From the sequence record KT919972.1: a DNA stretch of 64,000 bases. The stretch is one strand, 5' to 3'. Below, one piece after another: positions 1 to 64,000 of the stretch (position 1 is the first letter of the stretch; each line of letters starts with the position of its first letter). Position numbers and translations under genes: made by a program. The notes under the pieces are model-generated. The model was not told where the DNA came from. It searched no databases and saw only the letters and a list, made by a program, of their open reading frames with translations.

Positions 1-274
1 GGTCATCGAACGATTCTGGAAATTCCGTGATGTTCGTACTCGTATTGAAGCATTGATGTTACAACGTGACATGTGTAAAGTGCCAATTCGTCGTGACGCA
101 ATGCCAGGTTTCATTCACCACAACGGCGTACACGACTGTGCGAAAGATGCAATGATGCTTATCATGGCAGCGCGTTACGCACTTGATTTAGAAGAACTAC
201 CCGAGAAAATGGAATGTCATGAAGTATCGGTTGATTTCACTGACGAAGAGAAAGAGGAACTTGGGCTACTATGA
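1..274 (+). CDS. dexA: DexA-like 3'-5' exonuclease, C-terminal part (runs off the window start)
   Basis: Frame 2 is open from base 2: FWKFRDVRTRIEALMLQRDM...HNGVHDCAKDAMML...RYALDLEE, matching the T4 DexA C-terminus (RDIRTRIEALLL...HDSIHDCAKD). Confidence 0.85.
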   Translation, partial: VIERFWKFRDVRTRIEALMLQRDMCKVPIRRDAMPGFIHHNGVHDCAKDAMMLIMAARYALDLEELPEKMECHEVSVDFTDEEKEELGLL

Positions 275-432
275 TGATTGCTGTACATTTACTATCACAA
301 GCCAAGCCAGTTGTTCATGATAATGTAAAGAACGCTTACACTAAAGACGGTCTTTACTGCTTGATGATGAAAGACGGTATGGTTTACAAATACCCACTGA
401 TTAATATTTTCAGAATTACAGAAAATATGTAA
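271..432 (+). CDS. Small hypothetical protein, 53 aa (below ORF-track cutoff)
   Basis: ATG overlaps the dexA stop; MMIAVHLLSQAKPVVHDNVKNAYTKDGLYCLMMKDGMVYKYPLINIFRITENM*. Confidence 0.6.
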   Translation: MMIAVHLLSQAKPVVHDNVKNAYTKDGLYCLMMKDGMVYKYPLINIFRITENM

Positions 433-440
433 AAAAGTGG

Positions 441-469
441 TTGCGTTGTCGATGTGACTTGTGTAATAT
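441..469 (+). promoter_or_regulatory. Sigma70-like early promoter (class I) overlapped by a 14-bp inverted repeat
   Basis: TTGCGT-N17-TAATAT; cgttgtcgatgtga (444-457) / tcacatcgacaacg (472-485). Confidence 0.75.
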
Positions 470-501
470 ACTCACATCGACAACGAAAAGAGAACAATAT
501 T

Positions 502-639
502 ATGACAACGAATCGCTTAGATTGGACAATCGAAAAGAAAGCTCAGTTCATCGCGACATACAAAGACGGTACTGTTTTAGTTGCTCGTACTCGCGAAGAG
601 CTTAATTCGCAAATCAATGAGTTTGAAAAAACGTTATGA
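502..639 (+). CDS. Hypothetical protein (MTTNRLDW...)
   Basis: ATG after the AAGAGAACAATATT leader; first gene after an early promoter. Confidence 0.65.
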   Translation: MTTNRLDWTIEKKAQFIATYKDGTVLVARTREELNSQINEFEKTL

Positions 640-1034
640 ATTTGCATTCGTTCATGTACAAATGGAAAAGATTTTCATTTGAATTCAACAATTACGCGAT
701 TGAGAAGCAGCGTGGCTTAGTCGGGACTGTTGACTTTGTGATGAAGAAACACTTCACACATCGAGTATATGACCGATTCTGTGCTGCTGAACATTCAACA
801 TTGCGTAGAATGCTGTATCATACAGTAAACAAGCACTTAGGTGAAGTTCTGTATTGGTATTACAGTGCTGAAAAGCGTGAGCTTGCTATCAAGCGTGAAG
901 ATATTTACATAATATTTGAGAAGGGAATTAAAGGTTGTATTTTGATTACGACGATATATCGTAATCAAAATAAGCAAAACCATGATAAATTCTTTTTGAT
1001 TGATATAAGCAGAAAGCAAAATGAAGCAAATTAG
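636..1034 (+). CDS. regB: RegB-like sequence-specific endoribonuclease
   Basis: Colinear similarity to T4 RegB as recalled: KRFSFEFNN~RHFESEFRQ, KKHFTHRVYDR~SQHLLDRAIQR (His/Arg kept), MLYHTVNKHLGEV~ELFHKIKDHVLEV, ELAIKREDIYIIF~RLEITDGNLWLGF. Confidence 0.55.
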   Translation: MNLHSFMYKWKRFSFEFNNYAIEKQRGLVGTVDFVMKKHFTHRVYDRFCAAEHSTLRRMLYHTVNKHLGEVLYWYYSAEKRELAIKREDIYIIFEKGIKGCILITTIYRNQNKQNHDKFFLIDISRKQNEAN

Positions 1035-1266
1035 ACTTGGTGACTATATCGAGGTCACTGAAAGACTAGACCAAGAGAGCTTTTTTGGTCAGTTGGTTGA
1101 TATTGCACCGTGTCTATGGGCACGTGGTGATTTTCTACGACTTGTTGATGACGCAGGTAATGAAGTTCAATTGAACACTGTGAACATCGACATGATTAAT
1201 GGCACAGTTGTGAGTGAATTAACTAGAAACGCTCATGGCTTTATGTATTGTGAGGAAAAGATTTGA
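1021..1266 (+). CDS. Hypothetical protein
   Basis: ORF in an overlapping operon. Confidence 0.65.
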   Translation: MKQIRLGDYIEVTERLDQESFFGQLVDIAPCLWARGDFLRLVDDAGNEVQLNTVNIDMINGTVVSELTRNAHGFMYCEEKI

Positions 1267-1706
1267 AAGGTTACGTATTTGTAAATCGCTATTGTAAAGG
1301 TATTCAAGCTGGTATTCAAGGTGCACATGCGCTTCTACGTCTTGCGCGTAAAGCAGATAACCCAGTTTTCAATAAGTGGCTGAATGATCACGAGACGATT
1401 TGTGTTCTGTCAGCGGCTAGTCATGACCATCTTGAAGAAATCGAAGAGACAATTCGTGAAATGGGTGTTGTTGAAGACATTACATTTTTTCAAGAAGAAG
1501 GTTTACATCACTCACTAACAGGTGTAGCATTCATTGGCGACGACACGCTAATGCAAGTTCAAGCCGAAATGAAAGAATGGCGTGAACTGCGTAAGATCGG
1601 CGAAGGTCTAAAGCGTCGCGACTTTGATTCAGATATGTTCTACAAATACGGTCGAACATATGAACTTGCAAAATACTTAGAGGGGTTTCATTCTCATCAT
1701 GGATAA
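1263..1706 (+). CDS. Peptidyl-tRNA hydrolase type 2 (PTH2/PTRHD1)-like protein
   Basis: GIQAGIQGAHA, W...HETICVLSA..HDHLEEI and FQEEGLHHSLTGVAFIG mirror PTH2 motifs (GKxAAQxAHA, W....KIVL...EEL, DAG....TALGIGP). Confidence 0.5.
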   Translation: MKGYVFVNRYCKGIQAGIQGAHALLRLARKADNPVFNKWLNDHETICVLSAASHDHLEEIEETIREMGVVEDITFFQEEGLHHSLTGVAFIGDDTLMQVQAEMKEWRELRKIGEGLKRRDFDSDMFYKYGRTYELAKYLEGFHSHHG

Positions 1707-1929
1707 CTTAAATCTTAAATTGACTACTGCGACTCGCTTTGAAGAGCTAATGACAAAACCAGGTGTTGATGTTAAAAATAGCTCTTCTGGTCCTGAATTC
1801 ATTACGACTGTTTACGAGAATGGTGAATTACTTGCAGAGCGCGTATTGTACGTTTCACAAGCAGAGCACTTTGAAGTGAAACTACCTGAAACGGCAAAGC
1901 AAGCACGCAAAACGAGCAAACTGCCGTAA
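1699..1929 (+). CDS. Hypothetical protein
   Basis: ORF overlapping the upstream stop. Confidence 0.65.
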   Translation: MDNLNLKLTTATRFEELMTKPGVDVKNSSSGPEFITTVYENGELLAERVLYVSQAEHFEVKLPETAKQARKTSKLP

Positions 1930-1934
1930 AAACT

Positions 1935-1964
1935 GTTTATTAACTAACTTTGTGAGTGTAATAT
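1935..1964 (+). promoter_or_regulatory. Class II (GTTTA-type) promoter, probably serving td
   Basis: G-TTTATT-N17-TAATAT. Confidence 0.5.
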
Positions 1965-1965
1965 T

Positions 1966-2169
1966 ATGAAATCTAAAGGTTTTACTCTGATCGAATTGAT
2001 TGTTTTGATTGCGATTCTAGGGATTCTAGCGTCGGTAGCTGCTGGTGCGTTTTTTGGCGCTGAACAACCTACATCTTACAGTACTCAACCGCAATCAGAG
2101 ACTTATGAAATTGACGGTCAGTTGATGCAATGTACTCCCGTGCAAGCAGTATGGGACGATGATTTTTAA
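1966..2169 (+). CDS. Type IV prepilin-like mini-protein (class III signal peptide)
   Basis: MKSKG|FTLIELIVLIAILGILASVA: G-1/F+1/E+5 motif plus a ~20-residue hydrophobic helix, then only ~40 polar residues. Confidence 0.8.
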   Translation: MKSKGFTLIELIVLIAILGILASVAAGAFFGAEQPTSYSTQPQSETYEIDGQLMQCTPVQAVWDDDF

Positions 2170-2175
2170 AGGTAA

Positions 2176-3078
2176 TTGATGAAAAACTACTTGGAACTTT
2201 GTAAAGATATTCTAGAAAATGGTGATTTTCTTGAGAATAGAACAGGCACGAATACTGTTAGTGTTGTTTCGCGTGAGCTTCGATGGGACTTAGAAAAAGG
2301 TTTCCCGTTGCTAACGACTAAGAAAATGGCGACAAGAGCTATTTTCGGTGAGTTGCTATGGTTCTTGAGCGGTTCAGGTTCGATTTCTGAACTGAGAAAA
2401 TACACTGAATTATCAGACGAAGATTTCTGTATCTGGCAACAAAATCTCGACGAGCTGAACGAGCGTGCGAAAGAAGCAGGTATTGTTCGCAATGAAGACG
2501 ACCTTGGTTATGTCTATGGCAAAGTGTGGCGTAAACGTCTATCTGTAAATGCAGAGCGAGAAATTGTTGAGTTTGACCAGATTCATCAATTGCTGTGCGA
2601 TATTGCAGCGGTTAATGAAGACCCGACGCAAAGTGCGCAACGTCGTATGCTTGTTGAAGCATGGGACCCGTACTTCCATACTGAAAGTAACTCAGTTGAC
2701 GTAGCTCTACCGCCATGTCATTACGGCTTTCAAGTGTTCGTGCGTAATGGTAAGATCAGCTTGAAATGGAATCAGCGTTCAGTTGACACATTCTTAGGTC
2801 TACCGTTCAATATCGCATCGTATGCTTTGCTAGTGCATATACTAGCTAAATTGACTGGCTTAGGTGTCGGTGAATTGATTTTCTCTGGTGGTGATGTTCA
2901 CATTTATGAAGATCATCTAATACAAGTAATGAAGCAAATGAGACGTACGCCGCGTGCGCTACCTCAGATTGAACTTCCTGAATTTGAAACGTTGTCACAG
3001 TTGTTAACTAAACGCGCAAGTGATTTTCGCGTATATGACTATGACCCATACCCAACACTAAAAGGTAAAATGTCGTGA
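2176..3078 (+). CDS. td: Thymidylate synthase (no intron)
   Basis: RTGT, FPLLTTKK, ALPPCHY, WNQRSVD.FLGLPFNIASY and GDVHIY motifs. Confidence 0.97.
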   Translation: MMKNYLELCKDILENGDFLENRTGTNTVSVVSRELRWDLEKGFPLLTTKKMATRAIFGELLWFLSGSGSISELRKYTELSDEDFCIWQQNLDELNERAKEAGIVRNEDDLGYVYGKVWRKRLSVNAEREIVEFDQIHQLLCDIAAVNEDPTQSAQRRMLVEAWDPYFHTESNSVDVALPPCHYGFQVFVRNGKISLKWNQRSVDTFLGLPFNIASYALLVHILAKLTGLGVGELIFSGGDVHIYEDHLIQVMKQMRRTPRALPQIELPEFETLSQLLTKRASDFRVYDYDPYPTLKGKMS

Positions 3079-3269
3079 TTAGTAAAACAGATTATTTTGA
3101 ACTGAAAACAGGTACGCCGATCATTGTAATTGAGCGAATTGACACAATCGACGGTGAGCTTATCAAACTTCCGTACAGCAAAGTTGTTGCAGCTAACGAC
3201 CCGCTCATCGGCGATTCGCTAACTGACGGCAAGATTCACTATCTTTTTGACTTTGAAATTGGTGAGTAA
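3075..3269 (+). CDS. Hypothetical protein
   Basis: GTG start overlapping the td stop. Confidence 0.6.
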   Translation: MISKTDYFELKTGTPIIVIERIDTIDGELIKLPYSKVVAANDPLIGDSLTDGKIHYLFDFEIGE

Positions 3270-3270
3270 C

Positions 3271-3477
3271 ATGAACTTAGGTGAGTTCGTAACGGGGTTG
3301 TTGACATTGATTGCGTTCGGTATCGTCGCAATGTTGGTTATTCTCGGATTGTCAGTTGGCGGGCTTATCTTCGGTGCATGGCTCATCATTTCGGGTCATA
3401 CAGTCGCTGGGTGGGTTGTATTGTTCATCTCGGCGATTGTTTTCGCTTTAATAGGCACAATAATGAGGAATTTGTAA
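3271..3477 (+). CDS. Small membrane protein (2 TM)
   Basis: Two long hydrophobic segments; start MNLGEF. Confidence 0.65.
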   Translation: MNLGEFVTGLLTLIAFGIVAMLVILGLSVGGLIFGAWLIISGHTVAGWVVLFISAIVFALIGTIMRNL

Positions 3478-3767
3478 TGGCGTTACATATTTACGTAGAA
3501 GTTGACACCAATGATGGTGATTACGTTGGCGGTCTAATCGCAGCATCGAGTGAAGAAGTCGAGCGTTTTGAAACGCTTGTTCATCTTTCGGGTGATAGTC
3601 TAGCGAGTTGGACAGAAGGCGAATGCCAAGTTCGCCCGAATTCAGAAGTATACCCGCAGTTTAGCGAAAATGACATTGAGTTCATTTCCGATAAAATGCC
3701 TTACTGCGAATACGGCTTTCACACTGTTGAAAAAATTAAGATTGTTGATGTGTTGAATACTCTATGA
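3477..3767 (+). CDS. Hypothetical protein
   Basis: GAGG RBS, ATG at 3477 (MALHIYVEVDTNDGDY). Confidence 0.65.
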   Translation: MALHIYVEVDTNDGDYVGGLIAASSEEVERFETLVHLSGDSLASWTEGECQVRPNSEVYPQFSENDIEFISDKMPYCEYGFHTVEKIKIVDVLNTL

Positions 3768-4084
3768 TCAATGAAATTCTAGCTTCAAGTAAGCGAATCG
3801 ACAACGGTCGAACTGTTAAAGACGTTCATATGAGCGTTGTTGAAGAAGTAGGCGAACTAGCAACTGAAGTTCGCGTCAAGTACGGTACGTCGTACAAAAA
3901 CGCTGACGTTGACGGGATTCTAGGTGAATCGGTTGATGGTATTCTGTGTCTAATTGACCTAATTTACGTCGATAACCCGAACATCACTGAAGCTGAAATC
4001 ATGAACGTTGTTCGTAACAAGCTCGCTAAATGGGAGCGAAAGGAAAACGAACACAAAGCAAAAACTGAAAAAATGGTGAAATAA
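3764..4084 (+). CDS. MazG-like all-alpha NTP pyrophosphohydrolase
   Basis: EEVGELATE...GESVDGILCLIDL matches the MazG EExxE/ExxD pattern. Confidence 0.75.
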   Translation: MINEILASSKRIDNGRTVKDVHMSVVEEVGELATEVRVKYGTSYKNADVDGILGESVDGILCLIDLIYVDNPNITEAEIMNVVRNKLAKWERKENEHKAKTEKMVK

Positions 4085-4381
4085 ATGACAAATCGTTATA
4101 CATTTGAAGAAATTCTTGGTGAAGACTACGACGACAAAGACTATCTTGACTTTCTACTAGATGGTTATGGTGACTTCCCTGGTGTGAAGTTCATCGACCA
4201 AGACGGCGGTGGTGAAGGTGGTTCTGAGTACTGCTACACGATTCTTGAAAAAGACGGTCGTTACTTCAAGACTGAATACAGCTACTACAGCTACCACGGT
4301 TACGACAACTACGGGGATCACTTCGTTGAAGTTTACCCAAAGCAAGTTACAATCACCCAATACGTGAGCACTCCTCAGTAA
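4085..4381 (+). CDS. Acidic, Tyr-rich hypothetical protein
   Basis: ORF in operon; DQDGGGEGGSEY. Confidence 0.7.
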   Translation: MTNRYTFEEILGEDYDDKDYLDFLLDGYGDFPGVKFIDQDGGGEGGSEYCYTILEKDGRYFKTEYSYYSYHGYDNYGDHFVEVYPKQVTITQYVSTPQ

Positions 4382-5142
4382 TGCGTATTGTTGTCGGGTC
4401 AACTGCGTTACATCATAATGGTATTCGACTGCGTAAGACCATTAAAGATCTAGATGTATTCGTAGACTCGCCCGACTCGGCTAACGACGGGGATGATTTT
4501 ATTGTCATGCCCGTCGATATATTGCAGATGTTCGACGGTGATATAGCAACTGCTGACGAAATCTACACGATAAAATGCAGTCATCTTGGTTGGGATGAGC
4601 ATAAAGTCGGGTACAGTCAGTTTGGTGGTTCGACATTGTGGGACAAGCACAAGCGTGATGTTATGGCGCTATCGCGATTCTGCAAAATCAAGCCTGAGCT
4701 ATACGCAGCGTTGACAAATCATTGGCGAAAAGAGCTTGGCAATAAAGATTATCTGTGTTTGAACAAAGACGCAGACGACTTCTTTAATGACAAAGTTCGA
4801 TACGTGTATGAACATGATGAGCTTCATCGAATGGTCGCAGCACCTAACCGCCCGTTGTATGAGAAAATTCTCAAAGACGGCTGTGATGTTTTAGTCAGTA
4901 AAGAGAAGTTCGAACAGTTGTCATTTGAAGACAAGATCAATTTGTTCCACGAAGAAATTTCGGTAATCGCAATTGAACGATACATTGTTCACGGAATGAT
5001 GCCGTTGAATGCGTGGAATCATGCGTTGAAGAAGACAATTACACGGCTTACTAAGAATTGGGCATGTGATTTCATTTGTGCAAACATGAGTCATTACATG
5101 AAGCCGAAATATAATTTGAATATTCTTGAAGAAAAGGGTTGA
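4381..5142 (+). CDS. Pol-beta-superfamily nucleotidyltransferase-like protein
   Basis: N-terminal hGS...KDLDV motif (VGSTAL...KDLDVFVD). Confidence 0.6.
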   Translation: MRIVVGSTALHHNGIRLRKTIKDLDVFVDSPDSANDGDDFIVMPVDILQMFDGDIATADEIYTIKCSHLGWDEHKVGYSQFGGSTLWDKHKRDVMALSRFCKIKPELYAALTNHWRKELGNKDYLCLNKDADDFFNDKVRYVYEHDELHRMVAAPNRPLYEKILKDGCDVLVSKEKFEQLSFEDKINLFHEEISVIAIERYIVHGMMPLNAWNHALKKTITRLTKNWACDFICANMSHYMKPKYNLNILEEKG

Positions 5143-5168
5143 CTGCGGTCAGCCCTTTTGTGTATTAT
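5132..5168 (+). promoter_or_regulatory. Intrinsic terminator hairpin fused to an early promoter
   Basis: aaaagggttgac-tgcg-gtcagccctttt contains -35 TTGACT (5139); -10 TATTAT at 5163. Confidence 0.75.
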
Positions 5169-5212
5169 AGCTACATCAACACGATGTTGACCTAAAAAAA
5201 AGAGAGAACATT

Positions 5213-5542
5213 ATGACTGACCAAACTAAATTCGACATCAAATTTGCTGAAATCAAAGTCGTTTATTCTATGCGTGCAGAACACCAAAAAGTAGCAATGC
5301 GCCTTGAAGATGGTACAATCATGCTGCATGAAGTGCTTTTCATGGATTCGAAAGGTTCATATTGTGAAAGTCGCAAACTGTGGAGCACTACAGTTGAAAA
5401 AAAATGTGCATGGCCAGGTTATGAGTCAGCACAGCTTATTGACAAAATCAAAGCAGCGGGTAAAGTTTCACTTAAACATTGGCGTGCTGCTTCAGAAGCA
5501 GACTACGAAAACTTTCGTCTTATCGAATCATTTGAGGGTTAA
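5213..5542 (+). CDS. Hypothetical early protein
   Basis: AAGAGAGAACATTATG leader. Confidence 0.75.
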   Translation: MTDQTKFDIKFAEIKVVYSMRAEHQKVAMRLEDGTIMLHEVLFMDSKGSYCESRKLWSTTVEKKCAWPGYESAQLIDKIKAAGKVSLKHWRAASEADYENFRLIESFEG

Positions 5543-5544
5543 TC

Positions 5545-5946
5545 ATGTCAGAATTTTATCAAATGTGGGAAAAGAAAATCGGGCGTCTTGAAGAGATGCA
5601 CAAGAAAATCTACGACATGGGTCAACTTGCTGCTGGTGATGAAGGCAAGTATATTTTCAAAACTGAAATGAAGCGTGAGCATCTATCACGCGAGATTTCA
5701 CATGAAATTGACCATAAAGGTCTAGATCTACATCATCTTATGTACAAAGGTTTGCATGAGACAGCACGTGAATATCAAGGTGCAATCATGATATTCTGCA
5801 AAGAAATGCCACTCGAACAGCGTCGAGAACTTTTTGACAAGATTCGCGCAGTGTTCAATATTGATGCTTACACAGACGAAGCATGGGAAGGCGTTCTTAA
5901 ACGTTTCAAAGGTTCACTAGTAAGCCAAGGTATGATTGAGGAATAA
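5545..5946 (+). CDS. Hypothetical protein
   Basis: ORF with GAGG RBS. Confidence 0.7.
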   Translation: MSEFYQMWEKKIGRLEEMHKKIYDMGQLAAGDEGKYIFKTEMKREHLSREISHEIDHKGLDLHHLMYKGLHETAREYQGAIMIFCKEMPLEQRRELFDKIRAVFNIDAYTDEAWEGVLKRFKGSLVSQGMIEE

Positions 5947-5949
5947 ATT

Positions 5950-6018
5950 ATGAGCAGCTACAACACAAAGAAAGCAGAGTGTGAAAAACGCGCAATGATG
6001 AAATCAATTGGAGCATAA
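5950..6018 (+). CDS. Possible 22-aa peptide
   Basis: GAGG RBS; MSSYNTKKAECEKRAMMKSIGA* exactly fills the gap between two genes. Confidence 0.4.
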   Translation: MSSYNTKKAECEKRAMMKSIGA

Positions 6019-6019
6019 A

Positions 6020-6280
6020 ATGAGCTATTTACTATCAATGCAAAAAGGTTGTTCAACTGTCGTAACCGTGAGTGGTGTACCGTTAGTTGTAGATCACGAA
6101 ACTGAGTATGTGACTGTTGATGGAAACGGTTACGTAACGGGTTGGACTGACCGCCCGTACTTCGACGAAGAAGATCAGACATGGTCGTGTTATGAGCTTT
6201 ACGGTGAAGAGTGGCATTTGGCAACTATTGCAAACCCAACGAAAGAAGCAGTCGAAACGTTGATCGAGGTATACCCATGA
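6020..6280 (+). CDS. Hypothetical protein
   Basis: GGAG RBS; DGNGYVTGWTDRPYF...W. Confidence 0.7.
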   Translation: MSYLLSMQKGCSTVVTVSGVPLVVDHETEYVTVDGNGYVTGWTDRPYFDEEDQTWSCYELYGEEWHLATIANPTKEAVETLIEVYP

Positions 6281-6645
6281 GTTGTAATTTAATGGAACGT
6301 CTCGCTGATGAATATCGAAAATCAGACGTGTATGACCCTGATTTGCACTGTGATATTTTTGCTATCCCTGTTCAAGAAGACGGCGAAATGGATTCGATAT
6401 ACATCAAAGAAGCATTGTATGGTGTATATAATGAGATTCGGCGCTATACTGGCATGTCGCTAGACGAAGCCAAGGAATGGTTTAAAGTTCAAGAAGTTGA
6501 AACGTGGTTTGGTGAATCAAACACTGTAAACGAAAAAGTTTATAACACGTTTTTCGTGCGTTATGATATTCCTGACGAGTTAGTTAAGCAACAATACTCT
6601 GAGTGGAAACAAGGTCCCTCGGCAACAATTAAGGAATCATTTTGA
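6277..6645 (+). CDS. Hypothetical protein
   Basis: GAGG RBS; ATG overlaps the upstream stop. Confidence 0.7.
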   Translation: MSCNLMERLADEYRKSDVYDPDLHCDIFAIPVQEDGEMDSIYIKEALYGVYNEIRRYTGMSLDEAKEWFKVQEVETWFGESNTVNEKVYNTFFVRYDIPDELVKQQYSEWKQGPSATIKESF

Positions 6646-7403
6646 GAATTTTCATTTTTAGCGGTGCTGGTCTTGATGCAGAATCAGGTATCAGTACGTT
6701 TCGAGACGCAAATGGTCTGTGGGAAAATCATGACATCATGGAAGTGTGTAACATCAACACATTTCCAAACAATTATGAAGTGACACATCGTTTCTACAAT
6801 GAGCGTCGTAAACAATTAGCTGAAGTTCACCCGAATTCAGCACACTACAAAATTGCTGAACTGTGTGAAAAATACGACGTTGACAACTACACTGCGAACG
6901 TATCAGATTTACTTGAGCGTGCAGGTTGTAAAGACGTTAAGCATATTCACGGTGAGTTGACAAAGATCGTGCAAGATTACACGTCAAAAGACAGTACAGT
7001 TATTGACATCGGGTACAATGAATACGAGTTGCGTACAGGTCGTCGTGATAAACCGGGTGTTGTGTTCTTCAATGAAGGCGCACCATTATACACTCATTTC
7101 TGGGGTGATATTGACACTCTATTGCCGACTGACATTGCAATTGTTGTTGGTTCGACGCTTGAGATTAACCCGATTCATTGGGATTTGTCTGCGACGGGCT
7201 GTAAATTCATTCTTATTAACCCGACTGGCATTGACACTGAAAAGCATTCTGCACTAAACGAAGCGATTCGTATGTGTGACGTATTCATCAATAAGCCAGC
7301 CACTGAGGCATTCGATGAAATTGATACGCACATTGAAGAACATATTTCACGCAATTTTCCTAATGGTCTACTTGACTATCGAGGGAATAGCGTTAATCGT
7401 TAG
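6642..7403 (+). CDS. sir2: Sir2/CobB-family NAD-dependent deacylase
   Basis: GAGLDAESGISTFRDANGLW, HIHGEL, KPGVVFF, IVVGST, INP motifs. Confidence 0.92.
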   Translation: MRIFIFSGAGLDAESGISTFRDANGLWENHDIMEVCNINTFPNNYEVTHRFYNERRKQLAEVHPNSAHYKIAELCEKYDVDNYTANVSDLLERAGCKDVKHIHGELTKIVQDYTSKDSTVIDIGYNEYELRTGRRDKPGVVFFNEGAPLYTHFWGDIDTLLPTDIAIVVGSTLEINPIHWDLSATGCKFILINPTGIDTEKHSALNEAIRMCDVFINKPATEAFDEIDTHIEEHISRNFPNGLLDYRGNSVNR

Positions 7404-7545
7404 TGGAAGTGGGGCTGTTATGTCATTCATAGCAGCTTTTTTACTCATTCTAGATAAGTTGTATATTTTAGCAGGTTGTGCGTCTATACTAGGTGCATTG
7501 TTAACGTACTGCTATGTGAAATTGAGTGAGGAACATGATGTCTAA
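7363..7545 (+). CDS. Small membrane protein (start uncertain)
   Basis: Hydrophobic ORF between sir2 and gene 39. Confidence 0.45.
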   Translation: MVYLTIEGIALIVSGSGAVMSFIAAFLLILDKLYILAGCASILGALLTYCYVKLSEEHDV

Positions 7546-9331
7546 AAAAGACAACTTTCAAATTTTATCAGACAAACAACACGTTCTTAAACGACCGGGT
7601 ATGTACATCGGGTCAGTTGACCGAGAAGAACATGAGCGTTTTGTCTTAGGTGATTTCAAGAAAATCGAGTACGTACCGGGTCTTGTGAAGATTATCAACG
7701 AAGTTATTGATAACTCTCTTGATGAAGCGATTCGAACTAAGTTCAAATTTGCCAATGTTATTGAAGTGAAAATCGAAGGTAATCGAATCACTATCTCAGA
7801 TAACGGTCGCGGTATTCCGCAAGACAAAGTTCTAGACCCAGATGGTAAAGAGCTTCTTCGACCTGAAGCTGCATGGACACGTACTAAAGCAGGTAGTAAC
7901 TTCGAAGATGACCGAACAACTGTTGGTATGAACGGTGTTGGCGCTGCACTGACCAACTACTTCAGTCATCAATTCATTGGTAAGACGTGTGACGGTAAAA
8001 ACACAGTAACAGTAAGCTGTTCTAACAATGCAGATCGTATTTTCGTTAGAACTTCGAAAGGCGGTACGAAAGGGACTTCAGTTGAATTCATCCCTGATTT
8101 TAACCGCTTTGGTGTATTTGGTATCTCCCCTCAAGACGAAGAGATCATCAAAGACCGTCTCGCGTCGTTGTCAGTCGCATTCCCTGAGATTACGTTCAAG
8201 TACAACGGGAAGAAACACGCCCCTACGCTGAAGCAATACGCAAAGATGTTTAACACAGAAGTTGCGTTTGAATTTGACAACGTTGCGCTGTTTGTCGCGC
8301 CGTCTGATGAATTCAGACATAACAGCTTCATCAATGGTGTAAATACATCTAATGGTGGTACACACGTAGATTACTTCATCAATAAACTTTCAGATGAATT
8401 AATCCCGATGATTAAGCGCAAGCATAAAATCAATGTACCAAAACCACAATTAAAGAATGGTTTGACACTCGGGTTGTTCATTCGTAACTTCACAGACCCT
8501 AAGTTTGACAGTCAGACAAAAGAACGTCTAACTAGTTCCCAAGGTGAAGTGTCACCATACTTGAAAGACTTAGCATATGACAAAATCGCTAAGAAGATTC
8601 TGGCAGAAGATGATATCATCATGCCGATTATTGAAGCGTTACTTGCTAAACAACAAGCAGCCGAAGCGCGAGAACTAGCACGCAAGCAGAAGAAAGCTCA
8701 ACAAGCGAAAGTTGCAGAGCATATCAAGGCTTCGCAGCCAGGTGGTACGTTGTTCTTGACTGAGGGTAAGTCCGCGATTGGTTACTTGATTAAAGTTCGT
8801 GACAGTAAAAAGCATGGTGGTATTCCGTTGCGCGGTAAAGTACTGAGCACATGGGGTAAACGCCCTGCCGAGATCATGAAAAACAAAGAGCTATGTGATA
8901 TCATGTCAGTGCTGAACATTCAGCTCGGTAATGACGACATTCGAGACATGTACTATAAAGACATTGGTATCTTAGTTGATGCGGACGTCGATGGTAAAGG
9001 TTCGATTTTCCCGTTGTTACTTGCGTTTTTCTACAACTGGCCAGAGCTTTACAAGCAGAAGCGAATCAAGTTCGTTCGTACACCAGTAGTCATTGCATCG
9101 AAGAATAAAGAAACGAAATGGTTTTATTCTATTGAAGAGTATCGCAAGGCGAAACTGAGTAAAACGTGGAAGATTCGTTACATTAAGGGTTTGGGTTCAC
9201 TGACTGAAAAAGAATACAAAAAAGTTATTAACGAGCCAGTTTTTGATGATATTGTAATCGATGACCCAAATTGTTTTGAACTATTGTTCGGTAATGACAC
9301 TGATAAACGTAAGGATTGGATGACCCAATGA
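7538..9331 (+). CDS. gp39: Type II DNA topoisomerase large subunit (T4 gp39+gp60 as one ORF)
   Basis: HVLKRPGMYIG, EVIDNSLDE, DNGRGIP, GMNGVG, TEGKSA, PLRGKV, DADVDG, YIKGLGS. Confidence 0.96.
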   Translation: MSKKDNFQILSDKQHVLKRPGMYIGSVDREEHERFVLGDFKKIEYVPGLVKIINEVIDNSLDEAIRTKFKFANVIEVKIEGNRITISDNGRGIPQDKVLDPDGKELLRPEAAWTRTKAGSNFEDDRTTVGMNGVGAALTNYFSHQFIGKTCDGKNTVTVSCSNNADRIFVRTSKGGTKGTSVEFIPDFNRFGVFGISPQDEEIIKDRLASLSVAFPEITFKYNGKKHAPTLKQYAKMFNTEVAFEFDNVALFVAPSDEFRHNSFINGVNTSNGGTHVDYFINKLSDELIPMIKRKHKINVPKPQLKNGLTLGLFIRNFTDPKFDSQTKERLTSSQGEVSPYLKDLAYDKIAKKILAEDDIIMPIIEALLAKQQAAEARELARKQKKAQQAKVAEHIKASQPGGTLFLTEGKSAIGYLIKVRDSKKHGGIPLRGKVLSTWGKRPAEIMKNKELCDIMSVLNIQLGNDDIRDMYYKDIGILVDADVDGKGSIFPLLLAFFYNWPELYKQKRIKFVRTPVVIASKNKETKWFYSIEEYRKAKLSKTWKIRYIKGLGSLTEKEYKKVINEPVFDDIVIDDPNCFELLFGNDTDKRKDWMTQ

Positions 9332-9558
9332 TTACAGCAAAAGAGGCAAGAGCAAAGCGGAAGAAACTTTCGCCTGCTGTTGAGAAGTCACTTGAAGAGC
9401 TAGATTTTGCAATTCAAGTCGCTTCTCCCACGAAGTCACGTGTTGACTTCAAAACAGAAAAATTGACTGAAAGTGAGCGGGATACTATTCGTAGTATTTT
9501 GATTAGTCTCGGCTATGATGCGTTCATTACAGGTGAGAAACTTGAGGTGATGTGGTAA
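9328..9558 (+). CDS. Hypothetical protein
   Basis: ATG overlaps the gene 39 stop. Confidence 0.65.
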   Translation: MITAKEARAKRKKLSPAVEKSLEELDFAIQVASPTKSRVDFKTEKLTESERDTIRSILISLGYDAFITGEKLEVMW

Positions 9559-9773
9559 TGAGCAATTTCATTCGAATTCTAGAAGATATGTGTCGCGAGT
9601 TTCGCGGCGAACTGAACGAAGCAGCGACAGCCGAGGTAGATTATTACCTCGTGCAGCTTTACGTCGCTATGCTATCACTAGGTTTCGGCGTACAGATTGC
9701 GATTTACATTTTGTTTTATGTCATTTTTTATCTACCAATGACCGTAATTGGTAAGCTACTAGGGATTAAATAA
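9558..9773 (+). CDS. Small membrane protein
   Basis: Hydrophobic C-terminal half. Confidence 0.6.
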   Translation: MSNFIRILEDMCREFRGELNEAATAEVDYYLVQLYVAMLSLGFGVQIAIYILFYVIFYLPMTVIGKLLGIK

Positions 9774-9790
9774 GAGACGGAGGTGGCATT

Positions 9791-10057
9791 ATGCTAAAGT
9801 CTTTTATTGAAATATCCCTAAACGAAATGACATACCAAGAGTTGCGTGATCTCACGATAAATGAGATTCACGCGCTCGTTAAGAAGCTGAAGAGACAGCT
9901 TCCACAAGAGTACAAGGACATTATCGACGAACTTGAACCAGACATGTACGAAGATCTGATTGCAGAAATAGCATATGATGGTGGTTTGAAAGGTAAGAGA
10001 TTTGTAAACTTAAAAATCCCGAAGCGAATCTTAGATAGGTACGCTGACTACTTCTGA
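9791..10057 (+). CDS. Hypothetical protein with a capsid-targeting-like N-terminus (MLKSFIEISLNE)
   Basis: GGAGG RBS; late-promoter-like ATTAAATA at 9765-9772. Confidence 0.6.
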   Translation: MLKSFIEISLNEMTYQELRDLTINEIHALVKKLKRQLPQEYKDIIDELEPDMYEDLIAEIAYDGGLKGKRFVNLKIPKRILDRYADYF

Positions 10058-10068
10058 GAGAAAATATT

Positions 10069-10461
10069 ATGTTTGATGCTGCTAGTATGCGGTCACGCTA
10101 TAAGCCGAAGCAACCGTCCGACCGTCAGTTAAAGAAAATCGAAGAATTTCAAGATTTTCTGTATAACACTTTGAAATCAATTGATAAAATAGCTGATACA
10201 GAGCTTGAGATAAAAGTCGGTATAAAAGCTGAATTTTATGAATCAGCGGTTGCAGAGTTCGAGAAATTAGGTTACAATATCAGAGCAGTGAAGAATACAT
10301 TCGATATTAAAAATCGAATCAACCCTTACGAGCCGTCAGAAATTGGCTACTTGCAATACGAGACTCACAGTTTAGCACTTGCTTATGTGAATCGTATGTT
10401 GATGGAACACGGTTCTGAACGCATGATATTGACTATAATTGACTGGAGGCGAAAGTCATGA
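10069..10461 (+). CDS. Hypothetical protein
   Basis: GAGAG RBS. Confidence 0.65.
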   Translation: MFDAASMRSRYKPKQPSDRQLKKIEEFQDFLYNTLKSIDKIADTELEIKVGIKAEFYESAVAEFEKLGYNIRAVKNTFDIKNRINPYEPSEIGYLQYETHSLALAYVNRMLMEHGSERMILTIIDWRRKS

Positions 10462-10727
10462 GCATGATTATGAAAGCAGAAGAAGCACGCGCACGCAGCA
10501 TCAAAGTAATGGAAGAGAAGTTTCCCGTTGATGATCTAGAACATCTAGATGAGCGCATTGCACAAGCAACTGATGAAATGCGCTTTGGTATTAATATCAG
10601 AATGCAAGACGAATTGCCAGGTATTGAAAGTCATAGCATGAAACGTCTATTGATTGAATATCTGCGTTTACACAACTACAACGCATTTTATGTCGATAAC
10701 ATTTTGGAGATTCGATGGCAAATTTAA
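10458..10727 (+). CDS. Hypothetical protein
   Basis: GGAGG RBS; ends in LEIRW, like the 9328 ORF (LEVMW). Confidence 0.65.
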   Translation: MSMIMKAEEARARSIKVMEEKFPVDDLEHLDERIAQATDEMRFGINIRMQDELPGIESHSMKRLLIEYLRLHNYNAFYVDNILEIRWQI

Positions 10728-11443
10728 AAGTTTATTACTGTAGTGATATTCACAACGACTATCACGCAGAGAACGCGCTAGAATCGATTACAGGCGACAA
10801 AGACGCTGTATTGGTAGTAGCGGGTGACATTAACAGCAAAGGGCGCACAGTGCGCGATTTAGAAGCTGTAGCCGACCGTTGGCGCGCTGTTATCGCAGTG
10901 CCGGGAAATCACGATTGGTGGGGTCTTGCGATTCACGAGCGACATAAATTTGAAACTTCGGTTGACAATGTTCACGTCTTGCTTGAAAATACAGTTCAGA
11001 TTGACGACGTGACATTCTGCGGAACTACGCTGTGGCACGAAGTCAATGACTGGTTTGAGGGTCAACGTTGGAAAGACAACATGAATGACCGTCGTAAGAT
11101 TCGCGGTCCGCAATGGCGACCTTTGTACGGTGAAGATGTACATGCACTTCATTGTAAATCAGTCAAATTTATTGAGAAATGTCGCGAGATTGAAGGTAAG
11201 AAAGTGTTAATCACACATCACGCCCCTTCTCTGAAGAGCATTTCATCTTACTATGCGTATTCAAGTACGAATAGTTTTTATTGCACTGACCTTGACCATT
11301 TACTTGAAGGGTTCAGTTTTGCAATTCACGGTCATGTTCATCAAGAATTTGACTATCACGTAAATGGCTGTAATGTACTGTGTAACCCACGTGCATACGG
11401 CTCAGAAAACCCAGAATATGGGCTTAGGATTTTCGACATATGA
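10715..11443 (+). CDS. Calcineurin-like metallophosphoesterase
   Basis: SDIH, AGD, PGNHD, THHAP, HGHVH motifs. Confidence 0.88.
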   Translation: MANLKVYYCSDIHNDYHAENALESITGDKDAVLVVAGDINSKGRTVRDLEAVADRWRAVIAVPGNHDWWGLAIHERHKFETSVDNVHVLLENTVQIDDVTFCGTTLWHEVNDWFEGQRWKDNMNDRRKIRGPQWRPLYGEDVHALHCKSVKFIEKCREIEGKKVLITHHAPSLKSISSYYAYSSTNSFYCTDLDHLLEGFSFAIHGHVHQEFDYHVNGCNVLCNPRAYGSENPEYGLRIFDI

Positions 11444-11628
11444 CTTTTATTTTTGTTTACTTATTGATTGGTGCACTTTTGACAGTTGCGATTCAAGATA
11501 CATTACACGAAACGTACCGCCAAAACGGTGGTCAAGCGAGTAAAACCGTGGTGAATTTATTATCGACAGTCATCACGCCAGTACTAATGATTGCTCTAAT
11601 CGTGATGAAATTGTTCAAAATTAAATGA
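11440..11628 (+). CDS. Small membrane protein
   Basis: Two hydrophobic segments. Confidence 0.6.
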   Translation: MTFIFVYLLIGALLTVAIQDTLHETYRQNGGQASKTVVNLLSTVITPVLMIALIVMKLFKIK

Positions 11629-11668
11629 TTAAATACGTGCGTCAAATAAAACAATAAAAGGTAATACA

Positions 11669-11914
11669 ATGACGCACGATTTGAATATGCTTCTAGAGCA
11701 GTACAACCTAGCAAATTACGAATGCGATGGTGATTTTGAAGACTATTACTGGTCGGTAGCCGAATGGATTGGTCAGACTGTATTCAGTCATGGGACAATT
11801 CGTAAACATGATATTTTAGAATTGCTATGTGATTTACTAGCAATAGATGAAGACAAAATCAACGTAGATGATGTTGATGACTTCCTTAACGAAGCGTATG
11901 AGGTAATTGAATAA
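11669..11914 (+). CDS. Acidic hypothetical protein
   Basis: AAGG RBS. Confidence 0.65.
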   Translation: MTHDLNMLLEQYNLANYECDGDFEDYYWSVAEWIGQTVFSHGTIRKHDILELLCDLLAIDEDKINVDDVDDFLNEAYEVIE

Positions 11915-11973
11915 TGAAGAAATTTCATCGTAAGGAGTTGTTTCACTAAGTAATTTAACTTGGAGAAACAACG

Positions 11974-12483
11974 ATGACTGAAGTCAAAAAATACAAAGGC
12001 GTAAAAGAAAAAGATCTACCACTATACAACTCACGCGAAATGGGACCTCATCATGTTTTCGAATTATGGGATGGTGAATGGGTACCAGAGTGGGCTAGAA
12101 CATACGTTCGTTATCAGAGCTTCTGGAGCCCAGAACGTGTTGGGTTTTACATGTCAACTAGCGCAAGACGTATGATTGACCTAATTCGAAATGGTGAATG
12201 TCTAGCACGTTACAAAGGTAACTACGTGTTTCGTTACACGCCAGTGCCACATACTGGTTGCTACAAGAACTGGATTCATGCTCGACGCGGTAACGGTTTG
12301 ATGTCTGAAATGCATCATAACAAGTTCTGTGAAGACGAGATTGAAGCCGAATACGGTAAAGTAGTTCGCAAAAAACGTGCTCATACAGTTCGCTGTCTTC
12401 TAGATTGGGATGGTCTATCGTCTTACAAATCTCCGCAGCGCGGGTGGAAACGCTCTAAAAAGCGCAAACAGTGGATGAAATAA
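11974..12483 (+). CDS. Basic hypothetical protein (C-terminal WKRSKKRKQW)
   Basis: GGAG RBS. Confidence 0.7.
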   Translation: MTEVKKYKGVKEKDLPLYNSREMGPHHVFELWDGEWVPEWARTYVRYQSFWSPERVGFYMSTSARRMIDLIRNGECLARYKGNYVFRYTPVPHTGCYKNWIHARRGNGLMSEMHHNKFCEDEIEAEYGKVVRKKRAHTVRCLLDWDGLSSYKSPQRGWKRSKKRKQWMK

Positions 12484-12486
12484 ACA

Positions 12487-12521
12487 AAAGGGTTGCAATT
12501 TGCAGCCCTTTTCATTATCAT
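12487..12521 (+). promoter_or_regulatory. Terminator hairpin fused to a promoter
   Basis: aaaagggttgca-att-tgcagccctttt; TTGCAA-N17-TATCAT. Confidence 0.65.
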
Positions 12522-12547
12522 AGATGCTTCAAATAAAGGAGCACAAT

Positions 12548-12745
12548 ATGATTCAAATTTTATTAGCAACACTAGGTGTTATTCTAGTATTCGTATCAGC
12601 AACGCCATTAGTATATGTAGTCAATAAGATTATTGAAGACGAATTCGATTCAATGATAGCTAGTGTAACTGCATTGTTAGTAGCTGTTGCTGTGTTTTGT
12701 TTTACTTTTATGTTCATTGTCTTCACGGGCGCTGAATATATGTAA
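12548..12745 (+). CDS. Small membrane protein (2 TM)
   Basis: AAGGAG RBS; hydrophobic. Confidence 0.65.
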   Translation: MIQILLATLGVILVFVSATPLVYVVNKIIEDEFDSMIASVTALLVAVAVFCFTFMFIVFTGAEYM

Positions 12746-12758
12746 CGAGAAATATATT

Positions 12759-13352
12759 ATGACAGACAAGAAACAAAAACCTACTCTAATTTTCGACGTA
12801 GATGGTGTGCTTATTGATTGGGCAAGCCAGCTACCGCTATTCTGCAAGCGATGTGGTATCGACCCCGTTCTTGCATTAAAACACTTCACTGCTAAAGAGC
12901 ATGTTGACGTACGTGATTTATTCGGTGTCGAGCAGCGTTCAATAGCATTTGACTTACTTGAGAAGTATAATCTTGAGCACGGTAAGTACATGACTGCGTT
13001 CCCTGATGCGGTAGAGAACGTTCACAAAATCGCGAAAGAATACAATCTTGTTGCGCTGACTAAATTCGGTGATTCAACTGATCACTGGCTTGTGCGCAAG
13101 TTCAACTTAGAAACATTCTTCCCGGGTTGTTTCAGCGAATTGATTACTATTCGCGGTGATGAGAGCAAAGTCGGTTATGTCTCTCAGCTAGTATCAGATC
13201 ACGACGTGATCGGTTTCATTGATGATCAGTTAGAAAATACTGAGCAAATCAAGAAGTGTTTTCACGACCTTAAAGTGGTACACCTCAATCGTTATGATGA
13301 GCGAGCAGACGTTCATCATATGTCAAAGCTATTAGATTTTATTCACGAATAA
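12759..13352 (+). CDS. HAD-superfamily phosphatase (nucleotidase-like)
   Basis: LIFDVDGVL motif I; FIDD motif IV. Confidence 0.8.
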   Translation: MTDKKQKPTLIFDVDGVLIDWASQLPLFCKRCGIDPVLALKHFTAKEHVDVRDLFGVEQRSIAFDLLEKYNLEHGKYMTAFPDAVENVHKIAKEYNLVALTKFGDSTDHWLVRKFNLETFFPGCFSELITIRGDESKVGYVSQLVSDHDVIGFIDDQLENTEQIKKCFHDLKVVHLNRYDERADVHHMSKLLDFIHE

Positions 13353-13353
13353 A

Positions 13354-13407
13354 GTTTAACACGTCTTACATTCATCATATAATAAAGCTCCTGTCGGGGC
13401 TTTTTTG
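13354..13407 (+). promoter_or_regulatory. Class II promoter immediately followed by a terminator hairpin
   Basis: G-TTTAAC-N17-TATAAT (13378); aaaagctcc-tgtc-ggggctttttt (13384-13407). Confidence 0.65.
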
Positions 13408-13415
13408 GGTTAATT

Positions 13416-13715
13416 ATGATTAAACGAGCTTATATTATTCATGCTGATAGCGCACTTGCAAAACGTGCTGTTGCGTTAGATAAGCGAGAGGCAAAAGGTA
13501 AGCCGTTCTTTTCGAATCGAGAAGAATGGGAAGCTGAATTGCAAACCGATTGGCAAGAATGGAACAAAGAAGCTTGTGATTATATTGTTCACATTTACGG
13601 TGATCATATCGCAGGTAAGCCATTCTTAGTAACAATCAACAACGGCAACGTATATTTTGAGGAAAATGATGTTTGCTATACTAATGAAAAGCAACCAAGA
13701 AGTGGCGATTATTGA
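13416..13715 (+). CDS. Hypothetical protein
   Basis: ORF. Confidence 0.65.
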   Translation: MIKRAYIIHADSALAKRAVALDKREAKGKPFFSNREEWEAELQTDWQEWNKEACDYIVHIYGDHIAGKPFLVTINNGNVYFEENDVCYTNEKQPRSGDY

Positions 13716-13869
13716 TCTCGGTGATGTTACAATGCCTGCATTGTACCTGAAAGAGCAAGATGCACTTAAAGTGTTGTACAAAAATGATTTACACGAGCAG
13801 TGCTTTGTTGCACGTGTTCGTCCTGAAATTTATATAGAGGGTCCAGATGATTCTACCAATCCTGAATAA
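13666..13869 (+). CDS. Hypothetical protein
   Basis: GAGG RBS; overlaps both neighbours. Confidence 0.5.
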   Translation: MMFAILMKSNQEVAIIDLGDVTMPALYLKEQDALKVLYKNDLHEQCFVARVRPEIYIEGPDDSTNPE

Positions 13870-15184
13870 ACTAGCAGCAACGACTAAACGCACTGAAAAA
13901 GAAGCAATCCTGAAGTCTGAAAAAGACAATGAATTGCTAAAGCGTGTATTTGAGCTTGCATACACACCTACGTATCAGTTTAATATGAAGAAACTGCCTG
14001 AAGTGAATGCAGGTGAAGCATATGTGCATGAATATACCGAACTAGAAGATGCACTAGAGCAAGTGTTTAGTGCGTTGGTTGTGAATCAAGTGCGCGGTCA
14101 TTCTGCACAAGATTTTGTTGCTCGTATACTCGCTTCAGTTTCTGAAGACGACGCGGAAGTGATTCGTCGTGTTATATTGAAAGACCTTCGAACTGGTTGT
14201 ACGGGTGGTACTGCAAACAAAGTTTGGAAGAAACTGATTCCAGAACAACCTCAAATGCTTGCAAGCCCGAAGAACGACAAACTAATCGACGCGATTCTAA
14301 CTAAAATCGCATATGCTGAACTGAAAGCTGATGGTGCTCGTTGTTTCGCTCACGTTGACTTAGATGGTAACATTACTCTTACATCGCGTAACGGTAAACG
14401 CTATCAAGGTCTAGTCAAAGTTGAGAAAGGCTTGACTGAAATGGGTGTAAACGGCTTTGTTATCGACGGTGAGCTTGTGTACGCGCCAAACGGTTTACAT
14501 GAGGTTGAAGACCGTTCGACTGGTAATGGCATTGTCAACAAAGCAAGCAAAGGTACAATCACACCGAAAGAACAGGCTGACATTGTATTTCAAGTGTGGG
14601 ATATCATCCCTGAAGACGTTTATTTCGGTAAGTCGAATGAATTGAACATGCCGTACAGTAAACGTAAACAGATTCTTGCAGATGTTGCTATTAAAGCACG
14701 TGGTATCATCGAACCGATTCCGTGGCAGACTGTTTCTACAAAAGAACAAGCGTCTGAAATCTACAATCAGTACGTTGCTCAAGGTCTAGAAGGTATCATC
14801 TTGAAAGACCCAGATGCACTTTGGGAAAACAAGCGAAGTAAATCACTTGTGAAATACAAAGAAGTTCACGATGGTGATTTAGAGATCATTGAAGTAATCG
14901 AAGGCGACAAGAAGAACAAAGGCAAAATGGGTGCTCTTCTTCTTCGTTCAGCTTGCGGTATGTTGATTACTAAAGTCGGTAGTGGCTTCAGTGATAAACA
15001 GCGTGCAGACATCTGGGAACGTCGTGATGAAGTAATCGGTATGATTGTTGAAATCAACTACAACGCAATCACACGCGCACGTAATAAAGAAACATGGTCT
15101 TGTTTCTTGCCTATTTTCGTGCAATTCCGTGATGACAAAGATGTTGCGAATGCGCTTGAAGAAATGAGCGGGTTCAAAGGTTAA
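13847..15184 (+). CDS. gp30: ATP-dependent DNA ligase
   Basis: ELKADGAR adenylation motif, DGEL, EGIILK, WENKRSK.LVKYK, VGSGFSD. Confidence 0.97.
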   Translation: MILPILNKLAATTKRTEKEAILKSEKDNELLKRVFELAYTPTYQFNMKKLPEVNAGEAYVHEYTELEDALEQVFSALVVNQVRGHSAQDFVARILASVSEDDAEVIRRVILKDLRTGCTGGTANKVWKKLIPEQPQMLASPKNDKLIDAILTKIAYAELKADGARCFAHVDLDGNITLTSRNGKRYQGLVKVEKGLTEMGVNGFVIDGELVYAPNGLHEVEDRSTGNGIVNKASKGTITPKEQADIVFQVWDIIPEDVYFGKSNELNMPYSKRKQILADVAIKARGIIEPIPWQTVSTKEQASEIYNQYVAQGLEGIILKDPDALWENKRSKSLVKYKEVHDGDLEIIEVIEGDKKNKGKMGALLLRSACGMLITKVGSGFSDKQRADIWERRDEVIGMIVEINYNAITRARNKETWSCFLPIFVQFRDDKDVANALEEMSGFKG

Positions 15185-15185
15185 T

Positions 15186-15208
15186 AAAGGGGGCTTATGC
15201 CCCTTTTT
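15186..15208 (+). terminator. Intrinsic terminator
   Basis: aaagggggc-ttat-gcccctttttg. Confidence 0.8.
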
Positions 15209-15219
15209 GCGTTTGTGCG

Positions 15220-15227
15220 TATAAATA
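15220..15227 (+). promoter_or_regulatory. T4-type late promoter
   Basis: Perfect TATAAATA. Confidence 0.8.
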
Positions 15228-15250
15228 CTTTCATTTAGAGAGACAATAAA

Positions 15251-16138
15251 ATGATTATATTCGAGGGATATGACGCGCTATTTGAAGCGTTTGATAGAGC
15301 AGCGAATTATGACTGGCTGACCGACGACGAAGCGTTTTTTGAAATCGGCGGGACTATGTATAAGGCAATCATAACTAGCAAAGATGAAGCACGCGGACGC
15401 ATAATTGACGTTTCATTTATGTGGAAAAGACCAGATGGTCAGTATTCATATGAATTAAAGAAATCGGGCAACGCGAAAGATTCATTGATGGTAATGAGTA
15501 CGGTGCTTGCAGCTACGTTTGACAAGGCTAAACGAGAAAACCCAGATTACATTACATTCAGCGCATTTGCAGACCATGACGACAGAGATGCAAAGAAACG
15601 CTATAATCTTTACAAGCGCATGGCTGAACGATACGCAAAGCAGATGGACTATACTTTACAAACGCACGGGCGTATGTTTGTATTAAAAAACAACAACCCA
15701 TCTAATGAAATTAGACGACTACCTAATGATGGTATTAAAGTCGAAGATGAGATCACATATGTTGATTTCCCTAGAGTGAACGCATTCACGTGGGCGACGC
15801 TATTTGAGTGTGAACGACCTGGTGATTTTGAATTGGTTCGTATGACAAATGGGTTCGCTACAATCAAACGGGTTAATGATAAAACAGTTCAAATTAAAGC
15901 ATCAATCAATGGTAATAAATTTGATAACTTAGACACGGTTGAAATCTGGGAAAGTCTTCTAGGTACTATTATTGCTAAACCTGCATGGGGTGGTGATGGA
16001 GAAGCTGAATTACTAGAGAAGGGCGCGATTCTAGAAGATGGTAAAATGCTGATTCTTGACTACAACACACTGTATATGGTTGAAAAGGTAAGCGACTTTG
16101 AAGATGTTTGGGGTCATAGTCTTATTAGAGTTGAATAA
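15251..16138 (+). CDS. Putative internal head/injected protein, paralog family member
   Basis: MIIFEGYDALFEAFDR N-terminus; shares ITFSAF.D...KKR..LYKRMAER with the 50797/51250/52172 ORFs. Confidence 0.65.
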   Translation: MIIFEGYDALFEAFDRAANYDWLTDDEAFFEIGGTMYKAIITSKDEARGRIIDVSFMWKRPDGQYSYELKKSGNAKDSLMVMSTVLAATFDKAKRENPDYITFSAFADHDDRDAKKRYNLYKRMAERYAKQMDYTLQTHGRMFVLKNNNPSNEIRRLPNDGIKVEDEITYVDFPRVNAFTWATLFECERPGDFELVRMTNGFATIKRVNDKTVQIKASINGNKFDNLDTVEIWESLLGTIIAKPAWGGDGEAELLEKGAILEDGKMLILDYNTLYMVEKVSDFEDVWGHSLIRVE

Positions 16139-16164
16139 AAAAGGGAGCAATTTGCTCCCTTTTT
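16137..16164. terminator. Bidirectional intrinsic terminator
   Basis: aaaaaagggagc-aattt-gctcccttttt between convergent genes. Confidence 0.85.
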
Positions 16165-16167
16165 CGA

Positions 16168-17796
16168 TCATGGTGTTAGAGGACTACGCTCTTTTGTTAG
16201 TCTATCTGCATCGATATCTACATCAACAGAACGCATGAAATTAGCTACTTCTGAAAGCTCGTGTAAACGGTCTTGCTTTTTGAAAGCAGACAATACACCT
16301 TGCTTCGTATCTTCTTTGATTTTCAATCGAATTACAGCGTCGTATTCAGACATTTGAACAACGTCAGCTTCAAACATCGTATTACGGTTGATGATAATCT
16401 CTTTTGAGTCTTTCATACCGTGTTTACCTGAAGCTAAAACAGGCAAGCCGCTCGCTTCTATGATGAATACAACATTCATTTTCTTATCTGACTCAAGCAG
16501 AGAACGCATATCTGATTTACTATTCTTAGCAGTTGAATCAATGATGTTCTTAGAGCTTGATTCAACGAACTTACAAGCAACAAGAGGGTCGATTGACGTT
16601 GAGATAAACGCAGTCGAAACAAACGAGCCAGATTCAAGAATAGAGCGCACATGTTTACTTGACATTTCACAGCCACGATATAACGTCATTCCACCAGCAA
16701 TCATACCAGCTTCAGAAAACGCTTGGTCGATGCGTGAGACAATCTGTGATTCTTTATCAACACCCGTTCCGTGTAATAACTCTTCATTCACCTTCCATGA
16801 AAAACGAGTCGCGGAGTATCTAGCAATAGCAGCTTGTGTAAGTGACGATAGACCCGCAAATGAATCTTCCTGCATAAGTTGCAAAGAAAGACGTTCATAC
16901 TGACTTGCATGAGCACGTGAGCGAGATTCCATGATACTATTCAGAACGCTTTGAGGCTTCTTCGATTCGGCGATATATGAATTCAATGAAACTGCCACAG
17001 TTTCAAGATTCAAACTCATATCAATTAAACCTTTCGCAGCATTAGCAAGAACATGTTCATTGCTTTCATTCAATTGAGAACGAACAGACGAACTTACACG
17101 CGCTTCATATTGAGGCATTTGAAGAACATCATTTGGAACACGTGCAGCGGGGTTTTCTTCTACCCATTTACCTAGTACGTCATCTTCATAGTCGTCATAC
17201 GCAGCATCGGCAGTTACGATAATCGTTTTCTTGCTTGAAATATCAGTTTCGAGTGACATTTTTAACGCAATATCGTTAATTGTTTCTTCAGATGCTTCGA
17301 ATAGCTTATCGGCATTATACCCTGGTTTGGTTACAATAAAGAAGCTGTAATCTTGCGAAATTTCTTCACCACCCACGCCAATAATCTTAGTTGTATCACA
17401 GCCGTAACGTAGCTTTTTAAACAACGTTTTAACCCGCAAGTCGAACATCTTACCCGTACCTAGTTTCTGCACACGCATTGAAACGACATTCGCACGACGT
17501 TTGATCATGAAATCTTGAACCACTTTAACAATAGTTTGTTGAAGCTTTTGTTCATCTCCCATTTCACGAATAGTAACACCGCCTTTTTTGCCGCGCATTG
17601 CTGATACAGTACAGAACCAAGAACGTTTACCGCGATTTCCGATATCTGATTTTGTTTTAGTTGTGAACGAAACAACGATGTCTCTGGCTTCGCCTTTCAT
17701 GTCGATCACAAAGAATTTGTTTTCTTTGGTCGAGCGAGCCGGATAATAGTCGTACGTTGCGCTCATGTTTTCATTTAATTGTTGAAATCCAATCAT
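16168..17796 (-). CDS. alt: Alt-like ADP-ribosyltransferase (R-S-E clade)
   Basis: C-terminal TLYRG, FISTS and KEIIINRN motifs; N-terminus MIGFQQLNE; late-promoter-like motif upstream. Confidence 0.75.
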   Translation of the reverse strand: MIGFQQLNENMSATYDYYPARSTKENKFFVIDMKGEARDIVVSFTTKTKSDIGNRGKRSWFCTVSAMRGKKGGVTIREMGDEQKLQQTIVKVVQDFMIKRRANVVSMRVQKLGTGKMFDLRVKTLFKKLRYGCDTTKIIGVGGEEISQDYSFFIVTKPGYNADKLFEASEETINDIALKMSLETDISSKKTIIVTADAAYDDYEDDVLGKWVEENPAARVPNDVLQMPQYEARVSSSVRSQLNESNEHVLANAAKGLIDMSLNLETVAVSLNSYIAESKKPQSVLNSIMESRSRAHASQYERLSLQLMQEDSFAGLSSLTQAAIARYSATRFSWKVNEELLHGTGVDKESQIVSRIDQAFSEAGMIAGGMTLYRGCEMSSKHVRSILESGSFVSTAFISTSIDPLVACKFVESSSKNIIDSTAKNSKSDMRSLLESDKKMNVVFIIEASGLPVLASGKHGMKDSKEIIINRNTMFEADVVQMSEYDAVIRLKIKEDTKQGVLSAFKKQDRLHELSEVANFMRSVDVDIDADRLTKERSPLTP

Positions 17797-17828
17797 TTTT
17801 ATAGACTCACCCTTTAGAAATATATGTG

Positions 17829-17836
17829 TATTTATG
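17829..17836 (-). promoter_or_regulatory. Late-promoter-like motif for the alt-like gene
   Basis: CATAAATA on the minus strand (1 mismatch to TATAAATA). Confidence 0.6.
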
Positions 17837-17887
17837 ATTGCTCATAACACCCGTTGAAATTATTTTAAACTTTTTGTCAGAAAAAGG

Positions 17888-17955
17888 TTGCTTTGTTTTC
17901 GTTTTAACCATATTATAGCTTCATCGAAACGAATTAACGAACAGAGAGAATAATT
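17888..17955 (+). promoter_or_regulatory. Class I early promoter plus conserved leader
   Basis: GG-TTGCTT-N17-TATTAT-AGCTTCATCGAAACGA...AGAGAGAATAATT. Confidence 0.8.
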
Positions 17956-18462
17956 ATGAATGTACAATCACTGACTAACGAACAACTTGCAGCACGTTAC
18001 AACATGACAGTAGACTCAAACGGCTTTCAAGCTGTTGATGATAAAGGTCGTCGTCATTATCTAACAGACTTGCGTCAGAAAGCGATGAAAGAAGCTAAGA
18101 CGAAACGTACTTCAAAAGTTAAAGCAGCGGCAAGCAAAATCGCTTTACCAACCGCAGAAGAGAACTTAGCGCGTCTGAACGGTGATTTTACTGAACATCA
18201 ATGGTTTATTCGTGAATCTCAGCCGGGTCTTGATATTGAAGAATTAGGTCTGCGATTCTACTTTATTGGTGGTCACGAACGTCATCAATTGAACATTCGT
18301 ACAAAGCACTTCAGTAACAAAGAGTTGAATAACTTTTACGCTGACAAAAAGATTCTGAAAGCTCACAAAGGTACAGGTTCAATCACAATCGGTTCTCTGA
18401 GTTATGATGAAGTAGTCGAAATTGCTAACGATATCATCGAAAAGAGCAAAAACGAGATCTAA
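17956..18462 (+). CDS. Hypothetical early protein
   Basis: First ORF after an early promoter. Confidence 0.75.
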   Translation: MNVQSLTNEQLAARYNMTVDSNGFQAVDDKGRRHYLTDLRQKAMKEAKTKRTSKVKAAASKIALPTAEENLARLNGDFTEHQWFIRESQPGLDIEELGLRFYFIGGHERHQLNIRTKHFSNKELNNFYADKKILKAHKGTGSITIGSLSYDEVVEIANDIIEKSKNEI

Positions 18463-18483
18463 ATCACGAAAAAAGTAGTTTTA

Positions 18484-18516
18484 GGGATTGACAATAACAC
18501 GTCAATCCCCGATAAT
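18484..18516 (+). promoter_or_regulatory. Early promoter within an inverted repeat
   Basis: TTGACA-N17-GATAAT; gggattgac / gtcaatccc. Confidence 0.75.
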
Positions 18517-18560
18517 AAACACATCAAGACGAGATACGAACTACTTAAAGAGAGAACATT

Positions 18561-19376
18561 ATGACAATCACTAAAGCAGAAATGAAAGCTATCGCAATCG
18601 ACCTTATGTCTGGTAACAACTTGATGAAGCGCGATCTGATTGCAGAAGGTTGGTCATTTGAATTTTCAAAACGTAAAGCTGCACTAGGTGATTGTAACTA
18701 CCGTACTAAAACGCTACGTATTTCTGAAGAATTCTTGAACGCTCGTACTAAAGAAGAGCAAATCAACACAATCACTCACGAAATGGCTCATGCGATTGCT
18801 TACACTGATTACAACGAACGTGGTCACGGTGCTATCTGGAAGCGTGTACACCGTCAACTAGGTGGCGATGCAAAGCGTTGCTCAACCGTATCTAACCCTG
18901 ATGCTGTAGATAGCAAGTACGTTGTTTTCTTCGAAAACGCTCAAGGTGAACTTGAAGTAGTTCAGAAAATGGATCGTTTGACTAAGCGTTTTCAACCAGT
19001 ACACATCAAGGCTCTATACTTGAAAGGTCGTAAAGCTGAAACTGAAGGTCAACTTCGTTGCGTTGCAACATCAACATTCAACGCTATCAAAGCAGATCAC
19101 GAAGCTAAGAAAGCTGAAAATACTAAAGCAGTTGAACCTGTAGCAGCACCTGCACCGAAAGCTGAAGCGCCTAAGCCTGCTAAGAAAGTAAACGCACGTG
19201 GTCAAGCTGCTCGTGACGCAATCGCAGAAATCGTAATGAATACTACTCACAAAGGTTGTAAGTCAGTGTCATTTGAACAGCGTGGTAAATACAAAGATTG
19301 GTACATCATTATTGAACTAGAAGCTCACACAATCGAAAAGCGTCTAGACACTTTCAAAAAATCTCACGGTTTATAA
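18561..19376 (+). CDS. SprT-like zinc metalloprotease
   Basis: FSKRKAALGDC, ITHEMAHA, HG..WK motifs. Confidence 0.8.
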   Translation: MTITKAEMKAIAIDLMSGNNLMKRDLIAEGWSFEFSKRKAALGDCNYRTKTLRISEEFLNARTKEEQINTITHEMAHAIAYTDYNERGHGAIWKRVHRQLGGDAKRCSTVSNPDAVDSKYVVFFENAQGELEVVQKMDRLTKRFQPVHIKALYLKGRKAETEGQLRCVATSTFNAIKADHEAKKAENTKAVEPVAAPAPKAEAPKPAKKVNARGQAARDAIAEIVMNTTHKGCKSVSFEQRGKYKDWYIIIELEAHTIEKRLDTFKKSHGL

Positions 19377-19395
19377 CATTGTTGTTCTCTTTATA

Positions 19396-19416
19396 GCCCC
19401 GAAAGGGGCTTTTTTT
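19396..19416 (+). terminator. Intrinsic terminator
   Basis: agcccc-gaaa-ggggctttttt. Confidence 0.85.
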
Positions 19417-19444
19417 GGTTTGAGCGGAAAAATTCCGTCTCATC

Positions 19445-19489
19445 TTAGTAGTATTAGTGCTTTTAGTAATATTAGAAGTATTAGTAAGA
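19445..19489. repeat. Five tandem imperfect 9-bp repeats
   Basis: ttagtagta|ttagtgctt|ttagtaata|ttagaagta|ttagtaaga. Confidence 0.75.
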
Positions 19490-19492
19490 TTT

Positions 19493-19522
19493 GTTTAATA
19501 ACCACCTTGGCAGACGTATAAT
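19493..19522 (+). promoter_or_regulatory. Class II promoter
   Basis: G-TTTAAT-N17-TATAAT. Confidence 0.65.
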
Positions 19523-19540
19523 ATAGGTCGAGGTGAAGAA

Positions 19541-19780
19541 ATGATAACGATATACACAATTCCCAACTGTGACGGCTGTCGTCACGCAATTTCCCTCTGT
19601 AAGTTCAAAAACGTCCCGTACACTGTAATAGAGTTACAGTCTCAATCTGATATCGATAAATTGCATGAGAAACTTGGTGGGGTGCGCAACATTCGCGTGC
19701 CTCTTGCTATGCATGGTGATACATACATAGGTCATCTTCCAGAACTCAAGCAATGGGTTGATAACCAGACATATAAATAA
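19541..19780 (+). CDS. Glutaredoxin (NrdC/NrdH-like)
   Basis: IYTIPNCDGC CxxC; VP...IG. Confidence 0.85.
   Translation: MITIYTIPNCDGCRHAISLCKFKNVPYTVIELQSQSDIDKLHEKLGGVRNIRVPLAMHGDTYIGHLPELKQWVDNQTYK
19772..19779 (+). promoter_or_regulatory. T4-type late promoter
   Basis: Perfect TATAAATA upstream of gene 24. Confidence 0.85.
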
Positions 19781-19835
19781 AAGAAAATAACATTCTCTCC
19801 GCTGAAATGCGGCAATAAATTAAAGGAATCATACA

Positions 19836-20735
19836 ATGACTGTATCTAATAGTAACGGTTTACCAGACATTGTTTCTGTTCAAAAACGACTATACCCGTT
19901 AATATTTACGCAAATCGTTTCAGAACAGCCAACAACTCAACCGGTTGCGACTGCGTTCGGTTTCAAATCTGTAGCTGAAGCTGATGACGCGAGTGGGTGG
20001 CTGCCACATGGTTTTAGACTTGATCGCTGGTATGCACAAGTTCAATCATCAAAGCTAAAAACTGAAATCTCACTTGAAACAATTCAAGACATGCAAGCAC
20101 TTGGTGTCAATGAATCGATTATCACAGATTCTATTGCTGATCAAATCGCAGATGACATCAACACTAATATCATCGATGCACTAAACAGTATTTCAACTGT
20201 TGGTAGTGCAATTACGCTATCTGCTATTACTAACCGTTTTGATAAAGGTCGAGAATTATACTCGTTCGTCCATGCATCTGCTGCTGAGATTGAAAAGTCA
20301 ACGGGTTGTACAGGTACATATATCGTAGCAGGTGGTGAAGCATTTGGTCTATTGACGGGCACTGGTATGGCTACACAGATTGGTGATACTAGCATGTATA
20401 AATGTGACTCTGGGTTATATCTAGTTCATGACAAGTATGCAACGACTGACTACGTAACAATTGGTGTTAAGAAAGAACTTGGTGATTATGAAATCTCAAG
20501 TTTAGTATTCAGCCCATACAACTTTGACAAAGCAACAGACGCTGGTATTGCATATCAATATAAAACACAAGACTCAAAATCATTCCACCCAATTTACGGT
20601 GTGATTGCTCGATACGCATTGACCGTAGCCCCATTAGAAGACAATCAAACGGGTGCAGTTGAAATCGACTGGGATAATCTTGGTGTTCTTGCGAACAGTT
20701 CTAAGCTGTCATACACTCACGCAGTAACGGTATAA
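19836..20735 (+). CDS. gp24: Capsid vertex protein
   Basis: LIFTQIVSEQPTTQPVA, RW...SSKLKTEISLE.IQDM, IADDINT.II, LVFSPY: HK97-fold gp23/gp24 signatures. Confidence 0.85.
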   Translation: MTVSNSNGLPDIVSVQKRLYPLIFTQIVSEQPTTQPVATAFGFKSVAEADDASGWLPHGFRLDRWYAQVQSSKLKTEISLETIQDMQALGVNESIITDSIADQIADDINTNIIDALNSISTVGSAITLSAITNRFDKGRELYSFVHASAAEIEKSTGCTGTYIVAGGEAFGLLTGTGMATQIGDTSMYKCDSGLYLVHDKYATTDYVTIGVKKELGDYEISSLVFSPYNFDKATDAGIAYQYKTQDSKSFHPIYGVIARYALTVAPLEDNQTGAVEIDWDNLGVLANSSKLSYTHAVTV

Positions 20736-20743
20736 GGTGTGAC

Positions 20744-21256
20744 ATGAAAAATCATTATGTAGATAATAAAGCTCTGTACGCATCTTTGTGCGAATGGAAA
20801 AACGAAATGAAGAAACACCCTGATGCTGCAATTCCCGTCCCTGACGTGGTAGCAATCAGTATCATGAAGATTAGCGAGAATTTATCTCGCCGTTACAATT
20901 TTAGTGGGTATACTGCAACATGGAAAGAAGAGATGATCGGTGACGCGATTGAACATTGCTTGCGCTATATCAAGAACTTCGACACTGACAAGTATAACAA
21001 CCCACACGCTTATATCACTCGTATTTGCTTCAATGCGTTTGTACAACGTATTAAGAAAGAAAGAAAAGATACAGCGATTAAATATAAAGTATTCTTATGT
21101 GATTCGTCTAACTACTCGATTGATGGTGAAGAAACTGATTTCGATTTTCTTCAACAGATGTTAGAACGTGTCAATTCTTACGAATCTGGCAAGACTGCTA
21201 AAGCTCAACCAGATGAACAGAAAGAACCACTTAACTTACAGAAATTTTACGATTAA
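20744..21256 (+). CDS. gp55: Late transcription sigma factor
   Basis: HYVDNK.L...W, RYNFSGYT..WKEEMIGDA, NPHAYITRICFNAFVQRIKKE. Confidence 0.95.
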   Translation: MKNHYVDNKALYASLCEWKNEMKKHPDAAIPVPDVVAISIMKISENLSRRYNFSGYTATWKEEMIGDAIEHCLRYIKNFDTDKYNNPHAYITRICFNAFVQRIKKERKDTAIKYKVFLCDSSNYSIDGEETDFDFLQQMLERVNSYESGKTAKAQPDEQKEPLNLQKFYD

Positions 21257-21265
21257 GGAATTAAC

Positions 21266-22711
21266 ATGTTAGGTAACTTTGACTCATTTCTGAGTGAAAA
21301 TCGCCGTCAAACTCAGGGTGGTAAAATCTACCCTAAGTTTGGTCAAGTTATTGTTGAGCTAGGCACTGCATCTACTGAGTTCAGCAAAGGCAAAGGCGTT
21401 GAAACAACTATCGGCATGATGGAAAAGGCAAATGAGCTTAAATCTATCATGGGTACTAAACTTGCTGAAGATAAAAACGTCGATGAGAAAAACTTCGATA
21501 TCAATCTGAGCGAGAACGTAAGCACAATCAACTTGCTTATGGAAAACGAATTCTTATCATTGCCAGCACATGAGCTACAGCAAGTTAAGTCTATGATCAT
21601 GTGTACTGAAGCGCGTCTTCCTAGCATCGTGATTAAAGGCGGTTACTTAGATCAAGTTGTTGCTGAAGCGACTAAGCTTGGTTATAAGAAAAATGACATT
21701 CACGTTGTTTTCCCTATGCGTGAAATGAAAATTAATCTTGCTGATTCTGATAAGCTTGTAATTGAATCGCTATCAATTGACGACAATTCAGCATCTGAAG
21801 TACTGTCAATGGCTGAAAACATTGAGCTTGGTGACGTTTATGTGACTGTTGAATCGGTTGATTCAAAAGCTGAACTGTCTGACATCACTGAGATGAAAAT
21901 CAAGTCTGGTAAAAATGCACTTACATTGGCTGCACTGAACCGTAAAATCATGGACTTGTTCATTGTAAAAGAAGCGAAAGACGTATCATACGCTCGTGAA
22001 CGTAAAGACGATACTGGCTTGCCGATGCTAGAAGGCTTCAAAGCATACGATCTGAAACAGAACATCACCATGATTGAACATGCTCAGAACGTTTTCACGA
22101 AAGAAATCGCGACTGCGCCACTGACATCGACTGCATGGCAAAATCTTGTTGATGTGAAAGAAGCGTATTTTGACAACGGTTGGAAGCTGAAACACAACAA
22201 CACAAGTATTGTTCTAACAAACGCGGAACATGCTATGCGTGCAAGTCGTACGTGTTATGAATACCGTGTTGAACTGTCTGAAGCTGGTTACCCGCTTCTT
22301 GATATGATTGCGATGATGGAACGTAAAGGCGTGAAACGTTTTGACTGTAAAGCATTTGCTGAAGCTATGCTATCGTTCGATGGTTGTGTTACCCCTGAGC
22401 GTCAAACAGTGACTGCATTTTCAACAATGGCTGAGTCGAATCGTGTATTCCACCCGAATATCATGTCTAGTCTACGTCCAGTGACTGAAATGGTTGATGA
22501 TGTTGATTCACTGATTCGTGCTCTTGCAAATGATCAGTTCAGTTCATTCAAGGTTGGTCAATCTTTCTCTGAAGCGATGCTTGATCAAGAAACACTTTAC
22601 TCGATGATGGAAAACATCGTTGAAAACGGCGTTGACGTTTCGGTTGACGGTACTTTGATTGAGTTCAGCGTTAACGCAACGAACTATCTGATTGATATTG
22701 ATATTAAGTAG
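21266..22711 (+). CDS. Hypothetical 481-aa protein, candidate internal head protein
   Basis: N-terminus MLGNFDSFLSE; lies in the 24-55 transcription unit. Confidence 0.6.
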   Translation: MLGNFDSFLSENRRQTQGGKIYPKFGQVIVELGTASTEFSKGKGVETTIGMMEKANELKSIMGTKLAEDKNVDEKNFDINLSENVSTINLLMENEFLSLPAHELQQVKSMIMCTEARLPSIVIKGGYLDQVVAEATKLGYKKNDIHVVFPMREMKINLADSDKLVIESLSIDDNSASEVLSMAENIELGDVYVTVESVDSKAELSDITEMKIKSGKNALTLAALNRKIMDLFIVKEAKDVSYARERKDDTGLPMLEGFKAYDLKQNITMIEHAQNVFTKEIATAPLTSTAWQNLVDVKEAYFDNGWKLKHNNTSIVLTNAEHAMRASRTCYEYRVELSEAGYPLLDMIAMMERKGVKRFDCKAFAEAMLSFDGCVTPERQTVTAFSTMAESNRVFHPNIMSSLRPVTEMVDDVDSLIRALANDQFSSFKVGQSFSEAMLDQETLYSMMENIVENGVDVSVDGTLIEFSVNATNYLIDIDIK

Positions 22712-22718
22712 GTGTACA

Positions 22719-23366
22719 ATGAAGCAATTTGGTGAATTTTTAACTGAAGTACAAAAGTACAGTTCCGCAGCAACGTCGATACGTGGTAAAGAAGTAGCAG
22801 CACTGGTTAAACTATACAAGAAAGGTATGTTTACACCGGGTGGTACTGCTCTTGACTATGGTGCTGGTAAATACGGTCGTAACGCTGAATTTTTACGCTC
22901 TGAAGGCATCAAAACGTATGCATATGACAAATTCAATGGTACATCTGCTGATGGTTGGACTGATGTCAGTCTGACTATCCCAAATGGGGAATCATTCGAT
23001 ACGGCGTTTACTTCTTACGTACTGAACGTTGTACCTGAAGAAGTCGAAGCAGAGATTATTCGTGATGTTGAGTCTCGTGCTCGTGGTAAAGTTTTCCATA
23101 TCACTCGCGGTACTGACATTACTCAAACTGTGTTGAACGTGATCAGTGGTAAAAGCAAAAACGATATCATGATGCAATTCATTGCTCAAGAATATCCAGA
23201 TCTGTCTATGCAGATTGAAGCAGGTAATGCAACAAGAGACGTGGCTAAAGAAATTGCTACTCGCGGTGTAGTTACAGCGAAAGACAGCTTTCAACGTATT
23301 CCAGACCTTTCAAAGTACGGTTACAAGAAATCTGGTTCAGGTGCTTCGGTAGTTTGGACAAAATAA
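22719..23366 (+). CDS. Class I SAM-dependent methyltransferase with a capsid-targeting-like N-terminus
   Basis: MKQFGEFLTE; motif I LDYGAGKYG; YD acidic motif; FDTAFTSYVLNVV. Confidence 0.75.
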   Translation: MKQFGEFLTEVQKYSSAATSIRGKEVAALVKLYKKGMFTPGGTALDYGAGKYGRNAEFLRSEGIKTYAYDKFNGTSADGWTDVSLTIPNGESFDTAFTSYVLNVVPEEVEAEIIRDVESRARGKVFHITRGTDITQTVLNVISGKSKNDIMMQFIAQEYPDLSMQIEAGNATRDVAKEIATRGVVTAKDSFQRIPDLSKYGYKKSGSGASVVWTK

Positions 23367-23383
23367 TTTGAAATTATTTGAAT

Positions 23384-23460
23384 AAAAGGGTTGCTTCGGC
23401 AACCCTTTTTGCGTATTATAGCTCTATCGAAACGAGATACGAAAACAAAGAGAGTACATT
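23384..23460 (+). promoter_or_regulatory. Terminator-promoter fusion plus conserved leader
   Basis: aaaagggttgc-ttcg-gcaacccttttt; TTGCTT-N17-TATTAT; 40 nt identical to 38148-38187. Confidence 0.85.
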
Positions 23461-23727
23461 ATGATGATTACTGAATCAATTCGCCTTACTACTGTACGTG
23501 ATATGCTAGACTGCCCTGCTACGTCTTTCGCATTCTGGTCGCGAGAATTCATGATTATGCCTGACGAAGATTTAACAATCAAGACAGACGAAGAAAAAGT
23601 GACATTTATTCTTCTTGACTCTATGTGTGTTGTTACTGTAACATTAGACGATACATTAGAAACATTAGAAGCGGAATTCTCAGATGCACTTACAGAACGA
23701 GCAAAACGAGCAAAACGAATAGTTTAA
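23461..23727 (+). CDS. Hypothetical early protein
   Basis: AAGAGAGTACATTATG leader. Confidence 0.7.
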   Translation: MMITESIRLTTVRDMLDCPATSFAFWSREFMIMPDEDLTIKTDEEKVTFILLDSMCVVTVTLDDTLETLEAEFSDALTERAKRAKRIV

Positions 23728-23751
23728 CTGCTCGTATTTGTTAGATATAAT
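23722..23751 (+). promoter_or_regulatory. Class II promoter
   Basis: G-TTTAAC-N17-TATAAT. Confidence 0.7.
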
Positions 23752-23774
23752 ACTCAAACATTGAAGGAAACATT

Positions 23775-24236
23775 ATGATTTATATTGAAACGAGCAACAT
23801 TCTATCTGATGACACTCTTGGGTTTGCAATTGCAGGTGCGCCTCAAATCGACCAGCTTGAGAAAAAAGAGCGTGACAACGTACTCAATAAAGCAATTGAA
23901 GTCAAGCTTTATGAGCGTCTACCGTCAACTGCTGTCCTTGATTTTCTCTTAAATCAAAAGATTTCATTCATTGCCGTTTTGAGCAAAGTTTCGGTTATTG
24001 CTGAACAACAACGCGCTTGGTTTGATACGCTCGGTAAGCAATTAAACGTTGATGTAATGTACACTGACTTTCAAGAAGTCGAGCATACTCGCGATACACT
24101 ATTGATTGCTGAAGATCGTCATGAACTGAAGCTTCACGCTCAGAAAGATGGTAAGATTCTTCCATTTTCAACACATACACAATTTCAATTCATCATCGAC
24201 CATTTAAAGATTCAGGTCGATACTAAGGAGCAGTAA
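23775..24236 (+). CDS. Hypothetical protein
   Basis: AAGG RBS. Confidence 0.7.
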   Translation: MIYIETSNILSDDTLGFAIAGAPQIDQLEKKERDNVLNKAIEVKLYERLPSTAVLDFLLNQKISFIAVLSKVSVIAEQQRAWFDTLGKQLNVDVMYTDFQEVEHTRDTLLIAEDRHELKLHAQKDGKILPFSTHTQFQFIIDHLKIQVDTKEQ

Positions 24237-24586
24237 TGCAAGAAAAGCCAGATTTACTTAAAGACGACGAAATTGTTGATGTAGTCGATGATCAAGAGGT
24301 ACAAGAATATCTCGAACAGATTAACGCTCAACGCCGTGCTTTGATTGAGAAAGAAGCTAAACGACGCATCAAAAAGAACTCGCGTGAGATTAAACGTCTG
24401 CGTAAGCACGCTGAAAAGTGTTTAATTGAAGAGAACAAAGCGGGTTATATCTACGCAATTCGTAAGCTGCGTTCTATTACTGGTCAAACTGTCGGTGACG
24501 ATGTGCTTGAGACGCTTTGGGAAACAAGTCGCGAACAAGTATTGACTATCGTACGCTCTTTCGCAGAAGCGAAAGCGGGTCAGTAA
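24236..24586 (+). CDS. T4 a-gt.4-like conserved protein
   Basis: EAKRRIKKNSREIKRLRKHAE...YIYAIRKLR...LETLWETSREQ. Confidence 0.75.
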   Translation: MQEKPDLLKDDEIVDVVDDQEVQEYLEQINAQRRALIEKEAKRRIKKNSREIKRLRKHAEKCLIEENKAGYIYAIRKLRSITGQTVGDDVLETLWETSREQVLTIVRSFAEAKAGQ

Positions 24587-25050
24587 TGGACATCAAATCA
24601 GGCGCTGGTTACCCAGCCAGTGCGCTGTCGAACTTTGCGCCACACGCATTCACTGTGCGTGGCGTTGAATGTGCTTCAATGGAAGGGTTTCTTCAGTCAC
24701 TGAAGTTTAAAAACCCTGATATGCAACGTGAAGTCTGCAAGCTTGTAGGTAAAGTTGCTAAAGCACGCGGTGCAAAGAAGAACTGGCAGCGCACTCAGAC
24801 ACTTTATTGGCAAGGTGAGCCGATTCAGAGAGGTTCGGTTGGTTATCAATTGTTACTCGATGATGCGTACGCTGCGTTGGCTCAGAACGTCAAATTTCAA
24901 AAGGCACTGCTTGCTACTGGTAAAGCTACCCTTACTCATTCAATCGGGCGTAAGAAGCAGGCAGAGACGGTTTTAACTGTACAAGAATTCTGTAGCCGAT
25001 TGACAGAGATTCGGGAACATTTGCAGAATGAAGCTTATGAACGTAGTTAA
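24586..25050 (+). CDS. NADAR-family hydrolase (T4 gp30.3-like)
   Basis: ALSNFAPHAF, MEGFLQSLK, TLYWQG, QN..FQKALLAT...LTHS, TVLT..EF match T4 30.3. Confidence 0.85.
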   Translation: MDIKSGAGYPASALSNFAPHAFTVRGVECASMEGFLQSLKFKNPDMQREVCKLVGKVAKARGAKKNWQRTQTLYWQGEPIQRGSVGYQLLLDDAYAALAQNVKFQKALLATGKATLTHSIGRKKQAETVLTVQEFCSRLTEIREHLQNEAYERS

Positions 25051-25537
25051 ATTGATGATTCGTGCGATCACTCGCGCTAAGAAAGCAAAGCCGATTGTTT
25101 ACATTGACATGGACAATGTGCTTGTTGACTTCAAAAGCGGTATTGATGCTCTTTCAATATGGGAGCGCAATCAATATGAAGGTCGCTACGATGAATGCCC
25201 GGGTATTTTCGCTCACATGAAACCACTCAACGGTGCAGTTTCTGCATTTGAAATGTTGAACAAACACTTCGATTGCTATATACTATCTACCGCACCGTGG
25301 GATAATCCCGGTGCATGGCAAGATAAACGATTGTGGGTTGAGCGTTACTTAGGTAAAGGCGCTTACAAACGACTGATCTTGTCACACAATAAGCAGTTAA
25401 ACTTCGGTCATTATCTCATCGACGACCGCACTAAAAACGGTGCAGGTGAGTTTATGGGCGAACACATTCACTTTGGCACAGACGAATTCCCTGATTGGGC
25501 TTCGGTTGTGACTTACCTTACGAGTGAGAAAAAATGA
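25028..25537 (+). CDS. 5'(3')-deoxyribonucleotidase (HAD, NT5C-type)
   Basis: IVYIDMDNVLVDF, ILSTAPW, DK..WV, YLIDDR. Confidence 0.85.
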   Translation: MKLMNVVKLMIRAITRAKKAKPIVYIDMDNVLVDFKSGIDALSIWERNQYEGRYDECPGIFAHMKPLNGAVSAFEMLNKHFDCYILSTAPWDNPGAWQDKRLWVERYLGKGAYKRLILSHNKQLNFGHYLIDDRTKNGAGEFMGEHIHFGTDEFPDWASVVTYLTSEKK

Positions 25538-26577
25538 GCAAAATAGCACTGGTTGGTGACTTACATATCGGCATTAAAGATGACGACTTGTGGGTTCAAA
25601 ACTACCAACGAGAATTCTTCGATTTTATGTTTGCTGAACTTGAAGAGCGCGGTGTAAAACAGATCATTCAGCTAGGCGACTGGTTTGATGTTCGACGCGG
25701 TGCGACTCAAGAAACATTGATGTTTCAGCGAACGTATCTAAATGGCATGCTGAAGGGATATGACACTCACGTTCTAGTGGGTAACCATGACATGCACTTG
25801 CGTGAATGCATTGTACCTAATACACCGTATGAAGTACTGAGCATTGTCCCTGATGTGACTATCTATGAAAAACCGACAACGGTTGAGTTTGATGGCGTGA
25901 AAATCGACATTATTCCGTGGATTTGTAAAGAAAATGCGGTTGAAATCGATGAATTCATCAAAAAATCGACATCTGAATACTGTGTCGGTCACTTCGAACT
26001 AAATGGTTTTGAATTTCATCGCGGTCAGAAAGCAACGGGCTGTCTTGATGCTGGCTTCTTGAAGAAGTACAAGCAAGTATGGTCTGGTCACTTTCACACT
26101 CAGTCTGAAGCAGGCAACATCAAGTATCTTGGTACTCCGTATACATTGACACTTGCAGATGCTGACGACAAGCGTGGTTTTTGGTTGTTCGATACTGAAA
26201 CTCATGAAATGGAGTTTATCGAGAACCCTAACTGTTGGCATACAAAGCTTTACTTTGATGCCGAGACGTTTGACCCGAAAACAATCCCGAGCTATGAAAA
26301 CCGTAACGTCAAGATTATCGTTGAACGTCGTTCAAGCGACAAGCGAGAAATCTCGTTTGATGTCGTCGAAGACCGTATTGCACAAATCGCACATGCGTGT
26401 CAAACGCTTGATGAATTGGATATCAAGAAAGATGTTGCCGAAGACATCAAATCGATCAAAGACATTGACGACTATGTTGCTGAGTATGCAGATACGCTTG
26501 ACGAATCGACTGATGTTAAGACGAAAGTTAAATCTATCTTCTCGGCGCTTCGTGCTGAAGCTTTGGAGAATGCATAA
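25534..26577 (+). CDS. gp47: Recombination nuclease, Mre11/SbcD-like
   Basis: GDLH.G, LGDWFD.R, GNHD, GHFEL.GF, SGHFH, YLGTP. Confidence 0.95.
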   Translation: MSKIALVGDLHIGIKDDDLWVQNYQREFFDFMFAELEERGVKQIIQLGDWFDVRRGATQETLMFQRTYLNGMLKGYDTHVLVGNHDMHLRECIVPNTPYEVLSIVPDVTIYEKPTTVEFDGVKIDIIPWICKENAVEIDEFIKKSTSEYCVGHFELNGFEFHRGQKATGCLDAGFLKKYKQVWSGHFHTQSEAGNIKYLGTPYTLTLADADDKRGFWLFDTETHEMEFIENPNCWHTKLYFDAETFDPKTIPSYENRNVKIIVERRSSDKREISFDVVEDRIAQIAHACQTLDELDIKKDVAEDIKSIKDIDDYVAEYADTLDESTDVKTKVKSIFSALRAEALENA

Positions 26578-26801
26578 TGGAACGTGAATTAGTAAGTCCT
26601 TGTAAAATCTGCGGCAAACTTCCGTTTATTCATAAGGCGCCAGTAATGGCAAATGGGTGTAGTTTCACAGCGTGGATTGTTGAATGTGACAACGACGATG
26701 ATGATCAGCGCACTCCTCCTTTCGTTGAGCATAGTCTAGTCGTCTATGGTTCTACGAAAGAAGAAGCAGTTGACCGATGGGATGAAATAGCCAATGATTA
26801 A
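26577..26801 (+). CDS. Lar (restriction-alleviation)-like small zinc-binding protein
   Basis: SPCKICG...WIVEC...STKEEAVDRW resembles the Lar pattern PCPFCG...V.C...T.EEAI.AWN. Confidence 0.45.
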   Translation: MERELVSPCKICGKLPFIHKAPVMANGCSFTAWIVECDNDDDDQRTPPFVEHSLVVYGSTKEEAVDRWDEIAND

Positions 26802-29031
26802 GTTTAAAGACGTAACATATAGTAATATCATGTCAGTAGGCAACACGCCTATTACAGTAGATTTATCTGAGTTTAATAAGACATTGATTACTGGTACAAA
26901 CGGTGCTGGTAAATCGACGTTTATCGAAGCAGTTTGTTTCGCGTTGTACGGTAAACCATTCCGTAATATCAAAAAGACTCAGATAGTCAACGCCGTGAAT
27001 AAGAAAAAGTTATTGGTTGAAATTACATTTCAAGACAATAAGCATGTTTATAAAATCATTCGCGGTATTAAACCAAACAAGTTCGAAATCTACAAAGACG
27101 ATGAACTAATCCCGCAAGAAGCTGCTGTTGCTGATTATCAAGACATGCTCGAAAAGAACATCTTGAAAATGAGTCTAAGCACGTTTAAACAGATTGCGGT
27201 GCTAGGCACAGCGGGTTATACACCATTTATGCTTTTACCTGCTGGTAAACGTCGTGAGATTGTAGAAGACTTGCTTGATATCGGTATCTTCAGTGATATG
27301 GCAGCGTTGAACAAAGTTGCGCTGAAACAACTCAATGAGAAGATCAAAGATACCGAAGCTGAAATCGAACGTCGAATGGGTGAGCTTAAACTACACATTC
27401 AGTTTCAGAAAGAACAGCAAGATAACCGTGATGGTGACCTTGCTCAACTTGAAGCGCGTAAGAAAGAAGCTGAAGCAGAGCTTGTACCTATTGGTATTGC
27501 AATCGCAGAGCTTGAAAATCAAATCAGCGGCGATAGCAAGATTCTACGTGATCTGAAACAGAAGCTTGATTTTGAACTGTCAGCGGCAGAAGAAGAGCAC
27601 GAAACTGAACTTGCTGCGTTAGATTCTGAGCATCGTGCCAATATCAACGAGATCGAATCTAAACAGAAAGAAGAACTTGATGAACTCAAGGCGAAGCAAA
27701 CAAGCGAACAGAACGTAATCGACGAGCTGAATGAACAAGAAGTTCTCGACCTCGACAAAGAACACTCACAAGAACTGATTGATTTCGATAAAGAGACCGA
27801 GAAAAACACACCAGAAGCACCAGATGCTGATGCTATTGCTGCTGATACTTCGACGGTGTTGAGCAACAAGAAAGAAATCGCGAAGCTCAAAGAGAATAAA
27901 GAATTCTTTGAGAAGAACGGTGACTGTGAATGTTCGACGTGTAAGCAAACAATTTCGTCTGATTTCGCGCAAAGTGTCATTGATATGGCTGATTCGCAGA
28001 TCGCAACTCTTACTGAAGAAAGCAAAGCACTTGCTGAAAAGATTCGTGCTGCTCAAGCGCAGTCTAAAGCTCGTAGTGAGTATATTAGCACTCGTGCGAG
28101 TGAACGTTCAGCTTTAGATGAGAAACAGCGTACAGAGCGTTCTGTGCTCGTTAAGAAGCAATCAGAGAAGCGTGCTGAAGTAATCGAAGCGCAGCGTGAA
28201 GAAATGTCGAAGAAAACCAGTATTTTCAACGATACACTGACGTTGTTACGTGAAGAACAATCTAAAGCTCGTGCAGAATCAGTTGCGCAGTTTGCTGACA
28301 TCAAAGCGTCATTGACCGATAAGGGTGCGAGTGAACGCGAAGAATTAGCGAATAACATCGCTAAAGACAAAGCTGAATTAGCGAAAGCAATAACTAACGA
28401 GCAGAACTTGACGTCCAAGATTGCGACTATCAATGCAGACATTGAAGACGTAAAAGCGAAAGCTGCAACGGAAGACCGCTCGGCGCTGATCAAGAAACTG
28501 ACTGCTGAAGTTCGTGAAGTGAAAGCAGGCTTGCAAAATGATTTGCAGACTAAGCACTGTCGTACCATCGTTGGTACATTATTGAAAGATGACGGCGTGA
28601 AGTCGATGATCGTTCGCCAGTACATTCCGATGATCAACAAGTATATCAATGACTACTTGAAGACTATGAATGCAAACTACAACTTTGTTCTTGATGAAGA
28701 ATTCAACGAGACGATTAAATCTCGTGGTCGTGACGACTTTAGTTACACGTCATTCTCTCAAGGTGAACGTTGTCGTATTGACTTGGCATTGCTATTCGCG
28801 TTCCGTGACTTAGTAAGTGCTCGTACAGGTTCGATGACCAACCTATTAGTACTCGATGAAGTATTTGATTCGGCTGCTGATACTGATGGTGTTGATTCTA
28901 TCAATCAAATCTTGAGCAGTATTCAAGATAACGTGTTTATCATCTCACACAGTGAGAAGCATGAACAAAGCATGTTTGATAAGCATATTAAATTTGCCAA
29001 GAAAGGTAATTTCACAAGAGAGGTCAAATGA
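26794..29031 (+). CDS. gp46: Recombination ATPase, Rad50/SbcC-like, with extended coiled coil
   Basis: GTNGAGKST Walker A, CSTC zinc hook, FSQGE signature, LDEVFD Walker B, IISH. Confidence 0.96.
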   Translation: MIKFKDVTYSNIMSVGNTPITVDLSEFNKTLITGTNGAGKSTFIEAVCFALYGKPFRNIKKTQIVNAVNKKKLLVEITFQDNKHVYKIIRGIKPNKFEIYKDDELIPQEAAVADYQDMLEKNILKMSLSTFKQIAVLGTAGYTPFMLLPAGKRREIVEDLLDIGIFSDMAALNKVALKQLNEKIKDTEAEIERRMGELKLHIQFQKEQQDNRDGDLAQLEARKKEAEAELVPIGIAIAELENQISGDSKILRDLKQKLDFELSAAEEEHETELAALDSEHRANINEIESKQKEELDELKAKQTSEQNVIDELNEQEVLDLDKEHSQELIDFDKETEKNTPEAPDADAIAADTSTVLSNKKEIAKLKENKEFFEKNGDCECSTCKQTISSDFAQSVIDMADSQIATLTEESKALAEKIRAAQAQSKARSEYISTRASERSALDEKQRTERSVLVKKQSEKRAEVIEAQREEMSKKTSIFNDTLTLLREEQSKARAESVAQFADIKASLTDKGASEREELANNIAKDKAELAKAITNEQNLTSKIATINADIEDVKAKAATEDRSALIKKLTAEVREVKAGLQNDLQTKHCRTIVGTLLKDDGVKSMIVRQYIPMINKYINDYLKTMNANYNFVLDEEFNETIKSRGRDDFSYTSFSQGERCRIDLALLFAFRDLVSARTGSMTNLLVLDEVFDSAADTDGVDSINQILSSIQDNVFIISHSEKHEQSMFDKHIKFAKKGNFTREVK

Positions 29032-29492
29032 AACTCGTACCGATGACGGTCGATTACAGTGAAGATATTTACACGATGTGTAAGTATCTTTTACTTAACG
29101 ACACACACACAGAATGTCCAGAAACGAAGATCGGGCGCTTTATGCTCGGTCGTGCGACTGGTCATACAACTTCGATGGTAAAAGCCGCAGAGCGTCTACG
29201 ACGCGAAGGTTTCAATGTGCTTGAAGTCTATTACAACGAATTAAATCGTTCGATGAATCGCCGTGGTTGTAATCATGACATGGCAACGACTTATGACAAG
29301 ATCGTTCGTGATGGGGTTTATCACAACGCATTCGTAGGTCGTGGCAATGCAAATATGCCAGACATCATCTTGTTTGACACATATTCGTTTGCTGAACAAC
29401 GCATTCGCGGTGTATCTACGAAAGTAGATGAATTGATGCATATTTTGCATCGTGAGTTTAACAAGAAAACTGCGTTTTTCTTCATTCAATAG
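29028..29492 (+). CDS. Hypothetical protein with degenerate P-loop-like motifs
   Basis: GRATGHTT and IILFD. Confidence 0.55.
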   Translation: MKLVPMTVDYSEDIYTMCKYLLLNDTHTECPETKIGRFMLGRATGHTTSMVKAAERLRREGFNVLEVYYNELNRSMNRRGCNHDMATTYDKIVRDGVYHNAFVGRGNANMPDIILFDTYSFAEQRIRGVSTKVDELMHILHREFNKKTAFFFIQ

Positions 29493-29493
29493 T

Positions 29494-29523
29494 GTTTAGA
29501 CCGGTAAATAGCCGTGCTAATAT
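29494..29523 (+). promoter_or_regulatory. Class II promoter upstream of the 45-44-62 unit
   Basis: G-TTTAGA-N17-TAATAT with TGn extended -10. Confidence 0.65.
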
Positions 29524-29542
29524 AAGCGCAGCTATTGAGGAA

Positions 29543-29758
29543 ATGCAAATGAACTTAGACAATTATCAATCTATGCCAGAGATAAAACATTGGGTTATCA
29601 TTGATGCATTCACTGGCGAAGAAAAAATCATCCCTGAGGCTCAACTACTAGAAGCGTTCGGTAAAGAGCGTTGGTTGAAAATCACATCTGGTCTAGACGA
29701 CTACTTTACTGCTTACGAGTATAACTTTGAATATACTGAACGTGGCTTTAAACTTTAA
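29543..29758 (+). CDS. Hypothetical protein
   Basis: GAGG RBS before ATG 29543. Confidence 0.6.
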   Translation: MQMNLDNYQSMPEIKHWVIIDAFTGEEKIIPEAQLLEAFGKERWLKITSGLDDYFTAYEYNFEYTERGFKL

Positions 29759-29792
29759 TTGAATAAAATATCATAATCTTGAAGGTAAAAGA

Positions 29793-30458
29793 ATGAAACT
29801 ATCTAAATCTACAATCGAAGTACTGAAAAACTTTGCAGGCATCAACAACGGCATGGTTATCCATCAAGGTTCTCGACTACGTACTCAAGACAACTTGAAC
29901 AAGCAAATCGCTTACGCTGACATCGAAGATTCGTTCCCTGTAGAGTTTGCAGTGTACGATCTGGGTGAGTTTCTAAGCGCGTTGAACTTGCTTGACAATG
30001 CTGAACTTGATTTCCAAGAAAAATACGTTGTCGTTACTGGTGATGGTGGTACGAAGCTTACGTTCCAATATGCAAACGCTGAGTTTGTAACTGAAGCACC
30101 TGAAAAAGTAAACTTCCCTACTGAACTAGACGGCGGTGCTGAGTTTGATCTCAAAGGTGAAGATCTACAGCGCGTTAAAAAAGCGTCTGCGACACTAGGT
30201 CTTTCTGACATCTGTGTTCGAACTGAAGCGGGTAGCACTGCAATCACGCTATCAGCTACTGATGCACAAGGTTCAAGCAAACACACGTTTGAAATCAACG
30301 TTGGTGAAGTTGAATCAGACGTTGAATTCAAGTTCTTCTTCAAAGCAGAGCGTTTGAACATCGTTGACCAAGACTACAAAGTTTCGATTCACCCAGCGGG
30401 TATTTCTCGCTTCTTGGGTCTATCACTTGAGTACTTCATTGCAACCGAAGCACTTTAA
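29793..30458 (+). CDS. gp45: Sliding clamp
   Basis: MKLSKSTIEVLKNFAGIN, FAVYDLGEFLS.L.L; position before gene 44. Confidence 0.95.
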   Translation: MKLSKSTIEVLKNFAGINNGMVIHQGSRLRTQDNLNKQIAYADIEDSFPVEFAVYDLGEFLSALNLLDNAELDFQEKYVVVTGDGGTKLTFQYANAEFVTEAPEKVNFPTELDGGAEFDLKGEDLQRVKKASATLGLSDICVRTEAGSTAITLSATDAQGSSKHTFEINVGEVESDVEFKFFFKAERLNIVDQDYKVSIHPAGISRFLGLSLEYFIATEAL

Positions 30459-30475
30459 GTTATTTGTAAGTTATC

Positions 30476-30497
30476 GGGGCTGCAAAGCCCCTTTTTT
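30476..30497 (+). terminator. Intrinsic terminator
   Basis: ggggct-gcaa-agcccctttttt. Confidence 0.75.
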
Positions 30498-30524
30498 GAA
30501 AATTTTATTATGGGAAACGACTAA

Positions 30525-31475
30525 ATGAATTTTGATCCGAAAGAACTTCTATGGGAACAACGCTACCGTCCACAAACAATCAACGACTGTGTATTACCCG
30601 AGCGCGTGCGTGAACACTTTCAAGCGATGATTGATTCGGGTGAAATCCCAAACATGCTGTTAGCAAGTTCTTCACCTGGTACTGGTAAAACGACTGTTGC
30701 GCGTGCTGTGCTTGCAGATATGGGTTATGAAGTGCTTTTCATTAACGCATCATCTAGTCGCGGCATCAAGCTTGTACAGAACGATTTACCTGCATTCTGT
30801 TCGACTGTATCATTCTCTGGTAAGCCAAAAGCAATCATTCTTGATGAGGCAGACAACTTAACACCAGATGCTCAGAAAGCACTACGTGGTTTGATTGAGC
30901 AATACAGCAAAAACGTTCGCTTTATTCTGACATGTAACTATTCTCAGAAAATCTTAACACCGATTCGTTCACGTCTACAGACATTCGAGTTTGTATACGA
31001 CAAAGACGAGCGACTATCGTGTATCAAGCAAATGATTCTGCGTTCGATGAGTATTTGTAAGCAAGAAGGCATTTCTGTGACCAATGCAGCGGTGTTGAAA
31101 GAGCTTGTAAAACGCAATTACCCAGACAATCGTAAAACTGTTGTTGCGTTGCAGAATTATTCTCGTAAAGGTGTTATCGACGAAGGTATTCTTTCAGAGA
31201 TCACAGCAAACGATGATATTTCTGAAATGATTGCGGCTTTGAAATCGAAAGACTTCAAAACGATTCGCGGTCTGATTCCGAAATACTCTGGAGATCTTGC
31301 GTCGTTTCTACATAATCTTTACAAAGCGGCATATACTGACTTAGACGGTAATAGCATCCCGACATTCATTCAAATTGTAGGCGAAGCAAACAACAACGCT
31401 ACAACTTGTGTCGATACTGAAATTCTACTAGCGTACACGCTTGTTCAAATCATGCTTGAGTGTACTTTCGTATAA
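30525..31475 (+). CDS. gp44: Clamp loader large subunit
   Basis: WEQRYRP, SPGTGKTT, INAS, IILDEAD, LRSR. Confidence 0.96.
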   Translation: MNFDPKELLWEQRYRPQTINDCVLPERVREHFQAMIDSGEIPNMLLASSSPGTGKTTVARAVLADMGYEVLFINASSSRGIKLVQNDLPAFCSTVSFSGKPKAIILDEADNLTPDAQKALRGLIEQYSKNVRFILTCNYSQKILTPIRSRLQTFEFVYDKDERLSCIKQMILRSMSICKQEGISVTNAAVLKELVKRNYPDNRKTVVALQNYSRKGVIDEGILSEITANDDISEMIAALKSKDFKTIRGLIPKYSGDLASFLHNLYKAAYTDLDGNSIPTFIQIVGEANNNATTCVDTEILLAYTLVQIMLECTFV

Positions 31476-31485
31476 GGGGGGTTTG

Positions 31486-31977
31486 ATGGACATCTTTGAA
31501 TTCCTAGCGAAAGGCGAAGAAACTGAAGCGAGAATCGCGGAAGAAGAAAAAGAATACGAAGAAGAGCTGAAGAAAGCGAAGAAAGCAGAGAAATATTCAC
31601 CGTTTGATTTCGTTGACAGTATCTACATGAAGAAACGTTTACCAGATGCGGTTGTTGATGAGCAATATCTACCATTTATGGTGAATCGCGCATTGAGCAA
31701 CGGCATCGATACAGTTCTTCATGCGTATATCATGGATTCGGTTGGTAGTAAGTTACCGAATGAAATGCAATATGATTATTTGTATCATGCAGTTCGTAAA
31801 GGTAAGCGATTCAATTCATGGGCAAAAGAACCGAAATATGACTATGTTGATCTAATTGTTGATGTATACAACGTCAATAAATCACATGCAATTAGTATTT
31901 CAAATCGTCTAACGCCCGAAGAGTTGAATCAATTACAAGAATGGTACGACTCACGAACGGGGGGCTTAACACGCTAA
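31486..31977 (+). CDS. gp62: Clamp loader small subunit
   Basis: SPFDFVDSI, PFMVNRALS, QYDYLYHAVRKGKRF..WAK. Confidence 0.92.
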   Translation: MDIFEFLAKGEETEARIAEEEKEYEEELKKAKKAEKYSPFDFVDSIYMKKRLPDAVVDEQYLPFMVNRALSNGIDTVLHAYIMDSVGSKLPNEMQYDYLYHAVRKGKRFNSWAKEPKYDYVDLIVDVYNVNKSHAISISNRLTPEELNQLQEWYDSRTGGLTR

Positions 31978-32011
31978 TAAATATATTTTTATTATGCTGT
32001 TGAGATTAATC

Positions 32012-32392
32012 ATGGACATTATTAACAAACTTGAAATTCAATTACCAGACGACGATGCATTTCTAAAGATTCGCGAGACATTAACGCGAATCGGCATCGC
32101 GAACAACAAAACAAATACTCTATATCAATCGTGCCATATTCTTCAGAAACGTGGCGTTTATTTCCTCGTACATTTTAAAGAGCTTTTAGCACTTGACGGT
32201 CGTTGCGTTGAAATAACAGACGAAGATATTGAGCGTCGTAATAACATTGCTAAATTACTTGAAGATTGGAATCTATGTAAGATCGCGCACCCTGAGTCGC
32301 ACGAATTTACTGGCGATAATAAGTTTCGAGTTATTTCGTTCCGTGATTCTAAAAACTGGAATTTACGATACAAATATAAAATTGGCGGTTAA
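32012..32392 (+). CDS. regA: Translational repressor RegA
   Basis: FLKIRETLTRIGIAN, LYQSCHILQKRG.YF.VHFKEL..LDG. Confidence 0.96.
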   Translation: MDIINKLEIQLPDDDAFLKIRETLTRIGIANNKTNTLYQSCHILQKRGVYFLVHFKELLALDGRCVEITDEDIERRNNIAKLLEDWNLCKIAHPESHEFTGDNKFRVISFRDSKNWNLRYKYKIGG

Positions 32393-32424
32393 TATGAGAC
32401 GCGAAGAAGACTGGTTTTAATTAA

Positions 32425-32449
32425 TAAGGGGCAATTAAGCCCCTTTATT
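32425..32449 (+). terminator. Intrinsic terminator after regA
   Basis: aaggggc-aatta-agcccctttatttt. Confidence 0.65.
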
Positions 32450-32463
32450 TTGAGGAATGTATT

Positions 32464-33075
32464 ATGGCAGACGCAAGATTTGAAATTGGTTTAGTTGGTG
32501 AATATCTAGCTGAAGCAATCTTACCTGACTATCTCGGATGTACTCTTGTCGCTCGTACTGACAAATATCGAGATCAACATGGTCGTTGCAATTATGATTA
32601 TGATGTTGTTTTCGAAGGTGCTCATCGTTTCGGCGGAGACATCATTTACGGGCTTGATGCCAAAGTCAAGTCATACGTATCTTATCACCCAAGCATCGAC
32701 GGTGTGAAAATACTTTATATCGATCAATTCAAATATCATGACTATATTGGTATTGTCAACGACGAGGGTCGAGATAATATAAAGTTTTATTTTCTATTCG
32801 TTGATCGCTCAACATATGACATCTATCTTATCAGTGATTTACCTGATTATACCAATCTCTATATTTCATCTAGTGAATTCAATACGCACGGGAAAAACCC
32901 TGAGAACTTACATATTGCATGGGATTTATCTAAACACAAGCCAATTGTTCGATTTAATAAAGACGCCAGATACGCAATTAATCGCTCAGTTGAAAAGTAT
33001 ACAAATGAGAAAATCACTAAAGAATATTTGAAAAAATACATAAAGAATGTTTATAAGAAGTGTATTGCACTTTAA
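32464..33075 (+). CDS. Putative PD-(D/E)xK nuclease inserted between regA and 43
   Basis: G..GEYLA helix, YDYD, LDAKVKS; noticeably AT-richer codons than the flanking genes. Confidence 0.5.
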   Translation: MADARFEIGLVGEYLAEAILPDYLGCTLVARTDKYRDQHGRCNYDYDVVFEGAHRFGGDIIYGLDAKVKSYVSYHPSIDGVKILYIDQFKYHDYIGIVNDEGRDNIKFYFLFVDRSTYDIYLISDLPDYTNLYISSSEFNTHGKNPENLHIAWDLSKHKPIVRFNKDARYAINRSVEKYTNEKITKEYLKKYIKNVYKKCIAL

Positions 33076-33078
33076 TAT
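33049..33078 (+). promoter_or_regulatory. Class II promoter for gene 43
   Basis: G-TTTATA-N17-TAATAT. Confidence 0.6.
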
Positions 33079-33112
33079 AACAACACGTAACAACTTGTGA
33101 AGGAATATCATG
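33073..33112 (+). promoter_or_regulatory. Candidate gp43 autogenous translational operator
   Basis: TAATATA-acaa-CACG[taacaact]TGTG-AAGGAATATC-ATG resembles the T4 operator layout (UAAUAUA...hairpin with AAUAACUC loop...AAGGAAUAUCUAUG). Confidence 0.55.
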
Positions 33113-35662
33113 GCAATCTATACATCAATTGAACGAATCGGCTCTAATCTTTGTGAACGTTATTTAGATGATGACGGGTTTGAGCATATGCGCAAAGTCA
33201 AATATGAACCGACTCTGTTCATTCACTGTAACGAAGAAACTGGTTACAACGACATCTACGGTCGCAACTGTCGCCCAAAGATGTTTGACACAATGGGCGA
33301 AGCTAGTAAGTACATCAAAGACACTAAGCAGCATCATGAAGTACTCGGTATGGACGACTTCGTTGTAACTTATATCTCTGATACTTACAAAGAACGTAAC
33401 TTCGACATCAATCGTATTCGAATTGCAAATATCGATATCGAAACCCCGTCTGTTGAGTTCCCTGAAGCAGCGCACGCTCCAGTGCCTATTACTTCAATCG
33501 GTCACTATGACAACATCGACGATAAATTCTACGTTTACGGTATTCCATCAAATGAAGAATGGTCGCGTGAAAGCAGCATCGTTAAGCCAGAACTTCTAGA
33601 AAAAACAGTGTATATTCGCTGTGCAACTGAAAAAGAGTTACTTGTTAAGTATCTGCAATTCTGGCGCGAAAAGACCCCAGCAATCGTAACAGGTTGGAAC
33701 ATTGAATCGTTCGATATGCCATACATTGTCAATCGATACAAAAATCTGTTTGGTGAGAAGGTGATGAATAGCTTGTCACCGTGGGGTAAAGTTCACATTT
33801 CGACGATGACTAACGATTACGGTCAAGAAATCTGTAAAGTGAATATCGTCGGCGTATCTGAACTCGATTATCTTCAGCTTTACAAGAAATTCACTTACGT
33901 GACTCGACCATCTTATCGTCTTGATTACATCGGTGAAGTTGAACTTGATGAGAAAAAAGTTGAGTTTACACAAGCGAACTACTTAGAGTTCTATGAGCAA
34001 GATTATCAGAACTTCATTGACTATCAGATTCAAGACGTTAACTTGGTTAAACGACTTGATGAGAAACTTCAGTTGATGCTTTTGACTGTTTCTCTAGCGT
34101 ACTATGCGGGTATCAACTATCAGACGGTACTTGGTACGATTAAACCGTGGGATGCAATCATCTTCAACAGTTTGAAAGCTGAGAAGAAAGTAGTACCAAT
34201 GATGACATCGCACGAAGGTGGTCGATTCATGGGCGCGTTTGTAAAAGCACCTCAAGTGGGTTATCATCGCGGCATTGGCTCTTTCGACTTAACATCACTG
34301 TACCCGTCGATTATTCGTGAGTGTAACATTTCACCAGAAACAATCGTTGGTCAGCTTGACTATGAAGGTACACTTGAAGATCGTATCGACAAGATTGTTG
34401 ACATGGCTATTACGTTCCCTGCTGATGACATTTCAAACAGCGCGAACGGTATGCAATATCGCAAAGACGTGCGTGGTGTAATCCCGATTGAGATTGAGAA
34501 AGTCTTCTTCCAGCGTAAAGCTAATAAGAAGAAAGCGTTCGAATACGAACAGCAAGCAATCGACATCAAGAAAAAAATGGACGAAGAAGGTGAAACACCT
34601 GAACTTCGTGAAGCATACGAGCACGCGAAACATGAAGCGAAGATCTACGACGTACAGCAAATGGCTCGTAAGATCTTGATCAACTCACTCTATGGTGCGT
34701 TAGGTAACGAATACTTCCGCTTCTACGATCTACGTAATGCAGAAGCTGTAACCGCATACGGTCAGCTTGCAATCAAATGGGTAGCGCGTGACGTTAACAT
34801 CTGGTTGAACAAAGTTTGTAAGACAACTGACAAAGACTACGTGATTTACGGTGATACCGACTCAATCTACGTTAACTTTGATCCGCTTCTTGAACTTACT
34901 GGCGTTAACAAACTTGAAGGTGATGAATACACAGATAAATTCTCTAAAGTCTGTGAGACAGTTGAAACGAAAGTTATCAACCCGTCATACGAAGCACTGC
35001 ACAAGTACATGAACACGTATGAGCGTCAAATGTTCATGGACCGAGAAGTTCTAGCACGTACTGGCTTCTTTATCGCGAAAAAGCGTTACGCGCTTGACGT
35101 ACAAGATAACGAAGGCATTCGTAAACCGAAGCTGAAAATCATGGGTATTGAAACTCAACGTAGTTCAACACCACCACTTTGCCAAAAAGGTCTTAAAGAA
35201 GCAATTCGTTTGATTCTGCAAGAAGGCGAAGAGAAGCTTCAAGAATTCGTTAAAGAGTATGAGAAAGAGTTCAAAGTAGCTCCGTATCAAGAAGTGTCGT
35301 TTGTGTCTAGCGCGAACAACATGAACAAATACTCTGACGAGCAAGGTAACCCAGGTAAAGGTTGTCCAGGTCATGTAAAAGGTGCGTTGTACTACAACAA
35401 ACTAGCTGCACAACATGGGTTCGACAAGATCAACGAAGGTGATAAAATCGCTGTTGTGTTCTTGACTCGAAACAAACACGGCATTGACCGTATTGCTTAC
35501 CCATCTGGTGGTAAACTACCTGAACCAATCTCATACTTGATTGACCACGTAGATTACAATCGTTTGTACGAAGATAAGTTCATCAAACCATTGACTGCGA
35601 TTTCTGAAGCAATCAAGTTTGACTACAAGAAAACCATCACATTGGAGAGCTTCTTTGGCTAA
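33110..35662 (+). CDS. gp43: B-family DNA polymerase
   Basis: DIET exonuclease, [43 protein letters not shown]. Confidence 0.98.
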
Positions 35663-35921
35663 TGTAGATAAAATTGAAATCAGTAGCGCAGAAATGCGCA
35701 CTGATTTTGCTCGTGAACTCGGTATTGATGAAATAAGATACGTCAAATACGAGCGTGACATTCAACTCGATATTTCATCTTGGTATGTTGAACATGATAA
35801 TAATGTATTATCGTTGACGTTTAAAAACGAAGAGCCGTCGATTCATGGCATCGTCATTCCGCCCCGAGTCGAACTTAACCTATCAAAGGTTAAAGAAATC
35901 ATCACAGAAATCTTGAAATAA
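35655..35921 (+). CDS. Hypothetical protein (TTG start)
   Basis: GGAG at 35643 precedes an in-frame TTG at 35655 (MANVDKIEI...). Confidence 0.55.
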
Positions 35922-35925
35922 GTTG

Positions 35926-35956
35926 TTGACAGTGTGCATGAACTCATGTACACTGT
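35926..35956 (+). promoter_or_regulatory. Sigma70-like promoter whose spacer is a palindrome
   Basis: TTGACA-N17-TACACT; acagtgtgcatga-ac-tcatgtacactgt. Confidence 0.75.
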
Positions 35957-35984
35957 TAAAAGACTATTTTGAGAGGAAAATAAC

Positions 35985-37130
35985 ATGAACGTACAAGAAT
36001 TATACAAAAATTTGATGTCTCTAGCTGATGACGCTGAAGGCAAGTTCTTCTTTGCTGATCATCTTTCACCGCTTGGTGAAAAGTTTCGCGTGTTTAGCTA
36101 TCATATTGCTTCATATTCTGATTGGCTTTTGCCGGGTGCTCTTGAAGCGCGTGGTATCATGTTTCAATTAGATGATAATGATGACATGATTCGTATCGTA
36201 TCTCGCCCGATGGAGAAATTCTTCAATCTAAACGAGAATCCCTTTACGATGGAACTTGACTTGACGACCACTGTACAACTAATGGACAAAGCTGATGGTT
36301 CATTGATTAGCACGTATTTGTCAGGTGAGAACTTCGCGCTGAAGTCAAAAACAAGCATCTTTTCGGAGCAAGCTGTTGCGGCTAATCGCTACATCAAAAA
36401 GCCAGAGAATCGTGACTTGTGGGAATTCTGTGACGATTGTACTCAAGCGGGTTTGACTGTCAACATGGAATGGTGTGCGCCTAACAACCGCATCGTTCTT
36501 GAGTACCCAGAAGCTAAACTGGTTATCTTGAATATTCGTGACAACGAAACAGGTGATTATGTAAGTTTCGACGACATTCCACAATCTGCGTTGATGCGTG
36601 TTAAACAGTGGCTTGTTGACGAGTACGACCCAGCGACTGCACATGAACCAGATTTCGTTGAGAAATTGCGAGATACGAAAGGTATTGAAGGCATGATCTT
36701 GCGTCTTGCAAACGGTCAATCTGTGAAAATCAAAACTCAATGGTATGTTGATTTACACTCGCAAAAAGACTCAGTGAATGTTCCGAAGAAGTTGGTAACA
36801 ACTATCTTGAACGGCAATCACGATGATCTCTATGCGCTATTCGCAGATGACAAACCGACGATTGAGCGTATTCGTGAATTTGATTCTCACGTGACGAAGA
36901 CTCTTACGAATTCATTCAATGCAGTTCGTCAGTTCTATGCTCGTAATCGCCATCTAGCGCGTAAAGACTATGCAATTGCAGGTCAGAAAGTATTAAAACC
37001 ATGGGAATTCGGGGTAGCTATGATCGCGTATCAGAAGCAGACAGTCGAAGGTGTCTATGAATCTTTAGTTACTGCATATCTGAAGCGACCAGAACTAGCA
37101 ATCCCAGAGAAATATCTAAACGGGGTGTAA
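35985..37130 (+). CDS. rnlA: RNA ligase 1
   Basis: ECRG-like LEARG, SRPMEKFFN.NE, KADGSLI, LKSK, EG.I, K.K..WY motifs. Confidence 0.95.
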   Translation: MNVQELYKNLMSLADDAEGKFFFADHLSPLGEKFRVFSYHIASYSDWLLPGALEARGIMFQLDDNDDMIRIVSRPMEKFFNLNENPFTMELDLTTTVQLMDKADGSLISTYLSGENFALKSKTSIFSEQAVAANRYIKKPENRDLWEFCDDCTQAGLTVNMEWCAPNNRIVLEYPEAKLVILNIRDNETGDYVSFDDIPQSALMRVKQWLVDEYDPATAHEPDFVEKLRDTKGIEGMILRLANGQSVKIKTQWYVDLHSQKDSVNVPKKLVTTILNGNHDDLYALFADDKPTIERIREFDSHVTKTLTNSFNAVRQFYARNRHLARKDYAIAGQKVLKPWEFGVAMIAYQKQTVEGVYESLVTAYLKRPELAIPEKYLNGV

Positions 37131-37400
37131 ATGCATTTTGTATTTCAAGACGGGGAGCCGATGCAAGTCGGTGACCCGAATGTATTCATTAAAAAGTTAC
37201 AAGAAGAGTTTTTACCTGCGTTGCAGAAGAAACTCGAAGAAGACCCAAAAAATCGAGGCGGTAAAATCGTCTACGTGGGCTCATCAAAAACAGATACTAT
37301 TCAAGGTCTTGACGTTCAAATATCAGACAAGAATGGTGTCGTATCTACGTTTTATCTAAATCCCTTCACACAGACGTTCGCTCCAGTCTTCTATTCTTAA
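37131..37400 (+). CDS. Hypothetical protein
   Basis: ORF abutting the rnlA stop. Confidence 0.65.
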   Translation: MHFVFQDGEPMQVGDPNVFIKKLQEEFLPALQKKLEEDPKNRGGKIVYVGSSKTDTIQGLDVQISDKNGVVSTFYLNPFTQTFAPVFYS

Positions 37401-37401
37401 T

Positions 37402-37436
37402 AATAAATACTCTCGTATACAACTAATACGGGAGTA
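37402..37436 (+). promoter_or_regulatory. Late promoter overlapping an RBS-sequestering hairpin
   Basis: AATAAATA (37402-37409); tactctcgta (37408-37417) pairs with tacgggagta (37427-37436), which contains the GGAG SD. Confidence 0.7.
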
Positions 37437-37442
37437 CCTATC

Positions 37443-37826
37443 GTGTTTTCACAATATAAAATTTACGTGCTCTTGGCGGTTGCTGCTGTTTTCATTGGTT
37501 CTATTGGTTACTTGAAGTATGAGAATGTAAGTCTTGAGAAAGATTTAGTTACTCAAACTGCTGAAGTTGAGCGACTAACGGGTGATAATGAGCGTTTGCA
37601 AACAACTATCAAGAACAAAAACTTAACAATAGATCAATGGCGAAGTGTTTACCGTGAACAGGAACAATATCGCAAAACTCTTCAAACAGAATTGGACAAG
37701 TTAACCGCGACTATTGACACATACAAATCACGTCAAGATATCGTATTTCAAAAACCTGGTCTAGTTCAAATAAAAGAGCAAAAAGCTCTTGACAAGTTCT
37801 TCGACGAGGTGCGAAATGGTCAATAA
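37443..37826 (+). CDS. pseT.3: Inner-membrane spanin (i-spanin)
   Basis: N-terminal TM plus coiled coil, KPGLV motif; synteny rnlA..pseT. Confidence 0.85.
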   Translation: MFSQYKIYVLLAVAAVFIGSIGYLKYENVSLEKDLVTQTAEVERLTGDNERLQTTIKNKNLTIDQWRSVYREQEQYRKTLQTELDKLTATIDTYKSRQDIVFQKPGLVQIKEQKALDKFFDEVRNGQ

Positions 37827-38145
37827 AATCATAGCAATTGCTCTATGCTTCATGCTGGTCGGTTGTATCGGTACACCAAAAGAGCCAGTACCTGAGCCGC
37901 AAAAGAATGAAATCGTCCACCCCAATATTCCAACACCACCGCCAAATCCCGGTGTCAAAATATTGGTCATTACGACTGATACAATCAAAGCTAATACAGC
38001 TTATGTGGGTTTTGAATACGACGAATGGTTAGATTTCGCGAAGTGGATGCATTCGTACAAGACATATAACTTTGATTTACTTGAGGTTATTCGACTGTAC
38101 AAAGAGCAAGATGCAAATATTCAGAAAAAAGATGAAAATAATTAA
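37816..38145 (+). CDS. pseT.2: Outer-membrane lipoprotein spanin (o-spanin)
   Basis: Lipobox LVGC after a signal peptide; Pro-rich linker. Confidence 0.85.
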   Translation: MVNKIIAIALCFMLVGCIGTPKEPVPEPQKNEIVHPNIPTPPPNPGVKILVITTDTIKANTAYVGFEYDEWLDFAKWMHSYKTYNFDLLEVIRLYKEQDANIQKKDENN

Positions 38146-38147
38146 AG

Positions 38148-38224
38148 AAAAGGGTTGCTTCGGCAACCCTTTTTGCGTATTATAGCTACATCGAAACGAC
38201 ATCGACTAACAAAGAGAGTAAATT
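38148..38224 (+). promoter_or_regulatory. Terminator-promoter fusion plus conserved leader
   Basis: Same 40-nt block as at 23384; TATTATAGCTACATCGAAACGACATCGACTA shared with 53128. Confidence 0.85.
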
Positions 38225-38524
38225 ATGATTCAATTCAAAGGCAGAAAAATTATCTCTGACAATCAATATTCCATATGGGTTTATGATTCTATTGACTCGC
38301 TTAAAAGCGACGACTTAAATGAGCGTAACTTTTATAACAACGTAACTGGTGAAACTCATAAAAAGCTGCGTATTCGTCGCGGTCGCTTTGGCAAGAATTG
38401 GGTTCTCCGTGCTACGTCGAAAGACGACGACTCTACAATGTTAGTAGTTGCAGAAGGCTTCAAAACGAAGAAAGAAGCAATTGAATACGTAAATGACGTT
38501 TACTTAAACACAAAAGGGCTGTAA
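38225..38524 (+). CDS. Hypothetical early protein
   Basis: After an early promoter. Confidence 0.7.
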   Translation: MIQFKGRKIISDNQYSIWVYDSIDSLKSDDLNERNFYNNVTGETHKKLRIRRGRFGKNWVLRATSKDDDSTMLVVAEGFKTKKEAIEYVNDVYLNTKGL

Positions 38525-38525
38525 T

Positions 38526-38759
38526 ATGAAGCATCTAGAAAATGCATACAACGAAGCGAATACTCAGTTTCACCAATATGGTGTATGTAGTGTATTTCAG
38601 CTTGAAAGTTTAATCGAAGAGCTTGAATCTTCTGTTCCGAGTAACGTGTTTGTTAAAGCAGCACGCAATGAACTCGATTCATTCAGTGCTCTATCTGGAA
38701 CTCGTACAACACAACTTCTCGAAATTGCCGAGTCTATCGTGACTCGATACAAGAAATAA
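38526..38759 (+). CDS. Hypothetical protein
   Basis: ORF. Confidence 0.65.
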   Translation: MKHLENAYNEANTQFHQYGVCSVFQLESLIEELESSVPSNVFVKAARNELDSFSALSGTRTTQLLEIAESIVTRYKK

Positions 38760-38767
38760 GGACAAAT

Positions 38768-39685
38768 ATGAAACTGATTGTAACAGTCGGTGTGCCTGCG
38801 TCCGGCAAAACTACGTGGGCTGAGAAATTCTGTGCAAACGGAAAAGCAGTAAATGTCAATCGCGACGATACTCGTCAAGAACTGTTCGGTCCCTTCAAGT
38901 GGGGCGAATACAAATTCACGAAGCAAAACGAAGAACTTGTAACTAAAGTCAACAAAGACAAAGCTATGCTTGCACTTCGTCAAGGTAAGAGTGTTGTTAT
39001 CTCTGATACAAACCTTGTGCCTGAACGTCGCGAAGTGTGGCGAAACATCGCACAAGAGCTAGGTGCTGAATACGAAGAGAAGTTATTTCATATCTCTTTC
39101 GATGAAGCATTTGCACGCGATAAGGCTCGTGAAATGTCAGTCGGTGGTAAAGTTCTAACAACTATGTTCCAGAACTATCACAAACACAATCGCGATTTGA
39201 TTATCGCGCATTTCAAATCACTGCTTGAACCTCTGTGGGAAGCAGGTACTGATTTGTGTGTATTGTCAGACATCGACGGTACGGTTGCTGAAATGCATAA
39301 AGGTATCAAAGGTCGTCGTAGCCCATTTGAATGGCTACGTGTTGAAGAAGATTCGCCGCGTGATACTGTAATCGAAATGCTAGATCTTCTAAGCGCCCAC
39401 TACCCAATCATCTTCATGAGCGGTCGTGATGGTATTTGTGAAGAGCATACGCGCCGTTGGTTATCTAAGCACATGCCATTCACACACTCAAGTGGTTTTG
39501 ATTTGGTAATGCGCAAGAAAGGCGATTCTCGCCCGGATTGGGTAATCAAACTAGAATTGCTGCTAGAATTAGCAGAACGCGGTTTCCGTCGTCCTATTGT
39601 GATGTTCGATGATCGTGACCAAGTAGTCAATACTCTACGTGAAGTAGGTGTTGAAGTGTTCCAAGTACAACCAGGTAACTTTTAA
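38768..39685 (+). CDS. pseT: Polynucleotide 5'-kinase/3'-phosphatase
   Basis: TVGVPASGKTT, NRDD.R, SDTNL, DIDGT, SGR, FDDR.QV. Confidence 0.95.
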   Translation: MKLIVTVGVPASGKTTWAEKFCANGKAVNVNRDDTRQELFGPFKWGEYKFTKQNEELVTKVNKDKAMLALRQGKSVVISDTNLVPERREVWRNIAQELGAEYEEKLFHISFDEAFARDKAREMSVGGKVLTTMFQNYHKHNRDLIIAHFKSLLEPLWEAGTDLCVLSDIDGTVAEMHKGIKGRRSPFEWLRVEEDSPRDTVIEMLDLLSAHYPIIFMSGRDGICEEHTRRWLSKHMPFTHSSGFDLVMRKKGDSRPDWVIKLELLLELAERGFRRPIVMFDDRDQVVNTLREVGVEVFQVQPGNF

Positions 39686-39695
39686 AGGTAAAAAT

Positions 39696-40247
39696 ATGAT
39701 TGAATTATCAGTAACAGTAGCGGCAATCTTGTTTGTATTGTTTGTAATTTACATGTACAAACGTGCGGCAGACAAGCAAAAAGCAGAAAACGCGAAGTCG
39801 ATGCGTGAACAAGCAAACCCTGACATTCTCGACCGTCTGCGTGACCGCGATGCAAAAGAACTTCGTTCGTTGAATGGTACATCAAGCAATGCAAAATCTC
39901 GCGTGACTCATTCAGTGCGTCATAATGTACCAAAAACTCAATCACTGTCGCGTACTTCTCGTAAGCGTCGTGAAGATGATGACATCGTGACAAATCCGCT
40001 GCATCCCTTAAACCCGATTACTGACCCTGTAGGTCTGTATTCAGATGACGAGCCAGCACGCTCACGACCTGAACCAAGCTACTCTGCTCCTGAGCCGAGT
40101 TACAGCGAACCAGAGCGCGTGTCTAGCCCGGGTAGTTACTCATTCGGTGGTAGTTCTGACAGCTCTTCAAGCTACTCAAGTTCGAGTGATAGTGGTTCAA
40201 GCTACTCAAGCAGCGATAGCAGTTCTGGTGGTGGGAGCTTTGACTAA
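39696..40247 (+). CDS. Membrane-anchored protein with a Ser/Gly-rich tail
   Basis: N-terminal TM; PEPSYS x2; SSSDSGSSYSSSDSSSGGG. Confidence 0.7.
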   Translation: MIELSVTVAAILFVLFVIYMYKRAADKQKAENAKSMREQANPDILDRLRDRDAKELRSLNGTSSNAKSRVTHSVRHNVPKTQSLSRTSRKRREDDDIVTNPLHPLNPITDPVGLYSDDEPARSRPEPSYSAPEPSYSEPERVSSPGSYSFGGSSDSSSSYSSSSDSGSSYSSSDSSSGGGSFD

Positions 40248-40759
40248 TGATTGTATCTGAGATTCGTGGCGATTTAGTCGCCACTCTCGCTCACGCGATT
40301 GAAAACCCTAATCATCAACGCACTTTTATCATGGGACAAGGTTGTAACTGTTTTATCAGACAAGGTGCAGGTATTGCAGGTCAATTACGACGTTTCCCCG
40401 AAGTTTACCAAGCTGATATCGACTTCGGTCGTAGCGGTGACCCACTGAAGCTAGGTGAATACTCGGTTGCGTTGTTTGATGACCACGGAACTGTCCCTCA
40501 AGCTGTTGTGTTTAACATGTACACACAGTTCAGCATGGGTACGAAAGAGAGACACGCTGAATACTCTGCAATTGCTGAATCTGTGCGTGGTATCGTTCGC
40601 TATCTTGAAGGCAATGACGATAAAATCTACTTACCTCTTATTGGTGCGGGTCTAGCGGGTGGTGATTGGGAAATTATTCGTGATATCATCGACCGTGCAA
40701 GCGGTAGTAAAGAAATCGTTATTGTTCATTTTGAAGAAGATAAATTAATCGACTGGTGA
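40247..40759 (+). CDS. Macrodomain (ADP-ribose hydrolase-like, T4 Tk.4/DarG type)
   Basis: IRGDL, GCNCF..QGAGIA, FNMYTQ, PLIGAGLAGGDW..I. Confidence 0.88.
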   Translation: MIVSEIRGDLVATLAHAIENPNHQRTFIMGQGCNCFIRQGAGIAGQLRRFPEVYQADIDFGRSGDPLKLGEYSVALFDDHGTVPQAVVFNMYTQFSMGTKERHAEYSAIAESVRGIVRYLEGNDDKIYLPLIGAGLAGGDWEIIRDIIDRASGSKEIVIVHFEEDKLIDW

Positions 40760-40762
40760 TGT

Positions 40763-40933
40763 ATGTTCCCTTCCGAACTTGCGTTTAATGCATTGATTTT
40801 ATTGCTTATTCTGTCATTGATTGCATTATTTGTATATTTTATTACGAAAATGATTGACAAGAGTGAGGCTAAACGTGTTAAACTACGTCATAAGATCATA
40901 AGGCAACGAGCTAGAAAGAGATTACCTAAATGA
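40763..40933 (+). CDS. Small membrane protein, 56 aa (below track cutoff)
   Basis: MFPSELAFNALILLLILSLIALFVYFITKMIDK...; TM plus basic tail; stop overlaps the next ATG. Confidence 0.6.
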   Translation: MFPSELAFNALILLLILSLIALFVYFITKMIDKSEAKRVKLRHKIIRQRARKRLPK

Positions 40934-41160
40934 GTTTTGAAACAAATAAAAAACTTGCTGAAGCTTTCGACTCGTGGCGCATTGTCCCTCGAATTTTAGT
41001 TGCAATGTATTGCTACTTGCTTTATACTACAGCAATATGGTTCATGGCACTGCCTGACCCTTCAGCAACACAATCTGCATTTGTATCGACTATTGTCGGT
41101 GCAGGTGCAGCGATATTCGGTTTATACACAAATTCTGGAAAAGGAAAAACAAATGGCTAA
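40930..41160 (+). CDS. Small 2-TM membrane protein
   Basis: DSWRIVPR...WFMALPDPS..QSAFVSTIVGAG. Confidence 0.7.
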   Translation: MSFETNKKLAEAFDSWRIVPRILVAMYCYLLYTTAIWFMALPDPSATQSAFVSTIVGAGAAIFGLYTNSGKGKTNG

Positions 41161-41344
41161 ATTACTTTACGCACACGAAGTTGAACATGAAATGCAACGA
41201 CGCGACGTGTGGTTGAAAGCATGGTGTCATACTGCGAACGCAAATGACTGTAAAGAAACATCAACTGCAACAAACTATGCTGATGCATGTCTAGCTGCGT
41301 TTGACCGTCGATTTGAAAATATTAAGGTGGTATCAGATGCTTGA
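41153..41344 (+). CDS. Hypothetical protein
   Basis: AAGG RBS. Confidence 0.65.
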   Translation: MAKLLYAHEVEHEMQRRDVWLKAWCHTANANDCKETSTATNYADACLAAFDRRFENIKVVSDA

Positions 41345-41735
41345 TTTAGATGTAGTACTACTCAACCCAAATATCATCAAGTCAACTGAAATCGCTGGTC
41401 ATAACTTCGGTGTTCAGGTCATTGAAATTGTAAGTGATAATATTTCTGGCGACGACGTTGATAACTTTATTGATTTCATCGTTGAAGCTGAAACACAAGA
41501 ACGTGAGCACCCGTATGTTGGTCACTTCTACGGCGACTTACTAGTATTGAACGTAGCTGAAGAACGTCACCACTTCGAAGCGCGTATGTCTGAAGAAGAC
41601 ATTGCGAATCTAACAATCGAGCTTGATGATGCATTCATTCAACACACATACGAGTTTATTGAATGGTACAAGCGAAAAGCGCGAGAGTTCTTCGATGATG
41701 ATGAATTAGAATTCGAAATTGACAATCAAATCTAG
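41337..41735 (+). CDS. Acidic hypothetical protein
   Basis: AAGGTG RBS. Confidence 0.65.
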   Translation: MLDLDVVLLNPNIIKSTEIAGHNFGVQVIEIVSDNISGDDVDNFIDFIVEAETQEREHPYVGHFYGDLLVLNVAEERHHFEARMSEEDIANLTIELDDAFIQHTYEFIEWYKRKAREFFDDDELEFEIDNQI

Positions 41736-41737
41736 TT

Positions 41738-41767
41738 AAATCCCGTCTTAACCGACGGGATTTTTTT
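41738..41767 (+). terminator. Intrinsic terminator
   Basis: aaatcccgtc-ttaacc-gacgggatttttttt. Confidence 0.85.
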
Positions 41768-41773
41768 GTTTTG

Positions 41774-41781
41774 TCTAAATA
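41774..41781 (+). promoter_or_regulatory. Late-promoter-like motif
   Basis: TCTAAATA (1 mismatch to TATAAATA). Confidence 0.6.
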
Positions 41782-41809
41782 GAAGAAACAACATTAAAAG
41801 GTTAATTAA

Positions 41810-43261
41810 ATGAAACAATTTAACGAATTTTATCAAGAAGTTCGCCTTGATGAGATTTCTGACCGTGCGAATATAGACATTGATTGGGATTGGGGGCATG
41901 AGAACGGTACAGGCGAGACTTCAGCGCGATTCAACGCAGCGGGGGAAGGATTCTCGGTTAGCGTAGACGAAAGCAACCCTGGTTATTTCTCAATCACATT
42001 CCAAAACTCAGGTGGCTATGCTCAGACAGGTAAAGCAGGACACTCTGCGGCTGCGGTATTCTCTGGTGTATTGACGACTCTACGTGAATTCACCGAGACG
42101 TATGAAGAAGAAATGGGCATGAAGCCGTATGAATATGACTTCAGCGCAGCGTACGAGCTACCAGCAAATCATGAGTACTACGCACTGAATAACAATCGAC
42201 GCGAAGCAACTCGCTTAGACGAAGAAAGTAAGAAAAAGCTATTGAAAGACTTGATTTCCCGTCCAATGCTGTACTACGCACTGTCACTGACTTTCGGTAA
42301 AGAATATGGCTATTCGACTGAGATTAGCGACCGCTGGCTTGCACGTCTAGCAGGTGGTGCAAACGATTTCCGTTCTGTTCGTAAGAACGTGACGCGCAGC
42401 ATTCTTTCAATGAGCGACAGCGACGTTAACCAAGCGTTGATGAGTATGAGCGGTTCAGTTTCGTTTACTCTTACCAATGAACACGAACGTCCTAGCAGCT
42501 ACGACACTGCATTCGGTGGCGGTCCGTCTCTTGAAGATTACGTCGATGAAGCAGATCAATACCAAATCGAAGCATGGATCAATGAAGGTCGTGAAGATGA
42601 AATCATTGAACACGCAGATTGGCAAACTCTAGTTCGTATTGCTAGTTGGGGTCTGATGCACGAAGAGCTGATTTTCCATGATGACGAAGACGTTCGTAAT
42701 GCAGTTATTGCCTCTGATTACGAAATGGGTGAGAAACTTGCAACATCTGATGAAGGGGAACATCGTAAGCAAGCTGCTGAAAATGGTTTTGCTATCTGGG
42801 ATCTTGTTCTTGACTCGGACGAGGACGTGCGAGAAGCGGCATGGGAATGGTCTTTCGAGAACGACGACGCAGATACACGTATCACATATGCGAAACGCTA
42901 CGAAAGTGAATTCGGTCGTGATATGGCAGAAGATATCTGGGATAGAATGGTCGATGATACAGATGATTACGAAGAACGCCAATACGTAGCCGAGCAAGGT
43001 TATCGAGTTGATGAACTTCTAGCAGACCATGACGAAGATGTTCGCGAATCTGCAATTGGTGCGGTATTTAACGTACTGGGGTTAGAGGGTCGCGAAGCTG
43101 CTGAGTTCTTGATGAATAACTCAGATCCATATCAAGAAGAAGTGTTTGAATACGCTATAAATGGTAACTTCGGTCCGTCATTTGATGAAGCACTTATTGA
43201 GCTTGCTGAAGAAAACGGCGTTGATGTATCTGAGTACAAAGACGACGAAGACGAAGAATAA
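41810..43261 (+). CDS. Candidate internal head protein with an acidic HEAT/LRV-like repeat C-terminus
   Basis: MKQFNEFYQEVRLDE; repeats HDDEDVRNAV, DSDEDVREAA, DHDEDVRESA. Confidence 0.65.
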   Translation: MKQFNEFYQEVRLDEISDRANIDIDWDWGHENGTGETSARFNAAGEGFSVSVDESNPGYFSITFQNSGGYAQTGKAGHSAAAVFSGVLTTLREFTETYEEEMGMKPYEYDFSAAYELPANHEYYALNNNRREATRLDEESKKKLLKDLISRPMLYYALSLTFGKEYGYSTEISDRWLARLAGGANDFRSVRKNVTRSILSMSDSDVNQALMSMSGSVSFTLTNEHERPSSYDTAFGGGPSLEDYVDEADQYQIEAWINEGREDEIIEHADWQTLVRIASWGLMHEELIFHDDEDVRNAVIASDYEMGEKLATSDEGEHRKQAAENGFAIWDLVLDSDEDVREAAWEWSFENDDADTRITYAKRYESEFGRDMAEDIWDRMVDDTDDYEERQYVAEQGYRVDELLADHDEDVRESAIGAVFNVLGLEGREAAEFLMNNSDPYQEEVFEYAINGNFGPSFDEALIELAEENGVDVSEYKDDEDEE

Positions 43262-43266
43262 TATTT

Positions 43267-43305
43267 AAAAAAGGGTTGACAGATGTCAGCCCTTTTTTGT
43301 ATCAT
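43267..43305 (+). promoter_or_regulatory. Terminator-promoter fusion
   Basis: aaaaaagggttgaca-ga-tgtcagccctttttt; TTGACA-N18-TATCAT. Confidence 0.7.
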
Positions 43306-43334
43306 GTGTGTATCGAAAACGAAAAGAGAATAAT

Positions 43335-43607
43335 ATGAACATTAATGACTTAACAGAAATATTCATCAACATTCACGACGAGCATTATGACGTTGATGAT
43401 ACATTAGATCGAATCGAAGCATCGATTGACCGTGACGACGTACATGGTATGTTTATGCCTTTTACACAAGGCGTGAGCATCTTTTTCGAGAAGTTTGACG
43501 ACGAAACGCTTGAATTAGAAAAGTATCAAGAATTCGTCATCGAGAAACTACAGAGTGAGTTCGGTGACGAGATTGGTGAAATTGAATTTGAACTTAGAGA
43601 GAAGTAA
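43335..43607 (+). CDS. Acidic hypothetical early protein
   Basis: AAGAGAATAATATG leader. Confidence 0.7.
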   Translation: MNINDLTEIFINIHDEHYDVDDTLDRIEASIDRDDVHGMFMPFTQGVSIFFEKFDDETLELEKYQEFVIEKLQSEFGDEIGEIEFELREK

Positions 43608-43608
43608 G

Positions 43609-44232
43609 ATGTTATTAGCCGACTACATTAAACACGTGATGCAAGAATATCACACGATTTTCCCGACTCGATTTTCAGTACTAGATCATCTTTTCGCTAC
43701 GAACGGAAATGGGATTACTCTCAAAGATGGTTATATCATGGATTTCGAGACTCGGCAAGTCAAAGAGCCTACACGTTTATCGCGTGAAGAGATTATTCAA
43801 CATGTGAAAGACTCTTCAGATTATAGACTTGGGTTGTGTGCTCGTGTGATTAAAGAAATCGGTGATGAGTACCCCGAAGCAACAGAAAAGTTGAAGAAGC
43901 GTTTAGAATCTCATATGGCAGAAGACGAGCGAACAATCGAACGTCTGTGCAACATTGACGAAGCATACAAAATTCAACCCGATTTAACACGACTTGAAGT
44001 GTATGCATGGGGTGGTGAGCGTCGCTACATCCCGATGTATGACTTTGAAAAATCGAAGTATGATGACACAATCGAGCAGCTTGAGTACTTCAGAGATTGC
44101 ATTGTCAACGCGACACCATATGAACTAACTGAAGATTCTTCTGACACAGAAAAATTCTACGCTCGTGGAGTTCTGTCGTGGAAAGAAAACGTCGGCGAAA
44201 TCGACAAAATCATTAAAAAACTTCGCAAATGA
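43609..44232 (+). CDS. Hypothetical protein
   Basis: ORF with GAGAG RBS. Confidence 0.7.
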   Translation: MLLADYIKHVMQEYHTIFPTRFSVLDHLFATNGNGITLKDGYIMDFETRQVKEPTRLSREEIIQHVKDSSDYRLGLCARVIKEIGDEYPEATEKLKKRLESHMAEDERTIERLCNIDEAYKIQPDLTRLEVYAWGGERRYIPMYDFEKSKYDDTIEQLEYFRDCIVNATPYELTEDSSDTEKFYARGVLSWKENVGEIDKIIKKLRK

Positions 44233-44233
44233 T

Positions 44234-44262
44234 GTTTATCTTTGCTGTGTTTTTCTTATAAT
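44234..44262 (+). promoter_or_regulatory. Class II promoter
   Basis: G-TTTATC-N16-TATAAT. Confidence 0.55.
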
Positions 44263-44276
44263 AGAGTAATCATGTT

Positions 44277-44654
44277 ATGTTACACAAATATTCGACCAAT
44301 CGTTTTATGAACATGGTTAATTACATGAGTTCTCAATTCGTGCAAGGTACGATATTCTTGGGATTCATGCCGATTACAGCGCCTAGCGATTCTTGGGGAA
44401 TGTACGTACCTGAGAGTGACCATCGCTGGTGCGCTGTCCATTTATTTGACTCTGAACAACAAGCGACTCGTTCAGATGAAGAAGAACGAGAGCAGAAGCG
44501 AATCAATAAAGGTTATGAGTGGTTAATTGTTCTTTACGGTACAGACAATTCATCATATATGAAACGCTTTAAGCGTCGTGAAGACGCAATCGCATGGTTC
44601 TTCAATGAAGAGTCAGTGAAAACATTAGATGGGCTATTCTTTTATAATAGCTGA
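44277..44654 (+). CDS. Hypothetical protein
   Basis: ORF; start uncertain. Confidence 0.65.
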   Translation: MLHKYSTNRFMNMVNYMSSQFVQGTIFLGFMPITAPSDSWGMYVPESDHRWCAVHLFDSEQQATRSDEEEREQKRINKGYEWLIVLYGTDNSSYMKRFKRREDAIAWFFNEESVKTLDGLFFYNS

Positions 44655-44666
44655 TAGAGAGAAAAC

Positions 44667-45287
44667 ATGAACGTTGAACAGACCCTACGTGAATTGAATC
44701 AAGTCAACAACAAGGTTTACACGCGAATTATAAATGAGGCAATAAAACCGAATATTCTTTCAATTTACGAGTATATGAAATCGAAAATTGGCTACAATAA
44801 AGAAATCTGGTATGGTGATGCTGACGTATATGTGTCAATCGAGCCTGCATATGTGAAATACCGAGAAGAACACGACGTACTAATCATCAAAAACGTAGTA
44901 TCGTGCTTTGACCGTGCAATAGTTGTCGCGATCATCAACAAAGAGACTGGTGATATCCCGCTCTGTAAGTGTGTTGAATCATGTGGTGTGAAGCGCGAGG
45001 GTTATAGTTTCGGGGATCATCGTGATTGGGAAGTTGAAGGTCTTGATACGCTTCGAGAACACGATTGGAAATTCGGTTATGAAGATCTTCGCGATGATTC
45101 GTTAGTATTCAAGCTAGAATCTTATTGGGAAGACGTTCGACCTGACAAGCCATATAACGGCTGGATGCGTTCATCACATGGCTGTGGATTTCTTGTGGAT
45201 AACTTGCTATACGCTGAACGAGAAATCCGATGGACATATCACACTATCGTCGAAGATGAAGCATATACGATTTGCGATGGAGAATGA
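44667..45287 (+). CDS. Hypothetical protein
   Basis: GAGAGAG RBS. Confidence 0.7.
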   Translation: MNVEQTLRELNQVNNKVYTRIINEAIKPNILSIYEYMKSKIGYNKEIWYGDADVYVSIEPAYVKYREEHDVLIIKNVVSCFDRAIVVAIINKETGDIPLCKCVESCGVKREGYSFGDHRDWEVEGLDTLREHDWKFGYEDLRDDSLVFKLESYWEDVRPDKPYNGWMRSSHGCGFLVDNLLYAEREIRWTYHTIVEDEAYTICDGE

Positions 45288-45310
45288 AAAAGGGGCTTTC
45301 GCCCCTTTTT
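45288..45310. terminator. Bidirectional intrinsic terminator
   Basis: aaaaggggc-tttc-gccccttttt between convergent genes. Confidence 0.85.
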
Positions 45311-46364
45311 ATGGTCGGTAAATCATGTGATTCGACCCCATTCTCTCCCACGTACCTAGATTCATGCGATTGCGCATTTCAGCGAATAATGCTGGGTTTG
45401 CTCGTATGTCATCGAGTGGTAGTGCAACGACACCTTCAGTTTTATGTGCTAGTAGCTCAAGTTTATCTAGTAAATCACTAGAGTTGCGACCGTCGTATTT
45501 AAACTGACTAAACCAATAACCAATCTTACTAAATTTCTGATCTCTGGTGTATCTTACATCAAATCCTTTCAACGAATACTTCAAACTACTTTCTTTACCT
45601 TTGAACGGCTGTCTCGACTCGCTGTGTTCAGCACCCGCACGTGAGATCAATCGTTTCTTAGCATCACTTGGTATATTTTCCCACCCATCAAAGTTGTGTT
45701 TAAATCGATTAATCCATGCCTGAGCAGTAGCTGGTGAATTTTTAAAATCTGCTTTAGTATCAGCGATAGCTTGAGCATAACGAGCGTTTATCTCATGCGA
45801 ATAGTTCTGATATTCGTCGTGAGTCGCTTTGTGTCCGCTTTTAGCGTGACGGATGAACTCTTTGTCGATGTAAGCTCTATTGCGCCCTGAGTGTTGATAC
45901 ACACCCTCTTCGTCGCGTGTCTCGAAGTCTTCTATATCACCAGAACGCCAGTTATCATAAGCATGTTGCAGTTCATGCAATGCAGTGCTGTACATTTGCT
46001 CTTTCTTGACTCTAAACTTAGCCATAATCTGACTCACCGCAGTAACACCGGTTATATCAACGGTGATTTGCAAGTTCCCTGCTTCACCTGCTTCTGGGTC
46101 GTGTAAAGCACCGCGCCAAACACCCATTTCGGTTGGGTTTTGGTTATCAAGTTTAAGATAAGCAACGATACCACGCGCAAGAAGCGCATCGAACTCAGTT
46201 TCACCAGTTTTGATGTTCAGATTCTTGGTATTAAGTGCGAGTTTGTTCGGGTCGAATGGTGGGCTACTCAGAGCAGCTTCTAATTGTGTTTCAAGCTTAT
46301 CGACGATAAACTTAGATGCGTACTCTAATGCACGCTGCGATTGAACGCTTTCAAAAATAATCAT
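45309..46364 (-). CDS. Zincin-like metallopeptidase, candidate injected protein
   Basis: ALHELQHAYD plus downstream Y.N..HEINAR; N-terminus MIIFESVQSQRALE; minus-strand CCTAAATA upstream. Confidence 0.7.
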   Translation of the reverse strand: MIIFESVQSQRALEYASKFIVDKLETQLEAALSSPPFDPNKLALNTKNLNIKTGETEFDALLARGIVAYLKLDNQNPTEMGVWRGALHDPEAGEAGNLQITVDITGVTAVSQIMAKFRVKKEQMYSTALHELQHAYDNWRSGDIEDFETRDEEGVYQHSGRNRAYIDKEFIRHAKSGHKATHDEYQNYSHEINARYAQAIADTKADFKNSPATAQAWINRFKHNFDGWENIPSDAKKRLISRAGAEHSESRQPFKGKESSLKYSLKGFDVRYTRDQKFSKIGYWFSQFKYDGRNSSDLLDKLELLAHKTEGVVALPLDDIRANPALFAEMRNRMNLGTWERMGSNHMIYRP

Positions 46365-46382
46365 CTTTTTTCTCGAATTCGG

Positions 46383-46441
46383 TTGACTGTATTACTTATT
46401 TAGGTTAATATCTATCGCATCGAAACGAAAGAGAGAACACT
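46383..46441 (+). promoter_or_regulatory. Early promoter and leader overlapping a divergent late-promoter-like motif
   Basis: GG-TTGACT-N18-TAATAT; CATCGAAACGA; minus-strand TAAATA inside the spacer (46398-46403). Confidence 0.65.
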
Positions 46442-47137
46442 ATGACTAATGCAGCTCGCAAATATGTGTACGACATCTTCCATGATGAGCTTCAAAAGCC
46501 GTCTGTGAATCTAGACGCCTTTAAAATTAAAGGTTCAAATGGTAAACCACTTCTCGGTTATCTGACTGACACACATCTACGCAAACTACGATTTGTTATG
46601 TTCGTGAGTAAGCGACATGCATCCGAGTACGGACGTTCTTATTGGTCTCATGATGTTCGTGATGATTGTGACAAAATCGAAGGTACTTGGTCGAGCGTAG
46701 CGAAAGAAATTATAAAGCGCAAAGCTGAATACGCAAATTACGTGACTAAGACGTATCTTGATTACGACTATGGTGTTGAAGAGCCGACCCTTGCAATCAT
46801 CGACAAGATGCTGAATAAACCGAAGCGTTTTCACGTTGCAAAGTACGTCAACAATGAAATGTGTGTTAGTGAGAATAATGATTCAATTGTGCTAATTGAT
46901 CGTGATACTGATGTGAAATTCGTTGTGAAGTATCAAGATTTTCGCTATACTGGCGAATTGATGCGTCTCGCGACGCCTGCAAACGTGTTTACCAATAACG
47001 AAGAGAAAGCACTTTGCAGTGCAATTTCAAATCTCGTGAGTTCTCGAATCAACGATATTCTTGCTAAGAAGCGAGCGAAAGAAGAGAAACGTCGCCAAGC
47101 AAAACGCCAACAACTAATTGAAGCATACGGAGCTTAA
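46442..47137 (+). CDS. Hypothetical early protein
   Basis: AAGAGAGAACACTATG leader. Confidence 0.75.
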   Translation: MTNAARKYVYDIFHDELQKPSVNLDAFKIKGSNGKPLLGYLTDTHLRKLRFVMFVSKRHASEYGRSYWSHDVRDDCDKIEGTWSSVAKEIIKRKAEYANYVTKTYLDYDYGVEEPTLAIIDKMLNKPKRFHVAKYVNNEMCVSENNDSIVLIDRDTDVKFVVKYQDFRYTGELMRLATPANVFTNNEEKALCSAISNLVSSRINDILAKKRAKEEKRRQAKRQQLIEAYGA

Positions 47138-47139
47138 TC

Positions 47140-47532
47140 ATGGCATATCAAGTAATCAACGGCAAATTGCGTAAAGTAAAGAAAAACAAGCCACGCGACT
47201 ATGATAAAGAGTGGTCAAAGATGCACGAAACTGCCAAGAAGCAAGCAGAAATCATGGATCGCATTCATGAACGTGAGCGCATTGAACGTCTAGGTTCTCG
47301 TGAGCGTCATGAAGCAATGATTGACCTTGCTAAACGCAATGTTCGTAAAGGTAAGAAAGGCGGCGACTGTAACGTAACTCAGTGTCAAAAGCCCGGTGCA
47401 AGCTCGTATAACGTTGCAATGAGAGCGTATTACTGCGAGTCTTGTGCTCAAGAAATTTGGTTAGTAGGTCAACGTCAAGGTCGTGATTTCATTCGACCAA
47501 CACCAGATTACACATACAAGTACGAGGGTTAA
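47140..47532 (+). CDS. Hypothetical protein with a Cys4 zinc-finger-like motif
   Basis: CNVTQC...YYCESCA. Confidence 0.65.
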   Translation: MAYQVINGKLRKVKKNKPRDYDKEWSKMHETAKKQAEIMDRIHERERIERLGSRERHEAMIDLAKRNVRKGKKGGDCNVTQCQKPGASSYNVAMRAYYCESCAQEIWLVGQRQGRDFIRPTPDYTYKYEG

Positions 47533-47536
47533 TCTC

Positions 47537-47776
47537 ATGGGCGAATTTTTATTTCTTATGTTCATTATCACGTTTGTAATTTCAAACATCATCGCGATTT
47601 TCATGGGTCTGCATATAATATTCGAACGAACATACAATATACCCATGATTATGGTCATGTTATATGGCTTCATCGGTACGCTACTCGTAGCAACTGTCAT
47701 GTCTATTCTGTTCGTCTTATGTAAAATCGAAGAAACAGAATTTTGGCGAAAAATTTCTAAAATGAGGGAAATCTAA
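47537..47776 (+). CDS. Small membrane protein
   Basis: Two hydrophobic segments. Confidence 0.6.
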   Translation: MGEFLFLMFIITFVISNIIAIFMGLHIIFERTYNIPMIMVMLYGFIGTLLVATVMSILFVLCKIEETEFWRKISKMREI

Positions 47777-47886
47777 TGAAAAACATTATTCTAGTAGATC
47801 ATAAAGAACCGACGACTGCAATCGCCGTCAAATGTGATGTAGTTGAGCAGAAACAATATTTCGACTTAGAGATACGTGGACTATGA
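47776..47886 (+). CDS. 36-aa hypothetical peptide
   Basis: GAGG RBS; start and stop overlap both neighbours. Confidence 0.45.
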   Translation: MKNIILVDHKEPTTAIAVKCDVVEQKQYFDLEIRGL

Positions 47887-48164
47887 GTTTTGAAACAAAG
47901 ATTGTATGTTACGGTGCACTTGTAACAGAAGTTGAGCATGGTTGGGGTTCTCGCCCAGACGGCTACATCATTGCGAAAAGCGAAGCTGAGGTGCTTAAAA
48001 AAGGCGCTGAAATGCGAGAAATCGCTTCTAAGTCGAAGTACGGTTATGAATATATCGGTGAAGTGTTCACATTTGAACCAACTCAAAAGGCTATCGATAA
48101 GTTAACTGATAACGAGTTTGTTTGGACTGGTCGAGACTTCTCTGAATGGGGCAAGCGAATTTAA
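47883..48164 (+). CDS. Hypothetical protein
   Basis: TEVEHGWGSRPDGY. Confidence 0.7.
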   Translation: MSFETKIVCYGALVTEVEHGWGSRPDGYIIAKSEAEVLKKGAEMREIASKSKYGYEYIGEVFTFEPTQKAIDKLTDNEFVWTGRDFSEWGKRI

Positions 48165-48172
48165 AAATATTA

Positions 48173-48216
48173 TGAAACTAGTTTAATATCAACGACATGA
48201 TGTTATACTAGTTTCA
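48173..48216 (+). promoter_or_regulatory. Class II promoter inside a long inverted repeat
   Basis: G-TTTAAT-N16-TATACT; tgaaactagt (48173-82) / actagtttca (48207-16). Confidence 0.6.
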
Positions 48217-48293
48217 CATTGCAGCAATGTACTGCAATTCGCGTCTGGTTAGGTTGTACAGATAAAATAAAACTTAAAAATAATAGGTATAAA

Positions 48294-49670
48294 ATGAAAA
48301 AACTTTGGCTTTCATTAGCATTGTTATGTTCTACAGCGTCAACAACAGCGGCTACATTCACGGGACTACCTGCTGAGGGTGTTGAAACCCCGAGTCCTTT
48401 CACAACTGAGTTCACGTTCCCTTACATGACGAACGGCTATCATAACTCAGTGTTACGTACTTGGTTAAACAGCGCGATGCAAGAAGCAGACGCTGAATAT
48501 AAGAAAACAGGTGAAATCAGTCAGACCGTTAACAGTACTTACATTTCGATGGATAGTAACGGTTACGGGTTCTGGAAAGATTCAACTGACATGCGTACAA
48601 TGTCACCGAGTGATGACATGCGTGCTCTTAGTACACTTGCTATGGCACCATTGAAATGGGCGTGTTCGGTATCTGGTAGCGCATGTTTCGACAGCGGTTT
48701 TGAGTACTCGCTTCGTATGAATGCAGACTCAAGTAAGTTTGATGTGAATGGCTCGCTTGATGTGGGTTGGGCTAACTTACGTCGCGAGAGCTGTCGCTAT
48801 CAGCTCGGTAAGCGTGTATGTTACACAGTAAACGACATGAACTACGGTGGTGACCTAGCGGGCTTCTGGATCAAAGCGTTGAACTGGTTGAATACGACTG
48901 AAGATCTATCAAACATCAAGACATCAATTGACCAAGCGACCAAGACGTTTGACCGCCCTTACTTGATGGTTAATGCAACGTTAATCCCGGGCATGGGTGG
49001 TGATGGTAATCTATCATACTTCCACATGGCAGACTCTAAGTGGTGGGAAACATGGCAAAAGCAAGTGAACTCGAACTCAGTTCAAGTTGGTTACAAACTA
49101 GCCTTAATTGAACCGATTCTGACTGGTAACAGTTCTGGTCTATATCAGACATACTCACCGCAGACTGACGATCTACGAAACTTCCCGCACTTGGAAGGTC
49201 GTATTCCACTGTATGAATACAGCTCAGTACGTGCAATTGAGATTTTGAAGATGCAGCGTGAAAACGCATTGATCGGCGCGTCGATGAAAGCATATGCAGG
49301 GTTCAATAACAACTTCGAGTCGTGCCGTGCGAACATGATCATGACAGGCGATGAAGGTTACTTACCTGCACCTGGTTATTCAGGTGGCGTCACTTCAATT
49401 TACGGTGTTGCACCGTCATACGACGAACACACAACCTTTGCGATTTTCGCATGGGCGGCAAACACCAAGTCTGAGTCGAAGATGTACGATCTTGCAAACT
49501 ACGACCACAACACTCGCGTATTCTTACACGAAATCGGTCATAACTACGGCTACGGTCATAACTCAACACCGAACACAGATCAATACTGGAAAGATTTGAG
49601 CGAAGAGCGTGTTCCGTACGTACGCTCTAAGATTGATAAGGGCGAACATTGCGGTGGGCGCGTACTTTAA
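48294..49670 (+). CDS. Exported zinc metalloprotease-like protein
   Basis: Sec-type signal MKKLWLSLALLCSTASTTAA; C-terminal HEIGHNYGYGH (HExxHxxGxxH). Confidence 0.75.
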   Translation: MKKLWLSLALLCSTASTTAATFTGLPAEGVETPSPFTTEFTFPYMTNGYHNSVLRTWLNSAMQEADAEYKKTGEISQTVNSTYISMDSNGYGFWKDSTDMRTMSPSDDMRALSTLAMAPLKWACSVSGSACFDSGFEYSLRMNADSSKFDVNGSLDVGWANLRRESCRYQLGKRVCYTVNDMNYGGDLAGFWIKALNWLNTTEDLSNIKTSIDQATKTFDRPYLMVNATLIPGMGGDGNLSYFHMADSKWWETWQKQVNSNSVQVGYKLALIEPILTGNSSGLYQTYSPQTDDLRNFPHLEGRIPLYEYSSVRAIEILKMQRENALIGASMKAYAGFNNNFESCRANMIMTGDEGYLPAPGYSGGVTSIYGVAPSYDEHTTFAIFAWAANTKSESKMYDLANYDHNTRVFLHEIGHNYGYGHNSTPNTDQYWKDLSEERVPYVRSKIDKGEHCGGRVL

Positions 49671-49892
49671 TGATTTAGTGGCGGCGATTGTCGCCACTCT
49701 AAAACGAGGTTATTATGAGAAAGCATGAAATACGAGATATGGTTGAACGTCAAGGGTTCATTCTGAACGAAGAAATTGACGAACACAATCAATCACTCTG
49801 GCAGATAAAAGACAACGGTCAAGTTGTTTACGAATCGTATAATGAATATTGCCTTGAGGCATTTCTCAAAGGTGTTAGATATTCAGAACAGT

Positions 49893-49914
49893 AAGCGCCT
49901 TTATGGCGCTTTTT
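49893..49914 (+). terminator. Probable intrinsic terminator
   Basis: aagcgcc-tttat-ggcgcttttt. Confidence 0.6.
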
Positions 49915-49923
49915 GAGGTTATT

Positions 49924-50229
49924 ATGAGACGACAAATCAATAGAATGAAAAACGATAATGGTGATTTCGAGCGTTATATGCGCACGCAAGCAGCTAGATA
50001 CGCTCGAAGAGAGATCATCAACAATATAGCCGATGACAATGACATCTTCTTAGTCGGTTCTTACACGATGTACAAAGATTGTGATGAAAAGGTTGTTCTT
50101 CAGCTTGTACGATACGCAGGTTACGAGCGTGCTGAAGTTAAAGCAGTGCCGATTGTCGGTAGTCTTGTTGATTGTGTTAATGTCATTCACGGTGTTGGGT
50201 TTAGAGTGGTGCTAAATAATGATAGTTAA
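49924..50229 (+). CDS. Hypothetical protein
   Basis: GAGG RBS. Confidence 0.65.
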   Translation: MRRQINRMKNDNGDFERYMRTQAARYARREIINNIADDNDIFLVGSYTMYKDCDEKVVLQLVRYAGYERAEVKAVPIVGSLVDCVNVIHGVGFRVVLNNDS

Positions 50230-50503
50230 CATTGCTCATCATTCTTTTGATGTGTACATTGGTCGCGGCACCCCGTTTGGGAACCCATTTAAATCAGGGA
50301 TTGACGGTACTCGAAGCGAAGTTATTGAGCTTTATCGCGAGTGGTTACGCATTCAATTACAAGACGACGAATTTAAAAAGCAGTTTATGCAACTAAAAGG
50401 AAAGATTCTCGGCTGTCATTGTAAGCCTAAAGCGTGTCATGGTGATGTAATATTAGAAGAACTTGATAGATTGAGCAGCCCATTAAACAATTTTATAGGT
50501 TAA
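50219..50503 (+). CDS. DUF4326-like protein
   Basis: DVYIGRG..FGNPF, LKGK.LGC.C.P..CHGDV. Confidence 0.85.
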   Translation: MIVNIAHHSFDVYIGRGTPFGNPFKSGIDGTRSEVIELYREWLRIQLQDDEFKKQFMQLKGKILGCHCKPKACHGDVILEELDRLSSPLNNFIG

Positions 50504-50506
50504 TCT

Positions 50507-50800
50507 ATGAGAGAAGCAATTGCATTATTGAAAAACACGAAGATGAGTTATACGGACATTAGCGCATTCGGCGACCCCGTAGTATATGTTCATGCAGGTC
50601 ATGAAACGATTTTGAAAGTAGAATACACTGAAGATTGCTACTCATTTTTCGATTACAGAAGCAAGTACCTCTATACTGAACAATCAATCGACGACTTAGA
50701 AATACATTTAAAATCAATAGATGTCGGTCTTGACGACGATCTACCATTGAATGGTAATATCGACAAAGACACGATACCCGACGGGGAATTTTTAGAATGA
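50507..50800 (+). CDS. Hypothetical protein
   Basis: ORF. Confidence 0.65.
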   Translation: MREAIALLKNTKMSYTDISAFGDPVVYVHAGHETILKVEYTEDCYSFFDYRSKYLYTEQSIDDLEIHLKSIDVGLDDDLPLNGNIDKDTIPDGEFLE

Positions 50801-51246
50801 AATTTAGCGAATATCAAAACGAGCTAACAGAAGCATTTGACCGACCAGCACAGATCACAGCACGTCGTGGAAATAAGAGCTTTTTTAACGTCGGTGACAA
50901 ACGTTACATCGTCGAACTCGCATATGAAGAATACGATAAATCTATAAATGTTGAGTTTATGTATATGTCCAGAGAATCACTAACATGGAGCTATAATCTC
51001 GCGAAAGGCGATGCTAGAGACGCGATTACAGTTTTTGCAACTGTTATATCTGAAATTGAAGAATTAATGCGTAGCAAAGATGTAAATTATATACATTTCA
51101 ACGCATTTAGCGATTCGAACGCGGATGATTATCGTAAGAGACTTAGTGTATACAAACGTATTGCAAAACGATTTGCTGATGAACTTGGGTTTAAGGTTGT
51201 GTATGACATGGGTTCTATTTCACTTGAAAGACTTGATAAAAGGTAG
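50797..51246 (+). CDS. Putative internal head/injected protein, paralog family (shared domain only)
   Basis: MKFSEYQNELTEAFDRPA. Confidence 0.65.
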   Translation: MKFSEYQNELTEAFDRPAQITARRGNKSFFNVGDKRYIVELAYEEYDKSINVEFMYMSRESLTWSYNLAKGDARDAITVFATVISEIEELMRSKDVNYIHFNAFSDSNADDYRKRLSVYKRIAKRFADELGFKVVYDMGSISLERLDKR

Positions 51247-51249
51247 AAA

Positions 51250-52170
51250 ATGAAATTTAGCGAATATCAAAGACTCAACGAGTCGTTAGATCGACCAGCG
51301 AAATATAATCTCGTCCGTGAGTTACCAAATTTAAACGTGTATGAGTTTCAAGTTGATGGTGTTTATTATGAAATAGACATTCAGAAAGGCATTATACGTG
51401 AACCGAACGGGATGAAGTCTATGAAGGCTGATGTGTCGTTCAAAGCTCTTGATGGTAGTGGTTATAATCTAACTAAGAAAGATGATAAAACAGCACGAGT
51501 CGTATTATCAACGGTTGTCGATGCGATTTTCAGTTTTGTTAGAGACAATTCACCTGCTCAAATAACATATAGCGCGTTCAATGACGCTGATCAGCGTGAT
51601 GCAGATAAACGTCTCAGACTGTATAAGATCATGACAAAGGCGAAACTTAGAGAATTCCCTCAGTATGATTACAGAAACGTAGGTCGTGAATTCATTGTGT
51701 ATGATGTGGGTTATCAACAACGTGTAGATGACTTTTCACGTCGAGCACGTCGTCCAGTCGGGTTTGAAGAACATAGCGACCATGTTGAAGTTAATTTATC
51801 TCACGCCAATGCATATGCATTTGTAAGAGCGTTTGAAGTTGAAGATGGTTCGATGATTAGTGGTGTTCTAGGGCAAGGTCGTGCAGTTGTAAAAGCGGCT
51901 GACGAAATTGCAGCTAGGTTACGTGTAAATCGCGTTGTGTATGAAATGTCTGACCGAGAGGGATGGTTAGCAGCACTACAGCACCCAATTTTCGACTATG
52001 GTGAGGGTCCTGAAGAAGATAGAACATATCTGGTTGGTGCATTCAAGAACTTCTATATCGTCTTGACTAGTCAAACAAGTCTAAAAATATACACCGACGA
52101 TGCAGCGTTTACCAAATATGTGAATGCATTCGATGCGCCGTGGTTAAACCCAGAAATAATGGAATCTTAA
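51250..52170 (+). CDS. Putative internal head/injected protein, paralog family plus unique C-domain
   Basis: MKFSEYQRLNESLDRPA; ITYSAF.D...DKRLRLYK. Confidence 0.65.
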   Translation: MKFSEYQRLNESLDRPAKYNLVRELPNLNVYEFQVDGVYYEIDIQKGIIREPNGMKSMKADVSFKALDGSGYNLTKKDDKTARVVLSTVVDAIFSFVRDNSPAQITYSAFNDADQRDADKRLRLYKIMTKAKLREFPQYDYRNVGREFIVYDVGYQQRVDDFSRRARRPVGFEEHSDHVEVNLSHANAYAFVRAFEVEDGSMISGVLGQGRAVVKAADEIAARLRVNRVVYEMSDREGWLAALQHPIFDYGEGPEEDRTYLVGAFKNFYIVLTSQTSLKIYTDDAAFTKYVNAFDAPWLNPEIMES

Positions 52171-52171
52171 A

Positions 52172-53047
52172 ATGAAATTTAGCGAATATCAAAACGAGCT
52201 AACAGAAGCGTTTAACCGCGCTGCACCCATAACAGCACGCCGTGGTAATCAGAGTTACTTCGAAATAGACGGCGCAGAGTATATGATTGGTCTGTATTAT
52301 GAAGAAGATCGCAAAGCTCTAGGTGTCGATTTTATGTATAAGCCAGCGGGTGCAATGTCTTACAGTTACAGCCTAGCAAAGGGTGATTCTAAAGACGCGA
52401 TGACTGTTTTCGCCACGGTTATTTCTGAAATTAAGCACGTGATGCAAAACAACATCGTAAATCGAATCACATTTGCAGCATTTGATGACACAAATCGTTC
52501 TGATTCCCGTAAGCGTACTCGATTATACAAAAGAATGGCTGAACGATTTGCCAAAGATTTAGGTTTCAAATTGAGAGTATCAAATGAATCTGAAGGTGCG
52601 TCATTCGTGATGGAAAGAATCGTTCCTATTGAAGACCCAAAGCCTGTTCACACTGATAACCCGACTGGATATGATACAGAAATGGGAACTGAATTGCTCG
52701 ATTTACCTACAATCAACGACGCTGCTATTGTTAAAGTAACGGGTGGTGATGGTATTTGGTATCTTCGTGGCGGTCACTCGTTAAACATCGAAGCTGGTAT
52801 TGTTGAACTTTCGCCAGGTAGCATCAATGATGATGTTGCTTGGTATAAATCATTTTACACGTTAGAGTGGTATTATGAACCTGAAGACGAGCTTTTCTAC
52901 GATGATGAGCAACGTATAGCAATGATTTCTGGTAAGATCTGGGTAATCAATGGAAATGAGATCACCGTTTGGAGTGATGTTAGTTCTCTTGAAGCCCAAA
53001 GTGATTCGAAATTGAGTCAAACAACGTTAGAACGAATTGGTGCTTAA
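52172..53047 (+). CDS. Putative internal head/injected protein, paralog family plus unique acidic C-domain
   Basis: MKFSEYQNELTEAFNRAA; first 38 nt identical to the 50797 gene. Confidence 0.65.
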   Translation: MKFSEYQNELTEAFNRAAPITARRGNQSYFEIDGAEYMIGLYYEEDRKALGVDFMYKPAGAMSYSYSLAKGDSKDAMTVFATVISEIKHVMQNNIVNRITFAAFDDTNRSDSRKRTRLYKRMAERFAKDLGFKLRVSNESEGASFVMERIVPIEDPKPVHTDNPTGYDTEMGTELLDLPTINDAAIVKVTGGDGIWYLRGGHSLNIEAGIVELSPGSINDDVAWYKSFYTLEWYYEPEDELFYDDEQRIAMISGKIWVINGNEITVWSDVSSLEAQSDSKLSQTTLERIGA

Positions 53048-53057
53048 ATTAAATACA

Positions 53058-53083
53058 GAAAGGTAGCTTCGGCTACCTTTTTT
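53058..53083 (+). terminator. Intrinsic terminator
   Basis: gaaaggtagc-ttcg-gctacctttttt. Confidence 0.85.
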
Positions 53084-53104
53084 CGTTTTAGAGCAAAAAA
53101 ACGG

Positions 53105-53179
53105 TTGCATGAATTTCACGAAACGCCTATTATAGCTACATCGAAACGACATCGACTACTAACAAAGAGAGAGAACATT
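53105..53179 (+). promoter_or_regulatory. Class I early promoter plus conserved leader
   Basis: GG-TTGCAT-N17-TATTAT-AGCTACATCGAAACGACATCGAC...AAGAGAGAGAACATT. Confidence 0.8.
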
Positions 53180-53374
53180 ATGAAAGCACGCATCAATCAA
53201 GGTTTTGGCAAATACACTGAAGTTGAAATCGTTTCACACGACGAAAACTCAGTAAACCGTCTTGGTAACAAAGACAACTACACTGTTAGAATCACAGGCG
53301 GTGTTGACTGTTTCGGCAAACCTGCTAAAATCGGTGCTGTTCAGACAGTTCAAGCATCAAACATCGAATTTTAA
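53180..53374 (+). CDS. Hypothetical early protein
   Basis: Start MKARINQG after the leader. Confidence 0.7.
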   Translation: MKARINQGFGKYTEVEIVSHDENSVNRLGNKDNYTVRITGGVDCFGKPAKIGAVQTVQASNIEF

Positions 53375-53386
53375 GAGGTAACAAAC

Positions 53387-53686
53387 ATGGATATTACTGG
53401 TAAATTAGAACTATCAATTAAGCAGTTTGTGAACACAGGGTTCAACCCGAATAAAACTCACATTCTAGTTGGTCAAGCAAGCGGTCACTCAATCGAGCGA
53501 TTCAATGACGCAGGCGAAATCATGACTTCTAATGTCATGTATGTTGAAATCAATGGCGGTATTGTGTATGCTGTGACGCACTATAAGAGTCGTTATCAAC
53601 TAACCAACGTGTCTTTTGACGAGATTACGCAAATGATTAAAGACGCTGCTGAACGCGGTATTAACATTCCGCTTTACAACAACTAG
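53387..53686 (+). CDS. Hypothetical protein
   Basis: GAGG RBS. Confidence 0.7.
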   Translation: MDITGKLELSIKQFVNTGFNPNKTHILVGQASGHSIERFNDAGEIMTSNVMYVEINGGIVYAVTHYKSRYQLTNVSFDEITQMIKDAAERGINIPLYNN

Positions 53687-53747
53687 AAATTCTGCTTTAA
53701 TACAAACGAATTCACTATTTTTGATTACTTTTTGAGAGAAATATATT

Positions 53748-54065
53748 ATGACTACATTCAACGTTAACTTCACTGCTGCAATCGAACTTACTTCTAAAGA
53801 ATTCGTTGAGACGAATCGCATCAAAGGTCGTTTCTTCAATTCAATGGTTGGTCATGAGCAAGGCGAGCACGCATTAACTGCGCCGATTGAATCATTCAAA
53901 GTAATCGACAACAAAGTATACGCAGAGACGCGCAACGCAGTATATCACATTCGTAACCTATCTGCTGTTGCTCTTGCTGACTTCAACACAATCAACGCAC
54001 CAGTTTACGTAAAAAAAGCTGATGCGCAGTTTGATGAACTAGTTAAATCTGCTCTGTTATCGTAA
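53748..54065 (+). CDS. Hypothetical protein
   Basis: GAGAG RBS. Confidence 0.7.
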   Translation: MTTFNVNFTAAIELTSKEFVETNRIKGRFFNSMVGHEQGEHALTAPIESFKVIDNKVYAETRNAVYHIRNLSAVALADFNTINAPVYVKKADAQFDELVKSALLS

Positions 54066-54517
54066 TGTACCCGAAGAATAAAAGCTATTATGACTTGGTG
54101 TATCTTGACATCGCCAAGTCATTTGCTAAGAAAAGCACCTGCAAGCAGAAGCAAGTAGGTGCTGTCATCGTCAAGAATGATCGTATTATCTCACACGGTT
54201 ACAATGGTGTTCCTGCGGGTGTGACACACTGTAATAAAATCGAAGACTATGGCGATTTATCACATCGCGAATGGTCAGAAATTCACGAGATACATGCGGA
54301 ACAAAACGCGATTTGCTACGCTGCACGCGCTGGCATATCTACTGAAGGCGCGACTATGTATGTTACAACGTCGCCGTGTCATAACTGTGCCAAGCTGATA
54401 GTCGCGGCTGGTATCAAAATTCTCATTGTAGGTTCGATTTACAGCGGTTCACAACCCGATTGGTGGCATTGGCTAGATGCTCGTGGTGTGAAAGTTATTA
54501 TGTTCGAAGACGAATAA
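54065..54517 (+). CDS. cd: dCMP deaminase
   Basis: STC..KQVGAVIV, GYNG, HAEQNAI, SPCHNCAK. Confidence 0.93.
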   Translation: MYPKNKSYYDLVYLDIAKSFAKKSTCKQKQVGAVIVKNDRIISHGYNGVPAGVTHCNKIEDYGDLSHREWSEIHEIHAEQNAICYAARAGISTEGATMYVTTSPCHNCAKLIVAAGIKILIVGSIYSGSQPDWWHWLDARGVKVIMFEDE

Positions 54518-54518
54518 T

Positions 54519-54547
54519 GTTTAATATAAGTAATTCGGACTTATAAT
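54519..54547 (+). promoter_or_regulatory. Class II promoter for the deazaguanine cluster
   Basis: G-TTTAAT-N16-TATAAT. Confidence 0.6.
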
Positions 54548-54571
54548 AGAGCTTTAACAAGAGAGAAACAT

Positions 54572-55504
54572 ATGAAAAGTACAATGTTTTTAAACAACAT
54601 CACATGCATCGATCACGCATACGTTGATGAAAACGGTAAAATTAACGGTATGAGTTACAATCTATGTGTTGAAATCACCGGCGAAGTAGATGAAACTGAG
54701 CAAGTCGTAATTGACTTCAGCGGTTGCAAGAAAGCGATCAAGCAGTTAGTAGACGAATCTGAACACGCAATTGATCACCGTCTAGTTCTTGTCAACGGAT
54801 ACAGTGAATATGTGTTAAGCGATATTGAAAATCGTGACCGTACACAAATCGACTCTCCGTTATTCACTGCTGTTTCGTCTGTCAATGACTGGTATCAAGA
54901 GATCGTCGATGTATCGCTATTCGATACTGATCTTCACATCCCGTCGGATACGCTGTACATGAACTATCTAACCGAGTATCTTGAAAATATGTTGCTGAAT
55001 CAGCTTAAACTACAAGGCTATCCGGTCACACACGTCACTGTAGAGCTTTCAGAGAGCTTTGACTTGCCATCATGGGCAAACACGCACGTTTCATTTCATT
55101 ACGCTCATGGCTTGCGTTCTAGCTCTTCTTATGGGTGTCAGAACATTGCACATGGACATCGTTCGTTCATTGCAGTTGATGCCATGTTAAACAGTCGTGG
55201 TCGCAAAGTACTGAAGCGCATTGCTGAAGAAATGAGCGGCTACATCGTATGGAACGACAATCTAACTGCGGAAGGTGCGGTAGCGTATTGTTCACAGCGT
55301 GGTAATTTCTATTTGAACATCGATTCAGAAGAAACAATCGTAATCAACACTGAAACTACAGTTGAAAATCTCGCGAACTACATTGCAAAAACATACGAAG
55401 ACGAGTTTCAGCGTATGGGTGTACAGCGTGTATGGGTATCTGAAGGTCTTTCGAAAGGCGCAGTCGTTGACATCAAAATCAACAAAGAATTACTCTATAA
55501 GTAA
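54572..55504 (+). CDS. queD: QueD-like 6-carboxytetrahydropterin synthase (two-domain gammaproteobacterial type)
   Basis: VIDFSGCKKAIKQ..DH, HYAHGL...CQNIAHGHRS, ETTVENLA.YI, EGLSKGA. Confidence 0.8.
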   Translation: MKSTMFLNNITCIDHAYVDENGKINGMSYNLCVEITGEVDETEQVVIDFSGCKKAIKQLVDESEHAIDHRLVLVNGYSEYVLSDIENRDRTQIDSPLFTAVSSVNDWYQEIVDVSLFDTDLHIPSDTLYMNYLTEYLENMLLNQLKLQGYPVTHVTVELSESFDLPSWANTHVSFHYAHGLRSSSSYGCQNIAHGHRSFIAVDAMLNSRGRKVLKRIAEEMSGYIVWNDNLTAEGAVAYCSQRGNFYLNIDSEETIVINTETTVENLANYIAKTYEDEFQRMGVQRVWVSEGLSKGAVVDIKINKELLYK

Positions 55505-55516
55505 TCAACAATTAAT

Positions 55517-55546
55517 GTTTAGTAGCACGCTTCGGCGTGCTATTAT
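55517..55546 (+). promoter_or_regulatory. Class II promoter with a hairpin in the spacer
   Basis: G-TTTAGT-N17-TATTAT; tagcacgc-ttcg-gcgtgcta. Confidence 0.65.
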
Positions 55547-55571
55547 TGTTTTCTGACTAAGAGGAAATAGA

Positions 55572-56240
55572 ATGTTAGACAAAAATAAAGTAGATCCAAT
55601 TCTTGGACAAAAAGTTGAAGCGCATCTTCGTGAAATCGGAATGCACACGCCGACTGTTGAAAACGGTCTAACTGATGATGAAAAGAAAGTAATTCTTGAA
55701 GATCGATTCACTGACATCATGCAAGCTCTAGGTCTTGACCTTACTGACGATTCACTTGTTGATACACCGAAGCGTTGGGCTAAGATGATGGTCAATGAAC
55801 TCATGAGCGGTCTATCACCAGATATGTTCCCTAAATGTACTGCTGTAGACAACAAAATGAACTACGATCAGATGGTTTGTGAAAAAGGCATTACTGTTCT
55901 TTCACAATGTGAGCATCACATCGTAACAATCGACGGCTTTGCAACAGTTGCATATATCCCAAATAAGAAAGTACTTGGTCTTTCTAAGATGAATCGCATC
56001 GTCGAGTACTTTGCTCGACGCCCACAGATTCAAGAGCGTTTGACTGTTCAAATCGCTGAAGCACTGAAGTTCATTCTTGAAACTGAAGACGTGGCAGTAT
56101 TGATCGACGCAAAACACTATTGCGTCAAGGCACGCGGTGTTGAAGACAACAACTCAAGCACTGTTACAAGTCACCTATCAGGTGCATTTCGTACCGAACC
56201 AGAAGCACGCGCCGAATTCATGTCTCTAGCACGAGGGTAA
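55572..56240 (+). CDS. folE: GTP cyclohydrolase I
   Basis: DTPKR.AKM, SQCEHH, GLSKMNRIV..FARRPQIQERLT, HYCVKARG. Confidence 0.97.
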   Translation: MLDKNKVDPILGQKVEAHLREIGMHTPTVENGLTDDEKKVILEDRFTDIMQALGLDLTDDSLVDTPKRWAKMMVNELMSGLSPDMFPKCTAVDNKMNYDQMVCEKGITVLSQCEHHIVTIDGFATVAYIPNKKVLGLSKMNRIVEYFARRPQIQERLTVQIAEALKFILETEDVAVLIDAKHYCVKARGVEDNNSSTVTSHLSGAFRTEPEARAEFMSLARG

Positions 56241-56243
56241 TTG

Positions 56244-57620
56244 ATGATAATTGAATACGTTATGTCTGCGACGGGTCATGCTCGTCTTGGTGCAGCACAT
56301 AAACTAATGGACGTGGTTGACACGTCCTATTTGCGTAAAATACTAGACACAGCACAAGATCTCGACGGTGTTCATAAAATCAGTATGTTGTATAACGCAT
56401 ACACTGAAAAGAAAGTCGGTAAGCAAATTAAAGAATTGTTCGGTGATTCTGTATACAAGATTCATGTCGATTCTGGCGGTCTTCAGATTGTTAACTTAGG
56501 TCTAGAGAATACACCAGAACTTCGTAAAGCAGTTTACGAGAATCAAGCAGAGTCTGGTGATATTGGCATGTGTTTCGATGAAATCCCGTTGCACAATGAA
56601 GCACAAGGTGGTGGTTCTGCTCGTATCAACACGAAAGACAAGGTCTTCATGTATGATCTAGCGTACAAATACGGTGTTAAAACAGGTAAGAACATACGCG
56701 CTCAGATTGAAACATATCTTGAGAAAGAAAGCGATTGTAAACCGTACATAATCTTACAAGGCAACTCAGACGATGACTTTAAGGCATTCAGTGATGGTAT
56801 AATGTCACAACTTGAAGGCGTTGAGCATCACATTGCTGGTTGTGCTGCTGCCGATACATGTATTGGTAATGGCGTGCGTGAGTCTATTGACATGATGAGT
56901 GTCATTCCGAAGCTCAACATCCCAGATAAAGCAAAGAAATCTGTGCATATGCTAGGTGTCGGTTCTGTTAAGCGATTGTTGCCTGCTGTAGCTCTTATCA
57001 GAAGCGGTTATTTCGGTGACGATTTTCACATTAGCTACGACTCATCAACTCACACTGGTTGTTTAACCAATCGTGAATACACAGATAAGCTCGGTCGTCG
57101 TCGTAAGATCTCAGGTCACGGTATATTTAAAGATGGTAAGAAATTACCGTCGCGTGAACTAGATGAAATGCTAGATGAAGTGTGGGGTCGTTTCGGTCAT
57201 GTATTACCGCGAGGTAAAGAAGAGTTCAAGGAGTTCGCAACACGATTGTGGTTGAAAGAACTCGACAAAGAAACGATGACAGACGAAGATATTGTGTTTG
57301 AAGTTGCTTGTAATATGTGTATAATCTTATCACAAGTCAATAACTTCCAAGCAATCATCTCCGAAACTCTTGACTTGAATACACCGAAAGCAGTTGACTT
57401 ATCATCATTCTTCGGCGGGGTTGTAGAAGAAAAAGAACCGCAAGAAGGGTTTAAGAAATGGTCTGCGATTCGTCGTCTAGACGTTTTAGACAAACTACTT
57501 GATGTGAAAGACGTTGCTGCATATCAGCGATGGCACGCAAGTCATATTGACAAGCTACCATCTATGCGTATTCGTCGCGGTACAACTGCTGAATTCCCAG
57601 CTTTCAAAGAACAAGAATAG
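56244..57620 (+). CDS. dpdA: TGT-like DNA 7-deazaguanine transglycosylase (DpdA-type)
   Basis: HVDSGGLQ, GMCFDEIP, IILQG, HMLGVG, ISYDSSTH: TGT-barrel signatures; sits inside the queD-folE-queF-queC cluster. Confidence 0.8.
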   Translation: MIIEYVMSATGHARLGAAHKLMDVVDTSYLRKILDTAQDLDGVHKISMLYNAYTEKKVGKQIKELFGDSVYKIHVDSGGLQIVNLGLENTPELRKAVYENQAESGDIGMCFDEIPLHNEAQGGGSARINTKDKVFMYDLAYKYGVKTGKNIRAQIETYLEKESDCKPYIILQGNSDDDFKAFSDGIMSQLEGVEHHIAGCAAADTCIGNGVRESIDMMSVIPKLNIPDKAKKSVHMLGVGSVKRLLPAVALIRSGYFGDDFHISYDSSTHTGCLTNREYTDKLGRRRKISGHGIFKDGKKLPSRELDEMLDEVWGRFGHVLPRGKEEFKEFATRLWLKELDKETMTDEDIVFEVACNMCIILSQVNNFQAIISETLDLNTPKAVDLSSFFGGVVEEKEPQEGFKKWSAIRRLDVLDKLLDVKDVAAYQRWHASHIDKLPSMRIRRGTTAEFPAFKEQE

Positions 57621-57649
57621 CGCCTACGGGCGCTCTTTATGAGGTATAC

Positions 57650-58558
57650 ATGAGCAATTATGATGAAGTATCAGCTATTGCGGCTGAGCATTTAGGTAAA
57701 AAAGCTGGCGATTACAGCGATTTCGTTAATATCGTAGACGTTCGACCAGATTTACTTGTACCAATCCCGCGTGAGCTAAATCGAACTGATTACGGTATCA
57801 CAAACGAAGACTTTGCAGGGTTTGATACATGGCATGGCTTCGAAGTATCGGCACTGACTGAACAAGGTCTGCCTGTATCTGGTATGGCGAAAGTCGTGTA
57901 CCCAAGCGATTCACCGAATATCGTTGAAAGTAAATCAATGAAACTGTATTGGAACAGCTTCAACATGGCTAAAGTCGCTGCGACTCGTGCTGAAGTACAA
58001 GGTGCAATTGAAGCTATCGCGTCGCGTGATCTATCTGAAGTCATCGGTGCTGAAGTACAAGTGAGCTTCTTCACAATCAGATCAACGCAGCCGCACGGTA
58101 TGACAGGTTACGTAGAACTTGACAAATTTGTATCTGAAGACACTGTATTCGACTCAGAAAGCGGTGCAGATGCTGATTTACTGCAAGAATCTCACGTGAA
58201 GCGCATGAAAGTGTTCACACCGAATCTACGTTCTAACTGTCGCGTGACGCATCAACCAGATTTCGGCGATCTGTATGTGTACATGAAAGGTGATAAAACA
58301 CCAACTATTGACAGTCTCATGCAATACATTGTGTCATTCCGTAAAGAGAATCATTTCCATGAAGAATGTGTTGAAATGATTTACAAAGCGTTACTTGATA
58401 AGTTCGACCCACAAGAGCTTATGGTAACAGCGTTATACACACGTCGCGGTGGTTGGAATATCTGCCCAGCACGTGCAACGCATGAAGAACTACTACCAGA
58501 AGCACTTGGTAGTGAAGTTGTCTCGCACACTAACGGAAGTTGTTTATTCCGTCAGTAA
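57650..58558 (+). CDS. queF: NADPH-dependent preQ0 reductase, bimodular QueF
   Basis: FE.S.L...GLP, ESKSMKLY.NSFN, LRSNCRVTHQPDFG (catalytic Cys/Asp), FHEECVE, YTRRGG. Confidence 0.92.
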   Translation: MSNYDEVSAIAAEHLGKKAGDYSDFVNIVDVRPDLLVPIPRELNRTDYGITNEDFAGFDTWHGFEVSALTEQGLPVSGMAKVVYPSDSPNIVESKSMKLYWNSFNMAKVAATRAEVQGAIEAIASRDLSEVIGAEVQVSFFTIRSTQPHGMTGYVELDKFVSEDTVFDSESGADADLLQESHVKRMKVFTPNLRSNCRVTHQPDFGDLYVYMKGDKTPTIDSLMQYIVSFRKENHFHEECVEMIYKALLDKFDPQELMVTALYTRRGGWNICPARATHEELLPEALGSEVVSHTNGSCLFRQ

Positions 58559-58594
58559 TAAGAGCTATGATGAGTGTTCAATTGTGAGCACTCA
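58542..58594 (+). promoter_or_regulatory. Class II promoter followed by a 5'-UTR hairpin
   Basis: G-TTTATT-N17-TATGAT; tgagtgttca-attg-tgagcactca. Confidence 0.6.
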
Positions 58595-58613
58595 TATACT
58601 TGAGAGGTTAAAA

Positions 58614-59330
58614 ATGAAAGTAGTATCTGTTCTAAGCGGTGGCTTGGACTCAACAATCCTTACGTACAAACTAGTAGATGAATACGGCAAAGACAATGTG
58701 TTTGCATTATCGTTCTACTACGGTCAAAAACAGTCGATTGAGCTAGAAAAAGCTAAATTGACATGTCAAAAGCTCGGTATCGAGCATCGTCTAATCGACA
58801 TCTCATTCTTAGGTGAAGTAGTAGCACCTGTATGTGCAAATATCGCTGGTTCAGATGTTGCTATGCCAACTATTCAAGACGTTCTAGGCGACCCTCAACC
58901 GCCAACTGAAGTCCCATATCGTAATATGCTATTGAACACAATCGCGTTCTCATTCGCGCAAGCAAATGGCTGTGCAGCGGTGTTTACTGGCATTCAAGTG
59001 CATGACGCATACGGTTACTGGGACTGCACACAAGACTTTCTTGACGGCATGAACAATATATCTGCACTGAATCGTCAACACGAGATTGCATTACTTGCTC
59101 CGTTCGCTCGTATGTCAAAGGCAGATGAAATCGCTATTGGTGTTAAGCTCGGTGTACCGTTTGAAGATAGTCTAACGTGTTACGACCCTAACGAAGCAGG
59201 TGAAAGCTGTGGTAAATGTCCGTCATGTGCTGAACGCATCATGAACTTCGGTAAGGCGGGTATTAAAGACCCAGCACCTTACTCGATTGACATCCCATGG
59301 GAACAAGTATTTGCTAAGGCAGGTCATTAA
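58614..59330 (+). CDS. queC: 7-cyano-7-deazaguanine synthase
   Basis: SGGLDS PP-loop, FYYGQK, VPYRN, YWDC, TCY...CGKCPSCAER; GAGG RBS places the start at 58614. Confidence 0.95.
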   Translation: MKVVSVLSGGLDSTILTYKLVDEYGKDNVFALSFYYGQKQSIELEKAKLTCQKLGIEHRLIDISFLGEVVAPVCANIAGSDVAMPTIQDVLGDPQPPTEVPYRNMLLNTIAFSFAQANGCAAVFTGIQVHDAYGYWDCTQDFLDGMNNISALNRQHEIALLAPFARMSKADEIAIGVKLGVPFEDSLTCYDPNEAGESCGKCPSCAERIMNFGKAGIKDPAPYSIDIPWEQVFAKAGH

Positions 59331-59938
59331 TGTGTGGACTATTTGCTGCTAGAAGCAAGCAAGAGCTTATTGAATTGTCAAAGAGTAACATTCATCGTGG
59401 TTCGCGTACTCACTCTGTGAGTACGTTTAAGAACGGTCACGTGACGGTTCACAAGTTTACAGGTGCGTTCAATACAACTAATGTGCCTGATAGTGCAGAT
59501 TTTTATATCTGTCATGTACAAGCACCAACGGGAACAAGTGCTCAAGCACATCCCGCTATTGTAACAATTGAAGAGAACGGTCAGTTGCATGATTCACACG
59601 TGTGGCATAATGGCATTCTCAAAGATCATTACATGAAAAAACAGACTCAAGAATGGGATACTGCACACATCGCTGAAGCGATTTGCTACGGCAAATTAAA
59701 CGAACTTGACGGTACGTTTGCTTGTTTTCACTTCATTAACGGCAATTTGCGTGTATTTCGTAATGAAATTAGCCCGTTGTTCATGAGCGAAGACGGTACA
59801 TCGTTTAGCAGCACGCGAACGATTTTAACTCCAGAGCATGTTGAGCCAAATAAAGTGTTTAACATCGACTTGAAGACGTTTAAGATGACAGTCGTAAACG
59901 AGTTCAAGACTCTTGAAAATCCCTATTTCTTTATGTGA
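59330..59938 (+). CDS. Class II (Ntn) glutamine amidotransferase
   Basis: N-terminal MCGLF, RG, H..APT, HP, HNG.L, WDT, GTFAC, RNEISPL; ATG overlaps the queC stop. Confidence 0.85.
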   Translation: MCGLFAARSKQELIELSKSNIHRGSRTHSVSTFKNGHVTVHKFTGAFNTTNVPDSADFYICHVQAPTGTSAQAHPAIVTIEENGQLHDSHVWHNGILKDHYMKKQTQEWDTAHIAEAICYGKLNELDGTFACFHFINGNLRVFRNEISPLFMSEDGTSFSSTRTILTPEHVEPNKVFNIDLKTFKMTVVNEFKTLENPYFFM

Positions 59939-59947
59939 GGTTAAAAC

Positions 59948-60223
59948 ATGATTGAAGTGAATATCGACGACTTGCTGAAAAATGGTAAAGTCACATTTGA
60001 ATTTGAGAAAGCAGATGGTTCTATTAAGACTGTAACTGGTACGCGCAATCTCGATTTCATCCCTGCTGAGTTTCACCCGAAAGAAAAGCCTTTAGCTGAA
60101 GGTGAGACAAAGCCAGAGAAAACAGAAAAGCAAAAAGCGACATGCGGTTACTTCGATCTCGAAGCTAATGGCTGGCGTTCGTTTAAACGAGCTAATTTAC
60201 GCGAAGTGAAATCGTTTGATTAA
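59948..60223 (+). CDS. WYL_2/SH3-like small beta-barrel protein
   Basis: L..G.VTF.FEKADGS.K...GT....YFDLE..GWRSF. Confidence 0.6.
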   Translation: MIEVNIDDLLKNGKVTFEFEKADGSIKTVTGTRNLDFIPAEFHPKEKPLAEGETKPEKTEKQKATCGYFDLEANGWRSFKRANLREVKSFD

Positions 60224-60425
60224 AGACCCGTTTGCTGAACACTTGCGCGTCGGACAGTGTATTATTCACAAGAAGACGAGCAATGTGTATACAGTAACGA
60301 GTAAAGGCAAACTCAAGTTCGACGGTAAGTGGTACAATGCTATCACTTACACGAGCGAACTAGGCGACGTATACACAAGAACATACGACGACTTCCGCGG
60401 GTTTGAACTAAATAGTCCGCACTGA
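60216..60425 (+). CDS. DUF1653-like protein
   Basis: HKKT..VY.V...GK.K....W..AITY...G.VYTR..DDF..F. Confidence 0.5.
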   Translation: MIKDPFAEHLRVGQCIIHKKTSNVYTVTSKGKLKFDGKWYNAITYTSELGDVYTRTYDDFRGFELNSPH

Positions 60426-60519
60426 GAGACGGTCGCAGTGCGCTGATAAAACAGCGATTAACAAATAGGAGTGATGGGCCCTAACTCATCAAATCATCAA
60501 CTTTCGTGAGATCTATATA

Positions 60520-60726
60520 ATGGCTACAGAAAAAGAATTACTCGATGACGTGAATAACTTCTGGATTGGTTGGGACCAACGTGGTCCTGAGAGTCGAGAT
60601 TATGACATCGAAGATGGTAATATGCGCAAGAAATGTCGTGAGTTTGAAGAGCGAAAGAAAGCTACAGACGAACGCATTGCAGCATTTGAAGCAACACGAA
60701 ACAAATACAAAAGACGAGAGAAATAA
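60520..60726 (+). CDS. Hypothetical protein
   Basis: ORF upstream of gene 31. Confidence 0.65.
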   Translation: MATEKELLDDVNNFWIGWDQRGPESRDYDIEDGNMRKKCREFEERKKATDERIAAFEATRNKYKRREK

Positions 60727-61064
60727 TGACACTTAAAGCACACGCAATGGGCGAACAAATCATCATCGACACTAAAGCAGTTAAAGAAGGTGAAGAAATC
60801 AAATCTGAAGGTGGTATCGTTCTCGGGCGTGCTACTCAACCCGAAGTTCCGCTTCACGGTATTGTGATTTCTGTCGGCGAAGACGTAGACCAAAAGGTCA
60901 TCAAAGTAGGTGACAAAGTTCTATTACCACTAGGTAATATCAAAAACGTACCTGACCCACGCATTATCGAAGGTATCATGAAGCCAGACGATCAAGATCG
61001 TGCGCTATGGGTGCATACACACTACAAAAACATCGCGGCTGTATATCGCGACGACGAGGCATAA
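60726..61064 (+). CDS. gp31: Co-chaperonin (GroES analogue) for capsid folding
   Basis: AMGEQIII, KSEGGIVLG, G.VISVG, VGDKVLLP.G, HYKNI.A. Confidence 0.9.
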   Translation: MTLKAHAMGEQIIIDTKAVKEGEEIKSEGGIVLGRATQPEVPLHGIVISVGEDVDQKVIKVGDKVLLPLGNIKNVPDPRIIEGIMKPDDQDRALWVHTHYKNIAAVYRDDEA

Positions 61065-61066
61065 CA

Positions 61067-61456
61067 ATGAACGACAATCTTAGACTAATTGAAGTATCAG
61101 CAACTGGCTACTACAGCAACGCGACCGCAGCACACACGTGCTGGGTTACGGCTGAGTTCGTTGAGAAATATGAAGATGCGATTTGCGCATTTAGCTTTTC
61201 TTTCAGTGACCTAGACGGTAAGCATTCTGAAACAGAAGCTGAAGTTTGCATACATGAAGAACAGCGCGACATGGCACTGGCTTGGAGTGAGTCTCAAGGC
61301 GAAGATTGGTCAATCACTGAAATCATGTTCGACCATGAAGCATTCGAGAGCGATGACATTGAAGAAATGATCAGCTTGAACGAAGACATGAACAACACGA
61401 TTGAAGTCAAGACACAAACAGTCATTACAATCGGTACTGAAACTATCATTGTATAA
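61067..61456 (+). CDS. Acidic hypothetical protein
   Basis: GAGG RBS. Confidence 0.7.
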   Translation: MNDNLRLIEVSATGYYSNATAAHTCWVTAEFVEKYEDAICAFSFSFSDLDGKHSETEAEVCIHEEQRDMALAWSESQGEDWSITEIMFDHEAFESDDIEEMISLNEDMNNTIEVKTQTVITIGTETIIV

Positions 61457-61483
61457 AAAAAGGGAGCTAATTGCTCCCTTTTT
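61456..61483. terminator. Bidirectional intrinsic terminator
   Basis: aaaaaagggagc-taatt-gctcccttttt. Confidence 0.85.
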
Positions 61484-61484
61484 G

Positions 61485-61991
61485 CTATTCGTCATCTCCA
61501 TAACCATACTTGTTGTTGTCAAAGTCACAACGCGGGTTATTCAAGAAACTCTTTCTGTAAATCTTTTCCAATTCGCTTTTCTTCGCACCATCTGGGTACT
61601 TAATACCTAGACTGTCTAAATGTTCTTTTTGTTCTTGCAGTTTTAATCGACTGAAGATCTTAGTTTGGTCTTTTGGGTGCTGAGGGTGATAATCATTATC
61701 TGAGTAATCAGCTTCTAGGTATTCTACTAGATTTTTAAGCCACTGAATGTAATCAATTCCACGACCTTTCAAACCACTTCTTGTAAACTTATGAATCACA
61801 ACGCCTTCGTAAGTATTGCACGCTCGACACAGAACGCCTCGAATATGCCCCGTGTTGTGGTCGTGGTCAGTATGTGGCGTGCTTTTCTCTTCACTCAATT
61901 TAGTACCGCACAACACACATCTGTCCAATTGATCCATGATTAGTTCATTACGGCATTCTGTCAGTTCTGATTGTTTAAGTTGTTTGCTCAT
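61485..61991 (-). CDS. gp49: Endonuclease VII (Holliday junction resolvase)
   Basis: C.LC...H.DHDH..G..RG.LC..CN..EG, YLE.DYS..YHP. Confidence 0.95.
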   Translation of the reverse strand: MSKQLKQSELTECRNELIMDQLDRCVLCGTKLSEEKSTPHTDHDHNTGHIRGVLCRACNTYEGVVIHKFTRSGLKGRGIDYIQWLKNLVEYLEADYSDNDYHPQHPKDQTKIFSRLKLQEQKEHLDSLGIKYPDGAKKSELEKIYRKSFLNNPRCDFDNNKYGYGDDE

Positions 61992-62010
61992 GTTTTTCTC
62001 AAAAAAGTTA

Positions 62011-62039
62011 TTGACTATGCTATTGTTTATATGTACAAT
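62011..62039 (+). promoter_or_regulatory. Sigma70-like promoter with a divergent late-like motif in its spacer
   Basis: TTGACT-N17-TACAAT; minus-strand TATAAACA at 62024-62031 facing gene 49. Confidence 0.65.
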
Positions 62040-62064
62040 GAGAAGGCAAATTCATATAAGGAAT

Positions 62065-62325
62065 ATGACAATGACATTGAGACATTTAAGACAACGACTC
62101 GAAACTCTTGCGATATGTGAATTCAGCGTCGTCGAAATTCGATACTTTGAAGATGGTCGAGAGCGTTATATCACGCCAGAGTTCGAAATCGAATTCAACC
62201 CAGAAGTGACAATCATCATGTTGTCAGATTCAAAAGGTCGAATCTCTTACAATGAGATCGAAATAGAAAAAGAAATCGCAAGTCATGAAGAGCTTGCACA
62301 TCGTGAACGTTTTTTAGGAATTTAA
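62065..62325 (+). CDS. Hypothetical protein
   Basis: AAGG RBS before ATG 62065. Confidence 0.65.
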   Translation: MTMTLRHLRQRLETLAICEFSVVEIRYFEDGRERYITPEFEIEFNPEVTIIMLSDSKGRISYNEIEIEKEIASHEELAHRERFLGI

Positions 62326-62334
62326 GGTAAAATT

Positions 62335-63342
62335 ATGAGCTTTGTGAAATACACATCATTAGAAAACAGCTACCGTCAAGCATTCGTAGACAAATGTGAC
62401 ATGCTTGGCGTCAAAGAATGGGTAGCTCTTGAGAAGATCCACGGTGCCAACTTCAGCTTTATCGTCGAATTCAACCCAAGCACTGAGGAAGTACCTGGAG
62501 AGATGTCTGTAACGCCCGCTAAACGCACTTCTACTATTGGCGCTAATGCTATGGGTGATTACGACTTCTACGGTTGTACGAGCGTTGTAGAAGCTCACAT
62601 CGAAAAAATGCAAGATATCTCAAATTGGCTATTTGCCAATGATTTTATCAAAAACGATGAAACGATCATCGTCTATGGTGAACTTGCAGGTAAAGGCATT
62701 CAAAAAGAAGTCAACTACGGTGATAAAGATTTCTGGGCTTACGATATCTTATGCCCAGAAACCGGTGAGTTTCTAGATTGGGATGTTGTGCTCAAAGCAT
62801 GTAAGTTTGCTGGAGTCAAGACGACTCACGAAATCGCACGCGGTACACTTGATGAACTACTTAAAATCGATCCCCTCTTCAGAAGCTTTCACACGCCCGC
62901 TGACGTTGATAGTGAAAACGTAGCAGAAGGGTTCGTAGTTAAGCAATTGAAAGCGGAGAAACGCTTACACAACGGTTCTCGTGCAATCTTGAAGGTTAAG
63001 AATGAGAAATTCAAAGAGAAAAAGAATAAGCAGGGAAAAACGCCGCGAGCTAAAGTTGTTCTTACAGAAGAACAAGAAAAACTGCACGCTGCATTTAGTT
63101 GTTATCTAACTGAAAACCGCTTGCGCAATGTACTGAGTAAGATCGGCAAAGTTGAAGCGAAGCAGTTCGGTATGGTAAGTGGTTTGTTTGTCAAAGACGC
63201 GAAAGATGAGTTTGAACGTGACGAACGAGACGAAGTAGCAATCCCTCGTGATGATTGGGATGTTATCAAGCGTTCTCTAGTCAATGTAGCCAACGAGATC
63301 TTGCGTAAGAACTGGTTGAATATCGTTGATGGTACTTTTTAA
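62335..63342 (+). CDS. rnlB: RNA ligase 2
   Basis: EKIHGANFS motif I, YGELAG, AEGFVVK, ILKVKNEKF, YLTENRL.NV.SK. Confidence 0.96.
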   Translation: MSFVKYTSLENSYRQAFVDKCDMLGVKEWVALEKIHGANFSFIVEFNPSTEEVPGEMSVTPAKRTSTIGANAMGDYDFYGCTSVVEAHIEKMQDISNWLFANDFIKNDETIIVYGELAGKGIQKEVNYGDKDFWAYDILCPETGEFLDWDVVLKACKFAGVKTTHEIARGTLDELLKIDPLFRSFHTPADVDSENVAEGFVVKQLKAEKRLHNGSRAILKVKNEKFKEKKNKQGKTPRAKVVLTEEQEKLHAAFSCYLTENRLRNVLSKIGKVEAKQFGMVSGLFVKDAKDEFERDERDEVAIPRDDWDVIKRSLVNVANEILRKNWLNIVDGTF

Positions 63343-63454
63343 ACACTTTCGTAAACTATACTGCAAGCACACTAACAGGAATGAAACAAGTGTATGTGGC
63401 ATTATATTCTGGTCGTGTCCTGACTGCGGCGATGATAATTATCGCGATAGATAA
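63329..63454 (+). CDS. 41-aa zinc-ribbon-like peptide (below track cutoff)
   Basis: MVLFKHFRKLYCKH...C...WSCPDCGDDNYRDR*; stop lies at the terminator. Confidence 0.5.
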   Translation: MVLFKHFRKLYCKHTNRNETSVCGIIFWSCPDCGDDNYRDR

Positions 63455-63476
63455 AGCTCCTTCGGGAGCTTTTTTT
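63453..63476 (+). terminator. Intrinsic terminator
   Basis: aaagctcc-ttcg-ggagctttttt. Confidence 0.85.
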
Positions 63477-63528
63477 GTATCTGAAACATGACATAAGTAC
63501 TCATAACAGTATATGAGTGAGACTTATC

Positions 63529-64000
63529 ATGGCATTTATGAAAAAAGAGAAAGACACAAAAGACATTACAGAAGCAGATGTACAGTACGCAATTGCCGTA
63601 CAAAGCGTATGGATTCACAAGAGATACACAGCGGTTATACCAAACTGTTACACCAAGTTCGATAATGAAGCTGATTTATTTGGTATTCGACCAAGTGGTT
63701 TATGTGATGAGATTGAAATCAAAGTATCTAAAGCAGATTATCGAGTTGACGAGCAGAAAACTGTTCTAATCGAAAATGAGTCTTACGATCACTGGCGTGA
63801 CAAGTATACCAAAACACCAAAACGTGATGCATTGCAAGATGGTAAAATGAGCAATTACTTCTGGTATGCATTCCCGCAAGGTCTTGTAGACCATGCTGAT
63901 GTACCTGAGTGGGCTGGTATAATCGAAGTAGATGGTTTTCTCAATGCAAGAGAAGTAAGAATGCCAAAACGTCTACACGGTGGAAAGATGACAATCGAAG
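63529..64000 (+). CDS. MmcB-like PD-(D/E)xK nuclease-fold protein (truncated by the window end, absent from the ORF track)
   Basis: Frame open to 64000: NEADLFGI..SG..DEIEIKVSKADY..D...NYFWYA.P...WAGII. Confidence 0.65.
   Translation, partial: MAFMKKEKDTKDITEADVQYAIAVQSVWIHKRYTAVIPNCYTKFDNEADLFGIRPSGLCDEIEIKVSKADYRVDEQKTVLIENESYDHWRDKYTKTPKRDALQDGKMSNYFWYAFPQGLVDHADVPEWAGIIEVDGFLNAREVRMPKRLHGGKMTIE

What the first reader, a model, noticed from the sequence alone, without database searches (positions are those of the whole stretch)
48173..49670. Signal-peptide-bearing zinc protease in a lytic phage
Seen: 458 aa with a Sec-type signal peptide and a C-terminal HEIGHNYGYGH, behind its own palindromic promoter and followed by a probable terminator, i.e. 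a moron-like unit. Established: HExxHxxGxxH is the three-His zinc motif; StcE/TagA mucinases (M66) use HEVGHNYGLGH as I recall it. Inference: an exported enzyme that could clip surface receptors, periplasmic defences, or mucin/biofilm on lysis. Similarity to M66 outside the motif is not evident.
Basis: partly seen in the sequence, partly recalled or inferred. Interest (0 to 1): 0.68.

Follow-up and report, generated by a model that had tools for sequence, protein, structure and literature searches.

The report
Phage-only exported zinc-peptidase-like early protein
A T4-like Vibrio phage carries a dispensable early gene for an exported protein with a classic zinc-protease site; its only relatives are in a few sister phages, so it is an untested phage-specific enzyme candidate, not a borrowed bacterial mucinase.

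Summary
The window is Vibrio phage phi-Grn1, a T4-like phage of the ValKK3 species. The finding is gene phiGrn1_0220, annotated "hypothetical protein".

The CDS at 48294-49670 encodes 458 aa with an N-terminal Sec-type signal peptide, six conserved cysteines and HEIGHNYGYGH at residues 412-422. It sits behind a T4-type early promoter (GTTTAA-17-TGnTATACT) inside a 19-nt-arm palindrome. A conserved hairpin follows it, but that hairpin has no U-run.

The gene is under strong purifying selection (dN/dS 0.03-0.2). It is also accessory:
- present in ValKK3-like and nt-1-like phages;
- absent from the KVP40 clade;
- deleted in phi-ST2 and PVA23 by recombination between 10-bp direct repeats.

Profile search of 1.84 billion representatives found no relative outside these phages. 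Pattern-seeded scans of IMG/VR, GTDB genomes and JGI metagenomes also found none.

Similarity to known peptidases (Reprolysin_5, M66/StcE, MMPs) covers only about 13-45 residues around the zinc site. No Met-turn methionine follows the motif. It is therefore not an M66 member and not a canonical metzincin. Two AlphaFold runs failed.

Best reading: an early, Sec-exported, disulfide-bonded zincin-type peptidase acting in the host envelope, substrate unknown.

The scan noted the same protein earlier on a sister phage (s1-161574), with the same conclusion.

The parts
48173..48216 (+). Imperfect palindrome (two 19-nt arms, 6-nt spacer) overlapping the promoter. It contains two copies of ACTAGTTT.
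   Evidence: arms, 89% complementary. (-19.9 kcal/mol, z -6.3); no covariation, and the outer pairs are broken in nt-1/CZ01, so it is not conserved as a structure.
48181..48209 (+). T4-type early (host sigma-70) promoter: -35 GTTTAA (48181-86), 17-nt spacer, extended -10 TG (48201-02), -10 TATACT (48204-09). Predicted transcription start is near 48216-48218.
   Evidence: the word occurs 5 times against 0.16 expected, all on the + strand upstream of ORFs. (both hexamers invariant in 8 phages of two genera). T4 early -35 consensus GTTTAC from PMC1524935.
48217..48293 (+). 5' leader of about 77 nt with a weak Shine-Dalgarno AGG at 48285-87. The block around 48245-48268 is nearly invariant between clades.
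   Evidence: alignment. (fold not better than shuffles, z -0.6). (no Rfam family). The reason for the conservation is unexplained.
48294..49670 (+). CDS phiGrn1_0220 (ALP46986.1), 458 aa plus stop, PHROG 18844.
   Evidence: dN/dS is 0.03-0.06 within the ValKK3 clade and 0.16-0.21 to the nt-1 clade.
48294..48353 (+). Predicted Sec signal peptide (aa 1-20). Cleavage is inferred after A19 or A20.
   Evidence: the only hydrophobic segment. (nt-1 has ASA|F at the aligned site). It fails the lipobox rule (Leu or Val at -1). SignalP was not available.
48354..48998 (+). N-terminal domain of the mature protein (aa 21-235). It is the best-conserved part (72% identity to nt-1), holds four of the six conserved Cys, and matches no known family.
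49449..49571 (+). Zinc-site segment (aa 386-426), 78% identical to nt-1. It contains H412, E413, H416, G419 and H422 (HEIGHNYGYGH, nt 49527-49559).
   Evidence: Reprolysin_5, 23.8 bits, residues 388-428. (29.0 and 28.7 bits in nt-1 and CZ01)..
49572..49667 (+). Short, poorly conserved tail (aa 427-458, 37.5% identity) with no Met. Conserved residues are D429, Y431, W432, D434, L435, S436, C453 and the terminal RVL.
   Evidence: last Met is M397..
49677..49698 (+). 3' stem-loop (9-bp stem, 4-nt loop) with no U-run. It may be a weak terminator or an mRNA 3' stabiliser.
   Evidence: z -3.0. (100% paired in 6 phages; G-C changes to U-A compensatorily; the nt-1 clade has a UUCG loop). (not called as a terminator).
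48401..49668 (+). Segment missing in phi-ST2 and PVA23: 1268 bp lying between two copies of CGAGTCCTTT in the R10Z/Va3/VH7D-type allele.
   Evidence: The remnant is a 42-aa ORF (P0003). It is further decayed by a 13-bp deletion in phi-ST2 and a 1-nt frameshift in PVA23.

Best explanation
phiGrn1_0220 is a real, accessory early gene of ValKK3-like and nt-1-like T4-type vibriophages.

**Proposed mechanism**
- Host sigma-70 RNA polymerase transcribes the gene from a T4-type early promoter soon after infection. This is inferred from the promoter type.
- The 458-aa product is exported by the Sec pathway. Its signal peptide is removed near residue 20. The mature protein of about 49 kDa, pI 5.3, is stabilised by up to three disulfides formed from six conserved Cys. 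All of this is inferred from sequence.
- The C-terminal part carries a zincin active site. H412, H416 and H422 would bind zinc and E413 would act as general base, so the protein most likely works as a zinc endopeptidase in the periplasm or cell envelope. It could also be released at lysis.
- The well-conserved N-terminal domain, which matches nothing known, probably provides substrate recognition.
- The substrate is unknown. The most plausible class is a host envelope protein or peptide: a receptor, a porin, another envelope protein or cell-wall peptides.

The protein founds a phage-restricted family. It shares only the zinc-site segment with adamalysin-like, M66 and MMP metzincins and lacks their Met-turn. 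The gene is not needed for plaque formation in the laboratory.
For: **Coding and selection**
- dN/dS is 0.03-0.06 at dS up to 0.5 within the ValKK3 clade, and 0.16-0.21 between clades.

**Promoter**
- The hexamers GTTTAA and TATACT are invariant in 8 phages.
- The word is enriched 5 against 0.16 expected and matches the T4 early consensus (PMC1524935).

**Export**
- The single hydrophobic segment is N-terminal.
- The signal-peptide architecture is conserved despite only 55% identity there.
- All six Cys of the mature protein are invariant in both clades.

**Zinc site**
- The motif occurs once against 0.01 expected by chance.
- The segment 386-426 is 78% conserved, against about 52% for its surroundings.
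- Six metzincin Pfam families hit exactly this segment. The best is Reprolysin_5 at E 6e-5. Reprolysin_5 passes its gathering cut-off in the nt-1 and CZ01 orthologs, at 29.0 and 28.7 bits against 27.
- The closest solved proteins over the C-terminal 105 aa are MMP-12 and MMP-7, at the motif only.
- The nearest named clusters by language-model features are all small zincins. This is a lead only, with scores below 0.9.

**Accessory status**
- The distribution and the deletion remnants show it.
- phiSt2 lacks the gene and phiGrn1 has it, yet both show the same host range and the same 30-min latency (PMC4780772).
Against: - No structure could be obtained: AlphaFold2 gave pLDDT 31 and 30.
- Homology to peptidases rests on 13-45 residues around the motif.
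- No Met follows the third His, so the Met-turn is absent.
- The tail after the motif is the least conserved part, at 37.5%.
- The nt-1 clade has Asp instead of the motif Gly (HELGHNYDYGH).
- No signal-peptide predictor was run.
- No RNA, proteomic or biochemical evidence exists: no RNA run holds the gene, and the genome paper does not mention it.
Confidence: 0.6

Rival explanations
1. It is a bona fide M66 (StcE/TagA-type) mucinase or glycoprotease captured from a Vibrio chromosome. Released at lysis, it would degrade mucin or biofilm.
For: 10 of 13 residues are identical to StcE at the zinc site. The Pfam M66 and NCBIfam CpaA and Mep72 hits are weak.
Against: - M66 scores 14.1 bits against a 20.6 cut-off, over only 18 of 306 profile positions.
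- hhalign gives 68% probability over 46 columns.
- No cellular homolog was found in 1.84 billion representatives, in the word search of 5.8 billion proteins or in GTDB genomes.
- The early-type promoter does not suit a lysis-time function.
Confidence: 0.04
2. It is an exported protein that does not act as a protease. The His-Glu-His cluster would bind metal structurally or be a relic, and the protein would act by binding. Examples would be blocking a receptor or inhibiting an incoming phage's envelope-penetration machinery, as the T4 early periplasmic protein Sp does and as the T5 lipoprotein Llp does by receptor blocking.
For: - The N-terminal domain, not the motif-bearing C-terminal half, is the most conserved region: 72% against 55%.
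- The Met-turn is missing.
- The motif Gly is replaced by Asp in the nt-1 clade.
- Early promoter plus export resembles the T4 superinfection-exclusion genes (own knowledge).
Against: H412, E413, H416 and H422, with their flanks, are invariant across clades whose synonymous sites are saturated. The motif segment is a local conservation peak at 78%.
Confidence: 0.17
3. It is a zinc hydrolase that acts on the cell wall. It would cut peptidoglycan peptide stems or the Lpp linkage and so prime the envelope for lysis or DNA entry. This would resemble the Listeria phage-remnant metzincin Mtz, which sensitises cells to lysins.
For: A secreted metzincin of phage origin that alters the cell wall and enhances phage-mediated lysis is documented (PMC8235301). 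The periplasmic location would put the protein next to the wall.
Against: - No match to the known peptidoglycan peptidase families M15, M23 or M74.
- No TIMP-like partner gene exists. The flanking genes are also kept in phages that lack this gene.
- Expression looks early rather than late.
- phiSt2, which lacks the gene, has the same latency.
Confidence: 0.12
4. It is a virion-associated or otherwise cytoplasmic protein, and the N-terminus is not a functional signal peptide.
For: No signal-peptide predictor and no localisation data. Other phages do package zincin-like proteins (earlier scan notes).
Against: - The N-terminus has a classical n-h-c layout, with a canonical ASA|F site in nt-1.
- Six conserved Cys.
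- An early, not late, promoter type.
- The gene sits in a block of small early genes, not in a structural module.
Confidence: 0.04

Closest known systems
Pfam PF13688 Reprolysin_5 / M12-like (adamalysin-type) bacterial metzincins
   Same: This is the best family match. It aligns the strand and active-site helix before the motif together with HExGHNxGxxH. The nt-1 and CZ01 orthologs pass the curated cut-off, at 29.0 and 28.7 bits against 27. The length left after the match (30 aa) is close to what remains of the profile (33 positions).
   Different: Only profile positions 111/123-163 of 196 align. phi-Grn1 itself scores 23.8, below 27. There is no Met-turn methionine. The N-terminal domain of about 215 aa is unrelated. 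The family is found only in phages.
StcE/TagA, peptidase family M66 (E. coli pO157, Vibrio cholerae)
   Same: Nearly the same zinc signature: FLHEIGHNYGYGH against FSHEVGHNYGLGH, 10 of 13 identical. Both are exported proteins.
   Different: There is no similarity outside the motif. StcE is about 900 aa, with Ig-like insertions and a much longer region after the motif (own knowledge). It is annotated on pO157 as a ToxR-regulated lipoprotein. This protein is 458 aa and ends 36 residues after the third His.
Matrix metalloproteinases MMP-12 / MMP-7 (M10)
   Same: These are the closest solved structures by sequence over the last 105 aa: HEIGHSLGLGHSSDP against HEIGHNYGYGHNSTP.
   Different: E is about 0.08-0.1 and the match is motif only. 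MMPs have the Met-turn 8 residues after the third His (own knowledge). This protein has Gln (Ser in nt-1) at that spacing.
Listeria monocytogenes Mtz, a secreted metzincin in a phage-remnant locus (PMC8235301)
   Same: It is a phage-derived, secreted metzincin-type protease that acts on the producer's own envelope and influences phage-mediated lysis.
   Different: Mtz works with a TIMP-like lipoprotein partner under a CI/Cro switch in a Gram-positive host. Here there is no partner gene, the phage is lytic and T4-like, the promoter is of early type, and no sequence relationship was shown.
T4 early or periplasmic exported proteins (Imm, Sp, antiholin RI)
   Same: T4-type phages do export proteins through Sec into the periplasm, to control superinfection and lysis. 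The cleavable signal peptide of RI is documented in PMC8385771 (abstract seen). The roles of Imm and Sp are from my own knowledge.
   Different: Those proteins are small binders with no catalytic motif. This is a 49-kDa protein with a zinc-peptidase site.

Membership tests
Metzincin clan (MA(M)) | Extended zinc motif HEXXHXXGXX(H/D) | tested here: met
   HEIGHNYGYGH at 412-422. Both His of HEXXH, the Glu and the third His are invariant in 7 orthologs. The nt-1 clade has Asp at the Gly position (HELGHNYDYGH).
Metzincin clan (MA(M)) | Met-turn: a conserved methionine downstream of the third zinc ligand | tested here: not met
   The last Met is M397. There is none in the 36 residues after H422 in any ortholog. 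The tail is the least conserved part, at 37.5%.
Metzincin clan (MA(M)) | Catalytic fold (five-stranded sheet, active-site helix, C-terminal subdomain) | tested here: inconclusive
   AlphaFold2 gave mean pLDDT 31.2 on the full length and 30.1 on residues 236-458. Fold search was not run on these models.
Metzincin clan (MA(M)) | Zinc-dependent peptide-bond hydrolysis | not testable with these tools
   Needs purified protein and an E413A control.
Peptidase M66 (StcE/TagA/dictomallein), PF10462 | Profile score at or above the curated cut-off (20.6 bits) over the M66 domain | tested here: not met
   14.1 bits over profile positions 193-210 of 306. 15.6 bits in the VH7D record.
Peptidase M66 (StcE/TagA/dictomallein), PF10462 | Similarity to StcE beyond the zinc signature | tested here: not met
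   BLASTP aligns 13 residues only. hhalign gives 68% probability over 46 columns.
Pfam Reprolysin_5 (PF13688) | Score at or above the gathering cut-off (27 bits) | tested here: inconclusive
   phi-Grn1 scores 23.8. The nt-1 and CZ01 orthologs score 29.0 and 28.7. In every case only about a quarter of the profile (positions 111/123-163 of 196) is aligned.
Sec/SPase I-exported proteins | Basic n-region, hydrophobic h-region, small residues at -3/-1, no lipobox | tested here: met
   K2 and K3; LWLSLALL core; TAA|T here and ASA|F in nt-1. It is the only hydrophobic segment. The residue at -1 before C12 is Leu or Val, which breaks the lipobox rule. This is rule-based inspection only; SignalP was not available.
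T4-type early promoter | -35 GTTTAC-like hexamer, about 17-nt spacer, GT-rich stretch and TATAAT-like -10, upstream of an ORF on the same strand | tested here: met
   GTTTAA-17-(TGT)TATACT, 85 nt upstream of the ATG. Enrichment is 5 against 0.16 expected. Invariant in 8 phages. Consensus from PMC1524935. The transcription start was not mapped.
Moron-like accessory unit | Own promoter and terminator; present or absent between otherwise collinear relatives | tested here: inconclusive
   The promoter and the indel pattern are met. The 3' element is a conserved hairpin without a U-run, so autonomous termination is not shown.

The most novel reading that the evidence does not exclude
The protein founds a new zincin family without a Met-turn, used by T4-type vibriophages as an early, Sec-exported 'envelope-editing' protease. 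It would cleave a host outer-membrane or periplasmic protein, for example the phage receptor. That would exclude superinfecting phages or keep progeny from being lost on cell debris. To my knowledge no such protease-based, receptor-destroying mechanism has been described for tailed phages of Gram-negative bacteria.
Probability: 0.15. Interest if true: 0.75.

Novelty: new variant of a known kind. Interest (0 to 1): 0.45.

Why it matters
Most early accessory genes of T4-like phages have no assigned function, and very few are predicted enzymes that leave the cytoplasm. An early exported zinc peptidase would be a new way for a lytic phage to remodel its host's envelope. Possible effects are superinfection exclusion, receptor destruction, wall priming or attack on envelope-located defence.

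The phages concerned (phi-Grn1, ValKK3, R10Z, Va3) are candidates for phage therapy in aquaculture, so an unannotated secreted protease is also relevant to their safety and efficacy dossiers.

Nature has supplied comparators. phi-ST2 and PVA23 are clean deletion variants on the same host, which makes the question directly testable.

At present the case rests on a sequence motif and export signals only.

Tried and rejected
**Structure**
- AlphaFold2 on the two-sequence alignment gave pLDDT 31.2 for the full length.
- It gave 30.1 for residues 236-458.
- The models are unusable.

**Homology searches that found nothing**
- PDB sequence and profile searches gave nothing significant: galectin-10, VHH and Ski2 noise for the whole protein, and MMP hits at the motif only for the tail.
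- The ESM Atlas holds the sequence without a model. Its feature neighbours score below 0.9 and serve as leads only.
- Outside the phage family there was nothing in the word search of 5.8 billion proteins, the exhaustive profile search of 1.84 billion representatives, IMG/VR, GTDB genomes or JGI metagenomes.
- The last three scans are seeded with only two short peptide patterns each, so they could miss distant relatives.
- The big search reports only E <= 0.001 for the whole library. Motif-level relatives would not show up.

**Expression**
- Sequencing-run search found no RNA run. It found only DNA or metagenome runs holding 20% or less of the sampled words.

**RNA families**
- Rfam found no family in 47700-50000.

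**Readings rejected**
- Lipoprotein: the lipobox rule is broken and Cys12 lies too close to the N-terminus.
- The upstream TTG start at 48219 (483 aa): indels in nt-1 break that frame, and a Shine-Dalgarno AGG sits before the ATG at 48294.
- The palindrome as a conserved RNA or DNA structure: there is no covariation and it is broken in the nt-1 clade.
- M66 membership.
- A dedicated partner or inhibitor gene: the neighbours are conserved whether or not this gene is present.

- The genome search 'own' failed because the assembly is not held.
- The T4 genome review PMC150520 is not held.
Full report
**Identity of the window.** Megablast places the region at 100% identity on Vibrio phage phi-Grn1, KT919972.1. 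This is a 248.6-kb T4-like phage (Straboviridae, Schizotequatrovirus valkk3) isolated on Vibrio alginolyticus V1. Window position equals record position minus 124000. The finding is gene phiGrn1_0220 (ALP46986.1), deposited as "hypothetical protein". The genome paper does not mention it (PMC5107563).

**Observation.**
- *ORF and start.* The ORF from ATG 48294 to the stop at 49670 gives 458 aa. The longer TTG-started frame (48219) is not credible. Indels in the nt-1 clade break it, and an AGG Shine-Dalgarno lies 6 nt before the ATG.
- *Signal peptide.* Residues 1-20 have the n-h-c layout of a Sec signal peptide and are the only hydrophobic stretch in the protein. The nt-1 ortholog ends its signal with a canonical ASA|F.
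- *Zinc motif.* HEIGHNYGYGH lies at 412-422. The pattern HExxHxxGxxH occurs once in all six frames of the window, against 0.01 expected in shuffles.

**Regulatory surroundings.**
- *Palindrome.* The arms at 48173-48191 and 48198-48216 are real: 89% complementary, and z = -6.3 if folded as RNA.
- *Promoter.* What the palindrome contains is a T4-type early promoter: GTTTAA, a 17-nt spacer, then TG-n-TATACT. The word GTTTAM-N16-18-TATAMT occurs five times in the window, against 0.16 expected. All five are on the coding strand, in the gaps before ORFs. GTTTAC is the published T4 early -35 consensus (PMC1524935). Both hexamers are invariant in eight phages from two genera.
- *Palindrome as a structure.* The outer part of the palindrome is broken in nt-1 and CZ01 without compensation. 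The promoter is therefore the conserved element, not the hairpin.
- *3' hairpin.* A 9-bp G+C-rich hairpin (49677-49698) follows the stop codon. It is 100% paired in six phages, with one G-C to U-A double change and a UUCG loop in the nt-1 clade. It has no U-run, and the terminator scan does not call it. It may be a weak terminator or an mRNA 3' stabiliser of the kind common in T4; that comparison is my own knowledge.

**Is it a real gene?** Yes. Nei-Gojobori dN/dS is 0.03-0.06 within the ValKK3 clade at dS up to 0.5. It is 0.16-0.21 against the nt-1 clade, where dS is saturated.

**Distribution.**
- *Carriers.* tblastn finds the gene in 12 phage records. At 96-100% identity these are phi-Grn1, ValKK3, VH7D, R10Z, R11Z, Va3 and XZ1. 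At 63% identity they are nt-1 and CZ01 (genus Mylasvirus).
- *Non-carriers.* The flanks are shared by 48 records. The KVP40 clade and the V. splendidus and V. crassostreae phages have other small ORFs in the slot, with no promoter gap.
- *Deletion variants.* phi-ST2 and PVA23 keep the promoter, the leader and the first 36 codons, then jump to the end of the gene. The junction lies exactly between two copies of CGAGTCCTTT. These copies are 1268 bp apart in the R10Z, Va3 and VH7D allele. The remnant is decaying: a further 13-bp deletion in phi-ST2 and a 1-nt frameshift in PVA23.
- *Phenotype of the natural variants.* phiSt2 (gene lost) and phiGrn1 (gene intact) were isolated on the same strain. 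They show identical host range on 25 strains and the same 30-min latency. Burst sizes are 97 and 44 (PMC4780772). The two phages differ elsewhere, so only dispensability can be concluded.
- *Conclusion.* The unit behaves as an accessory, moron-like cassette inside a block of small early genes of unknown function.

**What the protein is.**
- *Family scans.* Pfam gives only sub-threshold hits, all on residues about 386-428 and all to metzincin families. They are Reprolysin_5 (23.8 bits, E 6e-5, cut-off 27), Reprolysin_3, _2 and _4, M66 (14.1 against 20.6) and M10. The nt-1 and CZ01 orthologs just pass the Reprolysin_5 cut-off at 29.0 and 28.7 bits, over profile positions 111-163 of 196. NCBIfam gives weak Mep72 and CpaA hits at the same place. 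PHROGs places the protein in family 18844, of unknown function.
- *Comparison with StcE.* BLASTP aligns 13 residues and hhalign gives 68% probability over 46 columns.
- *Comparison with solved structures.* MMP-12 and MMP-7 are nearest for the last 105 residues, at the motif only.
- *Searches for relatives.* Nothing outside the phage family was found by the word search, the exhaustive profile search of 1.84 billion representatives, or pattern-seeded scans of IMG/VR, GTDB genomes and JGI metagenomes. There is no sign of a Vibrio donor.

**Departures from a canonical metzincin.**
- *No Met-turn.* No methionine follows the third His. The last Met is M397.
- *Weakly conserved tail.* The 32-residue tail after the motif segment is the least conserved part, at 37.5%.
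- *Gly replaced.* The nt-1 clade has Asp in place of the motif Gly.
- *What is conserved.* The motif segment is a local conservation peak at 78%. The four catalytic residues are invariant. The N-terminal domain (21-235) is 72% conserved, holds four of the six invariant Cys and matches nothing known. Six invariant Cys in the mature part fit an oxidising, extracytoplasmic location.

**Structure.** Two AlphaFold2 runs failed, with pLDDT 31 and 30, because the alignment has only two informative rows. The fold is unresolved. I did not run fold searches on these models.

**Mechanism.**
- *Shown.* The gene is real and under selection. It is dispensable. It has an early-type promoter, export-type sequence features, and a conserved His-Glu-His-His site that resembles metzincins only locally.
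- *Inferred.* The gene is transcribed early by host RNA polymerase. The product is exported by Sec, cleaved near residue 20 and forms disulfides. It binds zinc through H412, H416 and H422 and hydrolyses peptide bonds with E413 as base. It acts on an envelope or periplasmic substrate recognised by the N-terminal domain.
- *Confidence.* I give this reading 0.6.
- *Rivals.* An exported binder with a non-catalytic site, 0.17. A cell-wall-directed hydrolase like Listeria Mtz (PMC8235301), 0.12. A true M66 mucinase, 0.04. A virion or cytoplasmic protein, 0.04.

**Novelty.** The kind of protein, a secreted zincin, is known. The family is new, restricted to phages and atypical in lacking a Met-turn. 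An early exported protease has not, to my knowledge, been characterised in a T4-type phage. I add five points:
- the missing Met-turn;
- the Gly-to-Asp change in the nt-1 clade;
- the Reprolysin_5 threshold pass in that clade;
- the deletion mechanism in phi-ST2 and PVA23;
- the analyses of the promoter and the 3' hairpin.

Interest is moderate at 0.45: a good, directly testable candidate, with no functional evidence yet.

Noticed in passing
window 48245-48268 (5' leader of the gene): The leader block ACGTCTGGTTAGGTTGTACAGAT is nearly invariant between the ValKK3 and nt-1 clades, although synonymous sites in the adjacent CDS are saturated (dS above 1.2). It does not fold better than shuffles and matches no Rfam family. 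It could be a protein-binding or translational-control site.
   Followed up: partly
window 45309-46364, minus strand: A 351-aa ORF lies opposite in orientation to its neighbours and is conserved in nt-1 and phi-ST2. It contains an HExxH word (ALHELQHAYD). It is PHROG 15811, of unknown function, and has no Pfam family above cut-off.
   Followed up: partly
window 18561-19376, plus strand: A 271-aa ORF carries another HExxH word (THEMAHAIAY). It matches several PHROGs of unknown function.
   Followed up: partly
window 49715-49894: The GenBank record starts phiGrn1_0221 at 49739 (51 aa). An upstream ATG at 49715 has a strong GAGG Shine-Dalgarno, gives 59 aa, and matches PHROG 14756 over positions 1-59 of 61. 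ValKK3 and Va3 annotate the longer form. The deposited start is probably too short.
   Followed up: partly
window 13354, 19493, 23722, 54519 (+ strand): Four further exact matches to the T4-type early-promoter word GTTTAA-N17/18-TATAAT. They could seed an early-promoter map of this phage.
   Followed up: no
window 50219-50503: A DUF4326 protein (95.6 bits), the counterpart of T4 nrdA.1. It is conserved in KVP40 and nt-1 and marks the conserved right border of the variable slot.
   Followed up: no
L014 (PVA23) 370-700 and L002 (phi-ST2) 3270-3590: The two deletion variants share one 1268-bp deletion between 10-bp direct repeats. They then diverged by a 1-nt frameshift in PVA23 and a 13-bp loss of the hairpin's left arm in phi-ST2. 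This is a small worked example of gene decay in a T4-like phage.
   Followed up: yes
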